This document shows, one piece after another, positions 1 through 64,000 of a DNA stretch of 64,000 bases (the first letter of the stretch is position 1; each line of letters starts with the position of its first letter). The notes beneath the pieces were generated by a model, which did no database searches, was not told where the DNA came from, and was given only the letters and a program-made list of their open reading frames with translations. Made by a program: the position numbers and the translations under genes. This DNA is from Utricularia gibba (taxonomy: Eukaryota; Plantae; Magnoliophyta): positions 124,001 to 188,000 of the forward strand of contig NEEC01000027.1 in NCBI GenBank assembly GCA_002189035.1, read 5' to 3'.

Positions 1-711
1 AATGGAAAGGGGCCAACACGGTCACGTGGGCGGATCACAACATGGCTGTCTAGCATGTACCTCTGAAACGCAAGCAATGTAGCGAGGTTCACATTTTCTT
101 TCAGTTCCTGCACACACACAGGGTGTGTGTACCAGAAGGGCGAGTCTTGGAAGACAAGATCGGAGGGTCATGATGGTTCCTGGAATGAATGCCAACCTCC
201 CAAATGACGATCTGTTATGTATCAGTGATGGTATGAATTTATTAGCTTCAGCATTCAACGTGAGCAGCGACGGCCCACGCCTGAGCTGACCCTCCCTCAT
301 TCAGGCTCCTAATTCAGTTTACTGCCCAATGGTGCTTCTGTTGCACATCAACATCCACGGCTGTCGCTGTGGATGGCATGTGATCGACGGCCCGCAGGGC
401 AGGGGAGGGCCCCAGAGCCCATGTGCTCTTGGTCTTATTCTTCATTTAAATCATGGTCCCTTTCTTCCCAAGGGACTGCATAAACCACCCACCCCACACA
501 GTCTCATCCAAAATGTTGGTAATTAGACGAGGGAAATGCACAAGGCAAGTAAGGTTCGGTACATACAAGATGGGTAGGAATGGTGGACGATCTCTCTCCC
601 TCCCACCTTGGGCATGTATGCGCTTACTAGCTACTCAACTCCAGGTAAAAGATACAGTAAGTAGGTACAACAAAGCAACGCCCATAGATGATGCTCAAGA
701 GCTCCATGAGT

Positions 712-1553
712 TCAGGCAATGTCGACCTGGCCCTGGACGGCAAGGCGCTCGGATACATCAGCCAGAGACTTGAGGTTGCAGTTGATCAATGCCTCAACAA
801 AGTAACACGTTTCGTCCCTCGTGTTTCCTTCAGGCACATCTACAACAAATGACTCGATCACCATCGTTCCCGGCCTCCCATCGATTACCTCTGGATGAGC
901 AGTGATGACCGAGGAGTAGTTCTGAAATAAATACAAGTAAACGAGGGCCGAGAGTTATAGGGCAGTCTCCGCGTATAACTCTACACAGAAGCAAATCACA
1001 GCGTACGGGTGTGACAACTTCCACCGATCAAGCATATCATTTTTAAAGCCAAAAAAAAATCAGATTTTTAACTGAGAGGGTACTAGAAATTAAGACATCC
1101 AGTCAATACCTTGAGGCGATGATCCCCACCAACGATCCTCATGCTGAAGATGTGCTCCTCATCGTCCAAGAGCTCCAGTCTTTCGTGACTGATGGTTGCG
1201 GGAAGCCCTGACTTGACGCTAATCTCTCTAACAGTTCCAATCTTCAAATCTCCTTTCATAGTACACCGACTCACAAACGGCTTGTACCTCTGCGGCTGAT
1301 CGAATCTGCGAACCAAGGACCATACCTAAATGGAAGCGACAAGGACAGCATCAAAACCTAGAATTCAAAGCGGAATCGGGCCAGAAAAAAACCCCAATTT
1401 CACGGGAATCAAAAAGGGGCTCACGATGGGCAGAGGGGCCTTGATGTGCTTGACCAGCGAAGAGGAGCACTGGTTGTCTCCGACATCATGCCTATGGTGC
1501 CTCTTGATAAAATCGGACTCCGGTGCGCCGATGCGGCTCATCTGGCAGTGCAT
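712..1553 (-). CDS. PYL: PYR/PYL/RCAR abscisic acid receptor (PYL8/9-type, 3 exons)
   Basis: Exons 1553-1425, 1325-1110 and 921-712 with GT-AG boundaries. Gate SGLPA and latch HRL are intact, plus [26 protein letters not shown]. Start ATG is 1553 or 1541. Confidence 0.93.
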
Positions 1554-2000
1554 TTTTCCAAGTAGATGAGCCAATTTTTCCGGCGATCGAGACGAGTGGG
1601 GAAGGGAAAGGAAGAGCAGAGAAGAGTGATGGAGAATCCAAGTTGGAATGCGGCTGACCGACCGCCAATCCACAACCAAATATATTCCTTTTCTTTTTAC
1701 TAAAAAATTAATAATAATAAGAATAATAATACATTTGTTCTGAAATAAAAGAAGGTACCGTTTTGGAAATGGTGCTAAAAAAGAAATAAAAAAGAAGTGG
1801 GGAAGCAGAGAAAACATTTGATGAAATATTCCCCACGCCAAAGAGATGAAAATATTCAGAAACAGAAATTAAAAACAAAAAAGACTTGAGGCCTTTTTTG
1901 GTATGATGACGAGCAGCATGTGCCTGAAAACGCCATTCTCAAAACCTGACAAAAACGTGTTTTTTTTTTTTTTGTTGTACCTGGAAGGCTGGAACTAGGA

Positions 2001-2020
2001 GGCCCAACGAGTATTGGGCC
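2001..2020. promoter_or_regulatory. Two site II (TGGGCY) elements upstream of KGD4
   Basis: GGCCCA at 2001-2006 and TGGGCC at 2015-2020, about 80-100 bp upstream of the ATG of a mitochondrial protein gene. Confidence 0.55.
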
Positions 2021-2099
2021 TGCATCCATCTCCAAGAAACGGTGGGAGTGTTAGCAATTGCGATTGCGATTGCGATTGCCGGAGAGGAAGAAGGGCGCC

Positions 2100-2924
2100 A
2101 TGAAGCGAATCCCTCGCATCAAATTCCCGCAAAGGCACCCCAAGCCTTCTTCTGGTATCACCTAATTCCTGACTTGATTTGCGTGTTGATTTTCAGAGGG
2201 AGCTGGTTTCCTTCCTCTTTCAGCCTTTTGTGGGGGCGGAATTCTGGTGTTCATGTGTTTGGGTGGATTTGTGTTAAAGGAAGATCCTATGTGCCTACCC
2301 TTCAAGGCAGGAAAATATGACCGTTGTTCATGTATTTAAACACTGTGACAGTGTACAGAAGCTCTCTCTGGATGAATGAAAAATTCTTCTCCTTCGTCCT
2401 CCGTCTCTGCTTCTTTATTGCTCCGCATACGTGCAGATTGCTTTCATAACAAGCACTCACTATTCTTAGGATACGCACACCACATAGAATCAGGATTGCT
2501 TTTCCCCCTGGATTCCTCTTGTTGTTGGGGGCGTGGGAATCCCAGTCTTCGCTTCTCTGAATACATGTTGTTTTTGCGCTGATTACCTCCAATCCATGTT
2601 GTATTCAGGCGTAAAAAGCCAGACTGAAGCGGTAACAACGGAGGAAAAGAATGACGATCTTCTTGGAATGTTCTTTTCAAGAGTTCCATCCAACTTATCA
2701 GTAGGAGGGAAAGCTTCTGATCAACCAAAAAGGACTCCAGTTACTCAAGACGAGATCGACGCTGTCATGGTAAGTCAGATGATCCTGGTTCATGTTACCC
2801 TTCATCTCTCGAGCTTCTTCAAAACATCCCAAATGGGCATTAGAAATTCACAGCTGCCCTTTTACCATTTAAGTTGATCCTCGCAATGCGTCTTCTTCTT
2901 TTGCAGTTGGGGGGCTGTATGTGA
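2100..2924 (+). CDS. KGD4: KGD4/MRPS36-family small mitochondrial protein (2-oxoglutarate dehydrogenase adaptor), about 77 aa, 3 exons
   Basis: Exons 2100-2154, 2609-2769 and 2907-2924 splice in phase: MKRIPRIKFPQRHPKPSSG...SVGGKASDQPKRTPVTQDEIDAVMLGGCM*. The IKFP N-terminal motif and EI..v.LGG C-terminal motif match the family. Confidence 0.8.
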
Positions 2925-3160
2925 TCTCCCACCTGGAACCGCTAAAAGCAAGCGACGCTGCCCACCTGTTAAGACTTCTGCATAATCTCTTTCCGTCAAT
3001 GTTGGAGAAATTTGAGAATCTGGTGATTGTGTCAGCATCAAGCTCAAGACACACACAGTGAACTCTTTTGCGCTTTTGTTACTCGAATGACAGGATAATT
3101 TTATTTCATATGGGAGATGAGCAAGTCCCTTCAGAACCGGGTAAAAAAAAATGGAATGTT

Positions 3161-6100
3161 TCAATGTATCCGACTCAAACCCAAAGACGCGGGCACATGT
3201 GCCCCCGACACCACATCAGAATTAACCAACGCACCGAGGTCAGCAGTAGCTACCGACTTCACTTCCTTGTTTTCACTGCATTCACGAGGGTACGAGGCAC
3301 AAATGATGGCTTCAGAGCTTGCAATAGATGAAGGCTGCATCTCGGAGTTGATCTTCTTTGGGAGTTCTGAGTCGATTTCTGCTGAGGAGGGCACTACAAG
3401 TTCTTTGGTTGTTGGTGCAACATCAGCAGCGCGCCCATCAGTTGTGTGCCGAGTAGGAGTTACTAGGTGCCCCGGCAAGCAGCTCCTTGGATGTAACTCC
3501 GACGGGCTATCTGGCAGCCCATCTTCCTGTGATTCATGAGCGGTGTTGACTAGGCACACTTCCTCAGAACTAACGTGGCTGCCGTACAGGTAAGACTTTG
3601 GGTCACACTCCATCAGTTTGAGTCTTCCAGCATCATGAGGCTGCACGGTTTGCTTTTGCTTTCGGTAGAGGGAAATACAGCTCTGCGGATAAAAGACTGT
3701 CAGTAGAAGATCCATGATGCAGCCTCAGAAATTAAAAGAGAAAAAAAAACACACTCAAAATATCCCGTATTTCTCAGACCACAGCAACTCATAGTGTCTT
3801 TATATAACATTCACTTTCAACCCGCATGGCACACCCTTTCACGTCAAACACATACCCCCCTACACGAAGAATGGGCTCACTAAGATCAACACTTTGACAA
3901 ACAAAAGAGCGGCATAAGTGATACCTGGAAAAGAGCATCATCGATAAATGGTAGAATTCCGCTACTTGATGAGGTAATGGCTAAAGATTTCGCCTCTAAA
4001 TCCTGCAACCAGTTGTAAGAACAAGAGTTGATTTTACTCTGGCGGCATGGAGGTGAATGATGGTTTAAGACGTTACCCCACATAAAGAATTTTAGAATCA
4101 TCCACGTTAGAGATTATGGCTTGATCCATGCTAAGCATGTCCGTGAACTTGGAAACTAGTTCAGGTTCAGCAAGATCTACAGACACATCAAGTCTGCTGA
4201 GGTAGCAAACGGTGAAGCACACAGGATCCGTGATTTCATTTTCAGTAGAACCATCATTATCCACCACACTCTTAAGAGGAACTGCAGCATTATTCTTTTC
4301 GGTTATTTTGACTGAGAGATGAATCTCAGTGCTATCTGCCTGCGGATCCAAGAAAGTTCGATCACTACGATTTGGTAGAATGGACTGACTGCCTTCATCC
4401 CCTCCATGTGAGAAGATGCTCTCTTTTCCAACAGACGGGGAGTTCAAGCTTTTATCATTATTCGCCCCTTTCCATATATCATCAGTGTACTCCCCCAGAC
4501 ATGCCCCATGGCCATGTTCCAGGATTGACCCCGATCTGGCCTCCCATAAATGCGAGGCTCATCACCAAATACAGCACCGCTGCCATCCCAGGTCTGAATA
4601 GGCGGGCAAGCATCATCTACTTGACTCTGCCATCCCATTGGGCGCATCTGATGAGAGGAGTGCAGGTTTAAATCCATTGATGGTCGAACACCGAACATAG
4701 GTGGAGTAGGAAATGGCTGCAGGACTGGGTGAAAACCAACAGAAGGTGGAGGATGTGGGAAAGGCAATAAACCATTAGGAGTGGGAGAAGGCCAGCTTGG
4801 AACCCCTCGCCAAATACTTCCTTGAATCCTTCCCATATTATGATCTCCAATCCTCCTATGATGATTATGAGGCTTGCTTCTGCCATCATCTTCCGCTGAA
4901 CTCATCGGTAAAGGACTATCCACACCCTTAAATGGGGGAGGTGGTGGCAGCGACCTTAAACTGCTAGATAAGTTATTGTTTTTCGTAGACGGTGAAGAAG
5001 CTAACAATGCATCATCACCAGCTCGTGCATCTTCCTCTACAGGTGAAGCATCAAACCCAACTCTTTGCTCCCCCCTCTCCCTTCCGATCTCGAGAACCAC
5101 CAGTCCTCTGCAACAAGGCATTCAATATTAGAACTACAATAAGAAGAACAGATATCGTGATGGCCTCTGGTTGCATAGTTTAATGGGCTTTTACCTACCT
5201 TCAATGGTGATGAATGAATATCAGACTTGATATGCTTTTCAGCTGACAACTCCAGAAGTTGGCTACACTCATTAAGAGCACGCTTCTCCAGCGATCGAGA
5301 GGCAGTTTTCTCAGATCTCTCCAAACTACTAGCATGTTCTATAGACCTCTCGTCAATATTACAGTCTTTATACTTGGATTCACCCTGCTTCAGGGATCTG
5401 AAACATGTGCAATATTCATGAGAAATCCAGTGCATTAACTGTAATGTTAATTTGTCTCACCCCGAAAAACAAGACATTAAATGCCATGTAAATCAAACAT
5501 CCATCAAGTTAGAATAAAAGTGAACAACATACTACGTTGCACAGGCTAAGAGATCTAGGAACACCAAATTTTGGTGGATACAGTTACCTGTGGTTATCTT
5601 TAAGCCCACACGAGCTTGAAGATGGTGAATGTCTCCTTTTACTATGGCTAGTCTGTCCCGAATGAGCACTTCTTGAAGTAGACCTCATTTTATCGGAAGC
5701 AGGATCCAGCTTTCTGCTTCTCTTTCCAGAATCAGGTCTTTGATCCAGTGTGCTTTGAGGTTTAATCTCAACGCAATCTTCTTTTTCATTTTTTCTTTTC
5801 CTGCTTTGATTGTCTTTGCACCTGACTGTTCGATAATCATGGTTTGGACTCTCATCATAAGCACTCAGCTTGCTAGCATGACCATCAGCAAAATAAACAT
5901 CATCACTGGAACGTTTGGTGTTAGATCTATCACTGGATCGGTCCCAAAAATCATGATCATACTTGGTTTCTCTATTCCTCTTTCCTCGATCAGTCTCATC
6001 CCTTGTATTCGTATTATGTTGAATATCCCTTTCAGCATCATCTCTATACTTACTGTCTTTGTGCCTATACTCTCTCTCACCATCATCTCTGTGACAATCA

Positions 6101-7417
6101 CTCCTGTGCTTATCATCACGGCCTCCATCTTTGACATACCTGCCATTCCCTTGTCTAGTATCCTTATCACCATCCTCATGATACCGGTCATCTTTGCACC
6201 TGCTATTTCTAACAGTGGCCTCGTGACACTTGCCATCTCTTCTGCCTTCCATGCTTTCTTGACACATGTCATCTTTTCTCTTGGGTTCACTATCCCAGGA
6301 TGCTTCACATCCCTAGGATGACCAGATTTTGTACGTCTATGCCTCTCATCACCTTCTTTGAAATCATCAGAAAGCTTTTCCCTTTCACTAGAACCCTCCC
6401 TTTTTCTACAATCCCTTTTCTCATACTCCTCAGGTACAGCAGACTGCAGCAAATCTTTTGACTTTTTTTCTAGACAGAGAAATTAGCATTGTTATTAGCC
6501 CATTGCAGGGTGCATAACTTTGGCAGAAAAGGCACAACATCATTTTTTTCCCCATGATATATATACAAAAAAAGAAAAAATTGAGGAACCAAACTCAGGC
6601 TTAACTGTCAAAAGAAACAGAAAACTTGGAGAGGTATTTTCAGATCGTGTTATAACAATGAACAAGGTTACCTTACCAGAACTATCTCGAGGGGGTTTAG
6701 ACTGTCTGTCCTCAACTGATGTACCAGCTTGATTCTTCCCAGAATCCCAATCCACTACCTTGACATCACCATCACCGCTTTTGCTCCCATGAGCACCATT
6801 TCTCTCTTTGTTAGATCTGCGATTTTTGCCCTCGGAATCCCTGGCATCCTTAGAGGCAGAAGAATCTTGATCAGACTTTCGTTTAGACACAGATCCACTC
6901 CTCTCCTCTTTCTTAACCACTACTGCAGCTGAGCTATCTTCCATTCTGTAACTTGTGTCTCCCCGCTCATGATGTTTACTCTTGTTTTTACGCTCAAGTT
7001 TCAAGCTTTCACCCTACTGCTCTTATCTTTGTGTTTCAAATCGATGATCATGCCCTTCCCTTCATCCAACTGTTTTTCAAATGAACTATCACTAGTATCT
7101 TTCCCATCTCCACCACCATTCCATCGATCACGATCACCAAAATCATCTTCTTTCCCTTTCCTGCGTTTGGATGAGACGTACTCCTCCGATACTTCACCAT
7201 TTACATGAACACTTGACTCCTTCCTTTCCCTACTTTCTTTTATCAGCGAAGAAGTTTTTCGCTTTTCACCAGACGCGGAGTCGCCATGAGCCCTATTGGA
7301 GCTGTCGTCTTTACTAGTTCGCTCCTTGATCTTTTTCGCACCATTTTCTGAATCGGAATGCTCTTTCGAACTATGCTTGCGTTGTTTGTGCGATTTGTGC
7401 CTAGAACTTCTTGGCAT
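3161..7417 (-). CDS. HIZ2: At5g53440/HIZ2 (FLACC/ZC3H13-like) charged protein; reading frame broken by apparent 1-bp deletions
   Basis: Starts MPRSSRHKSHKQ; has an RD/KE-rich region, WRGVPSWPSP.NG, FGVRPSM and YLSRLDVSVDLAEPEL, and ends LSRIH*. Frame switches at C-runs 7012-7014, 6294-6296 and 4492-4496, with an unresolved junction near 5.0-5.2 kb. Confidence 0.8.
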
Positions 7418-8659
7418 ATCGAATGAAGTGAAGCCGTTTACCAGCTATTTAACCAATCCACGCGCTCAGAAGCACTTCCATGAAGGAGGCTACTTGAAGA
7501 ACTAATCCAAAATTCCACCGGGAAACAAAACGAAACTGAAAGCAAAACCCTTAAGAAAACATCTTCTATGTCGAACTCCCAAATTCTGCAACTTCCAATC
7601 CAAGAAAGAAAGCTAAAAATGGCTCGTGGCAACCTGCTTCACTTGTAACACTTCGGACCCCTCAATGGATCATCTGCGGCAGAACAAAAAGATAGTGCCA
7701 TAACACAATTTGCGCGGGAACCACCACCAGCCACCCACCCACCCCAAGAAAAAAAGGAAGAAAAAGGTAGGGAACTTTACAGGGAGAGCGATTGAGGCGC
7801 GGATGTGTACCTGCCTGCGCTTCTGCCCCAACTGACTAGGGATGCCTGCCTGCCATTGATTCCAACGGAAAATTGGGGATTCATAAATCTCCAAAGTACC
7901 CTTCCCTATACTTTAGGGGTAGAACAGAACCTCAAGCCCAAGGTACTTTGCATCATCTGTTTTTGTGCTCAAAATTGAAAAACACCAAAGTGGAGGAAGT
8001 TTCCACTTTATAAAAGAAGCAAAAAAGTATGTATCTTTTAAAAGATTGCACCCAAAACTCCTCCAGATTTGAGTTAGGTGCCAGATTTTTTTGGCTAACA
8101 AATGAAGGGGCAAATATGTCAATAGATAGAAAAGACCACCCTGTCAAGTAACCCGCTTCCTTCGTTTCTTCTCTCGGCTGCTGATCCGCCTTCGTATGCG
8201 AAAACCAAGGTACAAAGTTTTTATCTTTCTTGGTCGAAGGTGGCGATTCTTGGGTTTTTATGGCCAGTTATTTGTGTGGCTCCTATTCTTTTTTAGCTCA
8301 AACGTGAAAACAGAGGCATCGTGAATACGAGGTTTCTGAATTTGACCTCGGATTCAACTGTAGTAGAACTTTGTGCAGGGTTCAAGTTTTTTTCTTTTAT
8401 TTTTGTATCAGGGTTTGGATTAAAGTTGGTTTTTTTAATCCAGAGGTGGGTTTAATCTACTCTCTGCAGTCATGCTGCTTATGTATTTTTTGAACTTTTT
8501 AGGATGATTTGTTATGAACGGAAAGGTAAAGTTATTTCATCGTATAATAACCCTATGAAGGTTTTCTAGCTTGCAGTTCATCTTATATCTGGAGGATTTG
8601 CTACTTCTGATGAATTGAACCCTTTCTGCCAAAGGAGTTTGTGAATTTGTGCCTCATTC

Positions 8660-9691
8660 ATGATGAAATTGTTTAGTTTAAAGGACGCCCTTGGAAGGCT
8701 GGCCAGGAAAAGGTATATTTCTATGACGTTGTTTCTTTGGACTCCGTTTTGATCTTCCCAGTACGGCGATGAATCGTCACTGTGGAACAAGCTCATTAGG
8801 TGTTGATCTGTTGCTCGGAAATCACAGGTTGTGCTCAGTGCTGTAGAGGTTGAGTCTCTCCGATCAGAGATTGCTGATCTAGAGGAACGGGAATCACACT
8901 ATAAAGCTCGGTAAGCAGCAGCTTTCCTTCCCCATATCCTTACCATGTTCCATTCTGATGCAATCAATATCATTAGGTGTTAAACATCCTATTGTTGGTC
9001 AACAGATTGGAGCATGTTGATGAAATATTGAAATCTTCTCGCTTGTCGGGCTATCTTTTGTTACGAAGGGTATGCTCCCATTTTCATTAATGCCATGCTT
9101 TCACGGTTTTTGCTCTGATCTTCCTCTCTCTTGATGCAATGTCTCCTTCCAAATTATCCTCAGAGATGGGCAGCTTTGCCTGGGGAAACTCCTCCTATTG
9201 ATGATGCTGAAGTGAACGATTGGGCTCCACGCTTTGTTGTCATTCAAGGATCATGTATATATCTCTATGTCCTGGCCACAGGTACCCGATTCTTCTGCCA
9301 AATATTATTGTAGCCATTCTGTGATCACAAAAAGCTGTATTGAGCGCTTTAAAACGTTTTGAATCACCCGGCAGATCTGTGCCCCCAAGACTCCACCTTT
9401 ATATCTGATGTTGTTGAAGTTGGCTCTCTCCCCTGCCTCAAGCAAGAAGACAGTGAAACACGATACTGCTTCTACATCTTAACACGTACGGGGCTGAGAT
9501 ACGAGTGCTCCAGCACCTCCAGAATACAGGTAAATTGTCAAAGCCACCATACATCAGTGCCAGTGAGTTGTTGGAAATCCGAAAGCAACTTTGAATTGTG
9601 TTCCTTTTTCCAGATCGAGTCGTGGCTGGCTGCCTTGCAGATCGACTGTAAGCTGCGGCAAGGCTCCGGAGATCCCAGCTCGCCGGAGTAG
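8660..9691 (+). CDS. Conserved plant PH-like domain protein (start codon uncertain)
   Basis: Spliced exons VVLSAVEVESLRSEIADLEERE / LEHVDEILKSSRLSGYL / RWAALPGETPPIDD..DWAPRFVVIQGSCIYLY / DLCPQDST...RYECSSTSRIQ / IESWLAALQ. The first exon (8660-8712) is not in phase with the next one as read. Confidence 0.75.
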
Positions 9692-11927
9692 GCTCAGGCG
9701 TTGTTTGCACATACACATGCAGAGCACGTATGTTGATGGCAGTGTCACCGAGTCGAGTCTGGATTGTATATTGTGTATTCCTAGTAAAGCAAAAGGGTGA
9801 GGGTAAAACTGATAGAAAACCACAGGGACGCACGCCATGTACTCAGATAATATCCATTTAAATGCAAAAATTGAACCTGACTGTTGATGATTCAGGGAAA
9901 ACAATTTTCCTTGCTTCTGAGCTGGCAACTGAAATAGTAAGGGGAGGTGAGGCATCGTCTATCCGTCTGTGCTCTTACAAAGTGGATCGATTCTTAAGAG
10001 CAGCATCAGCAGAGACACTAAGCAACCCTCCAGTGCCAGTGGCCATTCTCCCACTTCATCTGATGCTCATCCTCTCTAATTCAAAGTACAACCATCTGCT
10101 GGTCACTTACAAGGTGACCGACCCGATGGGTTGAACCGGATACTGTACCCGAATTATGACAGAGATGAACCGTGCGGGAGACAGTAAGAAAGTAGCGAAT
10201 CAGCGGAAAGAGACCCATACATATCCTCAATCCTGACTTGAGAACCGAATCCTATCCGCATTCATCCACGTGGCGATACGCCATTCGTTTCCAAGAAATC
10301 TTCTCACTCCCAAGATCACCACAAATAACCTCCTTCCCCTGGGACTCCGAATCAAAAGCGATAGCGGCAGCAGCATTATCGAAATCCCTTGCCTACAATG
10401 GCTTCTTCGTCAATAACCGTTGCCGCTGTTGCTTCTACGGTCGTAGCTTCTTCCGCCACCAGACCCTCACTCTCCTCAGGTAAACTTGCACGATTACAAA
10501 TATATGCCACCGCATTCCCATCATGCTCTTCCAATTCACATCCAGTTCATCCCCCCCAATTCTAGGGTTCCTGAAATCCCGAGTGGCGCCACGGAACTCG
10601 CTCAAATTGGCAAGAGCCTCAGGCGGGAGATTCACGTGGTAGAATAATCGTCTCCCTTCTCCAATCAAATATTTGTTGTCAGATATTTACAAGAATATGT
10701 TGTTATGCCGAAGCAGCTTCGAGAGAGATTGGCTTCGCACGGACCTGAACGTCATTGGGTTCGGGCTGATCGGTTGGCTTGCCCCTCCAGCGTCCCGGCG
10801 ATCAACGGCGATAGCTTGACCGGCCTTTTCCTCTCCAGCATTGGCACCGAACTCGCCCACTTCCCCACCCCGCCGGCGCTCACTTCCCAGTTCTGGTAGC
10901 ACTCACTCACACCTCACCCTTCCATGACAAACATATGAAAACTTTGATCTTGGCTTAAGTTTGGGTCTGTTGAAACTAATCTTGTGGCGCGGATTGCAGG
11001 CTGTGGCTTACCCTGTGGCATTTGGGGCTGTTCCTTACACTCACCTTCGGGCAGATCGGGTTCAAGGGAAGGACCGAGGAGTACTTCTAAGCTTCGTCCT
11101 ATGTATGCCTCTGGGTTTCCACCCAGTTCATCAAGTTGTAATGATTGATGTATCTGAATGAAAAAATGTATAAATTTCGGAGAAATTGTGAGGGAAAAAG
11201 AATTTCCAAATCATGGTAAACGTAAGAGTAAAGTCTGGAATGTGCATTTGTTTTTTTATTTTTGATCACTGTCCTGGAATAAGCATGGATAAAATCATTC
11301 CCGCTGGCGTTCTTTTGCAACCTCTCTAGGACTGCTGTTTTTTTTTTTTAATGAGTGCGAGTGATTTTGTGGCACATGGAATCAAAAGAAGCGTGCCATT
11401 GAGCTGGGTTCTGGTGGATTTATCGAGTCTTCTCCCAAAGTTCGAGACAGAAGATGAATCTTGATCGAAAGCAGTGAATGCAGAGCAGAGCTGAAAATCT
11501 GTTTCCATGGACAGAAGCTACAGAAGCAAGGCGTTTTCGATAGAGGGAGACGGTGAAAGAAGCACCATACAACAACGATGACACAAAATAATGATGAGCA
11601 TAGCAGAGCTTTGGTTTACCCAATAAATGGCAGCACCAATTTTACCGATTGGCGTCTCACGAACAGGAATTTTCGACCAAGGGCAGGAGGCGTATTATAG
11701 AAGAAGTGGCCACATGAACCGCGACCGATCTGACAGTCACAGTAGATGCTCCGAAAACAATGGTTCATTATTCACTGGAGAGCTCGGAACGAAGGCAATT
11801 TCCCTGCTACTCTCGACGGCTCCACCACTGGCTTCTTCGACTTCCTTTCCAGACTCAGTATTCTATTTCATTTCTAGTTTTTATATTTTACATTTTGGTA
11901 ATTAATAAATAAATAAATAGAACTTGC

Positions 11928-11977
11928 GTCCCACATCGGGAATAAAAGCACTCATCGGCATTTAAAAACTATAAAAA
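11928..11977 (+). promoter_or_regulatory. Plant snRNA promoter: USE plus TATA box
   Basis: GTCCCACATCG at 11928-11938 is a perfect USE. TATAAAAA at 11970-11977 lies about 31 bp downstream, which is Pol II-type spacing. Confidence 0.9.
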
Positions 11978-12002
11978 GCAACAAGGCTCATCCTGGGAGC
12001 CC

Positions 12003-12125
12003 AAGCAGCTGCGAGGTAAGCACAGAGCGAACTATTCTTTCGCCTTTTACTAAAGAATACCGTGTGCTTGCCTCACTACGCAGCATACTCCTATTTTTGG
12101 AGGGTTCCTTGAATACGAGGACCCT
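12003..12125 (+). ncRNA. U5: U5 spliceosomal snRNA
   Basis: Invariant loop 1 GCCTTTTAC (12042-12050) within stem TATTCTTT/AAAGAATA; Sm site ATTTTTG (12093-12099); 3' stem GGGTTCCT...AGGACCC. Upstream USE/TATA and downstream 3' box CA-N5-AGTACAA (12127-12140). Confidence 0.95.
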
Positions 12126-12290
12126 ACAGTTCAAGTACAAACGTTGATTTCTCTTTGTGAATAATTCATACGATAATGTGCTGTTCTCGTGTGATTCAGG
12201 GTTCAACTGAATAAAGGATAACAGTAATTGACTAATCCAGTGGACGAACCGTTCTGTACTTTGTAGTGCTGTCTGACGGTTGTGTCATCC

Positions 12291-13407
12291 ATGGCGATGC
12301 CAATTCCCTCGATATTCCCTCGCGGAAGATTGGGGTTTTTTTTCTCTTCGACTAATCTGCGGCCTTCCGTCAGTACTCCGTTTTCGTTCATTAGAGTGGA
12401 TCTAACTTCGGCGAAATGTAGGGAGAATGGTGCTAGTGGTTCGCAGGAAGTTATCTGGGGAATGGTTGAGGAACTCCTTAATAAAGAAGAGAACAAAGGG
12501 CTGCTGGCTGGTCTGGAGCAAGCCTCTCAGAGGGTCGAAATCGCCAAGAGGGAGCTTGTTCAGATTCAGCAGCAAGAGACTGAGGCCAGATTGGTCCGCG
12601 AATATGTCGCCAAACTCGAGTCAAGGGCTGCTGAGGTACCTACAAATTCAATTCCGTCTAGGGGAATCCCCATGATTTTGTGAATTCCGTATGCTGGATT
12701 TAGGCCTGTGATTTGAAGGGTTTTGCGTATTTTGTCCTTTTTTTATTTTGAGGACTCGATTTCGTCGATGAATTAAAGGGGTCATCGTTGTATTGGTCAT
12801 AGATAGAAGAATGCCAAAGAGAATTATCTGAGGCAAAAGCTATGCTGGAAGAGGCAGAGGTATCGTTGAAGGAAAATGCAACACTGGGTAAAGATGCAGA
12901 GAGATTGGAGTCCGTTAAAGCTGCTTCAGTGAGCGGTGTTGTTGGCGCTCTTGCTCAACTTCCCTTTTCACTAGCTCAAGTTTCCACCACTTCCGACTTG
13001 ATACTTCCCCTTGCTGTAGCTTTTGTGACGTGTGCACTCTTTGGGGTAACTTACAGATATGTAGTCCGAAGGGAGCTTGATAATACTCAATTGAAACTAG
13101 GAACCGCCGCAGCTTTTGGCTTTACGAAAGGTACCCTTGAAAGACCTTGTTACTTAGACATACTGATTCAAAGCGGCATCTAAAGCTCCCTAGAAATCAT
13201 CTTAATCTCTGTGCTCCCCATTTTACAGGTTTGGGAATGCTGGAAGCTGGTGAGCCGCTGGAGTTGGAACCCAGCAGCATCTTATCCCACGGCTTTGAGG
13301 GATTATTCCATGTTTCAGAATGCCTTGCTGTTTTCCTCTTCGCTGGAGTAGCTCTTGATCTGTGCATCAAGTTGAGACTGATAGATTCATTCCCAGGGAA
13401 CAAGTAG
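12291..13407 (+). CDS. At4g24090-like conserved membrane protein with predicted plastid transit peptide, 3 exons
   Basis: Exons about 12291-12635, 12801-13129 and 13229-13407. Ser/Phe/Arg-rich N-terminus, a coiled coil, then ERLESVKAASVSG..G and CALFGVTYRYVVRRELDNTQLKLG..AAFG. Confidence 0.75.
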
Positions 13408-13755
13408 CAGATCATTTGTTCGAACTCGGAAAGAAGTTATCTGAACCCACTAATGTCATGATTAAGATCAGGAACTATGTTTTTTACCACCTAATTGTGA
13501 GTTTGTGGGTTTTCAGTGGATTAAAGTAATCATCCCCAGTCCCAGAGCTGTATAGTTCTCCCGTGGGGGCTTGGCCTCCGTAGTCTGTGCAAGGAATCAA
13601 AAGATATTCGATTGTACCGGTGCTTGAATCACTATTCATGGATTATAACTTGGGGCTCTGGAATCTGAGTAACCTCGGCATTGGCATTGCTTCTTCTCCA
13701 TTTCTCACCGCCTCCTAAAACTCGCAAGTTCATCACACAAATCTATGGGAGTGGG

Positions 13756-13833
13756 CACTCAACGGCTATTTCTAACCCTTGAGACAAGATCCTGATCCTG
13801 GTTATCCTCATCACCTTGCTCACTCAACGGCTA
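13756..13833 (+). promoter_or_regulatory. Duplicated 13-mer CACTCAACGGCTA containing MSA-like (MYB3R) core
   Basis: Identical copies at 13756-13768 and 13821-13833; CTCAACGGCT resembles the YCYAACGGYY consensus. Confidence 0.45.
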
Positions 13834-13945
13834 ATTAATAGAAGAGGCACGCCTTTCTGCAGCTAGTGGCAAAACACGTCACCTTGTTACTCGGATATGA
13901 TATTAGGTAGCACCAATAAAGGCACAGGAGCCTGATCTTTTTCTT

Positions 13946-15092
13946 ATGCGGCCCCCGCAAAAAGGTGAAGAGACGAAAAAGCGAGCAGCATACATATCTC
14001 TTTGCTGCATAAGCATTCCTGGTATTTTTGCTCCGATTATCGGAACTGTAGGCCGAAGAAAACACCGAGAAGTTGCATATGATGATGAGCCCAGGAAGGA
14101 GCGACCCGGCGAAACTATTTGGTGGGTGGGTTTCCTTTATTGCTGGTTCATTTCCTTTTCTTGATCGGAATTCTCTTCATCTTCCCATCGATAGGCTTGT
14201 TGTTTCGTGGCTAATTTTGCGGCTAGTAAGTGGGCATGTTTGTTCTTAGCTCTGGACTTCAAGTGTTGATTGGAAGTTGCTAATTTTTCTTCAGATCTTT
14301 CGGTGTGCGGGGCAAAGAAACATTTTTGCGGTGGTTCTGAATTCTTGTTCGTATTTTTGTCGTTATGATCTGATTCTTGTAATCTGGAGCAGGTTTACAG
14401 AAGAAAAGAAGGCAGCAAGAAGAGCCAATTGGAATCCCTTGGTCGAAGTACCTCTGCCGCTGCGAAATCAAGAATCGTGATTTTTCGCTAGCCCCTTTTC
14501 CCCAAATCTCCCAATCTCCTCAAGAATCAGCCGAAGGTTGCAGCAGCAGCAGCAGCAGCAGCAATTTCAAGGGAAACAGTGCAATAGAAGATTGCCCTGT
14601 TACTCCATCGTCTGGTTGGGGGATATCCAGTCCTGTTCAACAGATGAGCAAGTTGGTTCCTCTGATGATCCGCACATGAACTGCCAAGATGAATTGAGTG
14701 AAGATTTTGCCACACCCAAGGACTTCTCCTCTCTTGAGCCGATCCCTTCATTCGGTAGTTGGGAAATCCAGTCCTCTTCATTGGGTGAAGAGCTGGATTG
14801 CATGAACTCCGACGAGGAATGCGGATGGCCAGGCTTGGAACATTACAGCAGCAAGGCGCTTGAAAACGATGAGTTGAGGAGTCTCATGTACAAGTATGGT
14901 GGGGTTGGTAAGATGGATCTGATCCATTCTTGTGAACAGACCAGAGGTTGGTGTTTCATCAAATATCGTCCCCTCTCCCTTCTCATTGATGATGTTTGTT
15001 GTTTCGACCGTTTGCTCAGATTGGACAAGGAAGGCAAGGCATTAACAATCGATGTAGAGTTTGAGCAGTACTTCTCAATGCTGATGATGTAG
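13946..15092 (+). CDS. Orphan locus with C-terminal RRM-like segment; gene model unresolved
   Basis: Donor near 14121 and acceptor near 14393. ORF 14538-15092 contains ENDELRSLMYKYGGVGKMDLI..RGWCFIKY..GKALTIDVEF. Joining it upstream needs either bypassing TGA 14478-14480 or a +1 base at G-run 14618-14622. Confidence 0.4.
14541..14561. repeat. (CAG)7 microsatellite
   Basis: Direct reading. Confidence 0.9.
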
Positions 15093-16310
15093 CCAGCCAT
15101 CTTTTTGTTCCAGTGCTGTAAAAACCACCAATCCATCCCAGCCAGGTAGAGATATAAATGGAAATCCTTCCAAAATAATAACTGCTTGCCGATTGGGGTG
15201 TCATGGTTGTTGGTTTTCATAGAAAATTGTGGAAATCAAAATCAAACTGCATCTATGAATTTATCATTTCGCTAGCCTTTGATTGATTGATTCGTGGTGA
15301 CAAGGGGCACGCTGCTTTGCTGCGCTTTCCGGTGTTATGTAATAAGTTGCATTCAGGGTTAATTTTGACACGTGATACGTGTGGGTGTGGAAGGAAGTTT
15401 CCATTGAACCCGTGGCACACCCTCCCCGTCTCAGGCGCCGACGCTTCTCGATGTTTCCCCCAGATTCGCTCGCTTTGCAGCAGCAGTATATGTGTTTGTG
15501 TGTCGCTCGGCGGATGTGGACACGTTCTCGGGTACGTGTTCAGGTAGGCATTATCATTCATCGGGCACTGCGCACATTCCCGGTATAAATGGACAGCGAA
15601 TTCCAGTAACCGTAAATACGGATTCCAGGGTTGTGAAAAGGAGTCGCCACGGCGCCCCGGTTTGCCGCGCGGAGGTGGAGGAGGGTGTCGTCTTCCTCCT
15701 CGGAATGGAGCGAAGGTAGGTGGTACTGTTGCATACGCGCCAGCCCCTTGGTCTTTTACGGTCGTCATTTTGTCAACTGAATCAAATCAAGCCAGATTTT
15801 GTTTCTACTTGTTGAAGAGTAAGTGATATAATTGGACTGTTGTCGGTGAGCATCTTCTCCTTTGGCAAGATGTTGGTACGACATGAAAAAGTAAAGCTTA
15901 AATCTTTTTTGGTATTGAGTATTTGAGAAGCATCTACAACAGGTTGTATGCCTGTCCTTTTAGGAAGGAACCATCTAGAAGGTAAGGGGAGAAAGCTTCA
16001 TAGATTTTTTATGGTGTGTCTAGAAGCAATGGTAGGTTCTCTCATCACTTGTAAACAAAGACATGCATCTTGGGGGAATTTAAGAAGCTTCCTGAGGGTT
16101 CCTTTTCCAGGATGTTCCTATCCATTTGCGCCTCATTTTCTAGATTCCACCGCGTTCCTGCTGGATCGGACAAACGTTTCTTCAGCTATTTAACTGATCT
16201 GACACACTAAACCACACCCAGTCACTGCTAATGCACATAGCCCCTTACCTTCCGACAGCGCCCAGTTTCTGGTTACTGCGCATTCTTCCACGGCTATCTA
16301 CGGCTGTGCG

Positions 16311-18734
16311 ATGGCTACCGTATCCGAGAATGCGGATTGCGATTCTGGTAAGGCCATGAAGCCGCAGTACGAGTTATTAATGTGGGATACTTTCCGGGGG
16401 CGACGGAGGAGCAACGCCCGTCTCTGGTTTCACCGGCGGCTCTGCGGTTCCCTGAGTCTGAGTATGCAGGGGATTCATGGGAGAGTCTTTGCGCTGGTGG
16501 CTGCGGTTTTGGGTTGGCGATTTCCGGTAAGCCTGGCTGCCTGCTGATGTCCGCTTCTCTTGTTGGGTCTGTTTATCGCAGTTTTCAATTTAATGTTCGC
16601 TGCAGCTTCTGGGAAATTGATGACATGGGGTTCCGCTGATGATCAAGGCCTAAGCTATTTGGCTTCGGGAAAGAATGGGGTAATGTAAACAACGGTCTCT
16701 TTTGCTTTGTCGAGACTCGAGACCTTAGAAAACGTCAGTTTTAGCCGTTAAATTGCTTTTTTTCGCTTTCGAAGGAGATACCTGGCGCATTTCCTCTTCC
16801 TACGACGGGCAAGATTGTGAGCGCCGCGGCTGGGTGGGCACATTGTGTCTCCGCATCAGGTAATCAACTCAGATGATTGAATTTTTTGACAAAATAAAAA
16901 GGAGGGGGATGTATGCTAATCCGAAGAGTGATTGTATGTCGCAGATAAGGGGGAAGTGTATTCATGGGGCTGGAAAGAGTGTGTCCCAAATGGGATTTCT
17001 GGGCAGAAGGACACCGACGGCGAAGGTTCCGATTCGATGAAATCGTTGCAAACGATCTGTTTCAATTTGATTCCAAAGTGGGGGCTTGTGCATGTCTTAG
17101 AATGTGGCGAACCATATAGTTCAGATTGATTGGAAAATGAGGGCCCTAGAACATCTATAAGAAAGCTGCCTGCTTCTTCGCTCGATCTCGATATACTTTT
17201 TTCTCCTCTTCAGGGGGAGAAGCATCGAAGCGAAGAAAGCTTTCATCTGAAAAAGGAAATGATGACCCACTGAATACTGAAGAGTCCCCCTTTTCACCAA
17301 CGTGTGTTGTCAACCTGGACGTTGGCGTTAAGATCAACTTAGTTTCGGCTGGGGGGCGACATACACTCGCTTTGTCAGGTACTAGACGGTTGATGCTATG
17401 TCTGTTTAAGAGAAAATGCCATCTACATTCATTCATCTGAGGTTTTTTCTTTCTTTCTTCTTGTTTGGTCTGAAATGATTGGATAGAAGATTCAACTCCC
17501 TCAGAAATCCAGGAACCTTGGTGTCTAAAGGAAATCTCTTTACAGATTGAAATATACTCCTCTTTACCTTTTTTTGTGGAAGTGCAGATGCGGGGCAGGT
17601 ATGGGGTTGGGGCTATGGAGGTGAAGGGCAGCTTGGTTTGGGATCTAGGGTAAAAATGGTTTCATCTCCACTTCTGATACCTTGTATTGCCAATTCTACG
17701 GCAATTGCGCATGCGGGGGACAAGCAGATTGGAACGTCTAATTACATAAAGTCTATAGCATGTGGGGGTAGGCACAGCGCGGTGATAACTGGTAAAAAGG
17801 AATAAAAGAAAGAAAGTTCAGTAGGCTGATTAGAGTAGATGATTTATTTGTTGCTATATTCGTTCAAAGATGACGTTTACAACTCTATGTAACAGACACT
17901 GGTGTTCTTCTTACCTTTGGCTGGGGATTATATGGGCAGGTGATTGTTTATATATTTGTTGGCTAACTGTAAGCTCTTGCTCCTGTGGCGCTGAACTCCA
18001 CATTTTTTCAGTGTGGACAAGGTCACAGCGATGATTCTCTAGAACCCAAGTGTGTGCAAACCCTCGGAAACCGTCGAATTAATTCTGTTTCTGCTGGACT
18101 TTGGCATACATTGTGCATTTGCAATGATGGCCATGTATATGTTTTTGGAAGTAACCAGTTTGGGCAGCTGGGGCTGGGAGCATATACCGACCACCTGGAG
18201 GTAACTTTGCTAGGCCAAGTCTAGTCCTTAACTATTACATTTTGTTGTTTGCTTATTCTCCAAATTGTAAATGGTGGGCTTGGGAAACTGTGAATTCATA
18301 GATTGTTCCCAAGCAACTTAATGCTCCATCCCTGCGAGGGAAGAAGGCTGTAATGGCATCCTCTGGAGCTCGACATAGCGCTATTCTCACAGGTACAGAC
18401 TGGTCGCTACTACTCGATTGCGAGTGATGGATGGCTGGAACGCAGTATTCACTACTGTTTTAAGTTTGACAGATGATGGACAAATCTTTTGCTGGGGGTG
18501 GAACAAATACGGACAGGTAATAAAAAGCAGTCCAGTTCGTGAAAATGAAGCCTTTTGATTGACTCTTGAGATATGTATGGTGTTTTATGGGTGGATTTCC
18601 AGCTGGGTGTAGGGGACACAGTCGATAGAAATGTTCCTTACCATGTTCCTGTTCACGGTTCTGTGCCAAAGAATGTGGCTTGTGGTTGGTGGCACACGCT
18701 TGCGCTCTGTGAATCCATACAGTCGGCATGCTAG
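16311..18734 (+). CDS. RCC1-repeat (UVR8-like) protein, about 10 exons; one apparent 1-bp deletion
   Basis: MWGYFPG (needs +1 G at 16384-16386), CAGGCGFGLAIS, GKLMTWGS, AAAGWAHC, SAGGRHTLAL, WGWGYGGEGQLG, ACGGRHS, SAGLWHT and ACGWWHTLAL. Confidence 0.9.
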
Positions 18735-19724
18735 CCGTCTTTGTGTCAGCACGTATCGTGTTAATCTGTGTGCAAAGTTGTGCTGTGTTGTCTGTACGGA
18801 TGGTGGTTTGAATAAACAGGTCCCCCTCCCCCTGTGTGTGGGTGGACCTCAGGTCTTGTTCTTGAACTGTACTGCATCTTTATTGTGCAAGCCAAACATG
18901 ATAAAGAACAGGACCTGGGTGGAGATACACGTTTCACACGATCATCACAATGCTGATGCTGATGGTCTTCGTCAGTCATTCTGATACGTACTGACGAAGC
19001 ATCTGTTGTTATGTAGATGGATAAAAAGCCCCAGAGGAGTTTTGAGATTTTGTAGGGCCAGTGGAAGCTGCTACTGTTTGTGATATTCCGTCTACCTGGT
19101 TGGAAGCTTGCACAACTGGGTAGAACATGTAACGTCCCCAGCAACTTGAGGCAGCAGGGGATTCGTTTCGTCCTCCTTGGGAACAAGGAAGAAGAGCAGA
19201 TGAAGAAGCAATTAAAAAAAATACGGGGGCTTGTGTAAAAAGATTTTCAGGTCACCCACTAATCTATAAAAATTGCAATGCCTGACGTGCAAGTCACAGG
19301 GCTGAACTCCTCCTCCTCCTCCTCCCAGCTGGCATAACATACCATACCGTACCGGTACTCACTCGTTGAAATGCAATGCAGTGCTATCTGTATGTGAATC
19401 TTCTTTCGCAGGCTTTAATTGCAGGGAGGGATCGGGATTCACACGGACGCCGTTATCCGTCAACCAACAATAATTCGCTTCCCCTGTTAACTCCTCCCTC
19501 CCGCCGCCGTCTAAACAGTTAAGTCTTCTGCAGTTGGTCTATCCGTCTACCCAGTTGACCAAGCCGAAGCCGAGGCATGTTCGGTAAGGGCGTTCATCTA
19601 ATTCCGTAGCTGCCCTCGCGCCTTTGGATTCACAGTTTTAACTCCCCCTTTTTTTAATTTCTTTTTTCTCATATATATAATGCAGACGGAGAGCCTGTTG
19701 TATCGGAACCCGGAACTTACTGCC

Positions 19725-21895
19725 ATGGCCTTCTCCGGCTTCCTCCTTCCCGTCATCCTCTTCGGGTGCTTCGCCTTCGGTTCCCCGCCGTGGTAGAGCA
19801 TTCCCTCACTGTGAGTTCACTTTCCCTTTCTGTGTTGAACCCTCTGTTTTTTCCGACAACACTTTTGAACTTTTTCTGAGATTGTGTGTGTGTGTGTGAT
19901 CAGGTGAAAAATCTCACGGTGAATAAGCTGTGCAGAGACCGGGTGATCACCGCCGTGAACGGGAGTCTTCCGGGGCCGACGCTTCGGGTTAAAGAAGGGG
20001 ACACGCTCATCGTGCATGTGCTCAATGCATCGCCTTATAATATTTCCATTCACTGGTATGCGCTTTCAACTGCGGTTACTCTTGCATTGTGTGTGGGCCT
20101 GGTATGATGATGTGGACACTTTTGCATGGTTTATGGGCAGGCATGGCATTTTTCAGCTGTTGAGTGGATGGGCTGATGGGCCGGGATACGTGACGCAGTG
20201 TCCGATCCGTCCCGGGTCCAAGTACACCTACAAGTTCACCATCAAGGGGCAGGAGGGCACCCTGTGGTGGCACGCTCATGTGCAAACTCTGCGCGCCACT
20301 GTCTACGGCGCCCTCATCATCCGCCCCTCATCCGGCCGCTCCTATCCGTTTCCTCACCCCGCCGTGAAGTTCCGATTATCCTCGGTAACGTCACTTCGAG
20401 TCTTGTGAAATTTACTGGTCAAGTTTTGAATGGGGCTCTGTTGCAGGGGAATGGTGGAACGCGAATGTGGTGGATGTGGAGAATCAAGCCCTGGCAACAG
20501 GCGCCGCACCCAACCTTTCGGATGCTTTCACCATCAATGGCCGCCCGGAGATCTTTACCCGTGTTCTTCGGATGGTAATTTCCGTTCAGTCTCCCTGCAA
20601 TTGGTTTCCCTAATCTCGGATCTCGGTTCTGGAACTTGCAATTTTGTGTTGGTTGCAGACACGTTTAATATGAGGGTGCTGATCGGAGAAACCTATCTTC
20701 TCCGAATAATCAACGCTGCACTCAACCACCAACTCTTCTTCACCGTTGCGAACCATCAATTGACCGTCGTTGCGGTTGACGCCGCCTACATCAACCCCTA
20801 CACCACCACCGTCATAACCCTTGCTCCGGGTCAAACCGTCGATGCCCTGCTCACCGCCGATCAAATTCCCGGCCGATACTACATGGCGGCCCGCGCCTAC
20901 GCCAGCGCCCCAGGGTCCCATTTGCCAACACCACCACTACCGGAATCGTGACCTACGTGGGCTTCTCATGGTCGCCGCCTCTTCTCCCCGTACTCCCTGC
21001 GTTCAACGACACGGAGACGGCGAATAGATTCTACACTAATATTACTGGTTTAGTCACCAGCCCGTTTTGGGTCCCGGTGCCCCGGAAAATCGACGAGCAC
21101 ATGTTTATCACCGTGGGTCTGGGCTGATCCCCTGCGGCGGTAACCGGGGAAACTCGTGCGCAGGTCTGTTGGGGCAACGATTCGCTGCGTCGATGAACAA
21201 TGCTTCGTTCCAGTTGCCGAATAGAATCTCGATGCTGGAGGCTTTCTTCAGAAACGAAGGAGGCGTTTACACTTCCGACTTTCCGAATGATCCTCCGGTT
21301 CAATTCGATTACACTAACCCGAACAACAGCTTGAACCAGGCTCTGCTCTTCACTTCCAAATCCACTAAGGTCAGTCATGGTTGATTGGTATTTCCTTGTT
21401 CTACGGTGTGTCGAAACCGGGTCGACGGTTTTCTACAGGTGGTGAAGGTGAAGTTCGGCGCAACGATTCAGATCGTGATGCAGAACACAGCCTTGGTCGG
21501 GGTGGAGAATCATCCCATTCACATACACGGATTCAATTTCCATGTTATGGCGCAAGGTTTTGGGAACTACGACGCGGCGGTTGACCCCGGAAGTTCAACT
21601 TCCTCAACCCACAGATGCGGAACACCATAGCGGTTCCAGTGGGCGGCTGGGCCGTGGTCAGATTCACGGCCAACAATCCCGGTGAGCCGCTGTATTCCAT
21701 TTCATTCCATTCCGCCTGAAAACATTGGGTGACTGAGTTGGTGTTTGGAAATCGGTTTCAGGCGTGTGGTTCATGCATTGCCATTTGGACGTGCACTTGG
21801 CCTGGGGACTGGCCACGGCCTTCGCGGTGGAAAATGGGCCGACGGCGTCAACGACGTTACCGCCGCCGCCGCCGGATTTCCCCAAGTGCTATTAG
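19725..21895 (+). CDS. LAC: Laccase (LAC7-like multicopper oxidase); six apparent 1-bp deletions
   Basis: Signal peptide and all four Cu motifs (HWHG split by an intron, [24 protein letters not shown]); ends PPDFPKCY*. Frame switches at 19783-6, 20357-60, 20544-6, 20913-5, 21121-3 and 21585-90. No nonsense codon remains once these are corrected. Confidence 0.9.
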
Positions 21896-22197
21896 GGATT
21901 TTGGTCCATTCTTTGTCGTTTCCTAATTCGTATACAGCAACCACACGATTGGATTTGAATTGACAATAATCTGTTTTTTCGCAATCATTAGCTTGTTGAA
22001 TATTTATTTATTTAATAAGGGGTAGGGGCCGGGGCCAACGGCTAACCTGTACGGCACGTATGGCAATGCCGTTGAACAAATAATGCTACTTGATCATTTT
22101 TATGACCTGATAAGTGGGTCCCAAATCTGCCAAAGCTTCCTTCTTCTTCTACTCCCACCCGTACAAATCCCTCCAAAGTCCAAAATCACCGCCGCCC

Positions 22198-23250
22198 ATG
22201 CCTGCGGCAACGCCTGCAACGGCACCGCCCCCATTTCTCTTCTTCAGCCACCTGTAGGGTTCTGCGTCGTATGGCCGTGGCCGTGGAGGCGGAGTCTAGG
22301 AAGGAGAGTAGCTACAAGAATCAAGCCCTCACCGCCTGGATATGGCCGTCGCGAGCATCTCAATGGCTTGTTGTAACCAGATAGCTTCGCTGGGATCTCT
22401 AACCTCATGGATCAGAAGAAGCTCGATGCCGTGTCCGATGAGGTTCGCTTCGAATTCTCAAATGTAAATTAGGTATTTTCCAATTGCTTGAAATCAAGCG
22501 GCAGAAACGGAATCATCGCCTCTTAGGAAGAGAATGTACCCGTGGTGTTGGATGAAAGCTACTCCGGTAACTATATCGTCGTTTTCGACCGAATCCTCCA
22601 ACATCGACGCCGCATTTTCGGCATCTACAGTCCAATCGAGGCAACGGTACAATTTCCACTTGCCTTGCGCCTTGGCACTTCGCGTCCTCACGTTTTCAGC
22701 CAGGGAGCAGCCTGCTGGTGGCAGGCTACTTTATGTACTCGAGTTCTGTGATCCTCGTGGTCACATTGGGAACAGGTGTCTAGGTCTTCACATCGGATCC
22801 CCTGTCGGGGGAATTCGTTCATACATAGGAGAAGATTCAGATCCATAAATCCAGGAAGATATACGCTTTCAACGAAGGGTATTACCAGCTGTGGGACGAT
22901 GAGCTAAAGAAGTGCATTGATGATCTCAATGACCCTGGTCCTACTCTGCTAGAAACATGGGGGGTCTGGTGGGAGATTTCCCAAAAACCCTGCTGTGCGA
23001 TGGTGGAATCTGTGGGTACCCCAGGGCGGGGAAGAGCGCAAAAATGAGAAGCTTATGCTGCTGTACGAATGTGGAGCAAGCAGGTGGAAAGGATCAGAGG
23101 GTTCTCACAGAGCACTGAGGGAATGTGTTGCTCTAAGTCGAAATCCAGGCGTGTAGATAGAATACCAGATGCAAGCATCGAAGTGTCGAGACTGTGAGTG
23201 CTGAAGTGCAGCTCTTCATGGGCAGCGTGGAAGAGGTGGAGAGGCAGCTT
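22198..23250 (+). pseudogene. CFBP1: Chloroplast fructose-1,6-bisphosphatase (CFBP1/HCEF1) pseudogene
   Basis: Colinear remnants: MAVAV, SISMAC, GISNL, DQKKLDAVSDE, VFSNCLKSSGRNGIIAS*EENVPV..ESYSGNYIVVFD, SSNIDA, IFGIYSP, AGYFMYSSSV, KIYAFNEGYYQLWDD, YSAR..GLVGDF, LLYEC, EQAGGKG, QRVL, LFMGSVEEVE. In-frame TAG at 22524, 22781 and 22826; many multi-codon deletions. Confidence 0.92.
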
Positions 23251-23670
23251 TGTCGAGGTTGTGGATGGATGGATGGCTGGCTGCGGATCGGTTTACATCA
23301 CTGCAAATGGAGAGCAGCTGGTAGGCGGGCATGGGCGAGCTGGTGGTAGAAGAAAGCCACAGAGTCGATGAGAACACCACAAACATACACACACGCATTA
23401 GGAGGAGTAATGAACGAAGGGTACAGTGGAAAAAAATCCCCCAAACAATGAATGTGCTTTGGTTGCTCTTAACAGGACTCATGAAAAAAACAATTTAATT
23501 TTACAAGGGAAAAGTTGTTGGAAGGGGGGGAGTGGGTGAATTCTATATAATCTGGGCGTTTGGCCTCTGGGTAATAACAAACTGGCTGCTGCAGTAATAA
23601 TTGAAATTGTAAGCATTGACGGACGGGCGGGCGAGCGGGACACCCCGGAAGCGGGGAATTCATCTCGTCC

Positions 23671-23694
23671 TCTCTCTCTCTCTCTCTCTCTCTC
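23671..23694. repeat. (TC)12 / GAGA tract upstream of the capping enzyme gene
   Basis: Direct reading. Confidence 0.9.
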
Positions 23695-24676
23695 GGATCC
23701 ACCGCATCAACAACTAAACCTCGCCCAAGCCAAACCTACTTCCAGACCATGCCCAGATTTACCCCTCCCTAGATGACCCCTTTGCTCTTTCCTTCCGTTT
23801 CCCACATTCGTCCCTTGATCCTTTCCTCCGGTGTTGGTTGTTGTCGCCGCTGCTTTCGATTGCGCTGCTCCTTAGGGAACTTACTCATCTGCTGTCGTTG
23901 AACGAACCGCTTCTGCTTCTCTCCCACACCCTGGGAGATCCTGGGGCGCCTTCACCCGCTTATTTATTGCGGAACGGAAATGGCGAGGCAAGCTCGCGGT
24001 TAGCTGCGAGGTTTGTTCTGCTTATTCCAGGATCTAAAGATGGGTTCAAGGAATGAGACTTATGTTGGGGGTTTCTTTTTCCTTTTCATTTTTTTTTTTC
24101 TTGAAGCTCATTGCCTAGTTCATGAGTTTGATTCTATATTGTGCTGTTGTTTGAATTACAGTGAGTCCCTAGGACTGGGTAACTCTCGGTTCTGGAAAGC
24201 GAGTGCCTTTTTTTTGTTTTTGGAAGTTGTGTTATCCTCAAGGCTCTTACTTTTTAGGATGTGAGCCTTCTTATAATTCTTCCCAAGATCGACTCCGTAT
24301 TGAAGGTTCATAGTATTGCGTGAATTTGGAAGGCTCTGACCACTAGGACTACCATATTGCTCTATGAGGTCGTTCTCTTGTTGATCGAATTCTTATAGTC
24401 ACATTTAGGGATTGTTTCCACGCAATGAAGCGTAAAAGAGGGAAGAGTAGAATTATGCGCAGAACTCCGAACTTTTAAATATTAATGGGCACCATCTTCC
24501 GCAATTTACCACTGTTTTATACAGTTTTCATACCATTGATGCCTTTTACAAGGATTACATGCTGTGACCTGGGTACTAATTATGTTCTTTAATTTTCTGA
24601 CATTGGCTATGAACCCACAACATCCTTTTAGGTGGAGCATTGAGGGAATGCTCTTGGGAGAATTCAGGGGACGAGC

Positions 24677-27600
24677 ATGGATTTGAATGCCTCTCCTGAA
24701 CCAGAGGAGGATGAAGTGTTATTACCTGAAACTCTGTCTGAAGAAGATCATTCGCATGAAGAAATACTAACCTACAATGAACATGTGGAGCAGGAATCTG
24801 CCGTCCAGATTTCACGAAGGGTAGCACCTTGTACTATTATTTTGAATCACACACTTGTGTTCCAGTTAGTTTTCTATTTGAGTGAAGGCCATTTTATGCT
24901 AACTTTACAGTTTATAAGACGTGTGTGGTAGACTAGTCTGTGATATTTTTCTTATCATGTACTGTCAATGATGTGTTTTTCACATGCTTCATGCAATTGC
25001 CTCCAGTTATTAGGATAATGAAAATGACTACAATTACCTGTGGTTTTCATTAAAAATCTATTTTCGGTTGTTTCATGCTCATATTATCTTTTTGTTTTCT
25101 TCCTCCCCCTTGTGTCACAGGAGCGGGACGAAAGGACTCAAAGAATGAGGAGACAGCGTCCTGATGAAAGACAATCCTATGAATATTATCCAAATCAACA
25201 GCATAGTGGGTTTCAAGGGAAAAGACAGAAATTTAATAGCAGGCTTCCGCCAGGTACATGAATCCCTACTTCCATTATCCTAGTACGTGTTTGTTGGAGA
25301 ATCATATAGATGTTATTTAATGTGTTTATGCTTTTCTTCTCAAGTATAGGGTTTATCCGTCGAACCTCCTCATTGTCTGTGGCGCCAAAAGTTGCATTGT
25401 CTTTTGATATGATAATATGGACAGTGTTTTCTGTTTATCCCATGTTTTTTAACGGTGTTAGAGTACTTGAACATGTTTAGTATCGATGGTCTTTTATACC
25501 TTTGAATTCTTGTATGCACTGGACACCCCTTTCTGCATTTCCAGGTTGGCTAGACTGCCCTCCGTGTGGACAGGAAATAGGATGCTTGATTCCTTCAAAG
25601 GTGCCTCTGGGGGAATCATTCAATTCTGATGTCCCTCCCGGTAGAAGATACTCTTTCAGGCAGGTTCTCCATCAACACCGAGTTTTCAGTCGAAAGGTGA
25701 GTGGAACCAGTGCCTACGTAAGGGCTGTTGTCCCATTGGCTTTGAATGTGAGGAAATATGAAAGTGCATCTATAAAGCCAGGTCTTTTCTCATGCTGTCT
25801 GGAGTTTTCTACCTGAACATTGTTACACCTAAAGAATGACAATATTTTGTAGGTTGACTCTTTTCAGTGTCTTAGTTGTGATCTTGTCTGTCTCTCAGAG
25901 CTTTTGAGAGTTTATGCTTACATGTGAATTTTTTGGCTTATTAAAAAAAATTAATTTGGAAGGTGAACCATATTTTTGTGATTAAAACCCATAAACTCTT
26001 TTAGCATCTTGAATGTCCTGAGCAGTGATAGTGTTACTACTTAGCCCTTTTGTGCAATTTCCTAATCAAATAGTAATATTAAAATTGCTCAACATTATCA
26101 GATTGGCTTGGTGATTGATCTTACAAATTCAAGTAGATATTATTCTCCAGATGACTGGAAGAAAGAAGGCATTAAGTATGTTAAGGTAATCCATTTGTAA
26201 TCTCTCGCTTCCTATAATGCATCATTTTTTATATGGTATTTTTGTTTAATGGGTGCATGTGTTTCAGATTCCGTGCAGGGGCCGTGATGCAGTGCCTGAA
26301 AATCGTGATGTGAATGCTTTTTGTTATGAGGTATGTGAAATTGTCCATCGCATTATCCTGTGGAACTCATTTATGTATCTTTGTGATAAGGGTGATGTTG
26401 GTTTTATGATAAATCCTTGTCAATTTCATTTTCACAAGTAAACATTTTGCATTGACCTGGGTCTTTCGTTTGTGGTTGGACATTTGTGGGAATAAAATGT
26501 GAAGGAAAATTGAACACTGTATTGCATGCTGTCATCAATGCACAGCATTTTTTTTTCATAAAATTTGCAATGCTCCCTAAGTTCTTTTTTGGTGTCAAGA
26601 CTTTTCCTCATCACCATCATTTTCGGATGAGGAACCTGAAGTTATTCTTTGAACCAGGTCTCCCAATTCCTTTCACGCCATAAACAGCCAAAAAAGTATA
26701 TCCTTGTTCATTGCACTCATGGTCACAATCGTACTGGGTATATGATCGTTCATTATCTCATGCGTACACTGCCTGTATCTGTCACTCAGGTTAGCATCCT
26801 TTATATTAACTAATGACTTGGGCATGCCTGAGATTTTCTCCTCCTGCACAGGCGATAAAAATCTTTTCTGATGCACGGCCTCCAGGGATTTACAAGCCCG
26901 AGTATGTTGATGCATTGTACAATTTTTATCATGAAAGCAAGCCAGATACGTTTGTTTGCCCACTTACCCCAGAATGGAAAAGAACTTCTGTACTTGATCT
27001 GAATGGTGATGCCATTCCAGATGATGATGATGATGAGGATGGATTATCTACGGCTCTGCTAAATGTTGGTGTTTCTTTTCTCCGGTTCTGTCAGAGAGAA
27101 ACAATTTCTCTTTTATCTTTCTTATTTCTTAGTTACAATGTGGTATTGTGATGGGCTGTGCACATTAACCTATGCATATAATTCCTTCAGGAGACACATG
27201 ATTCACAGATGCTCATGACAAACGATGATGTCTTGGGGGATCCAATCCCTAGCGAGCATCAATTGGCGATGCAGCAATTCTGCTATCAATCTATGAAGTT
27301 GCCTCTAGGGGTTGGCGTTTCTCTTCTTTTCTTTTTGTTAGTTTTAATGTGAGCTAACTTTCTTAGCTCATATAATAATTCATTTATCTGTTCTCTGAAA
27401 ACACTTTGCGGTGGATGCGTTCATCTCATGAATGCAATAAGATTTTTTCTAGTACAATGGTAGTTGCTTCATTGTGACATAGTTTTTTTTTATTCATACA
27501 GCACAGGGGATACCAATTTCCTGGCTCTCATCCTGTTTCCCTTAGCAGGTTTGTTGGATCCCCCATAATCTGAAATCAGAATATATACATGTGATTTTGA

Positions 27601-29969
27601 TTCAGAAAGAAACTTTATATTTTTCAAGAAACAACAGCTTTGATCACGCATTATTAAATAAAGAGTGTTGATTTGGATTGGCAGCCACTATGTAAAATTC
27701 TTTCACTTTTTTAATGATATCTAAATTTGTAAATTTGGTTAATTCAGCAGTTTGGGAAGAAGACTGTATGCTGTTGTTTCTTTAATATTTATGTGCATGT
27801 AGGGACAATTTACAGTTATTAAGACAGCGGTATTACTATGCAACATGGAAAGCTGATGGAACGAGATATATGATGCTCATCACTTTAGATGGTTGCTACT
27901 TGATAGATAGGCAATTCAATTTTCGGAGGGTCCAAATGCGATTTCCATGCAGGCAGGTTAATGAAGTATGTGCCGCTCTTAGAAATATTTGTTTGTATCC
28001 AGAAGCTGTACTAATATTTATAGCATTAATACTGTCTTAGAAAATTTGACATCCTTGAAACGTGTTTAGAAGGGAATGTCCGAGAGGTTGTACCATCATT
28101 TTACATTGCTCGATGGGGAGATGATCATTGATACGATGCCTGATTCACAAAAGCAAGAACGAAGGTACTTGATTTATGACATGATGGTCATTAATCAGGT
28201 ACCCATCGTAGAGGTAGCATTTGAATCATCTGCTTGAGTAACCCTTGTTCTTTGAGTTTTTGCTTATTTGATGATTTATTCAAGTTTTTCATTCATTGCC
28301 AATACTTTTGGGGGGTTTGTGTCAGAAAAACTTCGTGCTGAAATACAATTTTGTGGCAGCCGTTGCTGTTACAATTTTTCAATGCACAAACTATCATGAC
28401 AGGCTGCTACTGTTTCTTCATTGAACATATTCGGATATTCTTCTTCTTATCCTTCATTGATTGACTTTATTCTTTCATTTTAAATTATGAATCTGGGTGT
28501 TTACTATATTTGATATTTCACAAAGAAATGTGTTCAAGACAATTTTAGAGAACGTGACTAATGATTCATCCAACTTTTACTGGTTATGATTATCGATTTC
28601 TTAATGATTGAATGCTACATTTTTGCCCTCATAACTTGTGGTTTTTTTTTTATCTAAATTGATTTGCTTTCATTCAGCGACCCTTCTATGAACGTTGGAA
28701 AATGCTTGAGAAGGAAATCATTGAGCCACGGAATTTTGAAAGACAGCATATTCATCATAGCCAAAATCCATACTATAGATATGACTTGGAACCTTTCAGG
28801 GTTAGAGTTCACGACTTTGTATTTATTCCTCTTTTTTGCCCGTATTTCACTATTTTGTGGTCTTCCTTCACCACCATCACCCCTCTCCACCCCTAAATTT
28901 CTAGTGATATCTCATGTATAGGTGAGAAGAAAAGACTTTTGGTTGCTCTCTACGGTAACTAAACTTCTGAAGGGCTTCATTCCAAAGCTCTCGCATGGTG
29001 CTGACGGCCTAATCTTTCAGGTGCTTGTTTATTGGAAAACGAAGCTGTAGTACCATCTTATCTTCATTAGTCTCTCTTTTTTTTTTTTGGCAATGCGATA
29101 TGACAATTCCCGAGGTGACCTATTTTTAGTTTCATTTTTTCCTTTAGTATTTGTTGGTTAGACTGTGATCTTGCAATTTGAAATGCTGGTTGTGCATGGT
29201 TCTGTGTGGCAGGGTTGGGATGATCCGTATGTCCCTAGAACACACGAGGGCCTCTTGAAGTGGAAATATCCCGAAATGAACTCAGTTGATTTTCTTTTCG
29301 AGGTTTGTTAAGTCAATGGGGCTTGTGATCTCATACTATCATGGATAGTCATTTTCCCCCTCTCAAACAGGAAGATGAGAATCGCCAGTCACTTTCCCTC
29401 CTGTCTGGCGGAAAGAAGAAAGTGATGGAAGAATATAATAATCGAATTGTTTTTCCAGGTCCCTTTTTTTTTTTTTGTACATCTGATCTGGTGGTTCATT
29501 TCCAACTCTCCAAGTTGACATCTTCAGGCTGTTGTAGTCTGAAGTCATATGATTGAATCTCGCACACTGCTGCTATGATAATTTTCTCCATCTATTTGAC
29601 CATTTTTATTAGTTTTACAGATGGTTCTGAAGCATCTACATTTTCTGGTAAGATCATCGAGTGCTCTTGGAATTCCGAGGAAGAGGTATGGGTTTGTATG
29701 AGGGTCAGAACAGATAAAGGTGCACCGAATGAATTTAACACCTACAGGAAGGTATGATCAGAACACTGCTGTTGTAATATGTTGCGCATACAATGTCAGA
29801 GACTTTACTTGGAGTTGCTTTTCAAAAGGTCATGAAAAGTATCAAGGACAACATTACGGAGGAAATATTGTTAGGCGAGATAAACGAGATCATCCGGCTG
29901 CCAATGTACGCAGATAGAATTCAGAATGAAAGCAAAGCCCACCAGCATACTTCCTCACACCGTAGATGA
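24677..29969 (+). CDS. Bifunctional mRNA capping enzyme (RNA triphosphatase plus guanylyltransferase), about 16 exons
   Basis: MDLNASP start; WLDCPP; LVIDLTNS; HCTHGHNRTG (about 26712); motif I WKADGTRY (about 27845); LLDGEM; DGLIF; LLKWK; RTDK..PN; ends HQHTSSHRR*. Confidence 0.95.
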
Positions 29970-30465
29970 TGATGGCAGAGGATTCAGTGACTGCAGCCAC
30001 CTCCCAAGTTCTTCGCTAGTTCATGGAGCTGGCTGTTCCTGGTAGAAGTTTTACTTGCTTACTTCTCAGTTTCATAGTGGGATTAGCCAGCATTAGGAGC
30101 TAGCTTCTCCGCCTTCAGTCTTCTCTCTTGTATAATAAATGCTGCTTCGTCTCTCTGTCGCATCAGCTCTCTTCTTGTCTTTGGTTGATTCATGTGTAGG
30201 CAGGCGCTTAGGATGAATCCGTTGTGAATATATGCAAGATTTGCCCTCGAATTGCTTGCCCTTTTTGCACATCCTTGTCTGTAGGAATGGTATCCACCCA
30301 AACAAGACATAAGAAGAGGACCAACAGACGGACAAAAGCATACAATGTAATGTGGGTGGGCTTATTTGGTAGTGGCGCAACAGGGCAATTCATTGTATCT
30401 TGGAACAAATGGAAGAAAACTAAATGGCAGATCACATGGCACCAAAATCCAACCAATTCTCTTCT

Positions 30466-32842
30466 TCACATTCCGATGGCAGGAACATGGAAGAAACGAC
30501 GGAAGAGCCACTGGAACGGCTGCAGGAACTCTGCTTTCTTCCTCCTCCAGAACCATATTGCAGCATTGTAGTTCTCATTGCGTATCTTCCTTGTTGCAGC
30601 CTTCCAATCGTACTTCTCGGTTTCCGCACGAGCTGCCTTTCCGATGGCTTCTCTTAGCTCTTTGTCATGCAGGAGGGGCATCAGCTTTCTGAGGCAGTCC
30701 TCAAGATCTCCTGGGTTGAACAGGTACCCAGTCTTCCCTTGCTGTTCCTCAGGTATGATGTCGGGGATTCCACCGGCACGTGCAGCAACCACCGGGAGCC
30801 CCGAGGACATTGCCTCCAGAACCACAAGCCCGAGAGTCTCAGATTCTGATGGCATCACGAAAGCATCTCCACTCGCATACGCCTGCGAAAGCTCTTCTCC
30901 TTGCAACATCCCAGTGAACACTGCCGGCATGTCAGTGAACAGTTGCTCCAGCTCCGGCCTGTGGAAGAGATCAACAATACATACAATGCTTGTTTAGGAT
31001 TTTGACAGTATCTGATGGACAGATGGAAGGATATTGCAGGTACCTACCTGTAAGGGCCGTCGCCTATGAAGGCAATTCGTGCTTCAGGCAGCCTGCTCAT
31101 CACCCTGTTCCAAGAAAACGTCCACCATGTTTTAATAGATGGAGAAGCCCGTTCCTGGGATACAAGAAACTTACCCCTTCAAGAAATCCAAGCTCTTCTC
31201 AACCCCAAGACGTCCCACGTGAACTATCAATGGCTTTTCTGGTTCGCCGCCACTGGTGGTGGAAGTGAACCATCAGTCAACTGAAGTGAATGCCACAAGT
31301 TGGCTCGAGTTACAGAGAGCGATGTGCCTCACCTTAATCTCATTCTCATTTCATGAGTTCGAAACCGAGGGTGGAAGCTCTCTGAATCAACACCCTTATT
31401 CCAAAGGCGTATCCGGTTGGCTGAAATTCCATAAAAGGAAAAATGACAACATTCTTATAGAAAATTGGATCCCGGTGTTCCAAGATGAGGGCTTGGATCC
31501 ATATTTCACCTGTTGTCACTTGCTCTGCCTCAAGATCCTTTCCAATCGCAGCCGAAGGCACCAGGGTAAGGTCAGCGGAACCATGTAAAAATTCTGGTGA
31601 ATAATCCAATACGTTTAGGCATTACAATCAGGATAAAAGAACCCTGCCAACAAGATTATGATCACATCACATACTAATGATCCACCACATCGGCTTGACG
31701 AGCCAGCTCCAGGTGTATCTGGGGATATATCTGCAGGTTCATCAGCCATTAGGTATCGATCATGCAGATTTGAAAACTAAGAAGCGCAAAAGAATGGAGC
31801 TCAATCATCAATGAATATCTGCACATACACAGGGACATGGGTATGATACGACATCACTAGAGGAACTGAAAGCATCTTTGCAATGACAAGAGCGCCAAAA
31901 ACCTGTAGAAACATTTGTGGTCATTGATAGGGAGATAACCGAGGCTAGGAAATAAAGGCAGAGTGTGTACCATGATTCCAGGAGATGAGGCATGTATAAT
32001 GTCTGGCTTGAATTGAGCAACTGCTGAGATTATTCTTGGACTGAGCGCAAGCGAGAGTGGAACCTTTTGATACCAGGGACAAGGGAAGCTGCCGATAACA
32101 ATTCAGTTAGCGCTAAAGCATAGAGGCAACCACAAGATTCTGCCTGGAAAAAAAAGTAAGTTACCTTCTCGAGCCAATTAGCTTCGCACCGTAGAATTCC
32201 TGAGGCACCCCTTCATGCGTTGTGACCACCATGACCTGCATAAAAGACCCATGACGTGAAATTGCCATGAATATCGTGCATAATACACTTACTTAGCAAG
32301 ACAAAAAAAGAAGAATGTCGGCTATGGAAGCATACCTCATCACCCATTTCTCGTAAATATTTGATGAAGTTCTGGAACCTGTTCTTGTATCCGGAGACGT
32401 AGCTGCGTCCATTACAAAAATCCCACATCATGAAAAATTCAAATGCGGGGAGGCATAGTGCTTTCAGAGTATCGGAAACACAGAACTACTGCGGTAACTC
32501 ATCCGCAAGCATCAACATCGTTCATGACCAAAAAAAAGATCTAAAACGCAGATACTAAAAAAACATAACTTGAACCCCAACAAAAGGTTGATTCGCCATT
32601 AACGAATGGAAAACTGAGTCAGAGCATGAAAAGGAAGTTAAAACCGACATCATCAATGGTTTTAGCGGGTAAAAAGAAAGAAAAAAATGTGTATGTATAT
32701 AACTTTGACAAACTTACGCAAAGGGTGATGGCTCAACAAATAGAGCAATTCGCCTAGGCCTGGAAGTGACCTCAGATTCAAGAACTGCGGGAGGGTTCTC
32801 CTCCTCCACCTCCCCTACTTTACCGTACTCAGCAAGGGTCAT
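30466..32842 (-). CDS. SQD2: Sulfoquinovosyl transferase (GT4)
   Basis: RPRRIALFVEPSPFA|YVSGYKNRFQNFIKYLREMGDE, and C-terminal exon SQAYASGDAFVMPSESETLGLVVLEAMSSGLPVVAARAGG. First in-frame ATG is at 32842. Confidence 0.95.
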
Positions 32843-33621
32843 CCTCGGAGTAAACCAATGGATCTAAAACAAATCCCAGGAACCCCCAATTACGACTGTG
32901 CTTCGACAACGCGTATACTAAGTAGGCTTAGAGAGGAGTGAAGCAAGACCCAGTAGAATGCAGGGTGACTAAGAAAACAGAAAGATTGCGTGGGAGGGGA
33001 GGCCGATAGTAGAGAGAAAAACGTTGATGATTGGGAGTATCCCGCGGGGCCATATATAATATCTCCCAGCGAGTGGAATTCGGAAAGCATATTCTTTTTC
33101 TGGTTCCTCGTTGCGGGGACCGCACAGATAGGGCAGGCCAGGGAATGAATAATTGAAGAAGCACATGGCTTCTCCACTCCACAGACTTGCTGATCCTCCT
33201 CTTCCTTGTGGACTTGAACTCCAGCACTCCAATAGCAAAGCATCTCCCGGCATATGCACAAATTAATTAAAAAGCAGATAAGAATATTCTTGGACAATTA
33301 CGGCTTCTGTGTGTGTGGGCAAAAAAACTGCTGTGTCTAGTTTTGTTTGAGGCCAGGGCCAGGGACCGGGAGCTTTGCATTATTATTACAAAGAAATGCA
33401 TTATTGGTACAAATTCATGATCGCCCGGACCAACATTTGAAGAAAATAATAATAAAGAAAACAAAAAAAAAAAGAGTGTTATGATGGAAAGAAATCATCG
33501 CTTCCTTCATGGTGGTGGTGGTGGTGGATGTATTTAAGGGAAGAGTCGAGTAGAGTAGAGAGCGAGCTGAGTGGAGGAAGGCCCACCCCCAAATTGGATC
33601 GCCCGACAGTTCTGCAGGGAA

Positions 33622-36600
33622 ATGCCGCTCACCAGATTCCAGATGAGGAGCGAGTACAGCTTATCCGATCCGGAGCTGTACCGCGCCCCGATAAGGATGA
33701 TCCCGAGGCTTTGCTCGAGGGAGTGGCCATGGCCGGATTGGTCGGCGTGCTTCGCCAGCTGGGAGATCTGGCCGAGTGAGTTCGCATTTCATCCAATTCC
33801 TTCACTGCCTCTCCTCCAAGCATTGTTTTCTACTTGTCAGTATGCACGTGAATCTCTGATTTTCAAGATTTTTTTAGGTTTAGGGTTTCTGTCTACTTAT
33901 GCTTTGGCCGCGATTACATACTGATGTATGTTGTGGCGCTCTTGATGTGAGGACGAGGCACTGATTTTTCATTTGTGCTTCTTCAAGGTTTGCCGCAGAA
34001 ATTTTCCATGATCTGCATGAGCAAGTCATGGTGACTGCTGCAAAGGGGCATGACTTGATGATCCGGGTGCAGGAACTTGAGGCAGTGGTGCCTTCCCTCG
34101 AGAGAGCATTTCTTTTCCAGACGGATCATTCCTCTTTCTTCTACAATCCTGGTTTGTGCATTTTCTGATTCTTACCCACTGAGCTCCTTCAATTGTTTTC
34201 TAGGATAAGCTTTTTCATGACAACCTCATTTTGCCGCTACTTTTTTCATTCATGTGGTTAATATTTTTCTCGCATAGTCTTTCAAAACGTCGACCGTTTC
34301 ATCACAGCTTCTCAGCGAGTTGATGTTCATGCATGCAAGCATTTTCTCATTTTATGATTCAGGTGTTGATTGGCATCCCAATTTTAGAGAAAACAAGAAT
34401 CATGTAGCATATGGTGAGATGCCTAGATTCATTATGAATTCCTATGAAGATTGCAGAGGACCTCCTCGGTTATTTCTTCTAGACAAGTATGATGCATTCT
34501 TCACCAGTTTTTTCTCTGTTGCCCCACCTCTGTTCTTTCCAAAACTATATGATTGCCTTTTAGGTATGACATTGGGGGAGCTGGAGCATGCCTAAAACGT
34601 TACACTGATCCCTCCTTTTTTAAAGTAGAAACAAGGAGCAGTACGGATGGCCTGCCAAATAAGAAGGCCAGAAAACCGAAGGTATGTATGGCAATTGAGA
34701 CTGAGCAATGCACATAATTAAGCAGGGCTGAGTTGGCAAAAATCTGTGTTCATAGACAACTTGCATATGTTGCGATGGCAAACTAAACTACTAATTTCTG
34801 TTGTCAATATGGCTACGTTCCATTAGTTTCCCTTGTGATGCTGCCAATAATCCTTTAGTTGACTTCTTGGTCTCATATCAAGCAGAAACGAGGACCACAT
34901 TGGAATAAGGAAGATACAGCTGTTGTTTTAATGCGCTCCAACCCAAAGTGAGATTGTCTTACTTTTTCTGCATATACCTCTTTTTGTAAGATTTTCTAAG
35001 TAGATGGTCGTGTTATTTTGTTTCACACAGACTCCATCAGCTTTTTCTGGAGGAACCAATTGTTAAAACTGTCAACAAGCCAGCTCGTGTAAAACTGAAA
35101 AGGAGGCTTACTGGGTTTCCATTTGATACAAAATCTGGAAGGAGTTACATGGAAAAGTTATTTGTGACTTCTATTGAGGATGAGATGCTCCGTGGAGTCT
35201 CTAGGGGCTGGCCTCTGAGGTTGCCTACTAATGGTCATGGTGAACTTGATCCTGACATACTTGAAGTGAGATCAGTCAGTCCTCTCAGAAAAAGCAGAGA
35301 GAGAATAAAAAGTCATCCGCATCCAGATGAAGCAGGAACTATGCAGAATGAGCTATTGTATGCTAAGAATGATGTTCTTAGTGATAAAACTTGTCAGGAA
35401 CTCACTTCATATACTGCTATGGACGAGAGTAGTGAAACAGACATACATGTAGATGGTGAAAGAAAACAGGGAAGCAGCGTGATTCACATTCCTCTTGACA
35501 TCACCAGTGGGATGGATGATCATCCTGCCGAACCTTCAGCTGTAGAGTTGGAAGGTAAAACAGACCATCACATGCACTTGACGGATGAGTGGACCTCCTC
35601 ATTCTTTGAGCGGAAAATGTCTGTTGCAAACCATGAAAACTTTTTCTCCCAGCCACCGGATTCTCAGGCTACCACTAGCTTAGGTATGTATGAAGAGGGG
35701 AGCGATGCAACAAGAAATTCTAAGTCTTTGTCTATTGAAGTGAAAAGGATATCAGTCAGGAGTTCATTTACAGAAAGACAAGATGCATTTGCCCTTGAAA
35801 TGATTGATAAAATTTCGGCAGATGAGGTACTAGAATCTTCAACTTCCCATGATAGCCATTTGAGTGGTGCCACACTTAACAGTAACGGGCACAATGTTGA
35901 GCTGCTGGATATGGTCTCGCATAGCAATGATCCTAGGTATAGTTTACCACATTCTGATTCAGGAGAAGTTTCTAGTGAGCCTCAGTCTAAGGGATACACG
36001 TCAAATGAAGTAGCTTCTGTCTTACAGTACACTGAAAAGGGGAGTGGCCTCATCTTGGACCCTTCTAAAAACAGGAGCACTAAAACGCAGTTGCAAGCTA
36101 AGTCTCGCACACTGAACGAATCAAATTCTGTTAATTCACCCAGTGCATTTATAGTTTCTGAGTATAATTCAGTTTCATCAAGCTCTCAGTCACTTCATGA
36201 GGATAAGTACGACCAAGAGGTTGTGAGACCAATGAAGAGCATTTTCTTGTCAAAAACTTGTGATGTTCTTCATCAGAGTTTAGATGATGATGAAGAAAGA
36301 ATTCTTTCCTCTAATACGGAAGCAGGGGCATTTGGTGATGATATTCATCAAGGGTGTTCTGTAACAATACCTAGCAAGGGCACAGAGGCAGGCTGTGATG
36401 ACAGTAATACACAATTACAAGTCTGTATGGGAGAAAGGCAGGAAAATGTGTCTGATTCTGAGGGTTTGGATGCTGTCTCTGCTTCTCAGGATTTATTTCC
36501 CTGCATTCCCGAGGTCTCTGTTGGGAAAGATTCATTGGAATCCTGTTCAACACATTCAGAAATTGAGTCTAACAGTTTCCACAGTAAGCAGATTGACTCC

Positions 36601-38911
36601 GAATTATTGGCACCTGTCGTATATGAAACACTTCATTGTGCACGTGAGATATATACTGGTCAAGATGCCCGTGCTGTTACTGGAGATAACTTTCTCAAAT
36701 CATCCTTCGTTTCTGAAAGTGAACAGTCTCTGAGCAATGGAGAAACGGATGCTATTTTGAGCAAAGATTTTGTGGATTTGGACAAATCAAGTAGTTCCTT
36801 TTGCAGTGCTGTGGATACTAAAGGGATGTCCATTGTATTGGGAAATCATGCCATCGAAGCCAATAGAGATGCCCCAGGTTTTGAAATGAACGAAATTTCA
36901 AGCTCAGCAGATATGGAAATTTCCAGGCATTCTATTAGAGAAAGTATCCTATTGCCCGTTGAACCAGCAGAAATGGCTGAAAATCCTGTTTCTAGATTTT
37001 CAAATTCAAGCCAGGAAGTGCTTGTTGATGATTTTTCTCGTCCTGAAATGAAGCACGTTGAAAATATACCCGAAATACTCAGCAGTTATAGTGGCTATCA
37101 TGCTGATGCTAGTTTCACTGAGGTGAAGACCGAAAATGCAGTTGCTATGAAAGACATTAATGAATTTTCCTGCGGTGAAGCTAATTCCAATAATCTAGGA
37201 TCTGTTGAATCTCCCACTGTCCTGGTTTCTAATCTTGGTCATGTGGCTGAAAACTTATCTAATCATCAGGATGCTTCCTCGAGTGTGCAACCTCAGCAGC
37301 ACTGTTTCTTGGATATAGGCCAGGATTCTTTCCTGCAGCGTGATCACAGTGATGTATGTTATGCTAACCCGTTTTGTCTTAACGAGGGTACTGTGATACA
37401 GGAAAGGAAGAGTATGCCTCCTTACCATCTCGAGCAAAAGACTATGTTTTCAAGTGAAACACTTTGTCCAACTGAAGTGTTGGAAAATCAAGGAAACATG
37501 GTCAATGATGTCCCTGGATATCCGAAGGATGCATCAAATTTCACTCCTCCCCTCCTCGAGGGAGATCTGATCACTTTAAATGAAACACCACCTCTGCCTC
37601 CTTTACCTCCTTTTAAATGGCGTATGGGAAAGCTTCCAAATTTCTCTGTAGGTAGCCGACAGCTAGCAAATGATGAGAGGCCAGTCCCTACAAATGAAGA
37701 GATTAATTGTTCCAAGGACCTAAAGTCTCAACCGAGGTCTCCTGATTCGGAGTCCAGCTTGATTCACACAACATTCCATCACCCACCAGAGTTGGAGAGA
37801 AAGGAGCAGCAGCACCTTTCCCACATTGCTGGCGATGAGGTAGTGAATCAAAAGAAGTTTCTTCCTCGAGAAATCTCTATTCCTGATGCATCTAATGCTG
37901 CATCAGAAGACGGGTGCATTAACCAAAGTTCCTCCATTTTTGAGGCTACATCAAAGAACGCAATTTATCTGACAACGCAAGGGGAAAGTAAAGAGTCCGT
38001 TTCCATTGTAAAGATCAGCTCTTCCGAAAATCATCTTGTATCAGATATGAGATTTGAAGTGGGGAATGCTGAGCAGAGTTCATCTGTAGAGACGGATTTG
38101 GACAAGGATTCAGGCTGTGCAGAGGCCTTCATCCCTGCTGCACCCGGTGACGCTAGATCCGTGACTGAGCATTTGAAACATTCTGAAGATGAATCCGTCT
38201 CTGAAACCAAATCTAAGGAAAAGGCTGAGCAAATTTCTTCAGCTGTGGAGGCTGCTGCCTTGATCCCACGGCCAGAGATGGAAATCAAGAAGCCGAGCAA
38301 TCCCCCGGATGTTGTAAATGAAGATGTATCAGAGGGAGGAATTGCTAAGGAAATTCCTAAAGGCATTCGAGTGCCAAGGTCTCATAAGGCTCTGGTTGAT
38401 GCTGCTTCAGCTCTTGATAGAAGTAAAGTGGGTTTCCTTCATCTCTTTCTAAGGCCAATAAGTTCCCATCTGCATATCTAAACCTTTGATATTCAACATT
38501 ACGTTGCAGCTACGCAAAGTGGTACAGAATGATAGAGCTCAAGCACCAAAGGCGACCGAAAGGGACTCACTCTTGGAGCAAATAAGGACCAAGGTACACC
38601 ACAAACCACATCTCCTGCTTCTCATACCCGTTTACGTGGAGACCATACTTTTTCTGACCGGAGTTGTGTGTGGTGGTAGTCCTTCAATTTGAAACCTGCA
38701 ATGGGATCTAGACCACGAATCCAAGCTCCAAGAACCAATCTGAAAGTTGCTGCGATTCTAGAAAGAGCAAATGCCATCCGTCAGGTGCGCCCATCTTCTC
38801 TCAGTGTCGAATTAGACATACTCGTACTGAATGCAATGGAAACGCGGCTGGCTGCTGCAGGCATTGACAGGTAGCGACGAGGACGAGGAAGAAAGTTGGA
38901 GTGATTCGTGA
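33622..38911 (+). CDS. SCAR: SCAR/WAVE Arp2/3 activator (SCAR2-like); one apparent 1-bp deletion in exon 1
   Basis: SHD: [51 protein letters not shown] and [23 protein letters not shown] motif; WH2/[47 protein letters not shown]. Frame switch at 33686-33689. Confidence 0.93.
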
Positions 38912-39133
38912 TGTGCGAAATCAGGGTTCATACAGGCAGGCAGGGTAAAGTTTCCATTTGGAATCATTTTTTTACGTGTTGGGTTTGTAAAGAGAGGATG
39001 GATGAATTGTGGACGAGGGAAAGGCAAAGCAAGATCAGGAGTCTCTGATTCCCAGGTAAAGAATACACTGCACGTTTCTTACCTCCAGCTGCTGCTGCCT
39101 TGAAACCAAAAAACCACACATAAAAGTGATATG

Positions 39134-39157
39134 TACATACATACATACATACATACA
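39134..39157. repeat. (TACA)6 microsatellite
   Basis: Direct reading. Confidence 0.85.
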
Positions 39158-39471
39158 TCCAATACTCTCCGTGTGGTTGGGTTCCATCCAGTGTTTATAT
39201 ATATGCCCACGGTTTGGGGCGGTATAGTATAGGAACAGTGCGGCTTCTCTTGCGGATGTGTATTGTAGCTGTCCCATGGACTTGTTTATTGACGACAAGT
39301 AATAAAATTGTTTGGTGTTCCTTGTTGGAAGCCCTTCCAACACAGTCCACGCAACTGTTGGGGTAGAATGGGGTGGGTCCAGGAGATGATGATGGAAACC
39401 GGGGGTGGGGTTTAGGGCTCTCGGGATTCCCAAAATTTGGATCAGGGACTTGGGGAAACATTCAACCGTTT

Positions 39472-41014
39472 CATGTGGAAATCCGATGATGGGTGGAGCT
39501 CGCCACGAGAACTAAGATTCCATGGTCAAACATTTGGGAAGCTTCCGGGAGGAGAGGCTGCTAGTGCTGGCGATTTGGTCCTTAGAAATACCATCACAAT
39601 GACCATCTCTCCTCCTCCTCCTCCTCCTCCTCCTCCATTCGCATGTATCTCTTTCACCAATAGAAGCAGCAGCTGCAACGGAATCTCCTATTTCCATTCA
39701 TTTATCATGTATTCCCACGACTACTTTCTCGACGGCTCAACTGTAAGTGCATGTCTTCCTCCTTCATCCCCCCTTTTTTTTTTGTTTACTTCTGTCGTCT
39801 TGATCGTGGTTGTCTTGTCCAGGTCTTTCCGGAGGGTTTCCCCGGCGAGGGCGATGCTTTTTCACCTTCTCAGTATAATCTGAATCTCACGGTACGACGC
39901 CCTTCTTCCCACATATCCGAGCCACAGCCAGTGCTTGCAAATCAGGGGAGCAAAGTGGAGGATTACCTGAACACGGAAGGCGAATTCACACCGTGGGAAG
40001 GGGCAGCATCCCACAGTTTCTCCGGGGAGGGAGTGTTGCCTGGGAAGACGCAAAACGCTCCACCTCCACGGTCGTACGGAAAATCGGACGACGGATACAA
40101 CTGGAGGAAGTACGGCCAGAAACAGGTTAAAGGGGGCGAGAATCCTCGAAGCTACTACAAGTGCGCTGCGTCCCCCAGCTGCCCCGTGAAGAAGAAGGTA
40201 GAGATGGATGGGGATGGACACGTCACTGAGATCGTGTACAAAGGCGCCCACAACCATCCAAAGCCGCAGCAGCAGCAGCAACAACCAACTCGTCGATCTT
40301 CTTCCTCCTCCTCTGAACCCAATCTGCACCAAATCTCCAGCCAATCACACCCCGTGGCTGCTGAGGCGACCGACAGCAACTCATGGGCCTCTTTTGTCGA
40401 GGACGACTTGTTGCAGGAAAACCTTAACCTGGATTCAAAGAGATGGTGAGTGAGTCTTGATCGGCTTTCTTGTAGTCTCTAAAAATCACAACACTCCCCC
40501 TATGTATTCATTCCTGTGTTTGCAGGAAGGGGGAAAATGAGGTTGATGAAACATCTGCTTCGGTGGGGAGAACAGTTCGAGAGCCACGAGTGGTGGTTCA
40601 GACCACCAGTGAGATAGATATTCTCGATGATGGCTTTAGATGGAGAAAATATGGACAGAAGGTGGTCAAGGGGAGCCCCAATCCAAGGCAAAAACCTCCC
40701 TCCTTCCTTTTCCAAAGCTCATGCACATGTTGCTAACCTGAACTTGCTGCAGGAGCTACTACAAATGCACATCCAATGGCTGCCCTGTTAGGAAACACGT
40801 AGAACGAGCATTCCAGGACCCGAGGGCGGTGATCACCACATACGAAGGCAAGCACAACCATGACATTCCACCGGCAAGAGGCACTGGCAGTGGCAGCAAC
40901 ATCTACAACAGTTCCATGAACAGCGCTGCCGCAATGCAGCTGCAAGCGATTCAGGATCCAGCTTCTTCACTCAACCTGCAAAACGTGGTGAGGGGCGGAA
41001 GATTAACATTCTGA
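39472..41014 (+). CDS. WRKY: Group I WRKY transcription factor (WRKY33/25/26-like), start uncertain
   Basis: Two WRKYGQK domains ([12 protein letters not shown] at about 40087; [12 protein letters not shown] at about 40627), the [16 protein letters not shown] linker and two C2H2 fingers. (CCT)8 encodes poly-Pro. Confidence 0.93.
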
Positions 41015-41355
41015 ATGTCCGGCAGAAACACAGGGAAAGAGTTTCACGTCACTTGTTTCCCTGTTCGTCACGTAATATTTTTCTACATGATTTATGCATC
41101 TCATATTTTCCAAGGACTCCCTCTCAGTACCATAATTTAGGTACGGACCAAATGCAAACCCTCCAGACTTGCTATTTTTTACCAACGGGAAAACTGTGGT
41201 TGACATTTGAGAGCCATAGATGAGATTCCTGTGAGCCACGAATCAACGATGTTATTACCAGATAACACGAAAGTCAACGAATCTGAATGAATTTATGAGG
41301 GCAATTTTACTTACTTTGTTACATTTTCCTGGCGAGATTTCTCAAACTCGAAGAA

Positions 41356-42042
41356 ATGGCAGAAAAATCCTCACCGGCGATCCTCCCGATCTCGAACCCG
41401 GAACCTGTGGCACCGGCGCCATTCCCAGACACAATCTCGGATACCCAACACATGACTTCTTCTTCCTCCACAACCACCTCTCCAATGAGAGCGTTTATCT
41501 CCAATATATCAAACATTGTACGAACCGGACTCGGCGATCGCCGCCCATGGAAGGAGCTCCTTGATCGCTCCGCCTTCTCCAAGCCTGAATCGCTGTCGGA
41601 AGCAACCGGGAGATTGAGCAAGAATTACAACTACTTCCGCGTCAATTACCTCATCGTAGCTGCCGCGATCCTGGCGTTCTCCCTTGTGACGAATCCGACT
41701 TCGCTGATCCTGGTAACGGGCCTCCTCGCCGCCTGGCTGTTCCTCTATTTCTTCCGCCATCCATCGGATTCCCCGATCGCACTCTGCGGTCACCAATTCT
41801 CGGAATTCGAAATCCTGGTCTTCCTAATCATCTCATCCTTCCTCGTTGTCTTCCTCACCAACGTTGGATCTGTTCTCATCACTGCCTTAATGCTGGGAAC
41901 TGCAGTTATTTGCTGCCATGGCGCGCTCAGGACTCCTGAAGACATGTTCCTCGATGAAAATCCGCAGCAGCAAGGGATCGGCTTCTTCCCCTTTTTCGTT
42001 GCCGCTCCGGTTCCTCAACCTCCCGTCGCTTCAAAGGCTTGA
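41356..42042 (+). CDS. PRA1: PRA1.B-type prenylated Rab acceptor, intronless
   Basis: RRPWKELLDRSAFSKPESLSEATGRLSKNYNYFRVNY and HGALRTPEDMFLDE, with hydrophobic hairpins. Confidence 0.95.
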   Translation: MAEKSSPAILPISNPEPVAPAPFPDTISDTQHMTSSSSTTTSPMRAFISNISNIVRTGLGDRRPWKELLDRSAFSKPESLSEATGRLSKNYNYFRVNYLIVAAAILAFSLVTNPTSLILVTGLLAAWLFLYFFRHPSDSPIALCGHQFSEFEILVFLIISSFLVVFLTNVGSVLITALMLGTAVICCHGALRTPEDMFLDENPQQQGIGFFPFFVAAPVPQPPVASKA

Positions 42043-42622
42043 TCTTCGTGATCCCATCCGCTCCCGCTCATTTGTCAAAGATCGCTTTTCTCCGGGAATC
42101 TTCAAGATTCTTCTTTTCCTGTTATATGTATCCATCCACTATACACTAGTGATCATAATGACCCTTCACTTTGAAATCCTTGAAGGTTCAGTCTTCGTCG
42201 CTGTGCGCTGCAAGCAGAAATAAAGGGGTAGGAAAGAAATAAATGCTCCACATTTAAGGTTCATTCACTCACCCATCGCCAATAAAACAAAGCATCGGCA
42301 CAAATTCAGTAGAGTCGCGAACTACGGATCGAAATTCTGAGTCAGAATCACCAAGATCATTTTTTGCCTTCAAAAATCACGTGCCTGTTCCTATATAGAT
42401 CATGAACGGACACAAATAAGAAGTTTGACATTCGTAAAGATTCAAACAGCAACTCCTCCTATCGCTTTCTTTTTCGGATAAAAAGCAATTCCAAGATGTC
42501 ACTGTATAATCCCACCGAAAGTGAAGATTAAAAAATGTTAACAACTAGTAACGCTTCTTCTTCAGCAAAAAGTAGGCATTTACAGTGGCGTTACTGACCA
42601 GGAAGGAAGAGAGCAGCGCGCA

Positions 42623-43639
42623 ATGTTCATGGCTTCTTTTCCTGCAAAAAGATTTGGTTTTTGCATCTTGGCTTGGATTTCGCTGATGTCGCATGCTTCA
42701 CCAGAGAAGGTGAATCTTTCCCTCTACTATGAATCACTCTGCCCCTACTGCGCAAATTTCATGGTCAATGACTTGCCCAAAATCTTCGAAAATCATCTCA
42801 TCGACGTCGTCAATCTCCGTCTCATCCCATGGGGTAACGCGGAGATTCAACCCAACAACACTTTCACCTGTCAGGTACCATTCAGCATTTCTTGTTTCAT
42901 AGGCAACTCCAACTGCTTTTACCTTTTGCTTTCATGGGCTTTTCTATTTCCTGCAGCACGGTGAGGATGAATGCTTACTAAATGCCATTGACGCCTGTGC
43001 AATAAGAGAGTGGCCACAAGTATTTCTCACTTCAGTTTCCTTATCCACTGCTGATTTTTTATGTAGATTTTTTATTTTGGTCGCTGTTGCCCTAAGCAGT
43101 CTGCCAGTTTTCCGTTCATACACTGCGTCGAGAACCTCCATTTGACGGGCAAGCACACAGAGTGGCGATCCTGTTTTCAATCTCTTGGTTTGGATCCCAT
43201 GCCTGTGGATGACTGCTACAACAATGGCATTGCAAACGAGGTAAATAACTCTAAACCAAACACAAAAAGATAAAGTTACCATTTCTCATGTTGTATATGC
43301 CATGCTTTGCTTTGCCATATGCAGCTGGAGGAAGAATATGCTGATGAAACTGCTGGCCTTGATCCGCCTCATAGATTCGTTCCTTGGGTTGTCGTTAACG
43401 ATTTCCCTCTTCAAGACGTAAGATCATTTGCCCCTTTCTCTAACTACATAGATAAATCATCATCATCACCTAGACCTGTACTTTTCATGCAGGATTATAA
43501 GAATTTCATGAGCTACATTTGCCAGTCGTATAAGGGAGGCAGCTCACTCACTCCTTGTAAATCGATTCTGTTTGAGGCCAAAACTTCCGAGTCGAAATCT
43601 CCAACTCGCGGATGCACACAGGAATATGTAAGATCTTGA
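42623..43639 (+). CDS. GILT: GILT-like thiol reductase, 5 exons
   Basis: Signal peptide, YYESLCPYC, LIPWGNA, CQ|HGEDEC and PPHRFVPWVVVN. Confidence 0.92.
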
Positions 43640-43872
43640 AAAACAACGGACAATGAGTGTGCTGCAAAGTTAAAAACTTCGAAGTATATCATTTTCCACT
43701 ATGTGCTCTAATGCTTCTGTTCAGCTCACTTCCAACAAAGTGCTATGAAGTTTCATTCATTTTGCTCTAATGCATCAACACGAAGAAATGACCTGAATTC
43801 ATAAAGTGGGAATACAAATACAATCCACTGTATATTTAAAATGTTGCATGCGCTCCATATACATGTCACAGT

Positions 43873-44846
43873 CTACGGTGAAGAAGAGTTTATCAACTTC
43901 CATATATAGTCGCAGGCATCAAATGAAGACATCTGCTGTGAATCAACATCAAATTTTTTGGCATCCTTCTTGTGTCTGTCCACAATGTCTAGGGTTTCGA
44001 GTTAAATGGAAAATCAATAAGTGACCAACGGTATGAAAATTTCAAAAGCATACGTGTATTGAGTAGAGATTGCAAGTCAAGTTGAGAATGGATACATCCT
44101 GATATTATTGAAGGGTCCTCCATATTTGGTATGACTTTTGTCACAGAGGCATGCATTGACAACTTATTTCTGCCAAGCAAAAGGTAATTGCATCCATCAG
44201 TACTCCAAAGAGAGCAATGCAAATTTACATTACAAGAAAATTTTCATTACTCAAGTTTCAATTCATCTCTGTCGATCTTCTTCAAAGTCTGATTTCGTTC
44301 TTCAACCGATTCAGTTTGCCGCTTCAGGTCCTGTATTTCGTATATAGTCTGTGTGTTCATTTCAACACAAGAAGTTAATTGCTGTAACAAGGAGGTGCAC
44401 ATCCAAAAAAATGTAAATACATATCTAAGCTCTTTTCTGAGGGTCTTCTCTAACTGCTTCTGGTGCTCCAGGTCCATTTCGAGCATCCCCACCTCTTTAT
44501 CAGATTCACTCTCAGGTTCTATTCTCGTTATCATCCGCTCACATGAATCAACCCTCCCCTCATATTCTGGGGCATTTATCAGTGAGATAACATGCTAAAC
44601 GAACCCACGCACACTTGCAAGCAAACCAATTATCGGGCTGTATCTGAATTTACCCAGTATAATGTCAAAAAGGAAAAAGAAAAACGAACCTTCAATCGAC
44701 CTTTTAGTCTCCTTGAAATCATTTTCGCACCGAGTTAGAAGGGCGACGGATTGCCGCAAAATAAGCTTGAAGTTAACTATATCCTCGTCTTCCTTCAAGA
44801 AATCCACCGTCTTTCTCTCATACTCCATCACCTCCTCCAAATCCAT
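43873..44846 (-). CDS. SPC24: Kinetochore NDC80-complex subunit SPC24
   Basis: Coiled-coil exons followed by KLSMHASVTKVIPNMEDPSIISG and IVDRHKK..KFDVDSQQMSSFDACDYIWKLIN*. Confidence 0.82.
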
Positions 44847-44965
44847 CGGCGCTCATGAATTCACAGGCGGAAGACCTAGGGTAGACGAGAGCGACTCCAA
44901 CGGGAAAATGGCGGAGAAGAAATTTAAATGTTTTATTTTTTTAGCCCCTCAGCCATCAATCTTAA

Positions 44966-44983
44966 ATATATATATATATATAT
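44966..44983. repeat. (AT)9 microsatellite in the SPC24/profilin intergenic region
   Basis: Direct reading. Confidence 0.85.
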
Positions 44984-45194
44984 ACATGGATGGAATGTGG
45001 ATCCAAATCTTGGAAATAATTTGAAATCTCGTGAAAGGTTTTTGAAAACACGGGGAGGGGTGTAATCGTAATTTTAGGGTCAAGATGTTATCGCCTCGTG
45101 CTTTGGCTACTCGGCATAAAATTCCGTTCGCTGTCTTTCGCCATTTTTGTGCACTCGAGCATCAGCGCGTTTTTGATCTTGCTGATTCTCCGCT

Positions 45195-46466
45195 ATGTCG
45201 TGGCAAACTTACATCGACGACCATTTGATGGCCGAGTATGAGGGCTGCCACCTCACTGCCGCCGCCATTATCGGCCATGACGGCAGCGTCTGGGCCCAGA
45301 GCGCAACTTTCCCGGAGGTCAGCCTCCGTTAGGTTTAATCATCGAGTGTGATGCTTTTTGTGGATCTCTACTTTTATATGAGGTTTGGGTTGGATTGGAA
45401 CATTTAAGTGATGCTGATTTTATCTATTTTTTCGAAGTAGTTTGATCCAGCCATTTTTTGACTCATTTTTTTACCCGATGCGGATTGGAAGGTTGTATCA
45501 GGCAGACTCCTATGATCTGATTCAATTTTCAAAGTATTTTTTATAGGCCAATCTTTTATGTTCTGCTCAATTCTTACAGGACGCCTGCCTTATTCTGAAT
45601 GTATAGTCCTTTTGCCTTGTCTGGCTTCCATATGTATTATTGGAGCTTGTTTGATTTTATTGATCTTGTTTTACCTGACCTATTTTTAGGTTTGTGTCAT
45701 ATTTATTTGGTGGTTAGTTGATGTCTTTATCTCGACTGCTGTCACCATGAGGCGATGCTTGTGAGAATTTTAAGTGGGTGTGCGCAGCGTTCGTGTACTG
45801 AAAGTCTTTGTTGTAGTTACTGTGATAGGCATTCAAGCATATACATTGGAAAATTTGCATCAAATATTTTCTTTCAGGAAGATGCTTGTTGCATTCAAAA
45901 ATATAGTTACCCGATCTATGGCCTAATTTTTATTTGTGCTCACGGTCATCTCTTGAATCAATTGCGAATGCAGTTCAAGCTTGAAGAGATAACTGCTATC
46001 ATGGCTGACTTTGAAAGTCCAGGGACGCTAGCCCCTACTGGTTTGTACATTGGAGGAGTTAAATATATGGTGATTCAAGGCGAGCCTGGGGCTGTCATCC
46101 GAGGGAAGAAGGTATGGTGCATCTGATGCAAGAAAAATAGATGAACTTTCCCATATGATTTTTGGAGTGAAATTCCCTGGCACTTTTTGGGGCTGTTTGT
46201 TGACATGGAGAGCGTTTGTTAAAATAAGGCCTGCCAGTTATATAGCCTTTTACACCTTGCCATCAACTTGGTCTTCCATTGCTTTGAACGCTTGATCTTT
46301 TCGTTATATTGAAATATTGATTTTGGGCCAGGGGTCCGGGGGAGCTACAATAAAGAAAACAGGGCTTGCTATAATCGTTGGCATCTATGATGAGCCAATG
46401 GCTCCAGGTCAGTGCAACGTGATCGTTGAGAGGATGGGTGATTACCTCATTGACCAGGGGCTTTAA
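45195..46466 (+). CDS. PRF: Profilin, 3 exons
   Basis: [21 protein letters not shown] (45195-45317), [28 protein letters not shown] (45974-46111) and [19 protein letters not shown]. Confidence 0.97.
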
Positions 46467-47655
46467 TCTTCTCGGTAAGATTGATATCCATGTGTTATTC
46501 CATACATTGGATACATTTCATCGCTGAAGCCGCTGTTTTGCCTTCTTGTCAGGACCAGAGGTGTTTGGTTCTCAGGTATTGGTGATGGAAACTTGTATTA
46601 CGACTCAATATGAGCATGTGTGTGGTTTCTTCTCGTTTCTCCTCCGGCCTTCTGGACATATCTGCTTTTACACATTTTCTTAGTGTTTGTTCTTGATCCA
46701 TCCATGCATCCATCACATGTGTGGAAGCAATTAAGGGACCGAAATGTATATCCTGTGCATTATCTCTGTCGATTTGCATTCAACTCTTCGACAGGGATGC
46801 GGTGCCATGCCACATCCAGGGAGGGTCCAGTCGGAGCGTATCCCAGACTCCACCGCCCGCCCCGTCTCAAGGGAGGCGTCGCATGTCAGGGTGTCGGCTT
46901 TTACCTCATCTCCTTTATGCCCCAACCCCAATAATATTTTATTCGGGAGCCGTCATTTTCCCTCCCAATTTAGGGTGCGGCGCATGCTGTCCGGTCCGGT
47001 CCGGTCCAGTCCTGAGGCAAAGATATTCCAAATATCTCATTTTACACATAAATAACAAATTTGGAAGGAGCAGGCAGGATGGATGATGCATTCGTCTCCA
47101 ATTAGAAGGCTTTCTTTCCTTTTTCAACCAAAAACAATAAATATGAATTCATTTTGCTTTTTTTAATAAGTATAGACTATTATAATTAGATGATCGATTA
47201 TCTACTACAACAACCCAACATTGAGTTAATTACGAGGAGGAGGAGGAGGAGGCGTGACCCATCATAAATCCGTGACGGGATGGGGCGGGGCGCTGCAGCA
47301 TGCGTCCTTATTCGGGTCGGGTGGGCGTGGGGCCCGCAACCCCCCACAATCACGAATTACTCCTATATTAGTCTTTAGCAATGTTCTTGGTATTACTAAA
47401 ATAAGGTGTGCGGACATTTTATAAAAAAAGGTTTATTAATCTGTGGAGGTTGGTTAATTAGGAAGAAAATGCAGCAGTACCATTAAATTGAATTTGCATT
47501 AATTCCAATGCCCCTTCCTCTTTCAGTTTTCCTTCTCCAGTCATCAATGCCGGAACCTAACCCTTGTTCCTGCTTCAAAAGCAACAGTTGCTGCACCAAC
47601 GCTGCTACAGCTCCTCGGCACCCCCCGTAGTCGAATCCCCCTTTCTGCCCGACAT

Positions 47656-48888
47656 ATGGAAAATTCTTCCTCTCTTCTTGTTTTGCTTCTCCATTTAACA
47701 ACCCTGGTGCAATCTGTGCCCTCAGTCGCAGTTGGGGTCGGAGTCGGAGTCGGAGTGGGCATCGGTGGCGGGAATCTCTGGCTCGGCGAAGGCAGCAGTC
47801 CCCCGGGAGACCCCTTTGAACGCCCGGGTTCAGCCTTCGGCAGCGCATACGCTGCTCTACAAGCTTGGAAATCGGCAATTACGGACGACCCTTTGGGCAT
47901 TCTGAGTACCTGGGTAGGTTCTGATGTTTGTTCTTATAAGGGAGTGTTTTGCGCTGATTCCCAGGACCTGCTGGGAAATCCAACTGGGAGAGTCGTGGCG
48001 GCCATAGATCTAAACCATGCTTACCTTCAGGGAAGTTTGGTTAGAGAGCTCTCCTATCTTACGGATTTGTCTATACTTCATCTCAATACCAACAGATTCT
48101 CAGGGACAATCCCTTTTTCGCTGAGGGAGTTAACTTCACTCACTGAATTAGATCTCAGCAACAATCGTTTCTCAGGCTCCTTCCCCACTGCAATCCTATA
48201 TATCCCAAATCTTCTCTATTTGGACCTCAGATTCAATTACTTTTCTGGGCCGCTTCCCATGGAGCTCTTTAACAAGAAGCTGGATGCGATTTTTCTCAAC
48301 AACAATCTTTTTGAGGGTGAAATCCCTGAAAGCTTAGGCAACTCCCCTGCGTCTGTGATCAACTTTGCCAACAATAAGCTGAGCGGGAACATTCCCTTCA
48401 CTTTCAGCTACGTGGGGGTCAAAGAAATCCTGTTCTTGAACAACAAGCTCACCGGCTGTGTCCCTGAAGCGATTGGGTTGTGGACTGATCTTCAGGTGCT
48501 GGACGTGAGCTCCAATTCACTCGGTGGCCATTTGCCTGACTCTTTGTCCTGTTTGAGTGGCATCGAAGTTCTCAATTTCGCAAACAATAGGCTCACTGGT
48601 GAGCTACCGGGTTTGCTCTGTTCCTTGAGGAACCTAATCAATCTCACAGTTTCAGCCAATTTCTTCTCGGGGTTCAATCATGACTGCGAGAGGTTAACCT
48701 TCAGAGACGTGGGATTTGATTTCTCGTTCAATTGCATCCCGGGTAAGGGGATGCAGCGCCCTCAGCCACAATGCTCCGCCGTGCCCGGCGCCGGATTTAG
48801 TTGCCTGAGAAACCCGCTGACTAAACCACTAGTTTGTGGATCCATCGTGGGCGGCCTGGAAACCAGGGCGGCGACACCGAGTCCGTGA
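47656..48888 (+). CDS. Secreted LRX-family-type LRR protein without extensin tail, intronless, 410 aa
   Basis: Signal peptide, LQAWKSAITDDP..TWVGSDVCSYKGVFC, plant extracellular LRRs and C-terminal NCIPG..QRP..QC. Confidence 0.93.
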   Translation: MENSSSLLVLLLHLTTLVQSVPSVAVGVGVGVGVGIGGGNLWLGEGSSPPGDPFERPGSAFGSAYAALQAWKSAITDDPLGILSTWVGSDVCSYKGVFCADSQDLLGNPTGRVVAAIDLNHAYLQGSLVRELSYLTDLSILHLNTNRFSGTIPFSLRELTSLTELDLSNNRFSGSFPTAILYIPNLLYLDLRFNYFSGPLPMELFNKKLDAIFLNNNLFEGEIPESLGNSPASVINFANNKLSGNIPFTFSYVGVKEILFLNNKLTGCVPEAIGLWTDLQVLDVSSNSLGGHLPDSLSCLSGIEVLNFANNRLTGELPGLLCSLRNLINLTVSANFFSGFNHDCERLTFRDVGFDFSFNCIPGKGMQRPQPQCSAVPGAGFSCLRNPLTKPLVCGSIVGGLETRAATPSP

Positions 48889-49525
48889 ATTTGGCGGGGC
48901 AGCGTCTACATCTAACTCCAGCAACGGGATTTAAGAGGAATCGTTTTCTTACAAGTTTGCGTGGCCCGCTTTGGACAAGACATGCCCCATGCTGCTTGCT
49001 TGCTTCCTCTGCACAGCCAGGCGGACTACAACTAATGCTACCTCTCCTGTTCCTATTATTATTGCTATTGTTGTTGTAACTTTCTTCACAGCCAAATCCC
49101 ACTTCATTGCACATGGCTGTGGCTTTCTTTCTCTGCTCAATTTTTGGGCTCCAGCTCCGGTAGAGCGAGTCTGTAGCAGTAGCAGACAGAAGCACAGTGT
49201 TGTAAATTACCACTATACTCCCTTCTCATCATTCTCAAATACTTGAACAGAAAATATTTCAGTGAGAAGGTTAAAGCGCTGCAAAAGAAGAAGCACAGCA
49301 GCTACATTTGGAAGTATGTATGAATAATGAACAAATAAGTGAAGAACCAATGCGATCGCATCCCCGATTCCCTCCCTGGCAACTACCCATCAGCGAGGAA
49401 TCTGTCTTGTTCTTCGTCGTGTTGCCCCTTTCCTGCCTTCGCTTTTATCCAGCGCACCTGTTTTCTTCTCGTGCAACAACAGCATGCAGTCACCTGTGCT
49501 ATCACCGCAACTCTCCCAATGAAAG

Positions 49526-52069
49526 CTATCCGTGACGGTTTTGATCGTCAGGTTCGGGCCAAAATGACGAATACTTCAACCATTCTGCTTCTTGCCGGTT
49601 CGCCATCGAGGATTCCTGCAAATGACATGAAATGCAACCGGGTTGGATCGACTCTCTTTCACTATCTGACCGTTCTCGCATTTCTAGCAGACCCAGCATA
49701 AAATATGCAGAATCAACCTGGGGAGTCAGATAAGAAGAAAATGGCTTCTTAGGATACCAAAGGAGAAAAGGGTTCGGGTGTTCTTTTCTATCAGCATATC
49801 TTTATCATAGCAGGAATAAATGTCCATAAGGCACAACTTTGCACTTTTATGAGGAACAAGAATGTTAGGAAATGTACAAGCTTGTTCTATGCACCAACCA
49901 CAGACCTTGAGAACCACTCAGAAAACCACATGCATTTGAAAGTTCTGTTTTACTGATTAACTGCCTTGAGATTCAACAAGATTCAAGCAACCCCCATAGC
50001 TGCATCCTCTGGAACTAGATGTAGCAGAGAGGAAGAGAATAGGCTCCTAAGGTAAAGAACACAGAGCTAAAGAAAGGCGATGACTAATAATGAAAAGGGG
50101 TCAGATTTCTCTACTTTAATTAATACTTGTGTGTTTTTTTTTAAGAATGTAATGGTTAATTTTCTCAAGCCACACACCCCAAGCATGGTCTGATGTTTGT
50201 CCTCATGCTTTTCTTTCTCTTTTCTTGCTATTTGACAGTAGTCTTGCGTAAGCTGTGGGATTTGTTCACGTGACAGGGAAGCAAAAAAAGAGGGTACTTA
50301 CTTCTTTGATGTCACTTGAGGTGCATCCCATGATGATTTCCTCCAATCCAGACGTTGAACTCCCTCCTAGTTTGTGATGTTGCGGCGGTGCCGGTGAAGG
50401 TGGCGGCGGCGACTGTCGAAACCCAAATGAAGACAAGCGTCGTTATGCAGGAATAGGGTCTAGGGTTAAAAGAGGAATGAGCGCCGTGATGATGGGAAGT
50501 GATTATGATGGAAAGCATGCAAGAAAAGAAACTGGGAGTCCGAATGATTTCATGTCGGTCCAGAGACAGGAGCGAGTGAAAAGCGAAACCTGGAAGGTTC
50601 GATGAGGGAGGATGATCGGAGGGACATCATAGGAGCGATCTTGATCAAGAATCATCGGCATTGACGTCGGAGAGATGATCCTCGAAAGGGAACGCGACGA
50701 CCTGTGTACGTTGAAAGCAGTTGTGATTTGATGATGATGCTGGTGAAGGCGCGGCTCTCCGGTTAAGTCCTCGCACGCGCCTCCGCCTGCCTCCCGCCCC
50801 ATCGAAGCTTCCCCGATCCTGTCTCCCTGTACAAAAAGTGCCACCAATGGCTACTTGACACGTGGCGCAGGTTCCATGCAATTTATAGTTGTGGTTGGTT
50901 AACCGAAGCTTACACCTGCACTGGAAAATACATGAACAGATTTACCTCGTCGAATGTCTTGGGGAAGGACACGGGGAGGAACCCGAAATGGCGGTGGATG
51001 TCGGAGGCAACAAAGCTCGGAAGTGCGGCGAGATTTGCTCCCGCTGTCGCGGGTGTCGAGAACTCGTCCCTTTGAGAGGAGGAGCTGCCACCGCTGTCGG
51101 AAACAGCGGCTCCGCCGGAGCTTCTTTCGGACCAGTTACACTGACGCGGCTGAGTCTGGTAGAAGATCTTGGAAACAACGAGCTCACCTTCTTTCTCCTC
51201 CTCGTGCTTCCCTAAATGATACTGGTGCATCACCCAATTGGTCTTTTCGGGTTTCCGGTTTTTTCCGAAATTAGTGTACAAAACTAGTATCTTCTTACAC
51301 CCCTTCTGCTTCCCGCTCGACATCACCGGCCTCGTTTTTCCGGTCTTGTGCCACCGTGTCTCCCCGCCCTGAAGATCGCATTCCGTCTGTATTTTCCTCC
51401 TCTTCCGTGTCCCCGTCGTGTACGCTTTCGAAGGCCGGTGAAAAAAGTGCCTACTCAAACCATCTCTCGTCACCCCTGCAAGAAAACCCTAATTTTCTCA
51501 ACTGTGACATACACATATTTTTTATTTTAAAAAAAAAACGACCAAGTTTTGTTGATTGGATAGTTGTTGAAGCTTAGGAAGGTAAGCTACCAACCTGTTA
51601 AAGAAGACGAAGAAGCATTACAAAATCCAATCTTCCGAATTTAGAAGACAAAAACAGGATACGAACCAGGGAGTTTTTCTGGGTGGGTGTAGCAAATCCC
51701 ATCTTCGCCTTCGATTGTAGGAATGAATTCATCGATCAGCGGATGGGATTTGGACTCTTTACCTTCAACTTTAGCTTCCAGATGCTCGATCAGTTCTTGG
51801 TCGGTAGGATCGAACTTCACTCCCGCTGGTAACCCAACCCAATCCTTCCACCACGCCATCGTAATCACCACAACTTCCACAGCCAAAACAAAAACCCAGC
51901 TTCTGCCGGAGTCGTGTGCGCGTGTTTTGCCGGTAGAAAAAAAAAGGAAGGAACTTACGGGTTTTCCGTCGAGTTTATGGCCGCAACCGGGGCAGTGTTT
52001 GGATCCACATAACTGATGCTCCTCCATCCTCGAATCGATCAGATCGCAGCTGCTCTTGCTCTTGCTCAT
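49526..52069 (-). CDS. NAC075: NAC transcription factor, NAC075-like
   Basis: [79 protein letters not shown], and last exon [19 protein letters not shown] (stop at 49526). Confidence 0.93.
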
Positions 52070-52544
52070 TATGTTGATAATTTCACACACACGAAGAGGA
52101 GGAGATCAGGTGGTTTCGGGAGGAAGAGCTGCAGAAAATGAATATCGTTCTTGGGAAACGAGAAAGAATCAACTTTCTAAGCAGCAGAGAATAAAGCTCC
52201 TAAACGGGTCAAGTTTACAGAAGAGACGCGATCACAGAGCAACTTCTTGATAGCCCGAAAGGGGAGAAAGAGGATTAATTCATCCAAGTTCTTGGAAGTA
52301 TCAAGAAGAGTGAGGAGGAGGAGGAGAGGGAGAGGAAACCTGGTTAAAAGGAAGTAAAAACAGCAGAATTTGAGTAGCTTTACACGAGATAAAGGAAAAG
52401 GCTTCAAGGGCCAGGCCAGGCCAATATATCATACCAACTTTACCTCTTTGCTAATTTAAGCACCAGCACCACAGACAGATTTTCTGTGTGGTCTGTCACT
52501 GTGTGTGTTGCGTGAAAGAGAGATAGAGAGATTCCAAAATACAG

Positions 52545-52547
<3 letters not shown>

Positions 52548-52574
<27 letters not shown>
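52548..52574. repeat. (AAG)9 microsatellite upstream of NAC075
   Basis: Direct reading. Confidence 0.85.
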
Positions 52575-52576
<2 letters not shown>

Positions 52577-53876
52577 TAGTAGTTGTTAGAGATGAATAAA
52601 GCCAGGTCCATACATACATAACCTCCCTTGGGTTTGGTTTGACTGAAAGAAAAAGCAACCCATTTTCATTTGGCTTGGTTTGGTTTGGGATTAAGCAGCC
52701 AACCATTCCGAGAAAACAAAAAGAATGGCGTGTGTGTCATTAGTGAAACGCGTTGCGCCACCCCGAGGTACTTTTGGATACACAGTTAACGCTTCTTCCC
52801 ACCCAATAGAATTGATTGTTGGCATTAATTGGGTTTTTATTTTGGTGTCCCCACGCAATTAGGGAACAGTATCTATGAAGTTTTGTGTTTAATCTCCCTC
52901 CCACACATTCACTTACCAGAAAGAGCTTTTGTCAAAAAACGGGGAAACTACTGCCTGCCATCATTGGAGTGGAATATCCATCCATCCATCCATCTACCTA
53001 CACAACACAGAATGCAGATGGTGGGGTTGCCTCTCGTCTTATCAATTAATCCTCTTCCTCACTTTCTTATGTGAGTTTGGTGATGTGGGTTTACGGCATG
53101 AACCGCAACTGGCAAGATTGGGAAGAAGTGATGGGTGGCTGGATCTCATCATGGTTTTTTGTGGTGCCCCTTTTTTCTGGATGGTGCAACGCGCAGCGCA
53201 CGTCTCCAAGTCGACCAACGGCATGAATGAATGCCCAGTAACTGGATTCCCTGGACAGCACAGCTCACAGTACGGGAGCTTCTCTCGGAGTAAGTGCGCC
53301 TCGGCCTCTCTCTGCTCGGGTCTGTGAACATCATCCAACACGTGGTGGAGATGCGTGCCCTCTCACTGGCTAAAAAATGAAGTTGACGTGTGTTCTGAGT
53401 TTCTGCTATGATGAAGCTGCTGTAGTGCTATTCACTACAATGCTTGCCTCAGTTTCCTATCTCTGGGAATGCAGGTTGAAGAAATGCGGGGAGGGTAAAT
53501 GCTTCAGTGAAGTCGCTCTGATGAACAAATGATGGCTCTAGTTGCCAGAATAACATAACAAGGCACTCAGAGATCCATGCTCACACACAAAGGTTCGAGG
53601 CAAAGAAAGAAAACTCCGATCCACCTCACAATGCGGATTGCATGGATTGGTGTTTGTCTGGTGTCCCCAAACGCTCGCAATCATTGAAAAATTGCAGTTG
53701 ACAGATGACTTTCGCCTTGTTAACCCCTTGGTTCAACAAAAAGGCACGATGAAACTAGCCGTGATACGTATGATTTAGTCTCAATGGATTAGACAACTCA
53801 CAAAGAATAGCAGTTAGCAGGGCGTTGTGGCTTTATTTTTGTTGCAGGCCAAACAATGTAGGAAGCTGCTTTCATT

Positions 53877-55368
53877 CTACACGTTCACTTTCATATGCTG
53901 CTTTATCTCCCGAATCACTCCGTCAGCAAGTGTGCTATCATCTTCATTCTTCCCGAAGTACTTTACAAATTGCATTTTTGGATCCATCAAATATCTGCGA
54001 AAAAAAAAAATCTAATCAGGCAATGCAGAAACTGTAGAGAGTTTATAACTGGAGTTCCCTATTTAGTATACAAACATACATGACAATGGAGTGATCAACA
54101 AGGTAATCCGAGCCTTCTTCTTCTGTCTTCATATAATAAACACGATATGCACGTGCAGCCTTCTTGACTTCTTCAGGGGAACCAGTCAGGCCAATTAACT
54201 TGGGATGGAACTCTGCGCAGTTGGTTAGAATTATAGAATTTTGGAGAAAGGGAAAACTCAGAAAGTTGAGAGGATCCTACGCCAGGAAATCACCTTTCAC
54301 ATATTCTCCAACTTGTTCAACAGTGTCTCTTTCAGGGTCAACTGAGATGAATATAGGCACTACCTCCATTCCTGACTTTTCCTCTGTAAATTCACAGTGG
54401 AGCCTTAGAACGCCAAATTACGAGAAACGGTGAACAGTTACAGCCCATAAGTAGTTAGTAGCACGCACTAATTTTGTCGATCGCAGATGCAAGCTTTTGC
54501 AGTTCTTCGGGGCATATATCGGGGCAGTGAGTGAAACCAAAATAAATCAAGTTCCAGTGCCCCAAAAAGCTCTTATCAGTCACAGGTTTCCCATTGTGAT
54601 CAATGAGACTGAATTCACCACCAATGGCAGCCTTTCCCACGGACGGCCCCTGTTTCACCTCAATCGAAGCCTTGTTCATCTCTACAAGACCACTTCTCAT
54701 ATTAATTAGATCAAAGCACTCAACAAGATTTAGTTTTTAATATCTAAGAAATAAAAAAAAATATCGACTGCAGTAATTATCCATGCCATGTCTCCCATCT
54801 GTTCTAAGAATCATTCGAGAGGATTTACTAGATCAATAATCCTAAGTTAGGCGTAAAAATCCCACCCAACTCACCATAGTAATCTAACCTTCAATATGCC
54901 GCTTCTTTTCCCTGTCATAGTAGTATATCAACCCCGCACTGGTGCATATAAGCAAGAAGAAGCTCGCCCATGATATTGGCTGTGAAAAGTGCATAACTTG
55001 AATGAGACCCAGCAGGAACCGGTAGCAAGCCTGAGAAGGAACCAAAGAAAAGAAGAACAAACCCCTCCACGAATAGGTTTTCCTTTTTGTTGAGACCCTT
55101 CCCCTGAACTCTGTCCCCCTTCGCTGGTGTTTTTAGAATCAAGCTCAGCATTTGATTGCTTAAGGCTAGAAATGGTGGCACTAGAACACAAAAACCGTCG
55201 AGAAACATTAAAGCAAGGTGACAATGTCTCGAAGCGGAGATCAGTGGCACCGGAGATGAAAAAAAGCGGTGATTTATCGGGACAGCTGTGGAAATTGGAG
55301 GAGCGCAGTGCGCGACTGAGCGACCAGAAATTACGAAGAAGCCGCGATCGGAAACATCCCGAGGCCAT
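53877..55368 (-). CDS. HCC1: SCO1/HCC1 mitochondrial copper chaperone
   Basis: Arg/Ser-rich presequence, TM exon [32 protein letters not shown] (CxxxC), FISVDPERD and YLVDHS. Confidence 0.95.
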
Positions 55369-55675
55369 ATTGGCAGCAGCAGTAGTGAAACTCAGCCCCT
55401 CAAGGCTCAAACCTTCCCCTGTATCTCTTCCTCTTCGCGAAACCCTAATTCCCTAGCCCCCACAGCTGGACTTTCAGCCAGCATCCAACGGCGACCCATT
55501 GTTTCCAAAACGATCCGGATCCATTTAGAGAAACCGGCCATAGAGTCCGAAAATGTGGGTGGGCAAATTCGTAAATGCACACTTTATAAAGCCCACGGGA
55601 AGCTCGCAGGAGTCCAACCGACTCCTCCTCCACTCCATTTAAATCACCAGCCTCGGGCGCCTTGTTACCGAATTC

Positions 55676-56175
55676 ATGGAGGAAACCCCCAAACAGCTCA
55701 ACTTCCAAGCTCCGATTCTGTCCACCAAGCGTCCCAGCCATCGACACGATCCGAATCCCGGTTGGCAAGACGCATCACCACCCAACAGGGTCCCATTTCA
55801 GTGGGAACGGATCCCGGGCGAGCCGAAGCAGAGCGCAGGAGCAGAGGATGGCCATGGCGTTGCAGCGCTGAAACCACCTCCCGGGCGACGGCTGGATCGC
55901 CCTCCGACGCCATTGGCATGTTCTCGTGGGGCGAATCATCCACAGGGCGAGTGGAGGAAGGTGAATGCCCATCCAATTTCATGATAGAGAGGTATCTCCT
56001 TGATGCCATAGCCTTGGCTGACGCACCTCTGTCGAGATGGAGCGCCAGACAGCTTCCTGCTCCTCGATCCTATTCAAATGCCTCGGAAGGATGCGCCTTT
56101 GGGAGCTCACTCCCCAGGACAATGAAGAACAATGCCTGTGGTGTTGCAAATCACAAGCACAAGACCAGAGAATAA
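55676..56175 (+). CDS. Short DUF688-like protein; one apparent 1-bp deletion
   Basis: LNFQAPILSTKR, VPFQWERIPGEPK and LKPPPGR, then after +1 C at 55900-55902 SDAIG..FMIERYL.DAIALA..ACG. Confidence 0.65.
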
Positions 56176-56562
56176 GGAAGGGCGTTGTCTGTGTCGGTTA
56201 CTATAGTTAAAGTATTTGTATTTAGATAACTATAATTAAAAAACAAAAAAAAGATTTTTTTTACAAGTCTAAAATCCAGGAGCCGTAACCGGCGTGGGGG
56301 ATTGGAATGGAATGGAATGAAATGATGGTTAGTGAAGAAGAAGAAGAAATGATGGCACTGCGGCAATTGAGATGCAAGGGTAGATGAGGTGTCCAGATTG
56401 ATGACTAGGACAACACAGCCATATCGTACGGTACAGGTGGAGGTGGGGAAGGGAAGCACAAACCCACCCCAGCACTCCTCCTTACTCCACCGGGAGGAGC
56501 ACACTAACCCACAAGAATGACCCGGTGCGACGCCGGCGATTGTCCTTCCGCCAGCCAACACA

Positions 56563-58316
56563 ATGGGGAATTGCGGCACTAGAGAGGAATCGGCGGTTGT
56601 CGTTACTGCTCATCAAGGTGCCTTAATCGGCCTTCTTGTTGCTGTTGTAATCCTCCTCTCAGATCTGCCGTTGCCTTAACTGCTCCTCTGCACTTCGTTT
56701 TTGATTTCGATTTCTTTGCAGCTCCGCAGTTGCTCTCTTTTCCGTCCAAGAATCACGCAGCGGAGAGGAAGCACGCGGGCTTGATTTCAGATCTGAGCGA
56801 ACCTTCGACGCCGCGAAACGTTGAAGAGTTCAGTAGAAATTCTATGCTATACACGAATGTCATTGCATTCACACTGTTTGAACTAGAAACTATCACTAAG
56901 AGTTTCCGTTCCGATTACATTCTTGGAGAGGGCGGGTTTGGTACCGTCTACAAGGGCTATATTGATGAGAATGTTAGAGTTGGTCTCAAATCCTTGCCTG
57001 TTGCGGTCAAAGTGCTCAACAAGGAAGGCCACCAAGGCCACCGTGAATGGCTGGTGCGCGCTTTCATCCCTTTTTAATGCCGCAGCCTTTCTTTTCAGTA
57101 TCACCGCCTTACTATGTTTGCAATTCAATTGCTTATCTCCAGACCGAGGTCAACTTCCTTGGGCAGCTGAGGCATCCTAATTTAGTCAAGTTGATTGGGT
57201 ATTGTTGCGAGGATGATCACAGATTGCTTGTTTACGAGTTCATGTTCCGAGGGAGCCTCGCAAACCATCTGTTTCGTAGTAAGTGTTTGCTTTTTCCCTT
57301 ACCAGATAATGGCGCTCCTCTATTTTAGGCCTAATGCATTGGTAACTTTCAGAAACAGCTGCTCCTTTATCGTGGAAACAAAGGATGATGATTGCTCTTG
57401 GGGCTGCAAAGGGGCTTGCATTTCTTCATAATGCTGAAAGGCCTGTCATATACCGTGATTTCAAAACCTCTAATATTCTGCTGGACTCGGTTAGTTTATT
57501 AGGCACAATCTCATATTTCTGTCTTCTGCATTGTATCCAGGAAAGCTCATAACAATGGCATACTTACAGGATTATGTGGCCAAGTTATCTGATTTTGGGC
57601 TAGCAAAAGCTGGACCCCAGGGGGATGAGACGCATGTTTCTACCCGAGTCATGGGTACCTATGGTTATGCTGCACCTGAATATGTTATGACTGGTACCCA
57701 GAATTCTTCATTGTTGCATTCATCAAATTTCTCTTTTCGTTCACCTAGCGCAATCTCTAAAATTTTCACATCCATTTTGATCTCTGCGGCCTATTTTATG
57801 GTGATCATTTTCTTGATGTACAGGGCATCTTACTGCCAGGAGTGACGTCTATAGCTTTGGGGTGGTTCTTTTGGAGCTGTTGACGGGCAGGAAGTCTGTG
57901 GACAAGACAAGGCCAAGCAAGGAACAAAGCCTGGTTGACTGGGCGAGGCCAAAACTGAACGACAAGAGAAAGATGCTACAAATCATAGACCCGAGACTTG
58001 AGAATCAGTACTCGGTACGCGCAGCTCAGAAAGCGGGCAGCTTGGCATATTACTGTCTGAGCCAAAACCCCAAGGCAAGACCTTTGATGAGCGACGTGGT
58101 GGAGACCTTGGAACCTTTACAGTGTGATGGCAGCAGCTACGAAACCTCATCGTCATCAGCCCCCACGCTCCTGTGTAGCAACAGCCCCTTCGTTACCAGA
58201 AGGATTCCAGATTACCGGACTCATCGACGACTGGCGGGCACCGTAGGAGGCGTCGGTTGCCTTTCTCCTAATCCAAATGGCTCACCTGGTGGCCCACTGC
58301 TTGCCAAGTTAGATGA
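56563..58316 (+). CDS. PBL8: Receptor-like cytoplasmic kinase VII, PBL8-like
   Basis: [45 protein letters not shown] and [10 protein letters not shown]. As read the stop is at 58353; +1 C at 58293-58295 restores a family-like end GGPTACQVR* at 58316. Confidence 0.93.
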
Positions 58317-59324
58317 GAAACCGAGGGACGATAGCGGTATGATGACTGTATGAATGCATTGTGTGCTTATTCCTCAGCCTTGTGTTTTTGGTGGATGGGA
58401 GAATATGTTGTGAAGTCAGATTGCAGGCTTCTTGATTTCCGTTGCAAGGAAAACTCCTTGGTTTGCATCATCCCGCCTGCGCATGTTACATTTTCACACC
58501 TGGATTTCCGCTGTTCTGTAGGCGTATTTGAGCCAAAATGCATTTTCAAGTAATCAATTCAATTGGCAACAACACTTATAAGTAAATCGGTCTAATTCAC
58601 ACCCTTGCATCAAAATGCATAATTTTCATGTTCTTTTAATAGAAAACAGGAACAGTTTATGGAGTAGTAAACCCTGAATCAACAATTGCATGTCAGCAAA
58701 CCACTGAAATTGTGAATGGTCCAGCAGACAAAGAGGCCACACCACATACACTAATTATTCCACCAAGTTCCCCAACGTGCCCCTGGCTGCCAAAGAAGCA
58801 ACAAGTGAACAATTGGCTTCAAGAGAAACGATGTGTAAGAGCAACACAGTCATGGCTTCTGCAAAACAATCTTCAAGCAGGTGGAGTAGAACACAAAAAC
58901 ACAGGATAATGATATGAAGAGAGGCATTCCAACTGTTGCGTGAATCATCTCATTCTTTTGGTAGAAAAGCAATGAAAGATCATCACACTTGCCAACCCCC
59001 CATTTCGATATCTTCGTCGCACAAAAGGGAATGCCACTGGATGATGATTTGTGATTGTTTAGTTTCTCGTCCGTGAGAGTAGTCCAGAGGCAAAAACGAT
59101 TATACCATGCACCATAACTTGGAAAATTAGGATCTAATATGCCATAAACCAGGAACTAAATATTCACTATCATGAATCAGTAGAACACGGCAAAACGTAA
59201 AATTGGGGGAATCACAATAAATCTTCTTCACACGTCAAATTTAGAACTCAAATAACAGATCTTGCCCAGACCGAACCTCACCCAAGTAAAATTGAATACC
59301 TTGACACCAAACAAGAAGATGCAT

Positions 59325-59652
59325 TTATTCTGAAGCAGGATTCGAAGCGAGCATCTCCATGATTTTCTTATCCCGCTTAGCCATCGCCACATCCCAAACA
59401 TCGTTCCCAACATGCTTGGGCTGCCACAAACAAAAACCCACCGCTTTCAGCGACAAAATAAAGGAAGGAATCACAAATCAACGTTTCACTAAGAGGGGGA
59501 AACCAAAATCGAACAACAAAGTTATAGACGGAAAGAGGCAAATACGCGGCCGTGGTGAGTCTTGTAAGCGAAGTATTGAACATTTCCCATCACGCAGAGC
59601 ATTCCAGCGATTATGCCAAAGGCAACACAGCTTCCAACCACACCAGCGCCAT
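59325..59652 (-). CDS. NDUFA1: Complex I subunit NDUFA1 (MWFE), 2 exons; one apparent 1-bp deletion
   Basis: Exon 59652-59546 MALVWLEAVLPL[G]IIAGMLCVMGNVQY..HHGR and exon 59420-59325 PKHVGNDVWDVAMAKRDKK..*. Needs +1 base at 59616-59617. Not in the ORF track. Confidence 0.9.
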
Positions 59653-59709
59653 CGACCCCAAACCTCCGACTACTCTCGGGAGAAATCGATATCCTTCTAA
59701 GCTGTAATC

Positions 59710-59751
59710 TGGGCCGTCTGTAGAAACATTAGCTGATATGGGCCAGGCCCA
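59710..59751. promoter_or_regulatory. Three site II elements in the NDUFA1/2OGD divergent promoter
   Basis: TGGGCC at 59710-15, TGGGCC at 59739-44 and GGCCCA at 59746-51. Confidence 0.65.
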
Positions 59752-59956
59752 ATTAGAATTGGAGTGAGCCGATTTAAGTGGAGTAGATTTTCATCCTCCT
59801 CTGAAAGAAACAGAGCAACTTGTGATTTACATCACTTTCTTGAAAGAGTTTTGCTGTCTTCTATTGTCTGGCTTCTTCCATTGTAATCTGCCACAATATT
59901 CAGACATATCTTATAGCAAACTACAGGTGTCTATTCCATCGAGAGAGTTTTGTGCA

Positions 59957-62754
59957 ATGGCGGAAGGCGGTGGAAGAAATGATCAGCAGCCTACGGTGTC
60001 TGCAGATACGTCCCTTATCAACTGCATCGATCTTTCTAGCCCTGATATTCAATCCTCAGTGTCTCTTCTTAAACAGGCATTCATCTTCCCCTCTTCTTCG
60101 CACTTCTCTTAAGTTATCAAATATCAACATGTCTTGGTCGTTGTTCCTTTGTGCGTCTGCCTCGTTTTACTTTCCGGTAAAATGATACGCAGCCTAGATC
60201 TTGATGTTTTATACCTTGAATTTTATTTTTCAATCTAAAGATTCAATATTTTATTTTTTTAAGAATAAAATGATACTGATAGTACTAGATCAAGATGAGG
60301 TATTTGTTTGGGTCCTCTTCCAAACAAATCACCGTTTTTTTTCATCTTGTAAAACTAAGTTGGAACAGGTGTGTAGTGTGGCTAGATTTTATTAGTTTTT
60401 AGTAGTAGAACTTGCAATGAGCCCTTGACTGATCACAGTGAATTATAGGCCTGCCTAGATTGTGGGTTCTTCTATGTTATCAACCATGGCATTAGTGTGG
60501 AATTTATGGATGAGGTTTTCTACCAAAGCAAAAAGTTCTTTTCCCTGGAAAAAGAGGAAAAGATGAAGCTCTTGAAGAATGAGAAACACCGAGGCTACAC
60601 TCCTATTTTTGATGAATTTCTGGATCCTTCAAATCAAATAAATGGTATGTGATACTTTATTTTCTTGATTGAAAATTTATGTTAATTGGGTAAATTCGTC
60701 TCTAGATTGACACTATTCGTATTTCATGCAATAGGTGATTATAAAGAGGGTTACTACATTGGTATTGAAGTACCTCAGCATGATCCTGATGCTTGGCTGC
60801 CATTCTTTGGGCCAAACAGATGGCCATCTCCTGGTAACTTCTAGGAGTTTATCGTGTAATATATTAAATGGTAATGGCTTTAACTATCTATATGCTCTTA
60901 AAAGAGGGCCAATCTTTGTAAATTCATTGGTTCATATTTTACTTTGTCAAAATGCTATAGAAAATAAAAAAATAGCTCTTCTTGATAATTGATAAAATTT
61001 GGTCGATATGAATTTTTCTTTTGAAACATGGTAGATGCCTTGCCGCAATGGAGGGAAACCATGGAGAGATATCACCAGGACGCATTGTATGGTTACTTGT
61101 TCACACATTTGAAAAATACAATCATTATCATTGTGATCACCTTTGTTGTTCTTCAGTTCATTTTTTTTTCTTTCACGTGCATTTCTAACCCTGTTTTGTA
61201 ATTGCCATGTGCACAAGAAATTGAACTATTTTTTGCTAGGAAAGTAATTTGTTGCTATTATTCTTATGCTCATTTCTTGCGTACAGAAAGGTGGCACGTG
61301 CTGTTTTGCGGTTGATAGCACTTGCCCTTGGCTTGAATGTTGACTTCTTTGTTCAACCCAAATTCCTTGGAAATCCTATTGTGACTTTACGACTTCTGCA
61401 TTATGAAGGTCATAAGACTTAGATAAAACAGATTTCCTAAATTGTTTTTTTTTTTTTTGTCTTTGAATGATTTTAAGTTTGATGAGTCAAAATTTAAAAG
61501 TTAGATCAAGCTTCTGATCCGGATAGAGGAATATATGGAGCTGGTGCCCACTCTGATTATGGCTTGATGACCTTGTTAGCAACAGATGATGTTTTGGGTC
61601 TTCAGGTATGAAGGTCACTTGGAGTATTTACTCTGATTCTGAATAGTGTGTTGTCTGTATGAAAGCTACTCATGCGTAGATCTGCAAGGATAAGGATGCA
61701 ATACCTCAAATTTGGGAATATGTACCCCCTTGAAGGGGTCAGGCCTCTTGATCTCTTTATTATGATTTGATTTAGCTGGTGCATTATAAAGAGTGAATCT
61801 CTAATTTTCTGAAATTCAAAGTTCAAAATTTTACATCAAGAAAATTCAAAATCTCTGTCGATAATATTTTTTATTTTTCTAATGTAAAACTTTACTTTTA
61901 GGGCATTTATTGTAAATATTGGTGATATGATGGAACGCTTGAGCAACTGCACTTTCAGGTATTGTATGGGTATAGTTGTATTTTGAGGCCGATTGCATGA
62001 ACCTTAGCTAAATTAGCTAATTTTGAATGCTGAAATACTTCTAAACTGAGATAACTTATGCAGGTCCACGCTGCATCGTGTCATTGGGCATGGCAAAGAA
62101 AGATATTCCGTATGTCCTGAAACTACTGCTACATCTTCACTATATTTGCTATTCTAACCCTGTAGTTTGCATTGCGAAATTCTGGCAACTAGGGGTATGA
62201 TCCTATGAATCCACTTAGCATGCAACTTGAGCTACTTCTTTATGGGGTACAACACACTAAATAGTAAACAATTTTTTGTTCAGTAAAAAAACCCACTTTT
62301 GCCATAAGTCTCGCCAAAGATGCAGTTTTACTAAAATCATGGTGGAATATACTTGTTAGTGATACTATTGGCAGGAGATATCCGGTTATTACTTGTGCAT
62401 TTTTGATGTTATACACATGGAAGGGACACTTTTTATTTGTATGTTCTGATGGCAGATAGCTTGCTTTCTTGAGCCTAATCATGAGTGCGTTATCGAATGC
62501 TTACCAACATGCAAGTCAAATGAGAATCCTCCAAAGTGAGTATAAACTCTCTTTTTGCAGTAGATATTTTTGTCTTGTGCATCTTCGAAGTGCATTTCAC
62601 TGTACTGTAGATCATTTCTCACACGTAAATTGATTGTATTTTTCACTGTCATCGTTGCTGCGAATGTCTTCAAAGGTTCCCTCCCATTACATGTGAAGAA
62701 TATATGCTTCAAAAGTATAAAGAGACGCATGCTGATCTCAAGTCCTACCGTTGA
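59957..62754 (+). CDS. 2-oxoglutarate/Fe(II)-dependent dioxygenase (At1g35190-like), about 11 exons
   Basis: NCIDLS, ACLDCGFFYVINHGI, RGYTP, GPNRWP, LRLLHY, GAHSDYG (HxD), STLHRV (distal His) and RYS (RxS). Confidence 0.93.
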
Positions 62755-62964
62755 TTTAATTCCAAATGCAAAAGCAACAAGGTTTTCTCAAGTAAACAGA
62801 GCTTCTTCTGTAAGATGCTGTTGAGAAGGTCTTATAAAGTGGAATGGGCTTGATACACCATGCCAGTTTCCATTGTAGCTTTACTGAAATTTGGATTCTG
62901 TAAGTATATGTAATACCTGACTTTTTGCTCTCCGTGGCAAAGGCTTTGTTTCAGTATACAGATC

Positions 62965-64000
62965 TCAGAGCATGCAGTCAGCACGTGATGGCAAACGTCG
63001 AAAGAAACTGGTGTGTGGAGAAGGCATCTTACTTCTGAACCGAGGGTGTCTGAGAACGACGAATCCTGCAGTCAGCGCCATAATCTTGAAGGGAGTTATG
63101 TAGAGCGCTGCCGCCGAAAAAATGCAGAAAACCATGAAAATAGTGGTTGCCCTTGGATCCCTCCATTCCAAAAGTGCTACAAATCTTTCTCCCTGCGTGG
63201 CTATATCTCCCAAAACAGTTTGTATCCTCCCTGCCACGCTCCTCAGTCTGTCATACCTCAACCGAAGGATATTAGGAGGCTTAGACGTTGGGAAAGTGTC
63301 GAATTCCTCATCCAGTTCATCTGCTACAGCTCCATCTGCCCAAGACATCTTGGTGTCCATATGGGGAGGATGCCGTGGTCTCGTCCTGAAATTCCATATT
63401 CCCACCACAAACATGTACAGAAATGCTGTTGGAAGGATCAGCTCCGGGTAGAAGATGAGTATGGAAAATAGGACGTGTACTAAGACGGTGGTTATGGGAT
63501 TCTTCCACTCACATACTTTTCCAAGCCATTTGGTGATGGAGATGACACCTGAAAAGAGTGAGACAATTCGAAAAAAGTTAGCTTTGCTCCTTCTCATGCT
63601 CCACATATGTGAATCAACATCCAGCATGTACTCCACAACTTCCTTCTTCAGGGGTGGCTCAGCTCTTTCCAATCTCGAGGCGACAATGCTCATTGCTTGA
63701 TGTCTCAAGCTTTCTAACTGATTCACGGTGAAGGGATGCAGGTAGTGCATTTTTGGCAGCAATGGCCTTACGTATAGATACATCAAGTGGCCGAAAGAGA
63801 AGCACGTAAAGCGAAAAGCCAGGTGGAGTTCGCCAGTTTTCTTCAGTCCAGAGGCTTGTAGGGAGATCAGTGGATAAGAATGTGTGTATATCCTATCAGT
63901 TTCGAGAGTCGAAAGGCGAATCCTTACCTTTCCTATCCTTGAATCCTTGGTGGGTTCACTTGCTCCCAAATGGCAATTGTCGAAGACTCCCAATGTGATC
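62965..64000 (-). CDS. FTIP1: MCTP C2/phosphoribosyltransferase-C protein, FTIP1-like; 5' part lies beyond the window
   Basis: Uninterrupted ORF with LLPKMHYLHPF, WSMRRSKANFFRI, DELDEEFDTFPT, RYDRLRSVAGRIQ and WRDPRAT, ending RADCML*. Confidence 0.92.
   Translation of the reverse strand, partial: ITLGVFDNCHLGASEPTKDSRIGKVRIRLSTLETDRIYTHSYPLISLQASGLKKTGELHLAFRFTCFSFGHLMYLYVRPLLPKMHYLHPFTVNQLESLRHQAMSIVASRLERAEPPLKKEVVEYMLDVDSHMWSMRRSKANFFRIVSLFSGVISITKWLGKVCEWKNPITTVLVHVLFSILIFYPELILPTAFLYMFVVGIWNFRTRPRHPPHMDTKMSWADGAVADELDEEFDTFPTSKPPNILRLRYDRLRSVAGRIQTVLGDIATQGERFVALLEWRDPRATTIFMVFCIFSAAALYITPFKIMALTAGFVVLRHPRFRSKMPSPHTSFFRRLPSRADCML

Follow-up and report, generated by a model that had tools for sequence, protein, structure and literature searches.

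When a Calvin-cycle gene is found in pieces, the question is whether the plant that carries it has given up photosynthesis, has shed a redundant copy, or has been wrongly assembled at that point. The stretch of DNA analyzed here (64 kb in all, referred to as the window) raises this question at 22198-23250, where a gene for a chloroplast FBPase (cpFBPase) lies broken on the forward strand. An earlier note on this DNA had left two readings side by side, a duplicate undergoing fractionation with deletion-biased genome shrinkage or the loss of a core photosynthetic gene in a heterotrophic lineage. Our analysis favors, with a probability of about 0.85, the reading that this relic is the leftover of a duplicated cpFBPase gene that was eroded after another copy kept the function.

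Identity and lesion map of the FBPase relic

A tblastn search with about 110 full-length plant cpFBPases (more than 100 full-length angiosperm proteins, collected in a search seeded with a partial Brassica model) revealed a single FBPase locus in the window, at 22124-23244 and in all three frames; no second FBPase-like sequence was detected with these queries in the 64 kb. Likewise, cpFBPase peptides were recognizable in all three frames when 22100-23400 was translated. Two stop-free pieces, 22829-22945 (E 2e-12) and 22527-22640 (E 6e-6), matched the chloroplast FBPases of pea and spinach (PDB 1d9q/1dbz/1spi), and the Pfam matches of stop-free pieces of 28-61 aa to FBPase and FBPase_C were sub-threshold, as is expected from their short length. 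Sequence homology to chloroplast FBPase I (pea 1D9Q/1DBZ, spinach 1SPI) extends along the whole relic, which keeps traces of the plastid-type regulatory insertion (IEAT and a DNA relic of CVVNVCQ) but has no open frame, no PLDG, and none of the three regulatory cysteines. Identity reached only about 64% even in the best block, compared with 86-99% among working angiosperm cpFBPases. In a tree of 28 angiosperm cpFBPases, for which the relic was read with X at the breaks, it was placed near the Lamiales part on a branch of 2.28 changes per site (median 0.089), a length that points to lost or relaxed constraint. We assign 22198-23262 (+), with high confidence, to a non-functional, unprocessed pseudogene of the redox-regulated chloroplast FBPase (cpFBPase I), whose Arabidopsis counterpart we take to be CFBP1/HCEF1.

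Lesions were mapped against the cpFBPase of Erythranthe guttata (locus L001) using frameshift-tolerant protein-to-DNA alignments and whole-gene DNA alignments. The Erythranthe gene has four exons, separated by three phase-0 introns of 315, 95, and 85 nt after residues 145, 220, and 389. The corresponding parts of the relic are:

22198..22442, + strand: exon 1 relic (transit peptide and N-terminal part), from the alignments; ATG at 22198 retained
22443..22472, + strand: intron 1 relic, 30 nt, GT..AG kept, at the Erythranthe phase-0 position (315 nt there)
22473..22646, + strand: exon 2 relic; TAG at 22524; PLDG, AVSTGS, and NDECLAD (with the first redox Cys) deleted
22647..22699, + strand: collapsed intron 2 and 5' end of exon 3, from the DNA alignment; donor GT at 22647 kept
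22700..23157, + strand: exon 3 relic; TAGs at 22781 and 22826; PSGKP, APMSFI, and GSDG deleted; several frameshifts
23158..23208, + strand: probable intron 3 relic with uncertain boundaries, a poorly aligned part between the EIQ.. and ..QLFMGS blocks
23209..23262, + strand: exon 4 relic (QLFMGSVEEVER...), from the alignments; ancestral stop codon lost

The frame started by the retained ATG ends at a TAG at 22255, and the exon 1 relic, besides being frameshifted, has lost LLKQE..ELT, SLVQR, and GVQGAVNIQGE. The three in-frame TAGs that the earlier note had reported were found at 22524, 22781, and 22826, which with 22255 makes four TAG stops in total. Both ends of the intron 1 relic still resemble Erythranthe intron 1, intron 2 is largely missing, as are seven codons at the start of exon 3, and the exon 3 relic aligns poorly past about 23117. 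A functional class I FBPase has an uninterrupted reading frame of about 410 aa; the relic has four TAGs and a coding sequence scattered over three frames. In the metal-binding motif DPLDGSSN, PLDG was found to be replaced by 4 unrelated nt, leaving VVFD..SSNIDA. In the three-cysteine regulatory loop (NDEC ... CVVNVC), NDECLAD is deleted and the DNA of CVVNVCQ carries two 1-nt deletions that destroy both Cys codons. The loss of this thioredoxin-regulated loop, as originally described, holds for NDECLAD and for both Cys codons and does not hold for the CVVNVCQ segment itself, a DNA relic of which survives at 22682-22699. The list of about nine missing segments proved essentially correct in the alignments with Erythranthe cpFBPase, and intron 1, given as reduced to about 30 nt, measures exactly 30 nt at 22443-22472, with relics of introns 2 and 3 present too. 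The deletions relative to Erythranthe cpFBPase are:

LLKQEQAGTIDAELT: about 43 nt
SLVQR: 13 nt net
GVQGAVNIQGE: 33 nt
PLDG: 8 nt net
AVSTGS: 16 nt net
NDECLAD and DA: 27 nt
LDSVVQR and most of intron 2: 69+17 nt
PSGKP: 13 nt
APMSFI: 20 nt
GSDG: 12 nt

Coding insertions in the relic are few and small (3, 3, and 8 nt); deletions are far more numerous and larger. With Erythranthe standing in for the ancestor of the relic, apparent microhomology at the junctions amounted to 0-2 nt, an uninformative value. By eye, the 20-nt APMSFI deletion is flanked by two TGTG repeats in the Erythranthe sequence, an arrangement that is only suggestive.

The class of the pseudogene follows from its structure: exon homology is accompanied by an intron 1 relic and an intron 2 donor at the Erythranthe positions and by a probable intron 3 relic, and the lesions are present in reads and in another accession. 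A processed pseudogene, that is, an intronless copy with a poly(A) tract in a new location, is ruled out by the intron relics and by the conserved laccase synteny.

Read support and transcription of the relic

The neighboring genes that enter the comparison with reads are:

21764..21895, + strand: last exon of the neighboring laccase (synteny anchor, outside the relic), with Cu-oxidase domains upstream
23702-24821: mRNA-capping-enzyme gene, first intron 24009-24629 (621 nt, GT..AG), spliced in both RNA runs

Logan contigs of two DNA runs (X1, the probable source, and X4, independent) and of two RNA runs (X3 and X7) were compared with the window over 20900-24900. A contig of X1 covers all of it and differs by no substitution and by 6 one-base indels, at 20912, 21120, 21584 (21584/21585), 21974, 23800, and 23811, none of which lies in 22198-23250. 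At these sites X1, X4, X3, and X7 agree, with a base inserted (G, G, C/A, C, C) or, at 21974, one dropped, and all six are one-base errors of the assembly. Those at 20912, 21120, and 21584 fall where the frame of the laccase gene is broken; this gene is otherwise intact and is spliced and expressed, and because all four runs, RNA included, correct the breaks, these are assembly errors. The lesions of the FBPase relic, in contrast, are genuine, since X1 is identical to the window across 22198-23250 and X4, which represents another accession with about 1% SNPs, carries the same broken structure. The same structure was observed in the RNA runs X3 and X7. The small indels of X4 relative to the window are -3 at 22140, +GGA at 23237, and -4 at 23274. 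The pseudogene call had been staked on raw reads, and two DNA and two RNA runs reproduce the lesions; the contrast drawn earlier between true decay here and 1-bp breaks elsewhere was also confirmed, the 1-nt breaks of the laccase being assembly errors and the FBPase lesions real.

Over 22421-22583, X4 records 12 and 13 hold two forms at about equal depth. One equals the window; the other gains roughly 346 letters near 22471-22476 and contains a gap of 27 letters, which reflects either structural polymorphism within the relic or an artifact of the contig graph.

RNA contigs also define a transcribed unit:

22129..23440, + strand: transcribed unit of the relic, with the strand assumed from the gene because RNA contigs carry no direction

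Contigs of X3 (records 7-9) cover 22129-23360 with 0 differences from the window and without a joint, and contigs of X7 (records 17-18) cover 22177-23014 and 23066-23440, again without a joint inside. Of the words sampled from 21900-23600, 62-73% were present in five RNA runs belonging to two studies. RNA depth was about 0 on either side of the unit (bins 21972-22105 and 23446-23579), introns of the laccase and capping-enzyme genes were spliced out, and the 621-nt intron of the latter gene had zero RNA depth, so that carry-over of genomic DNA is unlikely. The relic gives a low-level, unspliced RNA, and its promoter and 3' end still work. No Rfam family was found in 21000-25000.

Ancestral locus, lineage, and surviving paralogue

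The last exon of the window laccase, which ends 300 nt before the relic, is 78.6% DNA-identical to a lone laccase last exon that precedes Erythranthe cpFBPase by 6 kb and is oriented like it. Because the laccase 3' exon lies upstream in Erythranthe as well, the relic is located at the ancestral cpFBPase locus. PAR1, which lies between the laccase exon and cpFBPase in Erythranthe, is absent at the window locus. The Erythranthe laccase exon itself (L001:3859-3981) has an open 40-aa reading and lies between a Myb gene and PAR1; no other laccase exons were found within 10 kb of it, and it probably represents what Erythranthe has left of the laccase gene that the window carries intact. At L001:10001-14039, Erythranthe has a tandem cpFBPase pair (412 and 417 aa), and the window relic is closer to the first member.

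A single-exon PRA1 gene of the window was used to place the lineage. Its top matches were all from Lamiales, at about 60% identity (Buddleja, Castilleja, Sesamum, Rehmannia, Erythranthe, and Orobanche, with Genlisea at 55%), a pattern that points to a long-branch Lamiales lineage; an exact look-up of the PRA1 frame gave no record. For a member of the Orobanchaceae, 85-90% identity would be expected for PRA1. Genes in the window are densely packed. A bladderwort, most likely Utricularia gibba, would suit both the Lamiales placement and this gene density. One further open frame, at 35149-38481, encodes 1,110 aa of serine-rich, low-complexity sequence with a 15-residue motif that looks SCAR/WAVE-like by eye; it gave no Pfam match and no homologue in a protein search.

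A paralogous copy holding segments that the relic has lost exists in the DNA of the same sample. A 641-nt DNA contig of X1 (record 3) aligns to 22409-22445, 22458-22619, and 22696-22834 (80% likeness), with 52 mismatches in 338 positions relative to the relic (about 15%, or about 85% identity). The 30 letters just before 22409 translate to VQGAVNIQGE. Between 22445 and 22458 the contig has 56 letters where the relic has 12, which would give the paralogue an intron 1 of about 74 nt (about 44 nt more), and at PLDG it has 8 more letters. Between 22619 and 22696, from AVSTGS to QPG, it has 186 letters compared with 76 in the relic (110 nt more), the length needed for an intact end of exon 2, intron 2, and start of exon 3.

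In the RNA run X7, depth at 22642-22909 was 1327-1476 compared with 10.8 for the relic's own contig (more than 100 times), where Logan depth sums all contigs placed and the cpFBPase RNA of another plant may, formally, be present as a contaminant. The ends of these high-depth contigs encode the canonical FVL and PKSG, in place of which the relic has LVV and HKSR; such contigs are present in X7 and absent from X3, a small run. As seen in the 641-nt DNA contig and in short RNA-contig matches only, rather than in a whole reading frame, the paralogue is presumably full-length and functional. No same-lineage paralogue stood out among the approximately 149 FBPase proteins collected. A search with a 39-aa piece yielded only fragmentary gene models, and P0001, the best of them, was rejected as the paralogue, the Logan contig on which it lies (L003) being only 69% DNA-identical.

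The adjoining capping-enzyme gene has a paralogue as well: for exon 24630-24821, a copy of about 81% identity is expressed at equal depth (X7 record 20, X4 record 15); the contig of this paralogue matches 23732-23771 and 24629-24881. Its divergence is close to that of the FBPase pair (roughly 15%), as would fit a duplicated segment of more than one gene. Synteny of the laccase-FBPase-capping enzyme block, which the earlier note had proposed as a check, was recovered on the laccase side, with the laccase exon upstream of Erythranthe cpFBPase, and on the other side a paralogue of the capping enzyme was seen.

Probable duplicate loss and the alternatives

The proposed course of events would begin in a compact genome of the Lamiales, probably that of a bladderwort, with the duplication of a segment or of the whole genome, yielding two cpFBPase copies; we infer that the whole genome was duplicated. 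The other copy would have retained the function, and the copy at the laccase-side locus would have been freed from selection. Both its exons and its introns would then have been eroded, mainly by numerous small deletions (8 to about 110 nt), and point mutations, including those behind the four TAG stops, would have added to the decay. With its metal-binding motif, redox cysteines, and reading frame destroyed, the relic makes no enzyme. Its promoter and 3' end still drive a weak transcript, whose lack of splicing we ascribe to intron relics that are either damaged or of insufficient length. The earlier suggestion of a fractionating duplicate with deletion bias is supported by a paralogue that carries the deleted segments and with deletions that far outnumber and outweigh insertions.

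Such a course has precedents. In U. gibba, three lineage-specific whole-genome duplications have been described, as have extreme fractionation, introns of reduced length, and numerous microdeletions (Ibarra-Laclette et al., 2013, PMC4972453), and in maize fractionation after polyploidy proceeded by short deletions (Woodhouse et al., 2010, PMC2893956). As in these cases, the relic was removed piecemeal by small deletions with the other copy kept, its introns shrank along with its exons, and a neighboring gene is duplicated at similar divergence. A difference lies in the FBPase pair, whose membership in a homeologous block is putative. The relic is a fresh instance of a well-known process, ordinary duplicate-gene loss.

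The other readings were weighed against the same evidence. If the relic were a unitary pseudogene, with no other cpFBPase I copy in a plant that is giving up or has given up photosynthesis, it would resemble the decay of photosynthesis genes in holoparasitic and mycoheterotrophic plants, with which it shares a Calvin-cycle gene dead at its ancestral locus. Here, however, the plant has another copy, whose expression is very strong, and the lineage signal of PRA1 is that of a green Lamiales long branch and not of Orobanchaceae. One of the two original proposals, that a heterotroph has lost a core photosynthetic gene, is contradicted by the paralogous DNA and by the canonical cpFBPase RNA, and we regard a unitary pseudogene as very improbable; the photosynthesis pathway is kept, because the second cpFBPase copy is present and strongly expressed. 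Less improbable, and still unlikely, is a small-scale local duplication, rather than a whole-genome or block event, whose surviving partner now lies elsewhere. The tandem cpFBPase pair at the orthologous Erythranthe locus speaks for it, whereas the window holds the relic as its only FBPase-like sequence and the paralogue of the adjoining capping-enzyme gene, at similar divergence, fits a larger duplication.

Transcription of the relic in at least five RNA runs from two studies (word share 0.62-0.73), with clean ends, would also be expected of a transcribed pseudogene that acts at the RNA level, as a source of small RNAs or as a decoy modulating the working cpFBPase. The low depth, the lack of an Rfam family, and the indel polymorphism of the relic between accessions, which is as expected of neutral DNA, argue against such a role; leaky expression from a promoter that has not yet decayed is the simpler reading, and an RNA-level role appears most unlikely. 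An assembly or sequencing artifact, or a processed retrocopy, is scarcely conceivable. One-nucleotide assembly errors do occur in the window, but none falls within 22198-23250, where two DNA and two RNA runs match it; three intron relics at conserved positions and the upstream laccase synteny with Erythranthe oppose a retrocopy. Loss of a redundant duplicate therefore remains our preferred reading.

For the photosynthetic apparatus, one could speculate that a carnivorous plant, living in part by heterotrophy, has made a directed return to minimal gene dosage, and that transcribed relics might act on their working partners through RNA; this extension is a long shot. The case also tells real decay apart from the 1-nt assembly errors by which neighboring genes are interrupted. 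The relic is a read-verified snapshot of a compact plant genome deleting a redundant gene through at least a dozen small deletions: intron 1 has collapsed to 30 nt from about 74 nt, the promoter has outlasted the coding sequence it served, and indels are still polymorphic among accessions. A dead Calvin-cycle gene is here no sign of a loss of photosynthesis or of heterotrophy, and dead photosynthesis genes in this genome need to be checked for paralogues before a trend is read from them.
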